From: Eledone cirrhosa
Taxonomy: Eukaryota
Reading direction: 5' to 3'
NCBI GenBank assembly: GCA_964016885.1
Contig: OZ024746.1
Span: 70,246,001-70,310,000 of the forward strand
DNA: 64,000 nucleotides
Below, piece by piece: positions 1 through 64,000 of this stretch. A program made the translations under genes and the position numbers. Numbering within the stretch: the first letter of the stretch is position 1; every line of letters starts with the position of its first letter. The notes under the pieces were generated by a model. It saw nothing but the letters and a program-made list of their open reading frames with translations, had not been told where the DNA came from and made no database searches.

Positions 1-1169
1 AGATGAGTTAATGACCAACAGCTTCTCTAGTACTGGTGCCTTGATAAAATGCACATAGTACTCTTTGTTAAATGGTTGGTGGTGGGTAGGACATCAGCTG
101 TAGAAATTATGCCAAACAAAGAATTGGGAGGACTCTTCAGTTATGTCAAGGAGACGATAAACTCTGTAATGCCAGAGTCATGGTAAAACGCACCCAGTAC
201 ATTCTGTAAAATCGTTGGGGTTAAGAAGGGCATCCAGTTGTTGAAACCATGCCAAAACTGGAACGTATCTGAAACCATCGACTCCTTCATAGAATCTTTG
301 ACTCCCAGTGACCTCGGGCAACTTTAAAAACTAAATAAATCAGTTAACAGAATATAAAATAAATAAACAATACACTGGTTATATATAAATCACAAACTTG
401 AATAAACAAGTTGTATTTTATTGTAGTATTAGATATATTTTTATTTCTTATATAAATGTCAGGTTTTGGTGCAAAAGTTCAATCAACCCCCTTCATAGTC
501 TCTTTGAACCCACGGGTTCGATATTGACCATTATTAAGGTACCTGATTAAGCTAAAGAATTTTTGTCACAGAATTTAACCGTGAATTAGTTATAAATTCA
601 AGGTAGATAACCCCGACTAACATAATCTTTAGTCATCAATGTTTTTCAAGTAATCTTTAAAATAATCAAGTATTTAAAGGGATTTAGTAATATAACTAAC
701 TCTCTCCATACAGGTGTTTGGAACATCACTAAACAAAGGTTTTTAAATAGATATAAACAAGCCTATATCATAGAACTAGGGGCTGATTTGGTATCAAAAC
801 AGATGTAGTTTCCTACATTATAAACTAGATTTGTCTGAATTACAAAATATATTTTGTTATTTATATTGTGTCTCCTTCACAATACTACTTTATAAAAATT
901 TGAATTAACAATCAATTTTGTGAGTCTTCTTTTCCCCACATTTCCATATATTTTTATATAGAAATAATAGTTATCACATTAATATGCTAGCAGAAAAAAC
1001 AACTCTATTTTACCAATATGAATTGATAAATCTTGCTGCAGTTATGTCCCTTGAATGTGGAAATTTGTTTCTAATTCTTCTATTGAACAGGGAATAATTT
1101 GCATTTTGAGAGGTAGTTATTGGTTGGCTTAGATTTGTTCATTATCATTATCCTCACGATTGTTTTTAC

Positions 1170-1745
1170 ATCCGTTTTTCCACACTTGCATGGGTTGGAT
1201 GGGTTCTTCTCAGCACAGCATCTCTCCACATGCCGTGTTTCTTTGTCATCTCCTCTGAGTCTCAGTGATTTGAGGTCAGCTCTAACCACACATGCCCAGG
1301 TCCTTCTCAGTTTACCTCTACTGCAGCTTCCTTCCACTGGTATTTCCTGGCATGTCTTTAACCATCGATCATCATCCATGCACATCACATGTCTGCACCA
1401 ATGCAGTCTTCTCTCCTGCACACCACCTCGGATTCCTCTTAAACCTAGCTTCTTCCTCAGTTCATCCAAGCTCTGCTTTTCTTTTATGGATTAGGCTATA
1501 AGGAACAAATCATCTGCATAGAGAAGTACCCATAGACAGCCAGTTTTAAAGGCCCCTGTTATGGCCAGAACTATGATGAACAGTAGTGGGCTAAGAGTCA
1601 AACCTTGAACTCCTACCTGTACCTTGAATTCCTCGCTAAACTCACTTTGTACTCTCACTTAACTGACATCTCATCTGTACATGGCTTGCACTGCTCTCAC
1701 AAGCCATTCTTCTACACCTAATTTCCTTAAGGACCACCCGATAAT
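1170..1745 (-). mobile_element. Degenerate LINE (RTE-like) RT 3' fragment
   Basis: RRLHWCRHV...EGSCSRGKLRRTW tail; upstream VQGLTLSPLLFI and LLYADDL remnants. Confidence 0.7.
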
Positions 1746-2223
1746 AGATTGAGGTATTCATTTATCTTTTTATTTATGTTGGTGAATTGTATGAGAAAAA
1801 GCTTCTTATATATATTGTAGTATCATACCTCTGGTTTTTCTCTTGATAGAATATGTTGGTGTAGTGTTAACATAGCTAAGACAGGTATAGAATGTTTTTC
1901 CCTTAAATTAAGTTTATTGTAGGTGTAATATGTTTTGTTTTGGAAGGTTTAATAAATTGTCTGCATTAATCTTTGGTATTTTGTCTACGCTGTATCCTTT
2001 GTTAGTAAAGAGATGATATAATGTTTAAAGTGTTAGCTTTAGATTATTAATTAATTATGTTAAACATTGTGTTTATCTAGCTGAGTAATTGTATGTTGTG
2101 CAGTAGGTCTTGCTTGGTTTTAGTTTGTTGTATTCATTTATTTTTATTTTGATGTTGGGTGGGGTCATGAAAGAACAAATATTATATATATATATATATA
2201 TATCATCACAGTTTAATGGCTAT

Positions 2224-2271
<48 letters not shown>

Positions 2272-2779
2272 ATATATATATATATATAACAGCTCTGTAT
2301 GGGCAAGACACGGCCACCACCTGATCTGACATGCCTCAAATGAGACAACCTGTCTAACTCATGCTAGCATGGAAAATAGACATTAAATGATGATGATATA
2401 TGTATATCTATAATAATTTATACTCATACTCATACCTTAATTAAATTGAGTCGACAAACCCTACTTACGTTAAGTTATCAGTTTGACAAGTAACTTTACA
2501 CTGCACCGGTAATTACCTCCTTTAGATCACAATCACCTTTCCTCCATTTTTCTATACTTAAAAATGCATTCCAATGTTAAAGTATTATTCTACCCGTACA
2601 GGGTATTTTATTAAAAACTTTGCCTTTGTATCTGCCTCAGAAGAGCCCTTACATATGTTTCGCCCAACGGATATATATATATCATCATCATCATCATTTA
2701 ACCTCCATCTTCCACGATAGCATGGATCTGGACGGGAATTGTCCCACTTGAGGCAAGATTGGTTGTCTTGCTCGGGACT

Positions 2780-3197
2780 GTCTGGCGGGTTTTCTACGGC
2801 TGGATGCCCTTCCTAACACCAACCACGTTTACGGTGTGGACTGGGAGGTTTTTACTGTGTTACTTACACGGCCACATTACAGCGTGGACTGTGTGTTTTT
2901 TTGTCGTGACACCTACACGTCTGGCGGGTTTTCTACGGCTGGGTGCCCTTCCCAACACCAACCACGTTTACGGTGTGGACTGGGAGGTTTTTACTGTGTT
3001 ACTTACACGGCCACATTACAGCGTGGACTGTGTGTTTTTTTGTCGTGACACCTACACGTCTGGCGGGTTTTCTACGGCTGGATGCCCTTCCCAACACCAA
3101 CCACGTTTACGGTGTGGACTGGGAGGTTTTTACTGTGTTACTTACACGGCCACATTACAGCGTGGACTGTGTGTTTTTTGTCGTGACACCTACACGA
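2780..3197. repeat. 139-bp tandem repeat x3, derived from an interspersed repeat
   Basis: gtctggcgggttttctacggctgg at 2780, 2919 and 3058. Confidence 0.95.
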
Positions 3198-3298
3198 CCT
3201 CATTTATTTAGGACTGGATGTTGTGGTACCAACATAGCTTTACATCAAAAAGGGTGGTGTAAGATGGCGGTGGAGGTAGGGGTAGTGGGACGGGGGTG

Positions 3299-3334
<36 letters not shown>

Positions 3335-3529
3335 AACAACATTAATGTATATATAGACATATACAGAAGAGAGAGATAAAGGTAATAACTTACTATATAT
3401 ATATATATATACATATATAATTTTGAGTATGTGTTGGTTGTTTATCGACACTTCAGTATGCATGCAGGTTGGAGCACTCAATGAAGTGTGCAGGTTGGTC
3501 TGTTTACTCCGGAGTAATGTAAAAACAAA

Positions 3530-4612
3530 TGTAAGTCAACAGGGTAAAATTAGCATTGTTTATTCATATTCGCTGCTATATATATTTCAGTGATAGTCCT
3601 CTAAGGAACTGAAAGCATATGCTTTCAGTTCCTTAGAGAACTAACACCACACCCTGGATCTGAGCATATCAATGAATTAACAAGGTAAAATCTATTACAA
3701 CATTATGTTTTCCTATTTTTTTCTGTTCAAGTTCTTACTGCCTGCTGAAGTCACAGCTATTGAATAATGGCTATTATAACGGCAGCGGAGATTCGAAACC
3801 GAATCTGAGCTTTCCCGCTTCTGGGACAAGTCGTAGTTAGTTGTTTACGCCTGGCAGACCAACCCTTTGGGAGATGCTAACCACAGGTCAGATGTTGTTT
3901 ACGCCTGGCAGAAACGAGGTCAGATGATATATCCATCCTTCTAACTTCAACCGTTATAAATACAAGGGTTGTTTACGCCCGGCAGACCAATCTCTTGGGA
4001 GATGTTAACCACAGGTCAGATGATATATCCATCCTTCTAAGTTCAACAAAGTTATAAATACGAGGATTTGTTTACGCCCAGCAGTGAGACTACAGAGAAG
4101 ACAGTAAGTATTTACCGACGCTCCCTTCACGAAAAACCAGTCTGTCCACTAATTTCTCACACGCCACTCCCGCCTGGCTGATTGAATCCTACTACTGCTA
4201 AGACAAGAAAGTATACTAATACGCACACACGCACACATAGTAAGTTCACACTGCTTGCATTTTTACACGCACCATTTCTGTCTGTCATATTGTATCCTTC
4301 AGATGCAATACAAATTATATTATAATTGTATTCTGTGATGCTTGTATTTACGTGGCTCGAGGAGCCACCAACTTATTGTACAAATATTTCATGTTATAGA
4401 TTTTATCATTCAATATTCAAATTGAATATTGTTATAATAAAATAAACATTATAACAACACAATCCTGGTATTATTCTTTGCATTGAAACCATCATACCAA
4501 CAATTCGATCTATCCGTTACAACTGAATTCCACTTATTCGTTACACTATCACTGAAATATATATTGCAGCAAATATGAATAAACAAAGCTAATTTTACCC
4601 TGTTGACTTACA
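3530..4612. mobile_element. Non-autonomous TIR element (TGT...ACA ends, 68-bp terminal inverted repeats)
   Basis: 3530-3597 is the reverse complement of 4545-4612 (3 mismatches); internal direct repeats gttgtttacgcc.ggcaga; no clear TSD. Confidence 0.75.
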
Positions 4613-6363
4613 CTTCTTGTAGAGAGAAGTGCACATAGAGCCCAGAATCTGTTCCTTGAACTCGTTAAATCATGGGGGATGATTGTGGATCTTTAACTCC
4701 ACTTTGTAATTTGATTAATATATATATATATCATCATCATTTCATTTTACGTCCGCTTTTTCCCTGCTTGCAAGGGTGGGATGGGAACTGATTGTGGCTC
4801 GATTTCTACAGCTGGATGCCCTTCCTAACACCAACCTCATTTACAGTGAGTGCTGGGTGCTTTTTTGCCGTGGCACCTCCATGACCACTTTACAGTGGAA
4901 TGATATGGAACCCAATCCCTATCATCTCATTTCTACAGCTGAGTAAACTGGAGCAATGTGAAATAAAGTGTCTTGCTCAAGGAAACAATACATCACTCGG
5001 TCTGAGAATTGAACTCACAACCTTTCGATTGCAAGGCCAATGCTCTAACCACTAAGCCATGTGCCTCCATAACATATATATATATATATAAGCTTTCGCC
5101 ATATTTTTTACTAAAGAAATTTTGGCCTGATAGTGGGGTTTAGAACCCTCTAAGAGATGGAAAAAGATGAGCAGTAAAGTGCATATACGTCAATGCTCAT
5201 CTTCACAAAAATAGGGTGAAAGCTTCTATTTCTATTTTCAAACTCGTTCACTGTTTCAAAACAATCATATATATATATATTATAAAATACTTTAAGAAAC
5301 AAAAATCTGGTTTAACTACAAATTTTGTTTTTATATTTAATTCATTTTATTTAAAGAAGGAATTGATGAAATTACAACATAATAAACCAGTATTTTATTA
5401 ACAAATAAAATTCTGTTATCATAGGTGAAAATTAATGTCAAACTAGTTTCTGTGTATTCATGCTATTAATTACCAGATATTTTCACAGGAAATAAGTTTG
5501 GCCTTTGACACTCAACAACAAAATGAAATATTAATTGTAAGGAAAAAGACAAAGAGACATTCAATTTTTTTCTTCTTTCTAACACTGCTTTTAAAAAGCA
5601 ACAAATCAAGTATGTATGTATCTATGTATGTATGGCCCTCGAATCACTGGTATAACTTCAGAGATTATATATATATGATGATGATATGTGTATCCATATG
5701 CTTGCATTTGCAAACTCAAGGAAAAGTAGTCAATACCAAAATAATGTATATTGTATGATATTTTAAATAATTATATTACTGAGATTACTCTCTATTGCTA
5801 TTCTGAGTTTCGTGATTAACTGCTGATCACACAACTGAGCAGAATTTTAAATTGCACAGTATATATATATATATATATATATTGGTTTCTGATTTAGGCA
5901 CAAGGCCAAAAACTTTGGGGAAGGGAAAGTCGATTAAATCGACCTAGTGTATTACTGGTACTTTATTTTATCGGCCCCATGATGAGGATGAAAGGCAAAG
6001 TTAACCTCAATAGGATTTGAACTCAGATCATAAAGGGGCGTAACTCTATGCCATCAAGCATGCTGTTCGACGCTCCACCAATACTGCCAATCCACTGCCC
6101 TTATATATATATATTGAAGCCAGAGCTTATCCCAGTTTTACTGGTGTTAAGCAACTGAGCATACAAATGGACAGGATACCAGTCTGTCTCAGGATTAACC
6201 CTTGTAACTCCTGCTCATACTCAATTATATTTATCAGCTGAGTTGACTAAAACAATATGAAATGAAGTGTCTCACCTAAGGACACAATATGCCACTCAGT
6301 CAAAGAATTAAACCTATGAACTTATGACCATGAGCTCAAAACCCTAACCACTAGACCACACAC

Positions 6364-6424
<61 letters not shown>

Positions 6425-6551
6425 CATCATCATTTAACATCTATACATCTATTTTTCCATGCTTGCTTGGATTAGATGAGACAAGTCAGGTCCAGAAAAC
6501 ATGTCTTACACATATGGGTCTGTATTTTAGCTTGGTTTCTACAGCTGGATG

Positions 6552-6588
<37 letters not shown>

Positions 6589-8278
6589 TACTGTTAAAAG
6601 ATTTATTAAAAGAGAAGATTATAATCACTTTATGTTTGTAGATATTTGATATGAACTATATTTTCTATTCAAAACATAGCATTTGGAAAGAAAATACCCA
6701 CATAAGGCTCTTTAACTGAACATTTTTTTAGATAGCCCATAAAATATTTTCAAACTAATGTTAATCAACTTTCCTATCACTCTTTCTGTTACCTATGTAA
6801 CATGGTCCAACAATTTGATGCTTCTGTAATTCCCCTCTCTGTCTCCTTTACCTTTGTAGCAAATGAAAATGATGTTGGTATGCCAGTCATTGGGGATAGC
6901 AGCTTCCAGTACTACCTGGTTTATTTACTATCTTAATGACTAGCCTGCGCCCTACTCAGCTGGATAGTTTAATCATCTCAACGACAATCCATGATGGATC
7001 AGTTGTACTCTCTATCATATCCTTAATCACCATATCTACCATCCTGTTGTCAACTTTAATGGTTGCTTCATCAGATTTGTTTATTTGAGATAAACCGTCA
7101 CTCTACACATTCAGCAACATCTTGCAGTAAGACTTCTATATATCTTTCTTTTCAGCATTAGTAACGCTAAGTGTAAAAATGTCAGCAGTTCTTTATCATG
7201 TAAGTAATTAGTATCATTTGGAACTTTCCAATAAAATTCAGCAGAGAATTTTATATTTAAATATTTATTTAATGATTAATATTAAACAATATGTAACATA
7301 GCTGGTTCTCTGAATAACAGATACAATCCATCCAACAGGCCTCCATACATTTGCCACCCACCGTATTTCATGCACAAACTTGGGCTAACTTGAGGCTATA
7401 GTAAGACTCCTCATGATAGTGAAGCAATTTTCTTAATCACTCAGCTATGCTTGTATCTACTGCAGTAATCTCAGAATATTTCTCAGGCTTTCTCCTTGTA
7501 GGTGTGAAAGTGAGGTATTTAGGGAATAGACAAACCACTAGAAACCATCCTGGTTTTATGATACTAAACTGCCCTTTTGGAAGTGTTCATATTTCTAATA
7601 AAAATTTCTATCATAATTTGATGTAAGAACTCTTTCTTTAGTTAATTATAAATGTTGGCTTAATAATGAGATATGTACTACTGCTAAATGGGCTAGTTAA
7701 TTATAACTATGTTATATGTATTGTGATGATAACTTTCACACCAGGAAATATATAATAAATATATAAAGTGAAGTTAGCAGTTTTTGTGTTTTACATGGAA
7801 AAAAAATAACTCTTCTATGTAATAATTGTTTTAGTTTCAACACACAGTCTCAGATCAAGTCACTTGCCAAACAAGTACAACTCCAAAAGTTAAGGTTAGG
7901 CATTTAGAAAAATAATTATTTCATCTTAAGAAGATATTTTTTTTCTTTCTTATTTAGAAAAGATAATTATTGATAAATAGGTAGAAAGAAGAGGAAAAAG
8001 ATGAAATCTTTCTCATATGAAAATGTTCATTGCCACAAAGTACTCAATGTCTGCTATCTAACATATTTGAAACAAAATAATAAATAAAAAACAACAAAAA
8101 AAAAACAATGTAAAAATGAAACAAATTTTGATTGTAGGGCAATGGGGGGTATCAAATCAAGGTAAAATATGTCAAAAAATATTCCAAAATAAAGATTATT
8201 TCTCAAAGAGACAATTGAAATCTTTTTTTTTTTTTTGAAACAACAATTTCAAAGAAGAAGAGATTAAAAAACTTATAA

Positions 8279-8689
8279 TCATGTCCTGCTTCTGTGTGGG
8301 ACGGGAATAAAAGAAGGCTCTGAAATAGTGAGAGCACTTTTGGGTGTGTAGATACCGACTTTAGCGGGAAATCTCTGGCCAGAAATATCAATTTCGTATT
8401 TAGCATTTTTGTCCAGAATATATTCATTAAGATTCTTCATGATAGATGGTTGATATTTGTCATCAAATTTAGAGACATAACCCAGACATAACATCTGCTC
8501 TAAAGTAAAACCATATCCACTTGATGTTGTTTCACCGACATACTCACCATTCCTATAGATTGGCTCTCCACCCCATGGCCAAATATCTGTATCAATATTG
8601 TGATCTTCAAGTAAGAAATGCACCAGTTTCTGTTTTACACCTTCCTTATGTTGTTGCAACAGAGCATCTTTTCCAATGAAGTCTCCTTT
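8279..8689 (-). CDS. PDPR: PDPR exon 17 (last coding exon)
   Basis: [13 protein letters not shown]...[26 protein letters not shown]...HRSRT*. Confidence 0.9.
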   Translation of the reverse strand, partial: KGDFIGKDALLQQHKEGVKQKLVHFLLEDHNIDTDIWPWGGEPIYRNGEYVGETTSSGYGFTLEQMLCLGYVSKFDDKYQPSIMKNLNEYILDKNAKYEIDISGQRFPAKVGIYTPKSALTISEPSFIPVPHRSRT

Positions 8690-10927
8690 CTGTGAAACAA
8701 AAAAGCAGCAAAACAATATCAGAACTAGAAGGTATAAGAAAAAAATTTTAAGTTCTCATCATCATATGTCCACTTTCCCTGGTTGGAAGGATTGCCACCA
8801 TCTGGGGAGTCAAGGAAGGGTTATCAAGGTCTAAAGAGTCACGTCTTACTTATGCATTCCATATTTGGCATGATTTTTACCACTGAATGCCCTTCCTAAT
8901 GTCAACCACTTTACAGAGTGTGTTGTGTGTATTTTATCATAACATCAGCACTACAACTTTACAGAGTGTGCTATGCGCATTTTATTTTCAATGAAATATA
9001 AATTAATTATTAAACTTAGAATAAGTACAAGGTATCCCTGCATGTTGTAAAGGGATGTATGGCCTTTACTATTGCTTTCTAACAATATAGTGACTAATTT
9101 ATCATCATCATCAACATTTCACATCAGTTTGTCTATACTGATATAGGTTAGACAGGTTGTCACAGCCAAAGTCAGTATTTAATTGGAGCTTCTGTCCTCA
9201 CAAGCAGGTTTCTGGCTAATGTCTGGCTTACATACATTCCAGTTTTAGCACGGTTTCTACAGCTGGTTACCCTTCTCATCGTTAACTAATTTACAAAGTG
9301 AATTGGGTGCATTTTATCATGGAACCAGAATTAGGGTGGTTGTCATGTCCTTGACACAATTAAGAGTCCTCCTGACCTTTTGTTTATATAAAAATATTTT
9401 TTAAAAACATGGTGTCATGACAAAAAGCACCCAGTCCACACTGTAAAGCAGTTTTGTAGGAGTCATGATAAAAAGTGCCCAGACCACATTGTAAAGTGGT
9501 CGTGTAGGTAACACGGCAAAAAGCACCCAGTACACACTGTAGATGTGGTTCACATTAGGAAGGGCAACCAGCCATAGAAACCAAGCCAAAATCAGTTCTG
9601 CATGAGCAAAACACAGTCCTCTGACCTGGTTTTCTTTCAACGGGACAGCACGTCCTACCCATGCTAGCGTGAAAAATGGACATTAAACAATAATGATGAT
9701 GATGGCAATGGAGGGATCCTGAGAAATAAGATTAATAGATAATTTCCTGATAAAAGGATACTGATCACATGTTAAAGTAGCATCATAATTTTTTGTAATA
9801 AACTTTTCTAAGATATGTTCCAAACACCATCTTAATGAGTAAGTTACTTATATTAATAAATCCCTCCAAATTTGTGTGTTTCATTAGAAAAGGTTGACAC
9901 ATCAGCTTCAGCAGCTATAGTTTATAGACTTGATATAATAATACTGTTAATATGAACAATGGTCTCAAATTTAGGCACAGGTCAACAATTTGAGTGGAGG
10001 GGAAAGTCAATTATATCAACCACAGTACTTGACTAGTATTATGTATGCGCTAGATTGGTAGAAGGTCGGACGCCATGCTTTGCAGCATAGAGTTACGGCC
10101 CTTTGGAGTCTGATTTCCAAATCCCACCGAGGTCAACTTTGCCTTTCATCCTTACAGGGTCGATAAAATAAAGTACCAGTAATGCACTGGGGTAATTGCT
10201 GGCCTTGTGCCTAATGTAGAAACAATTCTATCTTATTGACATTGAAAAGGTGAAAAGCAAACTTGACTTCAGTGGGATTTGAACTCTGAATGTAAAGAGC
10301 TGCAACTAAAAGCTGCTAAGTATTTTCTCTGATGTTCTAATGATTCTACCATTGTTAATATGAATAATGCTCACGCCATGCTTTCCAGCATAGTTACGTC
10401 CCTTTACGATCTGAGTTCAAATCCCGCCGAGGTTGACTTTGCCTTTCATCCTTACGGGGTCGATAAAATAAAGTACCAGTAATGCACTGGGGTAATTGCT
10501 GGCCTTGTGCCTAAAGTAGAAACAAATATTCTAGTTAACTTACATTAAACTTGACACGGAATTCTCGACCACATTCAAAAGGTGTAGTAATGGGAGTTAA
10601 ATCAACTCCCCAGCTTGCAAAAAATTTCTCTACTCTTAATTCTTTCATGCAATTGAAACCAACATTACGAATTCCATAGTCAACACCTGCACGTATTAAT
10701 GTATCATAAACATGGAGGGCATACTGAAAAGAGAAAAACAACCCAATTAAAATAAACTATATTCACTGCTCTACAATACATACAATACATTACATATTAA
10801 TAGATAACTCATTGATTTATTGAGTGAATAATTATTATTTTGTTTCTTCATCAAATAGCAATAAAGTTATGTTTGTGGTTCAGACAACATATGTTAAATG
10901 ATGATGATGATGGTGATGATACATATA

Positions 10928-10987
<60 letters not shown>

Positions 10988-13900
10988 AGAAATAGGATTT
11001 CACTTCAAGCATAGCTTTATACAATATATATAGAAATCTCGTATTTCTTTCAAAATACGATTTTAGGAAGCCGTAGCTATGCAAACACCGAATGGGGTGG
11101 GGGGTGTGGGGAGGGGGGGGGGGGTACAACGCCTCTGGTGTTGTCCAGCAGAAGCAAAGGGGGACAACTGTCTATGCATTTCAGGCTTGACTGGCGATCG
11201 TCAGGATGATCCTTCCCACTGCTCTGCAACTGCTGGACTCGAAAACAGCCGAGAACATATAGTTTTCTCGTCTGTGTAAATGAGGTGACTAATCTTATTT
11301 GCATATGAAGCTGCATAAGTTGGCTCAACTTATAATAGAAAAGAAATAGGATCTCAACACTGCTATCGGAGTGGAGTTGGCTACCCGCAAGTGTGAGCCT
11401 TGCACGGTGGAGTGGCTCACACTTGCGGGTAGCCAACTGGGCCACGAGGTAGACTGTCTCTTATGATATGCTATGTTTTACAATACTTGGCAATGTTGGT
11501 ATACAGTAAAGCAGTGAAGGTAAGTAGCTTAATGGTTAAGGTGTTTAGCTTGTGTTCATAACACTGTGACTTTAATTCTCAGCGATACATTGTATTCTTG
11601 AGCAAGAGATGCTATTTCACATTGCTCCAGTTCATTCAGTTGACAAAACTAAGTTAATCCTATAATAATTTTCAATATAGTACAAAAAGGAATCTAATTA
11701 CACCTGACTTATGGAATTATTAGAATGTTTTACACTAGATTGGAGACATCTCATTGTTTGACAATAAAAGTCAATTTATAAAACAAAAATATCATTTATA
11801 TAACTAAAATTACTTCTTTTTTTTTCAGTTTTATAAAATGGTAAATTCTTACCTCAGCAGGGATATATAAAATGAATCCGTCTTCTCCAACATGAGTGAG
11901 ACGCATTGCTCGAATACCGCTTGCATAACCGACATCAACAACCTTCACAATAAAGCAAAAATAATATATGCATCGTCATGACTGTCATAATTAGTATTTT
12001 TTTACATCTACTTTTTCATGCTTGCAGGGGTTGGATGGGTTTTCCCTAGCATAATATCTCTCCATTTGTGATCACTCATCATTTCTTTTGTGAGATCAGT
12101 TTTTACCATTTCTGTCCATGTCATCCTTGGTATTTCTCTTCCACAGGTTCCTTCCATTTAGATTGCTTGGCACATCTTTACGTAATAGTCATTCTCCATG
12201 CATACAACATGTGTATGCCAGCATAATCTTCTCTATTTCATATTATCTATGATCTCACTTACATCCAGTTTTTCTTTCAGCTTATTTGTGCTTTGTTGTT
12301 CATGCACACAAAAATTGCACATCCAGTGGAGCATGCTTACTTTATTTCTGTCTAGTCTTCTCACATATTTTGTATTCTATGCTTAAGTTTTGTAACCATA
12401 TATCACATTTTGTCCACAAATATCATACAATCTACTCTTTGCACAAAGAAAAAATTCCTTTGTGACATCAAAAGTAATAGCTGTCTATCAGATATTTTTT
12501 TGAATCTTCTAAATATTTGAAAGAATACATTTCATAGATGTTCTAACTGCAAACGACTCCCGTCTGTCATAAAATTGCTACTCTTCTTGTGCATCCAAAG
12601 CTCACATTGAGTAGACTACAGAATTTCTACCTATTTCTTTTTTATATATGGAGCATGGCCACTTCCCAGATAGTTGCAGAGTCCTGTCTTCTTTTCTGAT
12701 AAATAAAACTTTTGTCTTTGCTTTATTTACTTTGAGGCCATTAGATTCTAGATCTTCCTTTCACATTTGAAATTTCTGCTCTAATTCCTTGACAAATCTA
12801 ACATCAGCATATGGGAGCTCCCATGGGTAGGTGGTCTTAAACTCCTCTCTCAGGAGAACTATAATAAACAGAATAGTGCTGAGAACTGAACCATTGTATA
12901 CTCTTAGCTCCATACTAAACTTCTCATTGAACTCATTGCCAACTCTTGCCTTGTTGACAACACCTCCATTGCATAGGTTGCATGGCTGTATACCCTCTAT
13001 ACATTGGTTGCATGGCTGTATACCCCATATACATAGGTTGCATGGCTGTATGCTCTCTGTACATAGGTTGCATGGCTGTATACTCTCTGTGTATAGGTTG
13101 CATGGTAGTATACCCAGTTTTCTTAGTAAAACCCAGACATTCCATACAGTGTATGGAACAGTAGAGTTTCCCACTTTGTAGTCACTGTACCTAGCATTCA
13201 ACTAAAACTAGGTATAGTAGCTTAATCTAAGGACTTCTCATATCGATGTGTGACTAGAAAGAGAGCATCAGTAATACCACATCTCAATACAAACTTATTT
13301 TCTGTTTAAATACTTACAAAAAAATATCTTTAGACATTTACCTTACAAGTCATGAATTTGAAGTCTGATTTTGTTGTGGAGGCTTCTGTAACTTCAGCAA
13401 GAAGTTCTTGTGCATGAGGACCAATCAGAGTAACTGCAGAATACATGGAAGTAACATCTCTAATCTGGATGGATCCATCTTTGGGAAGATGTCGTAACAA
13501 CCATGCCAAACTCTTTGTTTGCTGAGTAGTTGGTGAGATCAGGAAATAACTGAAGTGAAATCATAGAAATAATATATATACACTTTAATGACATCACTAA
13601 ACAGTACATCAGGATGCATAGGGTAAGGAAAAATGGAAATGCTTGTTATGGAAAAATTGAAAAGTTAGCTTCTGTTTTAGTAGGGAAAATGGCCATAAAA
13701 TGTTAGTTGTTGTATCAGTTGTCATAAAAATATTGATAAACAATAACATAGTCTTACTAATTTTCACTCAGCCGTGCCACACTGCAGTCATTTTCATAGC
13801 CCCCAAACTCATTCTGCATGCCGGTATTTACAACAGCGCCAACATCGAGGTCTACATCATTTGAACATAAATACTGTAAAAAGTTGGCAGCTTCTTGGTT

Positions 13901-16726
13901 GGCAGACTGAAATAGTAAAAAGTCCAGGTGATTAAACATTTAAAAACTCCTACTAATCACTGAATTTATTAGAATATTGGCAGCTCAATATTAAAAGGCT
14001 CAGGAAAATAACTGAGGGGTTATATGGAAAATTAAAAATAAAACTAAAATGAACTACAACAAAAAATTTGACTCTAAAATGGTAGAGATTGAATGATGAC
14101 AAACACTAAGTAAATATGTTGAAAAATCAGAGACAATTGAGCAGAAACAATATCAGGTTTGAGAGGATTCTTTAGTTTGGCCAAGCATGTGACAACCTCT
14201 CTAGTGCTGATGCAATGATAAAATGCACCTAGTACATTGTGTAAGGTAATTGTGCTAGTACCACAAAAAATGCACCTAATACATTCTGTAAAGTGCCATG
14301 AAAAAAGTGCACCCAGTACTCCCTGTAAGATGATATTATGAAAGGCAGCCAAATATAGAAATTATGTCAAATATAGAACATTTGAGCATGATGATGTCAC
14401 TTCAACCCATCTGGTCTTGGACCATGACAAGCCATCAAAAACATCCATTGTGGAAAGCACATGTAAAATGATGATGATGATGATATATCATGATCCTTTT
14501 GCATCTCCTCTACCATGTGACTAGACTGGTTACATTGCAAATTGATAAATAAAAATAATTGAAACACATAATTAGTGATCCTCATTAGAAACAGGGTCAC
14601 AAGAGGGTAAATATAAATATAATGTAGAATTTACCTTTACTTCAATTTTAGAGAATGAAGACATGTCTATGATGCTGACTCTTTCTTTACAAGCCCAGTA
14701 CTCATCTTTGACAATATTAAACCAATCTGGTTTACTGAATGTTCCCTGTGACATTCGTTGTTCAACAAATTCATCTTGAAATGATAAAATTAGGAAAACG
14801 GTGAAGAAAAATATGAGTCATAAGGTAGAAAGATCAGTCATACAGAAAGAAATATCAGTCATAAAGTAGAAAGATCAGCCATATAATAGGGAGAAAAATC
14901 AGTCATAAGATAGAAAAAGATCAATCGTAAGGTAGAAAGATCTTATTAATTTATACGTATGTCTTGTAATGAACTAATTAAACCATGGAATGGATCTTTG
15001 TTAGTTTTGTCAATGAGTGTTCTAGTCGTTTGATCAAGAAAATAGTGTGAATGGCTGAACATTCTACAGGCAGTGTATGCTTAGCCCTTTAGCATTTACA
15101 TTACTCTATATATACTATTGTATTTTTGTGGTAATGGCTTTATTTTATATAATTATCACACATAATATTGAATCTACGAGATTTTGATGTTATTTATTTT
15201 GAGAATAATACCTTAACATCAGTATGAGCAGCCAGTTACAGCCAGTTTGAACAGAAAGAGGTGAGAAAATTCTAGCCAGATACAGGCGGTTTAAATGCTA
15301 AAAGGTTAATGTACCTCTCAGGAAGATTCAACATGACACAGTGTGTGACAAGGCTGGCACTTTGAATTATAGGTTCAGTCCATCCAAAAGGCTGCCAAAT
15401 ATATTGTCAACTCAGCTTCATTCACAAGGCATCAGTTGACCTGAGGCTATGATAAATGACACTAGCCCAAGTATCACACAGTGGGATCCAGCCTGGGACC
15501 TAATGATTGTAAAGTGAACTTCTTAACCTTTCAGCCATGCTGCAACTACAATTAAACCATAATAGAAAGTAGAAAGAACAGATAGAATTTAAAACACTCA
15601 CCATCGGCATTAGGAACAAACCACATTGGTGTTTCATAGGCATTTGTCTCTCCAAATACAGCTCCTGCTACTTCAAGCCTGGTATGTAATGAAGATGTTC
15701 TCAACTTACGAGACGACCCATATTCTTCAGTTGCATAACCAATAGCATAAAGATGTCCTGAAAAATGGTAAATATTCATTTATTAATATACCACAATTCG
15801 TCCAACCCATGCAAGCACGAAAAACCCCACCTAAAATGATGAAGATGATGTATAGAATCATAGCAAAACAAATAATTATAAATTCATATAACCTTGCTGA
15901 CTTCAGTGATTTCCTGGGACACTGCTTTGAAAGGGATTTATTTAACCATACTGATCAAAGTACCTTTCTTTTATTTTTTATTTCATAGATCCCTATTTGT
16001 TGAACTGCAAAGTTGTGGGACATATAAACTAACAAGAACATAAATGTGGATACACACACAAACACACACACACACACACATCATCATCACCATTTAAAGT
16101 CCATTTTTCATGCGAGCATAGGTTAGATGAGTTGTCCTATTGTGGGACAAGTCAAATCAGGTGACCATATCTTGCACATACATAAGTTTCTGGCTTGGAT
16201 GCCCTTCCTAATACCAACCACATTTACATAAAGAAGAAGTAGTAGTTTATATACAGAATATAAAAAGTATTATGTGTTCAAACTTTGCTCCACCAATTTG
16301 GCAGGTTTTAATTATTTCAATTAAAGATCATCATCATCATCAAAAACTACTAACCAACTGCTTCTTTAACTCTATCCCGCAGGAACCTTCTGTTATTGTG
16401 TAAGTCGACAAATCGACTGACATCAACAGGCCATAGATTCTTACTGGTGGTACCGTCTACAATCCAATCAGCAACCTCCTTACCGACACCTCCGGATCCA
16501 GCAATACCAGAGGAATTCATGCCAGCAGCTACAAAATAATTATCCACCTGAAATGGTAAAGTCAAGAATATTTCACTTTATAGAATACTAGCAGAATGGC
16601 CCGGCATTGCTCGGGATTTGCTCTAGAGTTCTTATATATTTGATATATATTTATCCTTATTGAGCCTCGTGAAATAAATACGTTTGTTTATATTTTGTTA
16701 TTGTGTATGCAAAAATATCTGTACAC

Positions 16727-16772
<46 letters not shown>

Positions 16773-19700
16773 GAGAGAATTGGGAGTGTGTAACACTCCA
16801 CTTATCAAATAGGCAGTATATGGTTAGCTCAATGTCAGAGGACAGAGCCGTAATACAATTAACAACAAAGAGCGCTTAGAACATAGGTATATCTTTAATT
16901 GCTAACAGTGTTTCGTCCACACTAGAAGTGGGACTCTTCAGAGCATAAAGAGTAAATACATAGTATACAAGCATTGACAAAGCCAAAACAGAAGAATATA
17001 TGTGGGGATACCATAAGTTGGGGGGAGTTTAAAGAGTAAAGTAAAAGGAGTAAAATAAGAAAAGAGTAAAATAAAAATAAAAATAAAAATAAAAATAAAA
17101 ATAAAAATAAAAATAAAAATAAAAATAAAAATAAAAAATAAGAAATGTTATCACTCACAGTTGGGCAGGGTTCCGTTAACATACAGCTACATACAAGTAT
17201 ACGTATAAGCATGAGCACCCGCATGCACCTACACACAAGCACCCGTATGCAACACATACAGTATACACTAATACAAATAACATATCATAGACGGATGGGC
17301 ACAAGTTAAGAGATAGAGATAGATAAAAAATAGATAAGAGGTAGATAAAAAATAGATAAAAAATAGATAAAAAATAGATCAAAAAGTAGATAAGAAATAG
17401 ATAAAAAATAGATAAAAGATAAAAAATAAAAAATAAAATAAAATAAAATAAAATATACACCAGAAGATAAATAAAACAATACACCAAAAAAAAGTGGAGT
17501 AAAATATACACCATAAAGGAAGGTGTGGGTAAAGATAAGACTGGCAAATGCATAAGCTATCAAGCTATGTTCAACAAGTAATATACGTACAATATATAAA
17601 ATATACAAAAATATATACGAAAATATATATAAAAAATATATATAAAAAACATATATAAAAGAGACGTATATACAAGGATATATATATACATATATACACA
17701 TATCAGTCCAAGTAATGCATATCTATAAAAATGTAACTAGGGGTAAAAAGATGTAATAACAGTAATCAAGATGGTAATTATTAGGGCATGTAATAATAAT
17801 ATTATTATAGAAATCCTAGGGTGACACTAGTGTTGACTCATGGTGATATATGGAATATATCAGGAGCACACGAACGCCTTAGGCGTTGCAGTTAGCCGCA
17901 GTTCAACAATAGAGTGTTCGAATGAGATTTTTTATGAGATTTTTTATGAGATTTTATGAGATTTTTTATGAGATTTTATGAGATTTTATGAGATTTTATG
18001 AGATTTTTTATGAGCTTTGGGGTAATACTAGTGAAGTCATTAGGTGGTTTTCTACGGATTGTAAGCGTGATTCGCTTAGGTTTATCCAATTTGATATTGA
18101 TGCTTATTATACATCTATATCTCCTATCATCCTCAATAAGGCCCTTATCCTAGCCATGCAGAGAGGGGTCATTACACGGCCACAGATAGATATCGTTCTC
18201 GCTGCACGTAAAACCATCATTATGTTTGAGGATAATTTATGGACGAGAAAAAACACACCGGATAATTTTGACATTACTATGGGGTCAAGTGATTCTGCTC
18301 AGGTCACCGACTTAGTTGGGCTCTACCTCCTTACTGAACTACATAGTAACTTCCCATTCCTTAGGGGTGGGTTGTACCATGATGATGCCCTACTCTCCAT
18401 AGATGCTAGCAAGTATAATATAGTGCGCATTAGGAAAAAGCTGTATAAATTCTTTAAAACCTTCAATCTGTCCATTACTATGGATATAAATGATAGGACT
18501 GTCAACTTCCTTGATGTTACATTGGACTTAGGTAACCATACGTACACACCGTACCATAAGCCTAATGAATTGCTGACTTATGTGAATACTAACTCCAACC
18601 ACCCTAAGTCGGTCATCAGTGGTATATTGAAGGGGGTCTCTAACAGAATAAGTTCACTCTCACATAGCGAAGAGGCGTTTAACTCGCAGGCTGATTATTA
18701 TAATGATGCCTTAGCTAGATCCGGCTTTAGGGACAAATTACATTATGCCCAGGGAAATAATAGTCCAAATAGTAGCTCTACCAGTGTTGTTATAACACAT
18801 AATATGTCCATTGGTAATAGAGGTGTTTCGAACATGAGGGTTTTGAATGCCGGTAAAATGCACCAACAGGGTACCAATGGACTAAGTAACAGTAACAGTA
18901 ACGGTAGGCCTCTTAGCTCCCCGCATAGATTAGGTGAACATAGTAACCTTAGCAATGGAATTAATAATAATAATAATGGTAATAATAATGGTAATAATAA
19001 TAATAGTGAAAATAAAAAGAATAGAAGAAGATTGAATACATATTTTAACCCCCCATTTAACTCCGAAGTGGCTACGAATATTCCTAGGGCCTTCTTCTCT
19101 GTGTTAGAAAGGAACTTCCCTCCTGGTAATAGGTACCATTCTATCCTCAATAAGAATGTGGTTAAACTCTCGTATTCTACAACCCAAAATCTGGCCTCTC
19201 ATCTAGCCAATACCAATAATAAGAAAATTAAGGAAGGCCTCGACACCTTACGCCTAGGGGAAAACATTGGAGTCGACAGAGGTAGCCTGAACACCCGTGG
19301 TCAGCAAGCTGGTGATCATTTAGATAATAGCATCACCAGAAATTGTAACTGTAGAAGGGCTTCGGGCTGCCCCCTGAATGGTTTCTGCCTTACTAGAAAC
19401 ATAGTTTATGCGTGTGATGTGGTAACTACTGCGTCCACTAAAACTTATATTGGATCAACTTCCACCCCTTTTAAAACCAGATTTAACTCTCACCAGTGTA
19501 CATTTAGACATAATAAACTGAAGAATTCTACCTCCTTGGCAGCGCACGTCCACAATTTAAAAAATGCACGAACACAGTACACCCTCACTTGGTGGCAAGT
19601 TGCTAAATCCCATCCATATACTCCTCATAATAGAGTATGTAACCTATGCCTTACGGAATCCCACTATTATATTTGCCAAGTGCTCCCTACTAAATAGAAA

Positions 19701-22700
19701 GTCAGAAATATTTTCCTCTTGCCCCCACCAGATATTAAGCTCTTTCTTTTACTTTAAGCCTATTAGCTAGCACTTTCAGAATTCTCCAGTTGGGTAATCT
19801 AGTGTAATTGTCTCCTATTGTTTGTCTTGTTTGTATATGTGTCTGTGTGTATATGTATGCCTGCATGTGAATATGGAATTTGGATATCGAGGTGTATACG
19901 TGAGTTGGTGTATATGTTAATAAGCACCCTCGTTCGGTACAGTGGATGTGACCCTTCCATACTTGCCCAGCCACCGTGTGTGTGTTTGTGCATTGGTGGG
20001 TCTATCCCAACGTGTATTGTATGGATTTGTACCTCTGTATGCTCATGAGTTGTGATGTAATACATCTATGTAGAGTGTGTACTGCGTTATAAGATGCACA
20101 ATTGATTATATTTAACCTGCCCCTCGCATTTTATCTTATTTTAGTTTATTTAAATTACCTTGTTGACTCGGAGTGAACCAATGGGCCTGTGCCTTTTAGT
20201 TTTTAGTTTTGCCCCTCGCATTTTATCTTATTTTAGTTTATTTAAATTACCTTGTTGACTCGGAGTGAACCAATGGGCCTGTGCCTTTTAGTTTTTAGTT
20301 TTGCCCCTCGCATTTTATCTTATTTTAGTTTATTTAAATTACCTTGTTGACTCGGAGTGAACCAATGGGCCTGTGCCTTTTAGTTTTTAGTTTTGCCCCT
20401 CGCATTTTATCTTATTTTAGTTTATTTAAATTACCTTGTTGACTTGGAGTGAACCAATGGGCCTGTGCCTTTTAGTTTTTAGTTTTGCCCCTCGCATTTT
20501 ATCTTATTTTAGTTTATTTAAATTACCTTGTTGACTCGGAGTGAACCAATGGGCCTGTGCCTTTTAGTTTTTAGTTTTGCCCCTCGCATTTTATCTTATT
20601 TTAGTTTATTTAAATTACCTTGTTGACTCGGAGTGAACCAATGGGCCTGTGCCTTTTAGTTTTTAGTTTTGCCCCTCGCATTTTATCTTATTTTAGTTTA
20701 TTTAAATTACCTTGTTGACTCGGAGTGAACCAATGGGCCTGTGCCTTTTAGTTTTTAGTTTTGCCCCTCGCATTTTATCTTATTTTAGTTTATTTAAATT
20801 ACCTTGTTGACTCGGAGTGAACCAATGGGCCTGTGCCTTTTAGTTTTTAGTTTTGCCCCTCGCATTTTATCTTATTTTAGTTTATTTAAATTACCTTGTT
20901 GACTCGGAGTGAACCAATGGGCCTGTGCCTTTTAGTTTTTAGTTTTGCCCCTCGCATTTTATCTTATTTTAGTTTATTTAAATTACCTTGTTGACTCGGA
21001 GTGAACCAATGGGCCTGTGCCTTTTAGTTTTTAGTTTTGCCCCTTGCATTTTATCTTATTTTAGTTTATTTAAATTACCTTGTTGACTCGGAGTGAACCA
21101 ATGGGCCTGTGCCTTTTAGTTTTTAGTTTTGCCCCTCGCATTTTATCTTATTTTAGTTTATTTAAATTACCTTGTTGACTCGGAGTGAACCAATGGGCCT
21201 GTGCCTTTTAGTTTTTAGTTTTTCCCCTCGCATTTTATCTTATTTTAGTTTATTTAAATTACCTTGTTGACTCGGAGTGAACCAATGGGCCTGTGCCTTT
21301 TAGTTTTTAGTTTTGCCCCTCGCATTTTATCTTATTTTAGTTTATTTAAATTACCTTGTTGACTCGGAGTGAACCAATGGGCCTGTGCCTTTTAGTTTTT
21401 AGTTTTGCCCCTCGCATTTTATCTTATTTTAGTTTATTTAAATTACCTTGTTGACTCGGAGTGAACCAATGGGCCTGTGCCCATATGGGACGGAGATTTA
21501 GCCAGTCACTGTGAGCTGACCTGTGCCATCTCGCCGTGGGCAGTAGATATGGAGTACATGTATGTGTTACCCTCCTATTCTGCGGTTCACAGTCTACATG
21601 CTGACTTTGGGGTGTTTCTGCCTGGTGTTGTATTTTTGGCATAGTTGGCCTTCCATAGATTGACGCTCTGTGTTATTCTCCCAAGAATAACGTCTTGGCC
21701 CCGATAGCCTTCCGTATTTATTAACGGTTTGTTTATACTTGAATCTGGTGACTACACGTGTGAATACGCATCTCATCATAAGGTTTTATTTTGAATATTA
21801 ATCGTGATTACTCTGGCTAATTTACTGTGAAACTACATTATCTGCGACCAGTGAGAGCAACTGTTATGGGTTTTTAACTTTTGTTAGCTGGGTAAGATAT
21901 TTTGTGTAATATATCCGCGTAGATTTGGGTGTCCGGTGCGGTGTGTGTGTGTGTGTGTATGTATATATTTATGTGTATATACGTGTATGTGTATATATAT
22001 ATATATATATACTGTCTCTGTATATATGTGTATGTATACTGTCTCTGTATATACATGTTTGTGTGTATGTGTGTATGTATAAGTATACATATACTGTCTC
22101 TGGACTAACCCTAATGTTGCGTACATTCTTGCGATGCCGGATTGTTGCTCAATGTTGTGATTTTGTGGTTATCGGCTTTGGAAGCTATTTGTTATGCACG
22201 TTGTTGAGTTTTCTTATATTAAATGGTATGCATAATAACCTGCTTCACCTGACTGTGTTTTACCACCTGCACTTGCCTGCTTCTGCTCACTAATATGCGC
22301 CTCAATTATTTGCCTCTTGATGTTCGTGCTGCTGTATATGAATTTGCCTGCAACCTTCCCAGCATATGCTCCTGCTTGTGATACGGATACACCTTGTTAA
22401 CCAATTAATTCTTGCCTGAGTGCTCAACTCTATGAATGCACATCTGTGTATTGAACTTTGGAGTGTGAACTTTTTGGGATTGCCCAACCGCTCAACTCTA
22501 TGAATGCACACCTGTGGATTGAACTTTGGAATGTGAACTTTTGGGACTGTCCAACCTGGGATGTTTCCATTGCATTGTAATGGTCCACTCAATCTAGGGC
22601 GGACATAGCATCTGTTCATAAAAAATCTCATTCGAACACTCTATTGTTGAACTGCGGCTAACTGCAACACCTAAGGCGTTCGTGTGCTCCTGATATATTC

Positions 22701-23657
22701 CATATATCACCATGAGTCAACACTAGTGTCACCCTAGGATTTCTATAATAATATTATTATTACATGCCCTAATAATTACCATCTTGATTACCCTTATTAC
22801 ATCTTTTTACCCCCAGTTACATTTTTATAGATATGCATTACTTGGACTGATATGTGTATATATGTATATATATATATATCCTTGTATATACGTCTCTTTT
22901 ATATATGTTTTTTATATATATTTTTTATATATATTTTCGTATATATTTTTGTATATTTTATATATTGTACGTATATCACTTGTTGAACATAGCTTGATAG
23001 CTTATGCATTTGCCAGTCTTATCTTTACCCACACCTTCCTTTATGGTGTATATTTTACTCCACTTTTTTTTGGTGTATTGTTTTATTTATCTTCTGGTGT
23101 ATATTTTACTTTACTTTATTTTATTTTATTTTTTATTTTTTATTTTTTATCTTTTATCTATTTTTTATCTATTTCTTATCTACTTTTTGATCTATTTTTT
23201 TATCTATTTTTTATCTACCTCTTATCTATTTTTTATCTAACTCTATCTCTTAACTTGTGCCCATCCGTCTATGATATGTTATTTGTATTAGTGTATACTG
23301 TATGTGTTGCATACGGGTGCTTGTGTGTAGGTGCATGCGGGTGCTCATGCTTATACGTATACTTGTATGTAGCTGTATTTTAACGGAACCCTGCCCAACT
23401 GTGAGTGATAACATTTCTTATTTTTCATTTTTATTTTTATTTTTATTTTACTCTTTTCTTATTTTACTCCTTTTACTTTACTCTTTAAACTCCTCCCAAC
23501 TTATGGTATCCCCACATATATTCTTCTGTTTTGGCTTTGTCAATGCTTGTATACTATGTATTTACTCTTTATGCTCTGAAGAGTCCCACTTCTAGTGTGG
23601 ACGAAACACTGTTAGCAATTAAAGATATACCTATGTTCTAAGCGCTCTTTGTTGTTA

Positions 23658-23693
<36 letters not shown>

Positions 23694-26600
23694 TAACAGA
23701 TTAAAGTTTAAGCAAAGAATCGCTGCTTTCACCCTTAACGGGATCTTCTGAAACTAAAAAAATCAATCTTTGAACGAAGAAGTAAATATTTCGAAAAACA
23801 TTACACACTATATATATACACACACTATATATACATATATACACACACACATATATAGCGACGTCATAATGTCATAATGCAGACAGCCAGACATACAGAC
23901 AGATATTATAAGGGCGCAACGTTATATCTATGTTTCTATCTAAAAAGAAAGACTTAGAATTATAGAGAGAGATCGCTAAATCGCCTAATGCGGTCCCTAG
24001 GGCATTGAAAATTTGAAATTTGTTTTGCTCAAAACACTCACAGGACCATAAGTATTACATGTGTTAGATTTTGAAAACAATCGGTTGGGTGGTTCTCGAG
24101 TTTTAAGGAGTCAAACAGACAGACATTCTGTTTTAGATATATAGAGTATCATCCTCATCATCGTTTAACGTCCATTTTCCATACTAGCATGGGTTAGACG
24201 GGTCATCCCATTTAAGGTAAGTTAGGTCAGGTGACCGTGTTTTACCCATATAGGACTGTTTCTGGCTAGGTTTCTACAGCTGAATGTCCTTCATAATGCC
24301 AACCACAATCACAGAGTGCGCTGGGTGCTTTTTGCCGTGACTCCTACATGACCACTTTACAGTGTGTACTGGGTGCTTTTTGTTGTGACACCTACACAAC
24401 TACTTTACAGTGTGGACTGGATATGTTCTGTTTACAGTGTAAGGGTTGTGTGGACAGGAGTTTGTATAATGGTTAAGAGGTGCCTACTAGGTGTATTTTG
24501 GGGTCTGTGTGCATGGGAAGGCATGTTTTCTGTATATATTTTATCAAATATATATATTTCCTTACATCTGTTGAACACTTTTGTTACTATATTTCTTATG
24601 ACAGACACAGCTCAAATAATTTTGAAAATAATCAAGAATTTGAAGTGATCTAGTAATATCATTTCCTTTCCCATTAAATGAAACCATTATTAAGCTAGTG
24701 TTTGGAACATAACAAAAGTTCTTACATCAAATTATGATGAAAGGTTTTTTTTTTTAGATAAAGGACTGCAAAGAATGGTGACATGCTGTATTAGTGAAGA
24801 CCCGCCTACCAGTATCATCACCATTTAACATCCATTTTTTCACACTAGCATGGGTTAAACGAATTGCTTCGTTGTGAGACAAGCCAGATCATATGACCAT
24901 GTCTTGCTCAAACAGAACTGATTTTGGCTTGGCTTTTACGGCTGGAGGCCCCTCCTAACACCAACCACATTTACAGTGTGTGTTGGGTGCTTTTTGTCAT
25001 ATAGTTTGATACATTCACATGCTTCACCACCACTATCTCTCCATAGTAGCCATTCCTTATTCTTTCATGCCATTCCTCCACCCAGTAATGACCCTTCTCC
25101 AAACCTTAACACCCACATTATCCAAGTTCACTACTCCACCCCCCAAAATCTTAACACACCAGCTATAACCCCCAGCCTCACACTATCACCAGAGTACCTC
25201 TCATTCTACCAGACATCACCATATAATACCTACTCTCTATCCAGGTTCATCACTCTACCCAAGATCACTCCCCTCCTAATACATCAGTCATAGCTCCCCT
25301 CCCCCTTAAAGTGTTTCCATACAATATTCTTAAGACTTAAAGATTGTAATAATTGTTTCTACGTTAGGCACAAGGCCAGCAATTACCCAGTGTATTACTG
25401 GTACTTTATTTTATCGACCCCGTAAGGATGAAAGGCAAAGTTAACCTCGGCGGGATTTGAACTCAGAATGGCAAGGGTTGTAATAATAAGGGCATATGTA
25501 ATACAAAGATGATGTGGGAGTGAAGAAGGTAGTAAAGAGGTTAGGTTGATATTGGAGTGTATAGCTCACCTCAGGAGTTTCTCCTACGATATACATTCCA
25601 TCAGGCGTGAATGATTCAGGACCATTCAAAAGTTGTCGTACTTGAGCTTCACCAACTCCAGGACATCGGTGAAGTATAGGCTCCAAGAGAACTTCTGAAA
25701 TATTTAAAAGATGAAATGAAAAAAAAGAAAACCCCAAAAAACATGTTGAGAATGAATATATAACAACAAACCTTTTCAGATCATTTCCCCTGTTAAAGTT
25801 TAATCATACTCCTCATAGGGTACTTTTTAAGGTAATGTTTTACAATTAGATACCCTTCCTGAAACCAACCCTTTTAGTCACCTCTTAGAACCTGAAGGGA
25901 TATAGTTTGTCGATCATATATCATATGCAATCAGAAATACAAGCATATGTCTCTTTAAAAAAAATTACTACTTCCAGTACTCTTATAATCACCACCACTG
26001 ACACTACTACTACTGCTGCTATTACCATTACTATTATTCCCACCACTACTACTACCATTGCGACCATATAAACAAGTAAAAAAGAAAGAAATCCAATGAA
26101 ATTATCTTACGAAAATGATCCCAGTCTTCCGGAAGAAGTTGATATTCAAAATTTTCAGGAACCCGGTGATGAAAGACTGGTTTAGCCTGAGGTTCAAACC
26201 CTCCTGCTAGAACTCCTCCACTCCATTCACGAATATATACTTGACCATCATAATCTCTTATGACTATAAAACAATGGAAGAAAGTAAAAAGTAAATATAT
26301 ATAAAGATGTATAATGATATGAGTTTCATGTTTCCAATTGTTTAAAATATCAAAAGGAAGCAGTGTGACAATATATCTTTTCTTTACATTGATGCAAATC
26401 GACAAGATCTCAAACCTCATTCACTTACTGAGTGAGGTAGAACTCATCAGATCAGTCCAAGGAAACAATGTTTCTATTGGTCTTTTAAATTGCTGATACT
26501 ATCTACCAGTTGCAACTCCTGGCAAAAAGAGCAACATGAAATAAAGCATCTTTTTACATATGCTTTCCATCTATAATGGATCAATCAATTTATAGTTGTT

Positions 26601-29600
26601 AATCTTGTCAACCTTAAACTCTTAACATCCTGCAATGATTTAGTATAAAACATTTAAAAACATCTTTGTTAATTCAAATGTTTATAACATCTGTACTAGT
26701 TGACAGGTTTTGTGAGAATTTGTAGTAAGTAAAGACTCAATTTTAAATGTGATGTATTCATAGTGCTATTTTGTACTTTTTTTAAAAAGAATATCTAGCT
26801 AATGTGGTTTGATGTGGAACAGGATGTTAAAAATTAAATTTCAAAATAACAGACACAGTTCTAAGGAATTGGTACACACCTGGCATCATAGGATCAATGT
26901 TTCCAAAGGGTTTAGTAACAATGTAGAAATGTTCACAAGCATGTACAGGGACACGGACGCGTGGAATGGTCCTTTTACCAATTTCTCGGGACCACTAGAA
27001 TATAATATATACATATATTAAAATTTACATGTGCAACAAGATATTTTGCATTGAAATTTTGATTTTTTTTTAAATTTATTATAATCATTCAATTATAGGG
27101 CAGTGGATTGGCATTATCAGTAGAACATTGGACAACATGCTTTGTGGCATATAGTTATATCTCTTTATGTTCTGAGTTCAAATCCTGTCGAGGTTAGCTT
27201 TGCTTTTCATCCTTACAAGCTTGATAAAGTAAAATACCAGTAATGCACTGCAGTCAATTTAATCAACTTTCTCCCTCCCCCCAAAATTGTAACTAAATCA
27301 GAAACCATTATAATCACCCAATTGATGATACTACTACAGGCCTCACTCCATGCTGCAATAGATCACCAGTTTATTCTTCCCACAACACCTTCTTGGTAGA
27401 ATCAAGGGGACAATGGAAATGTACTAAGATTATAACCATCAACATCATCACTGTTTTACATGTTTTTCTATGATGGCTTGGGTTGGACAGGTTGACACAT
27501 TCTGAACATAGACAGGTCAAATCACCATGTCTGGCTCATGCATTCCATTTTGGCATGGCTTCTACAGTTGGATGCTCTTCCTAACACCAATCACTTGACA
27601 GAGTGTACTGAATGCATTTTATCATGGCAGCAGCACTACCACTTTATGGAGTGCACTGCGTGCATTTTATTATGACATCAGCACAATCCCTTTATGGAGA
27701 TTACTCGGTGCATTTTACCATGGCACCAGCACTACATCTTTACAAAGTACACAGTGCATTTTATCATGGCACCAGTTCTACCACTTTACAGACTGTACTG
27801 GATGTATTTCATGGCATCAAATATGTATTAACTCTTTGCTAACTCACCATTCCTGCACAGTTGACAAAATATTCACACCGGATTGTACCATGACTAGTTA
27901 ATACAGTTGATACTTTGAAGTTGTCTGTTGGAATTTGGTAAACCTGAATACCTTCAAATATTTTCACACCTACAACAATAATAAAAATATCGAATTTATT
28001 TAAAAACAAACAACATAGCATAAATTTCAGAAATTAGAAATAGAAGCTTTCGCCGTATTTTTTTTTTCTAAAGAAATTTTAGCCTGATAGTGGGGTTTAG
28101 AACCCTCTAAGAAATTGGAAAAGATGAGTACGTCAATACTCATCTTTTTTCCATTTCTTAGAGGGTTCTAAACCTCACTATCAGGCTAAAGTTTCTTTAG
28201 TAAAAAAATACGGCGAAAGCTTCTATTTCTAATTTCAAACTTGCTCGCTGTTTCAAAACATACATATAAATTTCAGAATTTATTTTACCAGATGTTGGTA
28301 AAATAAGGTACTTTATTAAAGATATTACCAGATCTTGGTAAAATAAGGTACTTTATAGAAGATATTACCAAATATTGGTAAAATAAGGTACATTATATAA
28401 GATATTGGTGAAATAAGAAAAAAAAAATAAAAAGAGGAAGGATGATACAACGATTGGCTGAAAAGTTCATAGGCTGACTATGAAGGATTAATGCTAGAGC
28501 TGTGAAATCTTGCATGCATTAAATTCAACTCTTCTTATTAATTGTTTCTTTCCAGGGATTATGTTCAAAAATAAATCTCCTTTGGTCATTCCATGAGATG
28601 TGGAAATTTGTATCAGACAACTTCCTGAAGGTTATGGACCACTCAGTGATTCAGTAGATTTGTGATTTACTGAGGCAGGTACCAATATTAGCAATATTAC
28701 TAATTTTAGCACTCTATGCTATAGCAGGGTGTATATGTGAAGAACAAAATGAGGTTTCACATTGAGGTTTTTATTGATTAGGCTCAGTTATGAATGTTTC
28801 ACAGATGGGTGGCTCAAGATCCATATTTGTGCTCTAGATCCGACTCCAGCCCCAATCTGCTCATCAGACTTGTTAATCAAGCAAAACCACAATTTCATTT
28901 GAGGACAACCTCAAATAGTGTTTTGTTTTTCTTAGGTCGAAACACCCACGGCCCATAGGGCCTACATAGGGTTAACCGCCAATAGATTCAAGCAGCGTCT
29001 TTACATGCACACCCATTCTTTTCTTAACCCTTTAAGAAGGAATATGACGTCACTTTCAGCTTATATCTGGAGTCTAAAAGACAACCACACCCACTGAGAC
29101 ATCCTAGCTAAGGCTAGATCGTATAACAGAAATAAAAGACCTTGTGATCTTTGCGCCGCTGAAGCCCTGCAAATATTCTACGCCAATGACCACATCTTAA
29201 ACAAAAAATCTCAGGCAATTTCGGCTTGTAAACACAAATTGCATAAAACTTTCCTGTATTACAGCCCCACTTTATACCTTAACAGATAGTACGAACAATA
29301 CGCGGATTATTTGATTTTAATAACCTCTGTCATTGTCGTTCTACTAATTTATTTACATTATCCTTAACTCTGAAGCCGAGAATCATTCGGTTTCCTATAT
29401 AGAATATTAGTCTACGACTTCATTTATACCATAAACGTGGTTTTGTCTTTGCATGTATTTACTCTCATCGCTCCACATAACAACGTTTTATCTTCGCTTT
29501 TTTCTGTTTATTGCCAGGGAACGTCTCCACGATCTAAAGTATCGTCTTCCTGTTTTCCTTCGGTAGCAACATCTTTCGAAATATTAACTTCTGTGTTCAC

Positions 29601-32600
29601 AGATTGATTTTTTTTTAGTTTCAGAAGATCCCGTTAAGGGTGAAAGCAGGAATTCTTCGCTTAAACTTTAATTTGTTATTTTAATAAATATATATCATCA
29701 TCTTCATTTAACATCTATCTTCCACGTTAGCATGGGTTAGACCATGTTATATATATATATATATATGGAGGCACATGGCTTAGTGGTTAGAGCATTGGCC
29801 TTGCAATCGAAAGGTTGTGAGTTCAATTCTCAGACCGGGTGATGTGTTGTTTCCTTGAGCAAGACACTTTATTTCACATTGCTCCAGTTTACTCAGCTGT
29901 AGAAATGAGATGATAGGGACAGTGGTCGTGGAGGTGCCACAGCAAAAAAGCACCCAGCCCACACTGCAAAGTGGACATGTAGGTGCCACGGAAAAAAAAG
30001 CACCCAGCACTCACTGTAAATGAGGTTGGTGTTAGGAAGGGCATCCAGCTGTAGAAATCAAGCCAGAATCAGTTCCCGTCCCACCCTTGCAAGCAGGGAA
30101 AAGCGGACATAAAATGAAATGAAATGAATGAAATGATGTATATATATATATAAGTTGTATTATATATACTGCATGGGAGCAAAGATAAGCAAATCTCTAT
30201 GTTGTGTCTATCAGATGACAGACTACAGCAAGAAGTGACAAGGTGTTGTGATAGAACAGACAACTTCAACACACTACAAATGTTGTCAGACATTAAACAC
30301 TATCTTGCAGTTTCAGTCAACACATCTGAGAGTAACTTAATCTATAGCAGAACCTGCATATATTTATTGAATTTTTCTGTAATGCATGTTACACACACAT
30401 ATAAGTTGATACTATATATATATATATCCCTCACTGCTTCTGCTGGAATCCGCTAGAAGGTGCTGGCAGTCAGCATTTCAATATTCATAGCTAGGCTTTC
30501 AAAATGTATATTTATTAAACATACCATATATCTTTAGATATACGAAATCCACATACATATATGTATACAGCTAAATTTTAATTCTAAGCTAAATTTTAAT
30601 TCTACATAAGTTGAGCCAACATATTATTATTATACAGCTTCTTATGCAAATGAGGTTAATCAGCCTACATACACAGGTGCAAATAATGTATATTCTCGCC
30701 TGTTCTCAAGTTCCAGCAGAAAGCACTGTCCTGATGAGAGCCATCAGTAGTTATCCCTCACGGCTTCTGCTGGAATCCGCCAGAGGGCACTGGCCATCAG
30801 CCTTTTTCAAAATTCATAGCTGGGCTTTCAAAATGTACAGCTATGTCTACATATGGAAGCTGGGAAAAAAAGATGATGATGATGATAGAAGAAGAAGGAG
30901 AAGAAAAATTGATACATACATAATTTACTAGAGACTTTGTTGGATATGTTTCTTTTCATCCAGCAATTATATGTCATTCTAATATGTGTGGAAAGAGTAA
31001 TTTCTAAGCTGTTGCAGTAGTTCCAAAACAAAGTCTTCATTAATTTAGTAATTAATTAATAATTAAGGAGTCAGCTTATTTTTCTAAATTTAATTGACTT
31101 AGTGATAGGAAAAAGTGACAACACCTGTGTTCATTTTTTGAGGCTCAATACGTGGTGGGAGGGAGGAAGTTAAGTGCAGACATGGCTTTTAGTTAAGGAG
31201 ATCGCTTTATCACACACATATATAAATGCACACACATAATGGCTTCATCACAGTTTTATCTACCACATCAACTAACAAGGCACTGGTAGACTCATGGCTA
31301 CAATAGAAGACACTTGCCCAAGGTGACACACAGTGGGATTAAAAAAGGAATCGACATGGCAGCAAAGTAAACATTTTAACCATACAGCCAACAACAATTG
31401 AACTCCCCCTGTCCCATCAAATTTATGGTACAAGTGTAATGTTACAACAAAAATAGAAAAATAGTGAAAAGTTCTTGAAATAACTGACCTTTTTCTTTTG
31501 CTAGCTTAGCATAGACCATGAGGAGGTCTGTGGGGTTAACAACACCATCAGTAGGTACCCATAAAGCACCCTGAAAGAGAGAGAGGCAAAAATAAATTAA
31601 GATGTTTTATCGTGGACAGAATTACAGAGGATGATGGGAATAGAGCCAATATTGAATGTTAAGATGAGAAATGGAATGAATGGTTGGGTGATATGTTGAA
31701 GAAGGATGATGGGAATAGAACCAGTGCTGAATGTTATGAAGAGCAATAGAATGAAATGGTTGGGTCATGTGTTGAGGAAGAATGAAAGTGATTAAGTCAG
31801 AAAAATAGAGCTTGTGGTGAAGGTTGTGAAGAAAAATGGAATGAGATGGTTGGGTTGTGTTAAAGGATGAAAGTAACTGGATAAGAGGAATAGCGCCAGA
31901 AATAGAATAAGGAAGTAGTTTATTTGTTATGGACATTCATCAAGAAATAATACAGTTCTACTGAACAAATTAGTAATTAATTTTTAAAAAAACATAATAT
32001 TTAAATGAAGCAAAAACATGAAGAAAAAGGAGAAAATGAAAAAAGAGAATGAACCAATGAAGGAAAAGGAGAGAGGAAAGAAGGGACAAACTCTAAACCC
32101 CTGTCAGAGTGGTGAATCAATCATGCCCCACAGACAGAATGGTGAAGGTACCATGGTGAATGGCCAGTGAAACCCAATGCAACAGGCTACCTAGCCCCAT
32201 GGAGTGCCTTCCTTGGGCAGGTTACTGTCTTTCCAGTTTTGCAAAGGAAATAAGCAGTGCAGGGACCAAGGACACCAGAGGTCTCCACAGTGACCAGTAC
32301 AAAAAGGGGCTTATGAACAATATGAGAGGAGTGAGAGATAAAATGCAGAGGGAAGCAGAAAATACCTCATCATAACTATAGCATGAGATGATGGTAATGA
32401 TAGTAGTGGTAGTGACACCAGCACTACCACTTTATAGCGTGGAAGATAGACGTTAAACATTGATGATGATGATGATGATAATTGTGGTAGTGGTGATTCT
32501 ATTAGCAGTGGTGATGATGTGGTGGTAAGCAATGTGGTGCTGATGATGGTGGTAGTGGAAATGGTGATAGTGGTAGTGGTTATGATGGTGGTGATTATAA

Positions 32601-35600
32601 TGGTGGTGATGATGGTGTTGGTGGTGGTGATGATGATAGTGGTGATGATGATAGTGGTTATGGTGATGGTGGTAGTGGTAATGGTGATAATAGATATTTA
32701 AAAGGTTGGGTATCAAGAAAGGCTTGGTTACCTCGAGATCTTCATGACGTATTTCTGGACATTTATCTTTGACTTCTTTAGCAGTAATAATATGAGCTTC
32801 TGGACCATTTTGTCTGGGAGCAAATAACAAACAAAGCATTTAGCTTCAATATCCTCATCAACATCATTTTATATCCAGTTACTGGCTGACTTGGGTTGGA
32901 TAGGTCGTCACATTCTGAGATTCAACATGTTAGATAACCGTGTCTTGCTCTAATGTTCATTTTGGTATAGTTTCTACAACTGGATACCCTTCCTAATGTC
33001 AACCATTTTACAGAATCTCCTGGAAGCATTTGATTATGACACCAGCACTATCACTTTATTGTGTGAACTGGAAGCATTTTATTGTGACACCAGCACTACC
33101 ACTTTACAGTATCACCTGGCAGGATTTTATTGTGACACCAGCACTACCACTTTACAGTATCTTCCGGAAGCATTTTATTGTGACAGCAGCACTACCACTT
33201 TATAGTGTGGTCTAGATGCATTTTATCATGACACCAGCAGTATCACTTTACAGAGTAGATTAGGTGCATTTTATCATGATACCTCTACTACCACTTTACA
33301 GTATGGACTAGGTGTGTTTTATCATGAGACCAGTACTACCACTTTATAGAGTGAACTGGTTGTATTTTATTGTGGCACCAGCACTACTATTTTACAGCAT
33401 GGACCGGGTGTATTTTATTGACACCAGCATTTCTATTTTATAGTAAGGACTGGGTGTATCTTATTGTGACACCAGCATTACCACTTTATAAAGTGGACTG
33501 GTTGTATTTTATTGTGACACCAGCATTACCATTTTACAGCATAGACTGGGTATATCTTATTGTAACACCAATACTACAACTTTATAGTGTGAACTAGGTG
33601 CATTTTATTGCGACACCAGAACTACCATTTTACAGCATGGACTGGTAGTACTTTATTGTTACACCAGTATTACTACTTTGTAAAATGAACTGGATGCATT
33701 TTATTGTGACACTAATACTACCAATTTAGAGTGTGAACCAGGTGTATTTTATCATGGCACCAGTACTACCATTTAACAGCATGGATTGGATGTACTTTAT
33801 CATGGCACCGACATTATTAGCTTCTTCAAGTAAATAAATAACTTCCAAATGAATAAATAAAATAGAAAAAATATAAATGACCCACTGTAACCACTAGGTC
33901 ATGTACCTTCACTGAGACAGTAATATAATATTGGTGTAAACCTTTATAAACTAATACAGAAGTTATCTGGTTTGAAGAGGTCAATTTACAATATGTAAGT
34001 TACATCTGAGTCAGAAGAGAGATTAAATACAACTTAAATAAGAGTTAACTTCTTTGATAAAAAGATAACTTGAAACCACTCCTGGTCCTAAGATTCAAAG
34101 CTGTTCATTTTTAAAATGTGTATATTTATCTAATAAAGCCCTCTATCATCATTTTATGTAAGAACATTCATTAAGTTATGTTTAAACACTAACTTAATCT
34201 TGATAAAGATTAAGTTGGTGTTTAAACATAACTTAATGAATGTTATAACCAAATTCACAAAGTATAAAGAAAAATTTGTTGTAACAAAAAATTCTTTATA
34301 ATGAGATTGACCGAAACAAATCGAGCGTTTGTTTATTACCTCAGGGATTAAAAAAAAATATGTTATAATGGTATTCGTTATAACAGAATTTTACCTGTAT
34401 TAATAAATTCCTCTAAATTCTTGATTATTTAAAAAAATCTTTGAAAAGTATAGTCAATGTTTTTCATTAGAAACACAGTATCAACAGAGTTAGTATCAAC
34501 AAGAAAGACTACTAATGAAAAGGAATAAAATACAATTAGTACCCACCCCACTATACACCAATAAAATAAAAAAGAATGAACAAATGTTTTTATAATTACT
34601 TGGCTCTAGCCTCTGCTCGTTGGAAGTAGATGAGTCGGTCCTTAGAGCGAGCTAGTTGCAGGCTCCCACACTGCTTCCAACCTGGAAGAGAGAAAGATAA
34701 AGGAAGAGAGACTGATAACGGGAGAGAAAGGGTGAAATTTGAGCTGGTTGAAGGCTACCACATTATTTCCAACCTGAGAAAAATTGAACTTCCCCACTTG
34801 CTTCAGTGTAACTCCGCTCACATGCAGAGTGCACTGGGCAAGTTTTATGGAGAGGATGAGTGTCTCAGTTTTTGCGGCACTGATTTTCATTTCTGCTGTG
34901 CAGCACTTGGCAGGAAATCTATCCAGTACATGACAGAGTTAAGTAGTACCATGTCATCTGAAAATTCCAGTTGACTGATCCTACATCAGTCAGTCTTGAT
35001 ACCACTTCCAACAGAAATCTGCCGGGCATTTCAATCTAAGAGGCTTAACCAGGAGATTCCTCTATAATTAAAGCAATCTCTCATGTCTCTCTTTTTGGAA
35101 ATTGGAATTATAACACCCAATGTTTTGGTGCCTCTCCCAAAATTCAGGTCACCCAACACACACAAGTCATTTAAAGTATACCTTCTATTTAATGCTTTTA
35201 AAATCTCTGGCCAAATATCATCCTCCCCAAAAGCCTTGTCACATTTGAGAATTTTAATAGCTGTGGTGACCTTAGCCTTCAGTATTTGTGCCAATACTTA
35301 GCTTATGTCATGAATCTTGAGTATGAATCTTGGGTAATGCCTAAAAGAATACAATCATGGATACAAGCATTCAAAATGGCATCCCTCTGAAGAGTCTTTG
35401 GAGTAATGTTACTGAATAAGATGAGTAGTTCAAAGATCAGGGAATCACTCAAGATAGAGTTGTTATTTCTCCAATCAAGAGATCATAGCTCCAGTACTAC
35501 AAACATGTGGTTAGAATGTCTAAAAAAAGAATTGCTGGGCAGATTTTATGAGCAAAATGGTTGGATAACATCCACGAGCTTAGTTGGTCACATTGCTCCA

Positions 35601-38600
35601 GTCCACTCAGCTGGAAAAAATTAGTTGTGATATCACTGGTGCGAAGCTGTGTCAGCCTTTGCCTTCTCTTGGTCAATATTAGTGGTGTGGAGAGAGGAGA
35701 CTTGTATGCATGGGCGACTGTTGGTCTTCCGCAAAACACCTTGTCTGGGCTTGTACTTCAGTGAGGAAATTTCCAGCTGCAAACTGGTGGTTTGTCATGA
35801 TTGAAGGCAGTCACTATTACAAATTAATGAATCAATCTCAGATGCACACCAACCTTCTGCCCATAGACAACTGTCTTCTCTCTCTCTTCATTTCCTCTTC
35901 TACTATAATGGCCTATGCTCTTTGGAGCAGGCTGGTGTCATGCCACCTCCATTTAGGCATTCCTAATTCACTTGTCTCACCTTCCCTCATCACTCATATT
36001 GTGTCCAACTTCCCAAGTCCCACTCTAACCACAAATCCCAGTCCTTCTTGTGTACAATGTTGACCTTCTGGAAGTCTCTCTCTGTTGATATCAGTCCTAT
36101 AGAGGTCAATTTACAATAGTTTATGCAGAATATCAACAACATCAATCTTACCTACCTGTAAAAGCTAAGGGCACTTTTCCTTTTCCCAGAACTAGCAAGT
36201 AACCCCACTCATCTCAATAAACAAGAACGGCTACAAGCATCCATCAATATGTGAAATAAATACTAACCAACACTGTGGCCTTGGTCTTCAAAGCTTTTGT
36301 AGAGATTCCGGCTGTATGTACAAATGTCAGTTTGAACTTTGCGGCTTCGTATTTGACCAACCAAACCTGCAGCATGCCAACTTGTACCACAGCCTAACCT
36401 GTCAACATTCAACATATAAACTACATGTTTGCATTGATAAAAAACTAAAACATTAGCTAAACAAGGATATCAATTGCATTTGATTGGGCAGCCTGGAGGG
36501 CTTGTAATAGCTATATGGTAGTTGTGGGTTGGAGGTAAAACAGATAACAGGCTTGTAATAGCTACATGGTGGTTGTGAGTAAGAGGTTAAAAAGATAACA
36601 TGTGTGGAACAGCTATATGTGGGCTGTGAGTAGTATCAACAAAGTAGCACACAGAAGAAAGAGAATGATGGTTAGTGATAGTGGGTGACAAAGAAAGAAT
36701 TGGGGTTAGATGATCAGGGGCACTGAATATGGACAGATTGGACACTCTCACTCGGTTGATATATTGTAAAGTTCATGCCACCTTAATCTGGACACTAACA
36801 TAGTAAATTTAATTGTATACCATCATACTCATCATCAGTTTATGTTCATTTTTTCCGTGGTTGGATTCGTCATTGCAGATTCAATCAGTACTTAATTGAA
36901 GCTTAGATGAACTAGGAGTCATGTCTCACTTACATACCTTCCAGTTTTGGCATGGTTTGTATGACTAGATGTCCTTCCAAATGCCAACCACCTTACAGAG
37001 TGTGCTGGGTACATTTTATTATATTGCTAGCACCAAAGAGGATGGCATGTCTTTGACTTCTTGCATATGAGACAACAGTGATGTGATGTCCCCAAGTGCT
37101 GCAATCAGCCCACAGTGGTGAAATTAGTTCAGCAAGCTACTATATGGATGCAGCCACTAGTGGTGCATGGCTGCATTAAATCGGCTAACACCTGTGCATA
37201 ACCCATTCTTGACTTGACCTCTCAAACTTTTTATGGTATGGCTGAAATTCGCCCCTAACATCAACTATTTTACAGAGTGTATTGGCTGCATTTTAGCATG
37301 GCACCGACATTCGAATGGTTGTTATGCCTTTGACATGACTAATGAGTCATCTCAACCACTTTTTGGCATGGTTTCTATGGCCGGGTGCGTTTTCTAACAC
37401 CAACCCCTTAACAGAATGTACTGGGTGCATTTTAGCATAGTACTAGCACTAGAAAGATTAATCATTTGGTTTATCATAGAAAAGTAAACTGCCGAAGAGA
37501 GGTGAATATGTGTATCAAGCTGTTATAGCAATCATATTGCGAGACTTAGATATGTCCTTTGGCATAACCCTTTCATGATCGTATTTCTAACGAAATACAC
37601 TATTTCAATTTATTAATGAAGGAATTTGAGGGATTTACTGAAATCATTAATTATTTCATTACTAAGAGTAACTTAACATAGGGGTCATATATAAAATTAT
37701 GTTGGAAGATTTTAATTTGAATAGGTAACCTTTAAAACTGGTGGTTTTGTTTCACAGAACTAGGGCTGGTTTTGGCTGGGATGGCATCAAAAGGATAAAA
37801 TATGGAATTTCCATTTTGAGCACTGTACTTTCATTCAGTAAAGCATGTAAAACATGCACAGCAGATCATTATATAAACACCTATAATTAGCTCTACTTGA
37901 TATTCAATCAATATTTCACACCTGTTAAATAGAATCACATTAATTAAGAATCATATTATTGTGCTGGCATATAATAAAACCTTCACATCTGAAAAACAAA
38001 CATATAGAGATGGTCCAATTAAAACATAACTGAAATAAAAACTTCCACTTCAGCTATTTGGGGATCAACCTGGTTAAAATAGGTTCTGATTCTATGAAAC
38101 AAAACCACTTATTTTAAAGGGTTCCTATTTAACCCGTTAGCATTTACACTACTCTATATTTACCATTATATTTCCACAGTAAAAGCTTTACCTCACATAT
38201 CTATCTCACATAATATTGAATCTATGAGATTTTGATATTATTTATTTTGAGAACAATACCTTAACAGTTACAATCGGTTTGAAGAAAAAGAGGTGAGGGA
38301 ATTCTGGTTTAAATGCTAAAGGTCAAATTAACATCTTCCAGCATAATTTTATGTATAACCCATATGTTAAGTTACTATCTTAGTAATGAAATAATTAATA
38401 ATTATAGTAAATCCTTCAAAATTCTTCATTAATTAATTGAAATAGAGTGAATTTCATTAGAAACAGTGTCATGAAATGGTTAACTGTAACAAATGTTTCT
38501 ACAAAAATGTCAAGTAAAGGAAAACAACTCAGGAAGTAATTGAGATTTTGAACTTTAAACATATACTGATATGTGAGAATAGCACATTGAACTTTCTGAG

Positions 38601-41600
38601 TTTTCAGAAAGATGTGAAAAACTGGTACTCCAGACAGAGTAAAAAGATAATGTTTGTGTATGTGGAGGGAGCAGGCATGTCAAGGCATGTCCCCTCTCAT
38701 CCCCCCCCCCCCCCCCCATCCTGTCAAATCCTTCCACATTTGACACCTGACCATGTTATACACCCCAGCCCTATCCATAGGGTAGAGCCAGCTCTTCAGT
38801 TGAGTCAATGACAACAACCTCTTTAGTGTCAGTGCTATGATGAATGCACCCAGTATACCTGATAGGGTGGTTGGTAATGGGAAGGGCACCGTGCTGTAAA
38901 AACCATGTCAAAAAGGGTTGAGGAGACACATTTGTTGTGCCATGGGTATGAAAACCTCTCTAGCGTTGGTGATGAGCACACCTAGTACACTCTGTAAAGT
39001 GGTTTGTGATAGAAAGGGCATCCAGCCATAGAAAACTTGCCAAACAAAGGGCCAGGAGGATTCTTCAGCTGTACCATAGACACAACATTCCTAATATTGG
39101 TAATCTATACAATAAACACACCTAGTGCACTCTGTAAAGTGGTTGGTGATAGGAAGGACATCCAGTTGCAGAAAATTTGCCATAGAACAAGTTGTAGACA
39201 TGACAACCTCCCTAGTGCTGGTGATAAACATGATAAACACACCCAATACACATTGTAAAGTACACTCATATTCACAGCCACACAAATATACTGATTAATA
39301 TATAAATAATTTGTGTTGATTTTTTTCATGTATTTGTTTGACTGAGAAACATTTTCACACAACCATATGAATACATTGGTACAGAGATCTTGCCAACAAC
39401 ATCCCATGTGTTGTCTTTGGAGTTATATACTTCTATCAGATCAGAATAAAGGTTTTCTTTAGATCCCCTACACCGGGCCCCAAATAAATAGATTTTCTCA
39501 TCAAGCACAGCCAAGCTAACAAAGTCCCGAGCACATCTCATTTCAGGGAGAATATCCCAGTTACCAGTCAGTGGTGTGTAACGAAACACACCCTCAAGCC
39601 TCACCACATATATCTGAGAGTTCAATACCACAGCACTGAGGCACATGTCATTTGCAGGAAGACCATTTTTTAAGATACTACAAGTATTTGTTGTTGTATC
39701 ATAACATTGAACAGTATTTGTCACGACCTCATCATTATTTTTTCCCCCAAAGAGATAGATGTATTTCCCATAGGCAACATAACCCATATTTTCTACAGCA
39801 AACAATAGTTTCCCCATGCTTGTCCATTTATTTGAAGAAGTGTCCCACATTTCTACAGTGTTTAGAACACATTCCTCATCAAATCCTCCCAAGACATAAA
39901 TGTTGTTATCAACGACAGCAATTGCATGTCGTCTTTGAGCTTGTAACATATTGTTTCCTCTTATCCAAGAATGGAATGTGAGATCATATTTCCATAATTC
40001 TGGACTTCTCAGACCACCAGATACATAAAACTCATTACCAACCACTGCAGCAGCATACTCATTTCCTTTTTTAAAAGGAAGTGGTTTCAAAGAAACAAAT
40101 TCTTTTGTATCTGGTCTGTAAAACTCGACATCACTACTGAGACCATCAGCTACTCTGCCACCAAGGAGTACAGCAACTTCCGTGTAAGAGAAAGCATAGC
40201 GAGGTGTAATCTGATAAGCTTGTCGTGAAGAAACAGTATGGAATGAGATTGCATCTTCTATCATTTCCTGACCCTTTTCACAAGACAAATGATTGGATTT
40301 GATGACATAATCCAGCAAGTAGCTCTGTCCAATCAATGGAAACTTCACACATGTCATCATTTGGTAACGGAAAGATTTTCTGTGTTCAATGTCATATTCA
40401 TGCGTTTCTTCCATTCCAGAAGAAAACATTGATTTGAAGTAATAAGAGCCTGCTGCCAAGATGGCTCGATGGCAAGGAAATTTCTTGTCTTCAAGAATTA
40501 TAGTAACATCAGTGTAATTAGCATTCATACAAAATGATTCAATATTAGCTCTAAGAGAATCTGAATGTTGAGAGCTGAAATAGAACATTCCTTGTGAGAA
40601 AGTGTCTTCCTCTACACTGCTGTTCTGGTTTGCCATGATTGAATAACTGTTATTATGGAACTATGTCAGTTATTAGAGATATCAATAAGAGGAATTATTT
40701 TAAGTTTGTTCACCAAGTCGCTAAGTGATATAATATCACATCATTTGGTCCTATACATAAACTGTAGGAAGAACATTCAGTTGTAGAAAACCTTCCAAAT
40801 ATAGACTTGGGAAGACTCTTCAGCTATGTCAAAGACATGACATCTTCCCTAGTGTTGATGCCATGATAAAATGCACTCGGTAGAGCATGAGTTTGTATGT
40901 CAGGCTCCTAGGCCTACCTTGAATACTAACCAGTCTGTGATGGTGTATGCAACCCTTGCTAGCAGGGAACACAGACATTAAATAATGATGATGTCTTGTT
41001 ATTTATCAGCATTATTGATAAATAAGATCTCTATGTATCTGGTTTAGAATAGGCCCACCATAATGTTGCATCCCTTGAAAGGCAACTGAAAGGGTTTGTT
41101 GCTAGAATGAGCATCTGACAGTAGTGTCTAGAATTGAAATACCACAAGAGAAATTTTTTAAAACCAATTGCCTGGATAATTTCAGTTGGTAGAGTATTTT
41201 CAACTCACTATCTTATATATATGTGGCCCCTGTGAAGCCAGAAATAGTCCTCACTCATCTTCTATTCACACACAACCACATTTGCCTTGAAAGAACAGAG
41301 TAGAGAGGACTGGGTAGTCTTGATTAAGGCAACCCTTCTAGTTCTAATGCAGAGAAGAGGGAACAACACACAAACTCTCAATTGCTGGAACAAAAAAAAA
41401 GGTAATATGTTTTAACAAGTGAAGGCATGTAGCCTAATGGTTGGGCTCATAATCATATAGTCATGGGTTTCATTGCTGTGCACTGTGTGGTGCATTTTGT
41501 TCTTGAGCAAGATGTTTCACTTTACATTTCTCCAGTCAACTCAACTGAAAAAATGAGTACCAACAACAACTAAGGTTAAACTCTGCAATGGGCAGGTGTC

Positions 41601-44420
41601 TTGTGGATAAAACCAGCAAGCTGAGTTGATTCAATAATTTCTATATCTCTGTCCCCTAAAAAGTGAACTTGTGTCTTAGTAGAAATAAATTACTAGACTA
41701 AATCATATTTTCATTTGTATCTTATATCTGTAAGGTAGTCAGTCATGCTGGTGACATGACAAAAAGCATCCAGTCCACACTGTAAAGTGGTCATGTTGGT
41801 GACATGACAAAAAGTGCCAAGTTCACCCTGTAAGGTGGTCATTTTGGTGCCACAATAAAAAGCACCCAGTCCACACAGTAACGTGGTTGGTGTTAGGAAG
41901 GGAATCCAGGTGTAAAAACCAAGCCAAATTACAGATATGTATGAGCAAGATGTGATCTCTGGACCTTACTTGTCTAACCCATGCAAGTATGGAAAATAGA
42001 TGTTAAATGATGATGATGCTGATAATCTTGGCCCAGATTTCATATTTCAATACCACTTAGATGTACTAGTAAATTTTTGTAGCAGCCACTGGGTGTCTAG
42101 ATGAATGATGTAACCCTTTTCTTACCATACTTCTAACAAAAGACATTGCCTATAATTTTCAAGTTTTTAAGAATTAGAGAGGGTTTAATAATATAATTAA
42201 CTTGCTCGTGATTAAACTGTTGTTGGAAGCATAACTTAACAAAGGTGCTTACATAGAATTATGGTAGAAAGTATTTTAGATGAATATAAACATTTTATCC
42301 CTTTTGACATGCTGTAAACTGGTTAGTGATAGGAAGGGCATCCAACCATAGTAAGCTTTCCAAACAAAGGTTTGGGAGGACCCTTCAGTTGTGTCAAAAA
42401 CATGACAACTTCTCCTGTGGAACTGTATGTAAGTAAGATGCAAACCTCTAGCCTGTCTGGGAAGTTAGTAGCCCTGCTTCTGTACTGATCGGTCTATGAA
42501 GACCCATTCAACCCTAGCTTGTAGAGAAAGTGATTGTTAAACAAAAGAATACAGGAAAGCATGTAAGCAAGATGTATCCCTTATCCCATCTGAGGGGGCA
42601 GTAGCTCCAATTTAGAACTGATTTGGTCTCTGATGACCTACTCAGCTGGTTTACATAGCACAAAGAGAAGATGAAAGCAAAAGGTCAACCAATGTCCTGC
42701 AATGCAAAGATTGGAGGTGTTAGGTGGTCCACATTGCAAAGCAGTGTGTCAATGTGAATCAAGGTAATACTGGGGAAAATTGTGTTGGAATGACACTGCT
42801 GCACTTAGTCTGGTTATTACCTGGTCAAAGAAGCCATCAGGGATGTGAAAAAGGATAAAGCTGTTGGAATTTCAGAAATATTTGCTTAGATGCTAAAATC
42901 ATGTGGTGAAGTAGGGCCCAAGCTAATTACTTGCATAATTAACCAGGTAATATGTGATGGTGCTATACTCAATGACTGGTATAGTAGTATAATCATTAAT
43001 TGTTACAAAGGAAAAAGTAATGCTCTAGAAAGTAGTAGCTAAAGAGGCATAATATTGAGGAATCAGATGCAATGTGCCAGTATTGATTGAGATGTGATGC
43101 ATATGGAGGATGACAGCTGCATAAAGTGCAGGGCTCACAAAGTGAATGGAAACTGTGGAAGAGGAAGACCTAGGAAAACATGGGTCAACATTGTGATGTT
43201 TGACCTCAAGAAGCGATATCTCACAATGGAGATGATAAAGGAATGTGATGACTGACAATGCAGTGCTGGAGAAAATTTACTTTCCTATACAAACAGAAGG
43301 AAGCAAGCATTTAAAGGACGGTAGTGTGGAGGCTGTTAGGCAGAGGCATAACTAGAGTATGGCAAGCATGGTATGTGCCATGGGCGTCACTTGGACTAGG
43401 AGCACATTCTATTAAAATCAAATAAGCCTTATCGGAGATTGGAAAAATAAACTCCTTCAAATGTATGATCTGTTTCTGATTATCATGGGTGAGAACACTA
43501 TGGTGGCTGGATCATTAAACCATTTATATAAATTATTAGACCCATAGGTAAACATACAGTGCTGGGCAGAGGCGCTATTTTCCCAAGTTATGCCTCAGCC
43601 TTGTAGGTAGATCTTGATTTCTTTCTTTTATTCCTTCTTTTCTGAATCACTCACGTTCCCCATATAATTAGGGCAGCTTGGGATCTGCCAAACACCTGTT
43701 ATTCTCTGTTGCTGCCCACATATAGAGAGATTCCTTATGGATCTATCTTTCCACCACGACCGACCCTTATCAGTTGCCAATAACATCCTGTCTTTAAGGC
43801 CACTTCTAGCAACACTTATTCTCTGTCTCACTTGGCAAGAAACATACAGCCAACATATACATACGTGGGTGTGTGTGCGAGAACAATAAAATACACATAC
43901 TGAGACATTTGATTAGAGGTGAACTAAAGGTGAAACAAGTTGATGTTAAAGGGATCATAGTGAGGACAAGAAAAATTAGTGAATTGTGTGTGTACAAACA
44001 GCTGAGCAAGAGAGAAGGGGTGGAGCAAAGAAAATAAATATTGTCAACATACCTTCCTTGCTCGAGCACCACCACATCTGTCCATCCCCGTTGACTGAGA
44101 TGGTAGGCAATCGACAAACCGACAATACCACCACCACATATCACCACCCTTGCTTGTTCGGGTACCTGTACTGTAGTTGAAGATGTTGCCGTTGATGACT
44201 GTGCTGCTGATGATGATGATAATGACGACGACGGTGATGATGATGATGGTGTTAGCGAGGATATAGATGAAAAACATCGACTGAATCCATGAAGACAGTG
44301 TCTGTTCTGAGTACCAGCTATATCACCGGTGGGGATCAGCGACGAGTAACAGGTTTTCCTTTTTAAGCAAGCGTATCGTAGTTTCCGTAGGGTCGGTTGG
44401 ACAAGTTTAAGGGGTTTCAT
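8279..44420 (-). CDS. PDPR: Pyruvate dehydrogenase phosphatase regulatory subunit-like (GcvT/DMGDH/SARDH family flavoprotein), 17 coding exons, 2787 nt / 928 aa
   Basis: Exons 44053-44420, 36268-36398, 34600-34681, 32732-32813, 31489-31570, 27848-27969, 26880-26994, 26111-26263, 25570-25694, 16355-16547, 15602-15757, 14635-14774, 13758-13906, 13342-13549, 11853-11942, 10544-10723 and 8279-8689 all have GT-AG introns with matching phases. Motifs: [10 protein letters not shown] (FAD binding), [23 protein letters not shown] and [14 protein letters not shown]; the last two are PDPR-type. Confidence 0.9.
10544..10723 (-). CDS. PDPR: PDPR exon 16
   Basis: [22 protein letters not shown]...[11 protein letters not shown]...[14 protein letters not shown]; cag / gtaagt. 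Confidence 0.9.
11853..11942 (-). CDS. PDPR: PDPR exon 15
   Basis: [30 protein letters not shown]; aag acceptor / gtaaga. Confidence 0.88.
11990..12965 (-). mobile_element. Degenerate LINE (RTE-like) RT fragment
   Basis: [16 protein letters not shown]...PWELPYADV; ends in the same 3' tail as the 1170 copy. Confidence 0.7.
12970..13105. repeat. 30-bp minisatellite, ~4.5 copies
   Basis: cataggttgcatggctgtataccctctata units. Confidence 0.9.
13342..13549 (-). CDS. PDPR: PDPR exon 14
   Basis: [50 protein letters not shown]...FMTCK; cag / gtaaat. Confidence 0.9.
13758..13906 (-). CDS. PDPR: PDPR exon 13
   Basis: [19 protein letters not shown]...[19 protein letters not shown]; cag / gtaaga. Confidence 0.9.
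14635..14774 (-). CDS. PDPR: PDPR exon 12
   Basis: [47 protein letters not shown]; aag acceptor / gtaaat. Confidence 0.85.
15602..15757 (-). CDS. PDPR: PDPR exon 11
   Basis: GHLYAIGY...[31 protein letters not shown]; cag / gtgagt. Confidence 0.9.
16355..16547 (-). CDS. PDPR: PDPR exon 10
   Basis: [22 protein letters not shown]...[15 protein letters not shown]; cag / gttagt. Confidence 0.9.
16853..17937 (-). repeat. Left inverted repeat (inverted pseudo-LTR) of the PLE
   Basis: Reverse complement of 22616-23664 with only a handful of substitutions plus microsatellite length differences; produces mirror-image spurious ORFs in the track. Confidence 0.95.
16893..16950 (-). ncRNA. Minimal type I hammerhead ribozyme (copy in the inverted arm, sense to PDPR pre-mRNA)
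   Basis: Exact reverse complement of 23567-23624. Confidence 0.8.
17922..18014 (+). repeat. (ATGAGATTTT[T][T])n run, ~8 units, at the PLE inversion junction
   Basis: Read directly; the unit occurs only once in the right arm (22616-22631). Confidence 0.9.
17988..19770 (+). pseudogene. PLE polyprotein: reverse transcriptase, Asn-rich linker, CxCx5C zinc motif and GIY-YIG endonuclease; N-terminally truncated, frameshift near 19660
   Basis: [101 protein letters not shown]; the expected tail ([14 protein letters not shown]) lies in another frame (ORF 19564-19770). Confidence 0.9.
20119..21481. repeat. 92-bp tandem array, ~14.8 copies, inside the PLE 3' region
   Basis: Units start at 20119, 20211, 20303 ... 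21407; only three variant positions seen (units 4, 11 and 13); no spacers. Confidence 0.97.
22422..22548. repeat. 68-bp direct duplication in the PLE 3' region
   Basis: gctcaactctatgaatgcaca...gaactttgga.tgtgaacttttt at 22422 and 22490. Confidence 0.85.
22616..23664 (+). repeat. Right arm (3' pseudo-LTR) of the PLE
   Basis: Pairs with 16853-17937. Confidence 0.95.
23567..23624 (+). ncRNA. Minimal type I hammerhead ribozyme in the PLE pseudo-LTR
   Basis: ctttatgct-CTGAAGA-gtcccac-ttcta-gtgtggac-GAAAC-act-GTT^agca-at-taaag; stem I tgct/agca and cttta/taaag, stem II, short stem III. Confidence 0.8.
23705..23755 (-). ncRNA. Hammerhead-like motif (CAGAAGA core), solo PLE tail abutting the large element
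   Basis: 23689-23768 is a diverged reverse complement of ~29602-29685. Confidence 0.5.
25570..25694 (-). CDS. PDPR: PDPR exon 9
   Basis: [11 protein letters not shown]...[21 protein letters not shown]; cag / gtgagc. Confidence 0.9.
26111..26263 (-). CDS. PDPR: PDPR exon 8
   Basis: [25 protein letters not shown]...LLPEDWDHF; tag / gtaaga. Confidence 0.9.
26880..26994 (-). CDS. PDPR: PDPR exon 7
   Basis: [38 protein letters not shown]; tag / gtgtgt. Confidence 0.9.
27848..27969 (-). CDS. PDPR: PDPR exon 6
   Basis: GVKIFEG...[14 protein letters not shown]; tag / gtgagt. Confidence 0.9.
28030..28236. repeat. ~207-bp near-perfect fold-back (hairpin) element
   Basis: gaaattagaaatagaagctttcgccgta...gatgagt[acgtcaat]actcatc...tacggcgaaagcttctatttctaatttc. 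Confidence 0.9.
28936..29690 (+). mobile_element. Second, 5'-truncated Naiad-type PLE: GIY-YIG remnant (28936-29289, one in-frame TGA), 3' region and hammerhead-like motif
   Basis: Hand translation [71 protein letters not shown] parallels the C-terminus of the 17988 ORF; not in the ORF track. Confidence 0.8.
29617..29667 (+). ncRNA. Hammerhead-like motif with variant core CAGAAGA
   Basis: agttt-CAGAAGA-t-ccc-gttaa-ggg-t-GAAA-gc...gc-TT^aaact; second copy on the minus strand at 23705-23755. Confidence 0.55.
29767..30125 (+). mobile_element. Composite tRNA-derived SINE; near-identical inverted copy at ~4735-5070
   Basis: ggaggcacatggcttagtggttagagc (A box), gagttcaattc (B box), ccttgagcaagacact core. 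Confidence 0.75.
31489..31570 (-). CDS. PDPR: PDPR exon 5
   Basis: [27 protein letters not shown]; cag / gtcagt. Confidence 0.9.
32732..32813 (-). CDS. PDPR: PDPR exon 4
   Basis: [27 protein letters not shown]; cag / gtaacc. Confidence 0.88.
33025..33810. repeat. Diverged ~48-bp tandem array (~16 units) within an interspersed repeat
   Basis: attttattgtgacaccagcactaccactttacag unit; shorter arrays at 27600-27810, 9410-9540 and 41745-41880. Confidence 0.85.
34600..34681 (-). CDS. PDPR: PDPR exon 3
   Basis: (G)[26 protein letters not shown]; cag / gtaatt. Confidence 0.88.
35000..35760. mobile_element. Degenerate LINE fragments (RT N-terminal part on minus, 3' tail on plus)
   Basis: [14 protein letters not shown]...[20 protein letters not shown]; the tail is related to 45995-46180 and 58330-58560. 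Confidence 0.6.
36268..36398 (-). CDS. PDPR: PDPR exon 2
   Basis: cag|G TTA GGC TGT GGT ACA AGT TGG CAT GCT GCA GGT = (R)[15 protein letters not shown]; donor gttagt. Confidence 0.9.
39326..40636 (-). CDS. Intronless BTB-kelch (KLHL-like) ORF with in-frame deletion of the BTB C-terminal half and most of BACK; retrocopy or duplicate, possibly a pseudogene
   Basis: [37 protein letters not shown] (BTB start) jumps to EYDIEHRK...VKFPLI (BACK end), then kelch blades LLGG, YVSGG, YVLGG, YLFGG, YVVRL, YLFGA. Confidence 0.8.
   Translation of the reverse strand: MANQNSSVEEDTFSQGMFYFSSQHSDSLRANIESFCMNANYTDVTIILEDKKFPCHRAILAAGSYYFKSMFSSGMEETHEYDIEHRKSFRYQMMTCVKFPLIGQSYLLDYVIKSNHLSCEKGQEMIEDAISFHTVSSRQAYQITPRYAFSYTEVAVLLGGRVADGLSSDVEFYRPDTKEFVSLKPLPFKKGNEYAAAVVGNEFYVSGGLRSPELWKYDLTFHSWIRGNNMLQAQRRHAIAVVDNNIYVLGGFDEECVLNTVEMWDTSSNKWTSMGKLLFAVENMGYVAYGKYIYLFGGKNNDEVVTNTVQCYDTTTNTCSILKNGLPANDMCLSAVVLNSQIYVVRLEGVFRYTPLTGNWDILPEMRCARDFVSLAVLDEKIYLFGARCRGSKENLYSDLIEVYNSKDNTWDVVGKISVPMYSYGCVKMFLSQTNT
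42480..43290 (+). mobile_element. Highly degenerate LINE fragment
   Basis: ggaaactgtggaagaggaagacctaggaaaacatgg (GRGRPRKTW) and other RTE-like remnants. Confidence 0.5.
44053..44420 (-). CDS. PDPR: PDPR exon 1: basic, Ser-rich mitochondrial presequence plus GxGxxG FAD motif
   Basis: [15 protein letters not shown]...[20 protein letters not shown]...VVVLEQG; donor AG|GTATGT. Confidence 0.85.
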
Positions 44421-46419
44421 ATTGATGACGATCTTACTACTATCAACAATAATTTGCAGGGAACACAATTATTACAACCAAACAGAAAATCAATTTAACG
44501 CTACTGTCTGGAATGACTACTGTGATCAACAACGAAGATTTTTACCACGAATTTTTGATAATTTAATATATGTATGCACATAAATATTTTTTACACATTG
44601 CTCATATAAATATGTGTATATATGTATCTGAAATTGGTATTAATTTGACTCAGGAATGTATTCTATAAAGACCGTAATTGTAATTAGTGTTTAGTCGGGA
44701 ACTTTTATGTTAATATCATGTGATGATAATAACTATAATAAAAACAATGAAAACGTTTGCTATAGCCAACCTAATAATTCGTGAATAAATCGAATACTTC
44801 GTTAAATATTGAACCAGAATAATAATTAAGTCAATCAATGGGAAAAATATATTCCAAATGAAAACTTCCAGATGATATATATGTGTGTGTTGCTTGTAGT
44901 CGTATTACTACATTTTCATGGAACACATTAGCGTATTTCTCCTGTAGTTTCACTCTACTGTTTGATGTTGTTGTTGTGTTTGCTATTTATACGGGTGCCT
45001 CGACTCGTGTTTATAAGTTGTCCTATCACAGCTGTTGTTGTGGTTGTTAGCTGCCATCTTCGAATGTCAAGGAGGTTATTTAAACTAATTTTGAAGTACT
45101 CGACGGGTAGATAACTCACATAATATCCATACACATATAAACAGGGCTGATGTAAAAATAAAACAAAAACCTCAAACTTTCTATCTTTCTCCCCCCCACC
45201 CGTTTGACACTATTTCTATTTTTAATCGTCTCTTGATGGCATTCTTATTTGCATTTTCAATATCTACAGAAGGTGAACATGTGCAGAAATATCTAATTGA
45301 TAAACACCCTTTCAAAAATAGAATATTTTATATTAAATACTCATGTTCTTCGAGCGAGTCCTTTTATAAGCCAGTACTATGGGGTTCCTTGAGTATTGTT
45401 TCCTTTTTTCTTTAAATATACGCAAATGCTGATATTGTAACGTCATAGCTACATTAAATACAGCTGATACGAGGTAGAGCTGAATTCAATCGGTGTTGAG
45501 GGAATTTACTTATCCTATAATAAAATTTCCATTAGGTTTATTATTTCTTAAGTGTATTTATTTATCTCTTTCGCTAGAAATATATAAAACTATCAACTAA
45601 TGTGTATTTAGTTTTTAAATATCAGTTCTTTTTTTCAAAAGTGAATTAAATACACTGGCAAATATTTATTTCGGTTCAACTCATTCTTTTCACTCCTTTC
45701 TACGCAGTCTCAACAGCGTGTTTAATAGCACCAAAATGCAGACATATATATTTCAAGAAAACAAACACAATATTTAAAGAGATATTAGACCAGCCTAACC
45801 TCTGACTCCATTCTCTCCACAATAACATACCAGAACACAAAACAGAGCACTTCCCTTACAGGTATTACTCAAACTATTAATAAAACTACAGACAAAATAA
45901 CAACTACATCTGTACGAGGCGTGTGACTTAGTGATTGGGTTGTGAAACCCTGGAAATTAGTAGTCTCTTCTTCTTCTTCTTCTTCTTCGCCCACTTATTC
46001 CTGGGAGAGCCGTAAAAGCAGAGTCCTCAAATACAAAGCGGGTCCTGTCAGAAGCAACCGTCTCCAATTGATCCGGCTGGATCCCCAAACGAGATCAGCC
46101 GAGCTCATGGATGTTATCCAGCCGCTTGGTTTTGCCCGTAAAACCTGTCCAGCGATTCTTTCCTGAGACATTCTAATCACATGCTCTCCTACATAAAAAA
46201 AAGAATCTTTTACTGAGTTACCTATTCTACCGACTTTAATACTTGATTAGAAAACACGCTATAACACATTATCATTGGTATACAGCTAGAGGTGAATGAC
46301 ATCCAAACTACCTTATGGCTGAGCGAGATATACGAGTATATCATCTCATCGCGATCGTAGGGACTGAGAATGATGCTGCTGCACCTTTACACGGAATCGA
46401 GCTATGGACGATGGTCATC

Positions 46420-47165
46420 ATACATATAAATAACTGATAATCTGAATGTACTGGTCAAACATTCGCTGGAGGCTGGCTTACACATCAACATCTCCAAAAC
46501 AAAGTGTATGACAACTGATAAAAACAATGCTAATCTCCAACTCACAATCTACAACCAGCAAACTGCTCAAATTACGGAGTTTGTATACGTCGGTCACAAA
46601 CTATCATCAAACAACAATGGAATGGATGCTGCGCAGTATCGCATCACTCTAGGTCGGGCAGCTTTCAACAAGAACAAGGAAGTACTAACATCAAAACTAG
46701 TTTCCTATCATTTGAAGGCTAAGATCTTCGATACTTACATCCTACCAGTTGTGTTATATGGTCTTGACTGTGTTAATTGGACGACAAGGTCACTTCAGAA
46801 GCTCTCTACATTCCAGAACCACATCATGAGACTTATGACTGGCAAGCGGCTCAGCGACCGTATCTGTATCAATGAGCTGTTCAACATTACCAGACTTAGA
46901 CCAATTACATCAATTGTCAAGAGTACTCAAACTATCGGTCATATAAAAAGATCAACTCGTGGTGTGAGTAGGTTATGCCTGGAAGAAAGGTTGGCTGTTA
47001 AGAGAAGCAGAGGCCGGCAGCCAAAACGATGGCTTGATAATGTCAACTTATGGACTGGACTTGATCTTTGCTCTTTAAACTCTGCTGTTGGGGATCAAAC
47101 TTTGTGGAGAAAAATATCTCATGTTGATGCGCAGTTTGCAACTGGCAGAGTTTAGCGAAGAAGAG
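46420..47165 (+). mobile_element. LINE (RTE-like) RT C-terminal fragment
   Basis: GLHINISKTKCM, EFVYVG, ILPVVLYG, GHIKR, KRSRGRQPKRWLD. Confidence 0.75.
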
Positions 47166-47249
47166 ATAAGTGACACTTAGAGGCACTTGTTCAGATCTGG
47201 ACGAATTGAAACAAAGTTAAGTGAAGTTATATATTGAGTTGTTGATGTT

Positions 47250-48625
47250 GTTGGACCTGCGAAGAGACAAGATGGGCGCACTGATAATTTGAAGGGGAAA
47301 TGAAGTCCCAGATCTGGGCACCGACATGAACAGACCATAACTTTCTCAATGTGTGGGAAATTAGTGGGCCACTATCCAATCGCAGGGTGACTCCGAACAG
47401 CATGCAGCTATGTCACGAGACGGGCAGACGATGTGAGTTGGAGAGGACGGTGACCATGCAGGAATCTTGAAGAGGGTTGAGGGTGATGACGCAGTAAGAG
47501 GAAGCTAATGCGCCCCCAAATCGGAGAAGGGGGTCGTATGGTCTGATGCCAGGAGCATAGCGCTAGGGGTCGCTCTGGAAATAAGGGATGTCGAGGTCGA
47601 GGACGCAGCCTCAGGAAGAATGAGGACTGTAACCATATCAAGGTGGCCGAATTGGACGCTGTGCTGAGGAGAAGGCATCTCGCTCTGAGATGGGAGCTAC
47701 GCACCATAGAGATTCGTACTGATCCGGTCACTGTACTTGGATGGGTGAAATCAGTGCTTACCAGTGAGAGGAGAGTGCGATCGAGAGAGGCGCCAGAAAT
47801 GTTAATAAAGCGCCGCATGGGAACTCTGAAAGAGCTGGCTGCTGAGTTCGGCCTGAAGTTGAGTGTGGTCTTTGTACCCTCGGAAAAAAATAGGGTGTAC
47901 ATCCTAACCAGGGTGAAGAAAGCCTGGCGAGAAGTGCTAGAGGATGTGGAAAAGGTGATAGCTGTAGTGTGTCGGCTGAGTGACTGGGAGTTGAGGAGGC
48001 TGCATACCAGGCATCATATGGAAGTGGATAGGACCCTGTTCCTAGCCAGAAAAGTCGACTCCGACGTTACCAGACAGTGTCCAGAAAGTGGTTGTGAATT
48101 GCGACAGATGCCAGTCTATCAACCCCGCCCAAGGTGGGCACGAGGCGGGTAACATCCCAGTGGAGCGCAACTGGAAGCGATTGGCTGTGACACACTACCG
48201 ACAGGGGACGTATCTCTCGATGGTCGATTGTAGACCGGGGCGCATAGCAATATGGAGGGAGGTGACTGATGGAGACTGCATAGGAAATCGCGCGGACGCT
48301 GGAAGAGATATTCTTGGAGCGGGGCCCTATGGGTATACTGATGATGGATAACAACACAGCGTTTCGCTCAGTGGTGCTGATGGTGATGCTCGTTGGGTGG
48401 AAAGTGAGCCGCTTCTTCAGAGCAGCGCACAGGCCGAGCGGAAATGTGATTGTGGAGAGACACCATCGCACGACCTCGCCATGACAGAATGGGGACACAT
48501 TTCGCCAATGGAGGGGGTGTTCTGGTACAACATGTTTCCTCGGGTGGGACAGGCCGAAGAGTCGGTACCACTGAGGGCGTTATATAGATATGGATGGTGA
48601 CATGGGGACAGAAAGAGAATGGAGG

Positions 48626-48703
<78 letters not shown>

Positions 48704-49222
48704 CATTCAGACAAGTGGGCGAAGACTTCTGGGTCACCCCTCCCACTACCGAATGCGTGTAGCACATCTCAATGGGGAAAGGGAACGGTAACAGCTGTAA
48801 ATTCCCGCGTCACGACTTGGATATCTGCAGAATCGTTGAGAAGAAATCGCAACGGGAACGCCGTCCACCCAGGTTGATGACGGACTTTGACATGGAGTAA
48901 TATAATGGAATTATTGATCCTTAAGATCAGGGGTATGGGGGGGAGGGGGATAGGGTGCCGAAAAGTGCAGAAGAGGTTTTGCCGGGAGCGAGGGGCCTGT
49001 GACGTCACATCAGAGTTCGCGCACCTGCCGCTTTCTCTTTCGTCAGGACGTCGTCTGGTGTTACGAGGCTCTGTATTTCCCGGCCGGACGTAAGTCACGT
49101 GGATATCAACGCAGGGACATTCAGTTCGGATTCAAGTGTAGATGCAAGGTAAGTCCGTTCGCTTCCTCACCACAGTTGGAAAGCATAAATTTAAAGACTT
49201 TAAAACAAATAGTGTTGTAACA
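47250..49222 (+). mobile_element. Degenerate Gypsy-like LTR retrotransposon 3' part (RNase H and integrase remnants, polypurine tract, probable 3' LTR 48951-49222)
   Basis: AELDAV..IRTDPVTV (RNase H), LHTRHHMEVDRT..CDRCQ (integrase HHCC), G-rich PPT 48937-48950, segment ends in ...gtaaCA. Confidence 0.65.
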
Positions 49223-49470
49223 TAGAACTAAGGGCAGTTTCGTGCTGTTTAGTATCAAACGGATTAAATAAATAGTTACATGGGAAATTCGTATGTAAAG
49301 ATTCCTCTAGAAGCCTTCTTGAATATGGTGAAACAACAGAAAAAAAAAAACAAGACTTCAATAATGGTTGGTGAAAATACCTTTTATTTCAGCTATGAAG
49401 TAAACTTATGATTTATTCATTAAAAAAAAAACACTGTTCCGGGGGGTTTCACTTGTAAAAAATAAAACTT

Positions 49471-62881
<13,411 letters not shown>

Positions 62882-62939
62882 GGTGTTTTGGTCTTCTGGT
62901 TCGTTTCCAACTTACAGGAGCTTTACAATCTGAGCTTAG

Positions 62940-62945
62940 TTTATA
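62940..62945 (-). promoter_or_regulatory. Candidate TATA box of the secreted-protein gene
   Basis: TATAAA on the minus strand ~60 bp upstream of the ATG at 62881; the region is AT-rich, so this could be chance. Confidence 0.35.
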
Positions 62946-63849
62946 TTACTAATTCAGCAGATGGTTCATTCTCAAGATAATTGTTTACTGAAAGTAAAAA
63001 GATCACGCCCACTTTGACATACATACTATAAGTTTAAATTTTAGTTAAGATCTATTCTCACTTTCGTCACTTTCTTCAATCCAGTCTGTAGTATACTGTA
63101 AGAAATTGAACGAAATGAAAAGAAATAAAGAAGTGGGCTGTAAAAATGATCGCCAACAGGTGTTTTTTTGTTTATTAGATAAACATTTTGTTTGAAATAC
63201 TTTCCTTTCTCTTCAATAAACTATTCTCCCTATTATGTGAGAATCAACGCAGAAACTCACATAACATACAAAAGCCCCAATACACTCATAGGACAATTTA
63301 AATCCAGCACGACAAATAAGCCAATTGTTAGTCATGTACAACTAACGTTTATTTGGTTAGAAAAAGAAATCACTGTCATTGTTGCAATCCATGAGGTTTA
63401 CTTTGTAAAGGCACAGAATCATAAATATGAATTGAAATTGCTCGAATATTAATTCCTTAAGTTTTTATAGTGTTGTATCAAAAATTAACATATGCTAGCA
63501 AAATTATGTTAAATATCGTTTTGTAAATCTAAATTAGTACACTCATTATTCTATTGTTCACTATTAATATTGTTTTATAAATTTCTTTATTTCACAAATC
63601 GTAAAAGGTGATATAAAGATATATAGGTTACAGATAACTTTAATATAGAAAATCATGTTTATGTACTTTTAAAGTTTATTTGCTCATAGTGTAAAGTCAT
63701 AGTATTCGGCGCAGGGGTGGTGGAAGCATTTCTTAATGAGGGGAGGGGTCAAATTTGGACAATTTAGTTGTAGTGATTAGTTTAGCTCTATGAACTCTCA
63801 AATGGTCAGAAAACTTCGATATGCGATAAACACAACATGGACATAAATT

Positions 63850-64000
63850 GTACCCCTCTCTATATCAATTAACACCAAACTCCCCCCCCCCTCTCTATAT
63901 CTACTACACCAAACTCTCTTCCAATATCCCCCTCTATATAAATTAACACCAAACTATCCCCCTCTCTATAAATACTACACGGAACTCTCTTCCAATCCCC
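63850..64000. repeat. ~41-bp tandem repeat running off the window end
   Basis: ccctctctata..aattaacaccaaact units. Confidence 0.8.

Follow-up and report, generated by a model that had tools for sequence, protein, structure and literature searches.

How does a retrotransposon come to lie between two inverted copies of its own 3′ region, with each outer end running into a (TA)n tract? This question is raised by a locus in a 64,000-nt stretch of the Eledone cirrhosa genome (the window; assembly GCA_964016885.1, contig OZ024746.1). The original prediction described a Penelope-like element with an open reading frame (ORF) encoding a reverse transcriptase (RT), a CxCx5C linker and a GIY-YIG endonuclease (EN), together with hammerheads, a tail and inverted arms, and all of these were found. 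The features are as follows, in window positions.

16729-16769, no strand: left (TA)n target tract, from repeat finding
16770-16852, minus: tail, the span between start site 1 and start site 2 (83 nt)
16826-16849, minus: hairpin 1, a predicted RNA structure (model R1 match at 16823-16858)
16853-17937, minus: inverted arm, a copy of the element's 3′ region, from alignment
16898-16946, minus: type I hammerhead-like motif of the left arm, identical mirror of 23571-23619
17938-18010, plus: inversion junction (73 nt)
18011-19770, plus: 5′-truncated Hydra-clade ORF remnant (RT core, thumb, N-rich insert, linker, GIY-YIG)
19344-19370, plus: CxCx5C linker (CNCRRASGC), diagnostic of the Hydra clade
19401-19770, plus: C-terminal GIY-YIG endonuclease with CxxC and CxH, without CCHH (CxH lies past the frameshift)
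19771-23664, plus: 3′ non-coding region, 3.9 kb here
20118-21481, plus: 92-bp array, 14.8 copies
22616-23664, plus: direct 3′ arm, ending at start site 1, with no tail and no hairpin
23571-23619, plus: type I hammerhead-like motif of the right arm (Rfam match below gathering score)
23662-23688, no strand: right (TA)n target tract, from repeat finding

Structure of the Window Copy

The inverted arms, the ORF, the array, the hammerhead core in both arms and (TA)n at both ends are present as described earlier. When the two arms are aligned (16853-17937, minus strand, with 22616-23664, plus strand), 1024 positions match, 9 are substituted and 68 columns hold gaps, which fall in microsatellite tracts. 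The arms have in common one allele that is absent from 19 of 19 sibling segments, and eight of their nine differences are private. The extra sequence that had been put at about 84 nt on the left arm measures 83 nt and is confined to the inverted arm; its outer end is site 2, with the exact base ambiguous inside a TA run. At the junction, seven extra GA(T4/T6)ATGA units are reiterated from the inner end of the arm, and TGAG links these repeats to the ORF.

The ORF itself (17982-19697, 571 aa, stop to stop) contains RT motifs, CNCRRASGC and IVY...YIG and lacks about 250 N-terminal residues. It carries YHDD at 18375-18386, compared to YRDD in 119 of 119 aligned relatives, and is frameshifted at 19663 through a 2-nt loss. 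Judged from these lesions, this 5′-truncated copy is dead. No Pfam family was matched by the ORF, and a PDB sequence search with the protein returned nothing better than E 0.46.

Both arms contain the hammerhead core CUGAAGA/GAAA. Against Rfam Hammerhead_1 the right-arm motif scored 18.4 bits (E 0.06), short of the gathering score of 34; at that threshold the window yields no Rfam matches. The stem-III/cleavage layout of this putative hammerhead, aca-c-tgt-t, agrees with the published table of Hydra hammerheads, and the core is conserved across siblings.

Two Start Sites and a Pairing Rule

The copy belongs to a family with units of about 5 kb that is, by sequence identity, young: 102 of 150 scored matches are at 92% or above. 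One 181-nt query gave 648 candidate matches, of which 40 were scored. The insertion ends of the family cluster at two sites 92 nt apart, each directly 5′ of a predicted hairpin of the form GCUC-stem-UU-GAGC. From an end to the hairpin on its 3′ side the distance is 1 to 15 nt (mostly 2 to 8), and beyond each end lies (TA)n. The expectation that TA targets are common to the family was borne out, as TA-rich sequence adjoins 150 of the 156 end calls (a few loci being counted twice).

Family members also form tandem units. Where one unit meets the next, the hammerhead is followed by a UA-rich stretch and hairpin 1, then by the tail, a second UA-rich stretch and hairpin 2, and finally by the start codon. 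Because siblings read through both sites into the next unit, the ends represent internal start sites, and the earlier proposal that the boundaries are RNA 3′ ends does not hold.

Fold-back copies have one end at site 1 and the other at site 2 in 51 of 52 cases, in either orientation. In the discovery set, scored by eye, all 43 fold-backs showed this pairing (20 with the arm at site 1 and the main end at site 2, 15 the reverse, 8 unoriented); L032, L093, L130, L142 and L096 were left out of the tally for irregular, broken or same-direction ends, and L142 was later resolved as L227. The pairing was then predicted in advance and held in eight of nine new fold-backs among 26 stretches. Combined, the counts give p of about 1e-14 against independent 50:50 use of the sites. 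The same pairing was seen in five of five fold-backs of other families in the same genome (L205, L206 and L208, with short ones in L170 and L184) and in two short nested fold-backs in L213. The earlier idea of priming from both target ends followed by an internal join is thus strongly supported.

The rule is not absolute: L247, whose flanks are distinct, is a true site 2/site 2 fold-back. In L032, one end is at site 2 and the other falls 35 nt short of site 1; the main L213 element is site 1/site 1, but its flank is duplicated along with the element. The apparent second end at L158 is low-complexity sequence.

Use of both sites in every insertion was considered and rejected: the 31 copies without an arm end comprise 14 with site 1, 16 with site 2 and 1 with neither, and no short inverted remnants were evident at their 5′ joins.

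Arms and Junctions

Two arms of one insertion are closely similar. They differ at no more than 3 of 185 nt in 22 of 26 insertions (13 being identical), a level found in 14% of all pairs among 179 ends, and the remaining four pairs differ at 4 to 5 positions, one through misalignment. This comparison leaves out L077 and L088, with arms shorter than the 185-nt comparison window, and skips L043, L083 and L128.

Inversion points vary among siblings, as had been anticipated, leaving arms of less than 50 nt to several kilobases. By raw count, 18 of 43 junctions overlap by 1 to 8 nt, 3 are blunt, 7 have 1 to 4 extra nt and 15 have gaps of at least 8 nt, mostly of low-complexity sequence. L047 and L128 carry single templated inserts. 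Reiterated junctions are not typical, as many rounds occur only in the window among the 43.

Mechanism and Alternatives

We propose, with a probability of about 0.6, that a fold-back insertion arises when two RT units occupy both hairpins of a single RNA and each primes from one (TA)n end. First, the GIY-YIG domain would cut both strands of the TA tract. Second, each hairpin would position one RT unit, with the preceding UA-rich stretch pairing with the (TA)n primer. Third, both cDNAs would be copied from the same 3′ region, with the site-2 cDNA either displacing the site-1 cDNA or coming after it, and the two cDNA 3′ ends would be joined by microhomology or templated slippage, which would account for the variable inversion points. 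An insertion would appear simple when one arm is left unextended. In the window copy, a site-2 cDNA of about 1.17 kb may have undergone seven slips on an ATGA...ATGA repeat before joining a long site-1 cDNA inside the RT gene.

In vitro work on a Poseidon element of Anolis provides a precedent: both strands are cut and extended, and two internal starts flank the tail (PMC11167929). Against the proposal, that study saw neither a difference in start site between strands nor primer-template homology; the two ends of one event were not paired, and steps after initiation were left unvalidated.

In an unlikely variant of this mechanism, the same two hairpin-defined starts are used on two RNAs that share an asymmetric complex, one RNA being copied from each target end. 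Such an arrangement avoids strand displacement on a single template, makes the site 2/site 2 insertion L247 easier to explain and is compatible with the four arm pairs that differ at 4 to 5 of 185 nt, one of them through misalignment; RNAs of one source locus would also give identical arms. However, arms of mixed subfamily were found in 0 of 26 insertions, where subfamilies differ at a median of 33 of 185 nt, and an additional reason is needed for the exclusivity seen in 51 of 52 fold-backs.

Less probable still is an origin of the tail and the inversion at the DNA stage: a fold-back cDNA would prime itself, and the endonuclease of the element would then resolve it at two TA-rich sites next to the motifs. 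EN-mediated resolution (PMC8557442) and self-priming (PMC3846280) have both been proposed in general terms. The TA-rich sites do resemble the genomic target, the D. virilis EN, as cited in PMC11167929, required the tail for recognition, and a staggered cut would also yield one end of each kind; moreover, the L159 palindrome and the L037 and L049 junctions join near-identical reference positions. Yet most of the 43 junctions join unrelated positions and are not palindromes. The hairpins include G-U pairs, which are possible on the sense strand only, and the RT starts of the Anolis element in vitro coincide with tail boundaries (PMC11167929); both count against the DNA stage.

An assembly chimera, or arms from a terminal-inverted-repeat (TIR) DNA transposon with a captured RT gene, is very improbable: although none of the contig pieces listed spans the junction, 9 substitutions and several indels separate the two arms, each of which has a unique flank of its own, and contig depth inside the junction at 17940 is 12.3/8.2/9 compared to 12.7/4.6/8 in the unique flank (one sample, possibly the source, with depth covering 16400-21900). 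For the transposon, the arm sequence is the normal 3′ region in every sibling, and the arms are absent in many copies and vary in length where TIRs would be fixed, which upholds the original reading of a real inversion.

Clade Assignment

The sequence features of the element place it in the Hydra clade of Penelope-like retrotransposons, on the basis of its C-terminal GIY-YIG, CxCx5C, DKT, lack of CCHH, hammerhead and (TA)n targets. Full-length siblings have a single ORF, with the RT followed by a C-terminal GIY-YIG domain. The CxCx5C linker, diagnostic of the Hydra clade with its C-terminal EN (PMC8557442), is found in 115 of 119 aligned proteins. DKT is found in full-length siblings and in 111 of 119 proteins and has been truncated away in the window copy. 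The N-terminal RWK motif is present as RWR in siblings, in a column with 82 K and 33 R among the 119 proteins. The endonuclease has one Cys between IVY and YIG, followed by CNLC...E...N...CPH, and CCHH is absent. Hammerhead layout, CxxC plus CxH and (TA)n targets are shared with the published Hydra clade, and the Hydra-1_Obim protein is collinear with the family by eye (PMC8557442).

The Naiad assignment made in the original prediction, which had itself named an RT grouping outside Naiad as counting against it, fails on domain order and motifs and retains almost no probability. Naiads share with this family (TA)n bias, tandem and inverted structures with an inverted 5′ copy, and a one-sided tail, but they have an N-terminal EN, CxC, DKA, CCHH and IFD and are without a canonical hammerhead (PMC8557442), whereas here the EN is at the C-terminus, the ORF of full-length siblings opens at the RT N-terminus with neither GIY-YIG nor CxC ahead of it, DKT replaces DKA, the CX2-5CxxC zinc-finger motifs and CCHH are absent from the EN, and a hammerhead core is present. 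Membership in Neptune, Nematis or Poseidon was likewise rejected, with DKG in 0 of 119 proteins and no CCHH.

The family departs from the published clade in several respects. Hydra elements are generally shorter than 3 kb, which describes the clade but is not diagnostic of it, and the natural units here are 4954 and 5381 nt, with tandem spacing of about 5.0-5.1 kb. Compared to 1.1-3.0 kb in 27 listed Hydra families (PMC8557442), a unit of about 5.0-5.4 kb doubles the known length range. Further differences are the 3′ region of about 2.6 kb, the ORF of about 830 aa with an N-rich insert, RWR in place of RWK and a tail of about 92 nt.

Twin Hairpins

In the window, hairpin 1 is predicted to fold as GGCUC-UGUC-loop-GACA-UU-GAGCU just 3′ of start site 1; the window sequence type was included in the training alignment of model R1. 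Across the hairpin alignment, 93% of cells are paired with 11 two-sided changes, a level reached in 0 of 500 shuffles, although this shuffle test and the next are inflated by relatedness and the lower stem belonged to the search pattern. In 27 candidates chosen with no requirement on the upper stem, 68 of 81 upper-stem cells pair, compared to 42.5 after shuffling (0 of 5000 as high), and 19 of the 27 have the UU bulge. Minimum-free-energy z-scores are not significant (-0.55 and -1.12).

Twin hairpins with compensatory changes recur in Hydra elements at 32-40% protein identity. L210, L211 and L215 (34-35% identity) carry them upstream of the start codon, 62-65 nt apart, and L211 has GCAC/GUGC in place of GCUC/GAGC. 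By eye, the hairpin is present in three of six published Hydra consensi, and twice in Hydra-1_Ajap. At five distant loci no Rfam family was found for the hairpin, the only hits being miRNA models below gathering score on one L211 stretch. A pattern search of viral contigs gave 119 matches, none confirmed.

Our literature search found no account of the twin hairpins or of the one-site-per-end rule, on which the main text of PMC8557442 is silent. At roughly even odds, Hydra elements carry an undescribed, clade-wide hairpin pair that would serve as landing and template-boundary elements, with a pair of proteins, bound to both hairpins of one RNA, priming both (TA)n ends. If so, one rule would cover the tail and its presence on one side only, the inverted arms and the bias toward microsatellites. 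The twin hairpins would then define a minimal cis-element by which an RNA template is inserted from both ends. As telomerase is the sister group of Penelope RTs, a structured boundary element beside a primer-pairing stretch would bear on the origin of telomerase-style templating; such a boundary role, if true, would resemble that of telomerase RNA.

Comparison with Known Systems

Inverted arms and a one-sided tail are already known features of Penelope elements. In LINE-1 twin priming, two primers from two target ends copy one RNA and the products join internally by microhomology; the inverted part derives from upstream sequence, without duplication. By contrast, the two cDNAs of the present family are proposed to start at two fixed sites and to cover one and the same 3′ region.

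Compared to PAc, the Poseidon element of Anolis carolinensis (PMC11167929), the family shows the same two internal RT starts flanking the tail, and PAc likewise has AT-rich targets, an upstream hammerhead, and cutting and extension of both target strands. PAc differs in belonging to another clade, with starts within one AC-rich stem loop of the ORF and a tail of 30-40 nt, whereas in the window family the starts are UA-rich, lie upstream of the ORF and each precede their own hairpin copy. The Adineta vaga Penelope (PMC3846280) likewise has inverted pLTRs with a tail on one inverted end, N-rich inserts between RT and EN, and microhomology joins; these structures were explained by self-priming at palindromes, whereas junctions in the window family are mostly non-palindromic.

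The origin of tandem and inverted Penelope structures has been named an open question (PMC8557442). The locus itself is one dead copy; its family supplies a quantitative one-site-per-end rule (51 of 52) and, beside each start site, a short RNA element that covaries and is kept across distant animal hosts. Together, the pairing rule and the covarying hairpins make the question directly testable.

The 92-bp Array

The original prediction had called the long 3′ region with its clonal array atypical. About 2.6 kb of this region is ordinary family sequence, as in siblings, and it reaches 3.9 kb here because of the array, which is private to this copy. The array has a period of 92, with 14.8 copies as assembled, 99% identity and only three singleton substitutions. 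Each unit combines 76 nt of native sequence, bounded by TGCC, with a 16-nt insert that resembles a TTTTAGTTT motif within the same unit. Siblings of the same subfamily carry a single 76-nt segment, and no comparable long clonal array was found inside the element in the other copies compared. A role as a family trait was rejected, as the junction 24-mer occurs 14 times in the genome, always at this locus. Contig depth inside the array interior is confined to 21184-21367 in two runs, a hint at most.

The notion that the array is younger than the insertion was also rejected, the two being indistinguishable (3/1364 compared to 8/2066 substitutions, p = 0.54). The array was probably produced by a single local amplification, during insertion or shortly thereafter. 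Elsewhere in the family, one match to a 37-bp repeat of 2.5 copies lies at the L159 junction.

Structure and classification of the element

The fold-back Penelope-like element in the window contains all the structures that had been listed for it, namely arms, left extension, TA ends, array, hammerheads and ORF:

16770-16852, extension of the left arm only, 83 nt, absent from the right arm
16853-17937, left arm, inverted
20118-21481, 92-bp tandem array
22616-23664, right arm, direct

When aligned, the arms match at 1024 positions and differ by 9 substitutions; the 68 gap columns lie in microsatellites. Both element ends enter (TA)n, and each arm carries one type I hammerhead-like motif (weak Rfam score, 18.4 bits, E 0.06), the core of which is conserved across siblings (other copies of the family) in a layout that agrees with the published Hydra hammerhead table. 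Judged from its sequence, the ORF is dead: approximately 250 residues are lost at its 5' end, YHDD replaces YRDD and a 2-nt loss at 19663 causes a frameshift. Over 16400-21900, the part covered, contig depth inside the arm-ORF junction is in line with that of the unique flank in three runs from a single sample, possibly the source of the assembly, and no junction-spanning contig piece was found among those listed. The family-wide pattern described below is a stronger argument against a chimera than contig depth.

The element was originally predicted to be of Naiad type. According to PMC8557442, Naiad proteins have an N-terminal GIY-YIG, CxC, DKA and CCHH, without a canonical hammerhead, while the Hydra clade has a C-terminal GIY-YIG, a CxCx5C linker, DKT, RWK, CxxC and CxH, no CCHH, a hammerhead and (TA)n targets. 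The Hydra set is seen in full-length siblings (frames of 826-844 aa, e.g., L037, L041 and L049), with RWR in place of RWK. Among 119 aligned proteins, comprising a sibling and 118 of the 120 homologues listed, CxCx5C is present in 115, DKT in 111 and DKG in none. The predicted domain order and motifs thus place the siblings in the Hydra clade instead. The published table (PMC8557442) includes an octopus Hydra family of 2507 bp, which is, by eye, collinear with the window family. Among the homologues listed, only a hypothetical protein from Argonauta hians (43%) carries a species name, which makes an octopod host probable.

Within this established clade, the family is new and of unusual length; the locus itself represents a single dead copy. 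A search of the 3.0-Gb genome with the RT part gave 42,135 candidates, and among the 150 that were scored, 102 have 92% identity or more, one has 86% and 47 have 68-72%. Natural units are 4954 and 5381 nt long, roughly double the published range for Hydra elements. Therefore, the long 3' region, which the original prediction gave as ~3.9 kb including the array and considered atypical, is normal for the family (approximately 2.6 kb) except for the array, which is confined to the window copy.

The array (14.8 copies, 3 singleton changes) is not shared by other copies, as all 14 junction matches in the genome fall at the window locus. Siblings hold a single 76-nt segment at this position; the array unit is this segment plus a 16-nt insert, which resembles a motif within the segment and lies between TGCC microhomologies. 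The array junction formed once and was amplified afterwards, and the array and the insertion are indistinguishable in age (p = 0.54). Further tandem arrays in the window lie at 2780-3196 (139 bp x 3), 33026-33800 (48 bp x 16) and 54711-55395 (88 bp x 7.8).

Two end sites and twin hairpins

Insertion ends of the family map to two positions 92 nt apart, site 1 and site 2. The boundaries had been interpreted as RNA 3' ends; both sites are internal, because tandem siblings read through both. The TA targeting recurs in other copies, with 150 of 156 end calls running into TA-rich sequence. All 43 discovery fold-backs whose two outer ends both sit on defined sites combine site 1 at one end with site 2 at the other; both orientations are seen, and flank comparison revealed no duplicates. 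In the window copy, the arm ends at site 2 and the main copy at site 1. The rule was then stated in advance for 26 further stretches, in which eight of nine fold-backs conform; the exception (L247) is site 2/site 2 with distinct flanks, bringing the overall tally to 51/52. In the same genome, five of five fold-backs that belong to other families conform as well. In L213, two short nested fold-backs conform; the main element is site 1/site 1, but its flank was duplicated along with it.

Two further features of insertion ends were noted. The L032 insertion (oriented ends 2663 and 7829) lies between the copies of a ~15-nt direct repeat, a visible target-site duplication in a non-microsatellite target, and its right end falls 35 nt short of site 1. 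The L249 3' end and L227:6852-7685 show two same-direction site-1 ends with TA runs between them, as if copying began, halted and began again at site 1.

A predicted hairpin of the form GCUC-upper stem-loop-UU-GAGC is found 1-15 nt (mostly 2-8) 3' of each end site. In shuffle tests, which are inflated by relatedness and in which the lower stem was part of the search pattern, 15 site-1-type hairpins have 93% of cells paired with 11 two-sided changes (0/500 shuffles as high); across 17 loci from distant relatives (32-40% identity), 14 occurrences of the pattern compare with 0.9 in shuffles; and 68/81 upper-stem cells pair, versus 42.5 in shuffles, in 27 candidates that were drawn from 20 hand-picked loci with no upper-stem requirement, 4/27 being chance or misparsed. 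Folding z-scores of the hairpins were not significant. A hairpin model (R1) matches 6/17 distant loci at E below 0.01. These 17 Hydra-clade loci (L209-L225) come from records titled as bacterial assemblies and are probably host DNA contamination. In three of them (L210, L211 and L215), a pair of hairpins spaced by 62-65 nt lies between the hammerhead and the start codon, and here too ends of elements directly precede one or the other. By eye, the published consensi have the hairpin in 3/6 (Hydra-2_Amil, Hydra-2_Ajap and, twice, Hydra-1_Ajap); two are ambiguous and one stops before its position.

The array period equals the hairpin-to-hairpin distance of 92 nt, which is probably a coincidence, since other families have spacings of 62-99 nt and no array. 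A weak match to the hairpin model at 40544-40585 (-) (17.5 bits, E 0.009) may mark another element end or be due to chance.

Arms, junctions and a possible mechanism

Arms of the same insertion differ at no more than 3/185 nt in 22/26 pairs, versus 14% of all end pairs, and the inverted arm, upstream direct repeat and downstream end show 0-3 differences in 8/8 loci having all three. The window arms have in common an allele that none of 19 sibling segments carries; of the differences between the two arms, 8/9 are private.

Because of the site 1/site 2 exclusivity and the identical arms, the simplest account is that one RNA with two landing hairpins, acting with two RT units, would underlie the fold-backs. 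Each unit would use one end of a TA tract cut on both strands as its primer, and both cDNAs would be joined to each other internally; hairpin binding, cleavage, RT dimerization and strand displacement are proposed steps. Two RNAs in an asymmetric complex are an unlikely source of the same pattern, and a self-primed fold-back resolved at the DNA level, as raised in PMC8557442 and PMC3846280, is quite improbable. As to the account with one RNA, the study of the Anolis Poseidon protein (PMC11167929) describes cutting and extension of both target strands, two starts flanking the tail (the sequence between the sites) and a predicted dimer; it reports a single stem loop and found primer homology absent, and the two ends of single events were not paired there.

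The 43 junctions comprise 18 with overlaps of 1-8 nt, 3 blunt joins, 7 with 1-4 additional nt and 15 with longer gaps, mostly unresolved. The window junction consists of seven extra GA(T4/T6)ATGA copies, templated by the ATGA...ATGA repeat with which the arm terminates internally, and slippage at this position is also seen in L227. Such slippage resembles telomerase-type realignment; host polymerase theta could equally produce it.

Relation to published work and further hammerhead elements

The literature already describes inverted arms, a tail on one side, hammerheads, a TA bias and N-rich inserts. Full-text searches, largely of open-access papers, found neither the twin hairpin nor a counted one-site-per-end rule described, and the terms "hairpin" and "stem-loop" are absent from the main text of PMC8557442. 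Supplementary figures S1-S2 of PMC11167929 (RNA folds at start sites) may bear on the novelty of the twin hairpin. It is the end rule and the twin hairpin, rather than the dead locus itself, that are of interest.

Several compared stretches contain further structures. Whole-unit tandem arrays of several copies and near-full-length head-to-head inversions with near-identical units (L043+L107, L085+L108+L109, L049+L100, L066+L102 and L112+L113) are consistent with copying from a multimeric or circular RNA. Retrozyme-like tandem arrays of ~312 bp with a type I hammerhead core per unit occur at L075:1393-2505 (oriented) and L177 near 9186-9720. Short hammerhead-plus-hairpin elements with no ORF nearby (L184 near 8255-8334, L191, L206 near 2060, L144:1701-1735 and L106:221-255), some being tiny site 1/site 2 fold-backs, may represent solo ends or non-autonomous forms derived from other Hydra families. 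Several further hammerhead-bearing, TA-targeting families, nested in flanks, occur at L176, L182, L187, L191, L192 and L195, and likewise at L178, L183, L186 and L204.

What the first reader, a model, noticed from the sequence alone, without database searches (positions are those of the whole stretch)
17922..18014. Telomerase-like reiterated (ATGAGATTTT)n at the template-switch junction
Seen: exactly where the inverted arm stops matching (17937) and the truncated RT begins ([11 protein letters not shown], ~18018), the last 10-12 nt of the arm are repeated ~8 times with variable T-run length; the right arm has one copy. The run supplies the ORF's ATG. Known: PLE RTs are the closest retroelement relatives of telomerase RT. 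Inference: a footprint of repeated realign-and-extend synthesis during joining of the two cDNA ends.
Basis: partly seen in the sequence, partly recalled or inferred. Interest (0 to 1): 0.7.

Follow-up and report, generated by a model that had tools for sequence, protein, structure and literature searches.

The report
Stuttered repeat at Penelope element joint
A real, one-off 8-copy short repeat sits where the two back-to-back halves of a jumping gene were joined, and it is likely a scar of DNA-repair-type copying and slippage rather than proof that the element's enzyme acts like telomerase.

Summary
The array is real. It has eight ATGAGA-T(6 or 4) units at 17922-18014, occurs once in the genome, and is present in short-read contigs. 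It fills the head-to-head joint of a Hydra-clade Penelope-like element as 73 extra bases. The arm's native end, ATGA-GATTTTTT-ATGA, has the A-B-A' layout that lets any polymerase re-prime.

Of 66 clean joints in this family, 40 of the 45 without an insert show microhomology, and 6 of 10 long inserts copy the flanks (one as a snap-back). Only this joint reaches three or more copies. So junction duplications are enriched (about 30-fold, rough), but reiteration is not a family habit.

Against RNA-templated, telomerase-like addition: T-runs are only 6 or 4; 4 of 5 other direct copies lack realignment pairing; the same copy carries a 92-bp x15 array with a filler absent from sister copies; and the element's own 6-11-mers change length between sister arms with no substitutions. 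Most likely: end-joining templated insertion (Pol theta type), then slippage. RT repeat addition is not excluded (about 15%). The scan noted templated Penelope joints before at another locus of this genome.

The parts
16729..16769 (.). (AT)n target microsatellite, left side
16770..17937 (-). Inverted arm: 3' part of the element, including the about 86-nt tail (16770-16852) that the right end lacks
17922..17937 (+). Native arm end with A-B-A' layout (ATGA, GATTTTTT, ATGA)
17938..18010 (+). 73-nt junction insert; with its borders it forms the 8-unit array (T-runs 6,6,4,6,4,4,4,6)
18011..18014 (+). TGAG shared by the repeat unit and the truncated RT copy (microhomology)
18011..19697 (+). 5'-truncated Hydra-clade RT plus GIY-YIG coding region; chance in-frame ATG at 17988
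20118..21481 (+). 92-bp x14.8 array private to this copy: 76 nt of element plus a 16-nt filler (TTTTAGT x2.3); 3 singleton substitutions in 1364 nt
22616..22631 (+). Source of the repeat unit in the main copy, element sense (TCAT-AAAAAATC-TCAT)
22616..23664 (+). 3' part of the main copy matching the inverted arm; ends at the short end
23576..23607 (+). Hammerhead core (CUGAAGA, stem II, GAAAC), read by eye; no Rfam hammerhead hit
23662..23688 (.). (TA)n target microsatellite, right side

Best explanation
The array is a 73-base copy-and-repeat insert at the head-to-head joint of a Penelope-like element, likely made when a host end-joining polymerase (Pol theta type) used one cDNA end as template for the other, and likely lengthened by slippage on the array itself. 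Inferred order: both target ends prime a cDNA, one from each of two staggered starts. The long cDNA's end pairs by 3-4 bases with the other cDNA's terminal ATGA, copies 12 bases and lets go. Because the template is A-B-A', the new end fits the same ATGA again. One 2-base slip in the T-run makes the 10-mer, which later rounds copy. Shown: array, borders, uniqueness, family-wide joint spectrum. Inferred: two cDNAs, direction of copying, the enzyme, the timing of each unit.
For: Microhomology of 1 nt or more at 40 of 45 insert-free joints (20 expected), 3 nt or more at 16 of 45 (2.6 expected). Six of 10 long inserts beat nearly all shuffles (0-1 of 300), including one inverted snap-back (L105) that needs a DNA template. 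Five of 5 other direct copies have 1-4 nt pairing at the border facing the other arm. These match published Pol theta scars (PMC5068794; PMC2895639; PMC4912351; passages). The genome has an A-family polymerase exon whose best PDB hits are Pol theta. T6/T4-only needs one slip if the array copies itself, four identical slips if a fixed RNA is re-read. The 92-bp array has a filler absent from 14 of 14 subfamily copies, so it was amplified from a non-native template. Sister arms with 0 of 350 substitutions differ by 20-83 nt in their 6- and 11-mer tracts.
Against: The final joint of a trans-copied insert should usually show microhomology, yet 4 of 5 lack it at that border (about 0.03 by my hand calculation). 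Seven in-register rounds is long for one repair event. Pol theta presence shows capacity only. Tract-length differences between arms could arise during reverse transcription. Microhomology counts lean upward because the furthest end supported by three loci was taken. 15 of 81 joints were dropped by eye and 17 candidate rows skipped as low-complexity.
Confidence: 0.5

Rival explanations
1. The PLE RT itself switches onto the partner cDNA's 3' end and stutters there as a DNA-dependent polymerase; no host polymerase is needed.
For: PAc RT extends both target strands, starts without homology and is predicted to be a dimer (PMC11167929). R2 RTs jump templates (PMC11371274). 51 of 56 one-long-one-short ends suggest coordinated synthesis.
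Against: No PLE RT activity of this kind appears in the parts I read. It gives the same sequence outcome as the best explanation, so nothing here selects it. It does not explain the 92-bp array.
Confidence: 0.2
2. Telomerase-like repeat addition: the RT re-reads the A-B-A' stretch of its own RNA (22616-22631) seven times at a break or barrier, then joins through TGAG.
For: A-B-A' layout as in telomerase and DRT10 (PMC12632851). 4-nt pairing at both borders. A predicted stem ends 10 nt 5' of the site. 9 of 141 mapped cDNA stops fall in this 100-nt bin against 3 in each neighbouring bin.
Against: 1 of 66 joints. L086 stops 2 nt away with no repeat. The stem is not significant (z -1.3), and the stop cluster is about 0.1 after correction (hand calculation). 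T-runs never 5 or 7. 4 of 5 other direct copies have no pairing where realignment must prime. 4.6% of positions have such an A-B-A' layout. The Hydra clade lacks the telomerase-shared IFD (PMC8557442 section 11).
Confidence: 0.15
3. The joint was a plain 3-4 nt microhomology join that happened to create an imperfect 12-nt tandem (ATGAG twice), and all extra units came from later replication slippage.
For: A plain join gives an 8-of-9 match one period on. The element's 11-mer tract ranges 98-700 nt across 72 arms. A 3-copy 22-mer arose far from any joint (L204).
Against: New duplications in non-repetitive element body are rare (about 7 of 10 nt or more in 187 kb, by eye) against 5 at 66 joints, so a seed made at joining is far likelier.
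Confidence: 0.1
4. Assembly or long-read artefact.
For: No contig piece spans the whole array, and the supporting sample may be the assembly's own.
Against: Six short contigs in X7 and five listed in X8 match array words of both unit types exactly, at depth 7-22.
Confidence: 0.02

Closest known systems
Templated insertions of polymerase theta-mediated end joining (PMC5068794, PMC2895639, PMC4912351; passages read)
   Same: 1-4 nt microhomology, flank-copied inserts under 25 nt, snap-back inserts, reiterated priming, multi-copy imperfect repeats.
   Different: Here the ends are inferred retroelement cDNAs; eight nearly perfect in-register units; enzyme untested.
EN+ Penelope-like elements, Hydra clade (PMC8557442 passages and section 11)
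   Same: RWR, DKT, CxCx5C, CxxC and CxH motifs, hammerhead core, (TA)n target, inverted 5'-truncated arm, one-sided tail.
   Different: Unit about 5.3 kb with a long AT-rich 3' region, not under 3 kb; tail about 86 nt, not 30-40; reiterated joints not mentioned in the passages read.
PAc Poseidon element in vitro (PMC11167929, parts 1-2 of 4)
   Same: Two staggered ends define the tail; both target strands are extended.
   Different: Different clade; the part read does not describe the head-to-head joint or repeat addition.
Telomerase and DRT10 repeat addition (PMC12632851, passages)
   Same: A-B-A' template logic; unit equals A-B.
   Different: They use a dedicated template with a boundary element and repeat every time; here one chance site, no proven boundary, 1 of 66 joints.
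LINE-1 twin priming and R2 snap-back junctions (PMC11371274, PMC13526784; passages)
   Same: Inverted pieces and short microhomology or inserts at cDNA ends.
   Different: The PLE layout duplicates the 3' end on both sides with one long and one short start.

Membership tests
Hydra-clade EN+ PLE | Single ORF, RT then C-terminal GIY-YIG endonuclease | tested here: met
   831-aa open frame in sister copy L042, 95% identical over the shared part. Pfam finds nothing on it directly; 5 of 34 aligned relatives hit GIY-YIG and 1 hits RVT_1; the profile hits a retron RT at E 0.016.
Hydra-clade EN+ PLE | RWK and DKT motifs; CxCx5C linker; CxxC and CxH near the C-terminus | tested here: met
   [20 protein letters not shown] and CPH read against section 11.
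Hydra-clade EN+ PLE | Canonical hammerhead in the terminal repeat | tested here: inconclusive
   Core and stem II by eye and fold; no Rfam hammerhead match; cleavage untested.
Hydra-clade EN+ PLE | Insertion in (TA)n; inverted arm; one-sided tail | tested here: met
Hydra-clade EN+ PLE | Placement in the clade by RT phylogeny | not tested
   No named Hydra references were fetched; assignment rests on motifs.
Telomerase-type repeat addition | A-B-A' template | tested here: met
   22616-22631, but 4.6% of positions have one.
Telomerase-type repeat addition | Template boundary 5' of the template | tested here: inconclusive
   Predicted stem ends 10 nt away, z -1.3; weak cluster of stops.
Telomerase-type repeat addition | Recurrent repeat synthesis from the same template | tested here: not met
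   Array junction unique; 1 of 66 joints; L086 stops 2 nt away without repeats.
Telomerase-type repeat addition | RNA-templated synthesis by the RT | not testable with these tools
   Needs purified enzyme.
Pol theta-mediated end-joining scar | Excess short microhomology at simple joints | tested here: met
   40 of 45 against 20 expected.
Pol theta-mediated end-joining scar | Flank-templated inserts, direct and snap-back | tested here: met
   6 of 10 long inserts at 0-1 of 300 shuffles, one more at 11 of 300, three not templated.
Pol theta-mediated end-joining scar | Microhomology where the extended end is resolved | tested here: inconclusive
   Present here (4 nt) and in L114; absent in 4 of 5 other direct copies.
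Pol theta-mediated end-joining scar | Genetic dependence on POLQ | not testable with these tools
   A POLQ-like exon exists; dependence untested.

The most novel reading that the evidence does not exclude
A Penelope-like RT performed telomerase-style repeat addition in vivo, re-reading a chance A-B-A' stretch of its own RNA seven times before its cDNA was joined; repeat addition would then be a latent ability of telomerase's closest mobile relatives.
Probability: 0.15. Interest if true: 0.75.

Novelty: new variant of a known kind. Interest (0 to 1): 0.33.

Why it matters
How Penelope elements make their inverted layout is still open (PMC8557442, passages). The survey gives testable numbers: one long and one short end in 51 of 56 insertions, short microhomology at most joints, and flank-copied inserts at about one joint in ten. 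Together they point to two cDNAs closed by end joining. The single array adds a ready 16-nt substrate for asking whether a PLE RT or Pol theta can reiterate. On its own it is most likely an unusual repair scar with no function.

Tried and rejected
Array inherited from the source element: rejected. Functional start codon: rejected; chance frame, truncated and out-of-frame ORF. Template boundary: fold not significant, stop cluster weak. Length polymorphism: the 2-base gap in an X9 contig is what a collapsed assembly graph would give, so it is not counted; RAD runs X10-X12 have no depth inside the array and say nothing. Pfam, PDB and Rfam on single sequences named neither RT nor hammerhead. Apparent long inserts at L038, L052, L062, L073, L084, L085, L091, L097, L117, L123, L130, L131, L151, L207 and L230 were dropped as lying in native repeats or palindromes; L117 and L123 could be multi-copy inserts, which would raise the count from 1 to at most 3 of 81. 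Three joints (L105, L145, L232) were re-set by hand. Paper searches (listings only) showed no title on reiterated PLE joints; subscription papers and supplements were not seen. PMC13580325 gave one unhelpful passage. No structure prediction or tree was run.

Full report
OBSERVATION. The window shows ATGAGA followed by T-runs of 6,6,4,6,4,4,4,6 and a final ATGAG at 17922-18014 (TRF). The left arm matches the reverse complement of 22616-23664 up to 17937, where the right arm goes on with other sequence. Of 29 other copies found with the RT start, 28 have native sequence upstream of TGAGC and one is truncated further in; none has the array. Element sequence therefore resumes at 18011 and 73 bases are extra. 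The arm-to-array junction word occurs once in the genome. Short-read contigs of runs X7 and X8 tile 17936-18013 exactly, though none spans it and the sample may be the assembly's own.

THE ELEMENT. A sister copy has an 831-aa open frame, 95% identical over the shared part, with RWR, DKT, CxCx5C, CxxC and CxH motifs. These are the marks of the Hydra clade, which also inserts in (TA)n, carries a hammerhead and lacks the IFD (PMC8557442 section 11). Both flanks are (TA)n. Domain libraries are weak on it: nothing on single proteins, GIY-YIG in 5 of 34 aligned sequences. I built no tree. The left arm runs about 86 nt further than the right end; this tail is element sequence. Among 58 inverted insertions, 51 have one long and one short end, 4 long-long, 1 short-short and 2 were unscorable. 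This fits two cDNAs begun at two staggered starts, as shown in vitro for PAc (PMC11167929, parts 1-2 of 4). The two-cDNA reading is inference; self-priming on an antisense template has also been proposed (PMC3846280, passages).

JOINT SURVEY. Three hammerhead-region patterns gave 214, 73 and 122 matches, of which 100, 73 and 100 were listed. I fetched 120 regions. From 140 candidate rows, 17 were skipped as low-complexity and duplicates removed, leaving 81 joints. I dropped 15 by eye and re-set 3, leaving 66: 45 without insert, 11 with 1-4 nt, 10 with 5 nt or more. Microhomology of at least 1, 2, 3, 4 nt was seen in 40, 23, 16, 8 of 45 against 20, 7.7, 2.6, 0.8 expected from random joins; the method leans slightly upward. 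Of the 10 long inserts, five are direct flank copies at 0 of 300 shuffles (L019, L020, L114, L183, this one), one is a snap-back (L105, 1 of 300), one is borderline (L081, 11 of 300) and three are not traceable. Only this joint has three or more copies. L086 ends 2 nt from the same site with a 1-nt insert.

BACKGROUND. In 187 kb of high-complexity element sequence I count by eye about 7 private tandem duplications of 10 nt or more, two of them within 50 nt of a joint, against 5 at 66 joints: roughly 30-fold enrichment. Multi-copy growth is common elsewhere in the element. The native 11-mer tract spans 98-700 nt over 72 arms, and sister arms with 0 of 350 substitutions differ by 20-83 nt (L031, L221). 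L204 has a 3-copy 22-mer far from its joint. This very copy carries a 92-bp x14.8 array found nowhere else, made of 76 nt of element plus a filler that is itself 2.3 copies of a nearby 7-mer and is absent from 14 of 14 subfamily copies. Its 3 singleton substitutions in 1364 nt (0.22%) are close to the 0.29% private rate of the adjacent coding part, so it may be as old as the insertion.

MECHANISM. The arm ends in ATGA-GATTTTTT-ATGA and the RT copy begins with TGAG, so either end can re-prime after 12 bases. This A-B-A' logic is that of telomerase and DRT10 (PMC12632851, passages), but it serves any polymerase, and 4.6% of element positions have it. Four things weigh against re-reading a fixed RNA. 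T-runs are only 6 or 4, which needs one slip if the array is its own template and four identical slips otherwise. Four of five other direct copies have no pairing at the border where self-realignment must prime, while all five have 1-4 nt at the border facing the other arm. A snap-back insert shows DNA-templated extension of these ends. No boundary is shown: the predicted stem ends 10 nt away with z -1.3, and 9 of 141 stops in that bin against 3 next door is weak. The spectrum matches Pol theta scars: priming by one base, inserts under 25 nt, reiterated priming (PMC5068794), multi-copy imperfect repeats (PMC2895639), copying in cis and trans (PMC4912351), all read as passages. A POLQ-like exon is in the genome. 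Against my reading: those same four inserts lack microhomology where a trans-extended end should be resolved, seven in-register rounds is many, and a PLE RT switching onto the partner cDNA would leave the same trace. I give 0.5 to host end joining with later self-copying, 0.2 to RT on the partner DNA, 0.15 to RT on RNA, 0.1 to pure later slippage, 0.02 to artefact.

THE ATG. It is in frame at 17988, but 10-nt units supply an ATG in every frame. The product lacks about 245 N-terminal residues and departs from the intact frame near the C-terminus. No function is implied.

NOVELTY. It works like A-B-A' realignment but fails the recurrence test for telomerase-type addition. The inverted layout and tail are known. 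Seven paper searches (listings only) showed no report of reiterated PLE joints; subscription papers and supplements were not seen. Earlier scan notes on this genome mention templated PLE joints and Hydra-group start sites; I did not check their loci. Verdict: a real, rare variant of a known repair-type scar; the family survey is worth more than the single array.

Noticed in passing
window 20118-21481: 92-bp x14.8 array private to this copy, with a 16-nt filler that reiterates a nearby 7-mer; singleton substitutions suggest one burst near insertion time, possibly rolling-circle-like copying.
   Followed up: partly
58 inverted insertions, L031-L221 and window: 51 of 56 scorable insertions pair one long and one short end, far from the half expected if each arm chose its start freely; suggests coordinated synthesis of the two cDNAs.
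   Followed up: partly
L086:1944 onward; L031; L221; L235: The element's native 6- and 11-mer tracts differ by up to several hundred bases between the two arms of one insertion with 0-2 substitutions; RT slippage versus later slippage is unresolved.
   Followed up: partly
L129:1514-1620; L114:3273-3360: Second tandem duplications (25 and 19 nt) within 50 nt of the inverted joint; L129 also jumps from RT to endonuclease sequence there.
   Followed up: no
L082:470-5220: A 2.57-kb block that includes the inverted joint stands twice in tandem.
   Followed up: no
L073, L117, L119, L130, L131, L151, L207: Near-symmetric fold-back joints where both arms stop within a few bases of the same element position.
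   Followed up: no
window 8279-44468, minus strand: The insertion likely lies in an intron of an FAD oxidoreductase gene (DAO exon 43806-44468, GCV_T_C exon 8279-8755); a BTB-kelch ORF at 39326-40660 is nested in the same span.
   Followed up: partly
L042, L045, L050: Three subfamilies each retain open frames of 826-831 aa, so the family was active recently.
   Followed up: no
L173-L178 (G000:C12:17.04-17.44 Mb): Six tail matches spaced at multiples of about 60 kb, likely one insertion carried in a large tandem segmental repeat.
   Followed up: no
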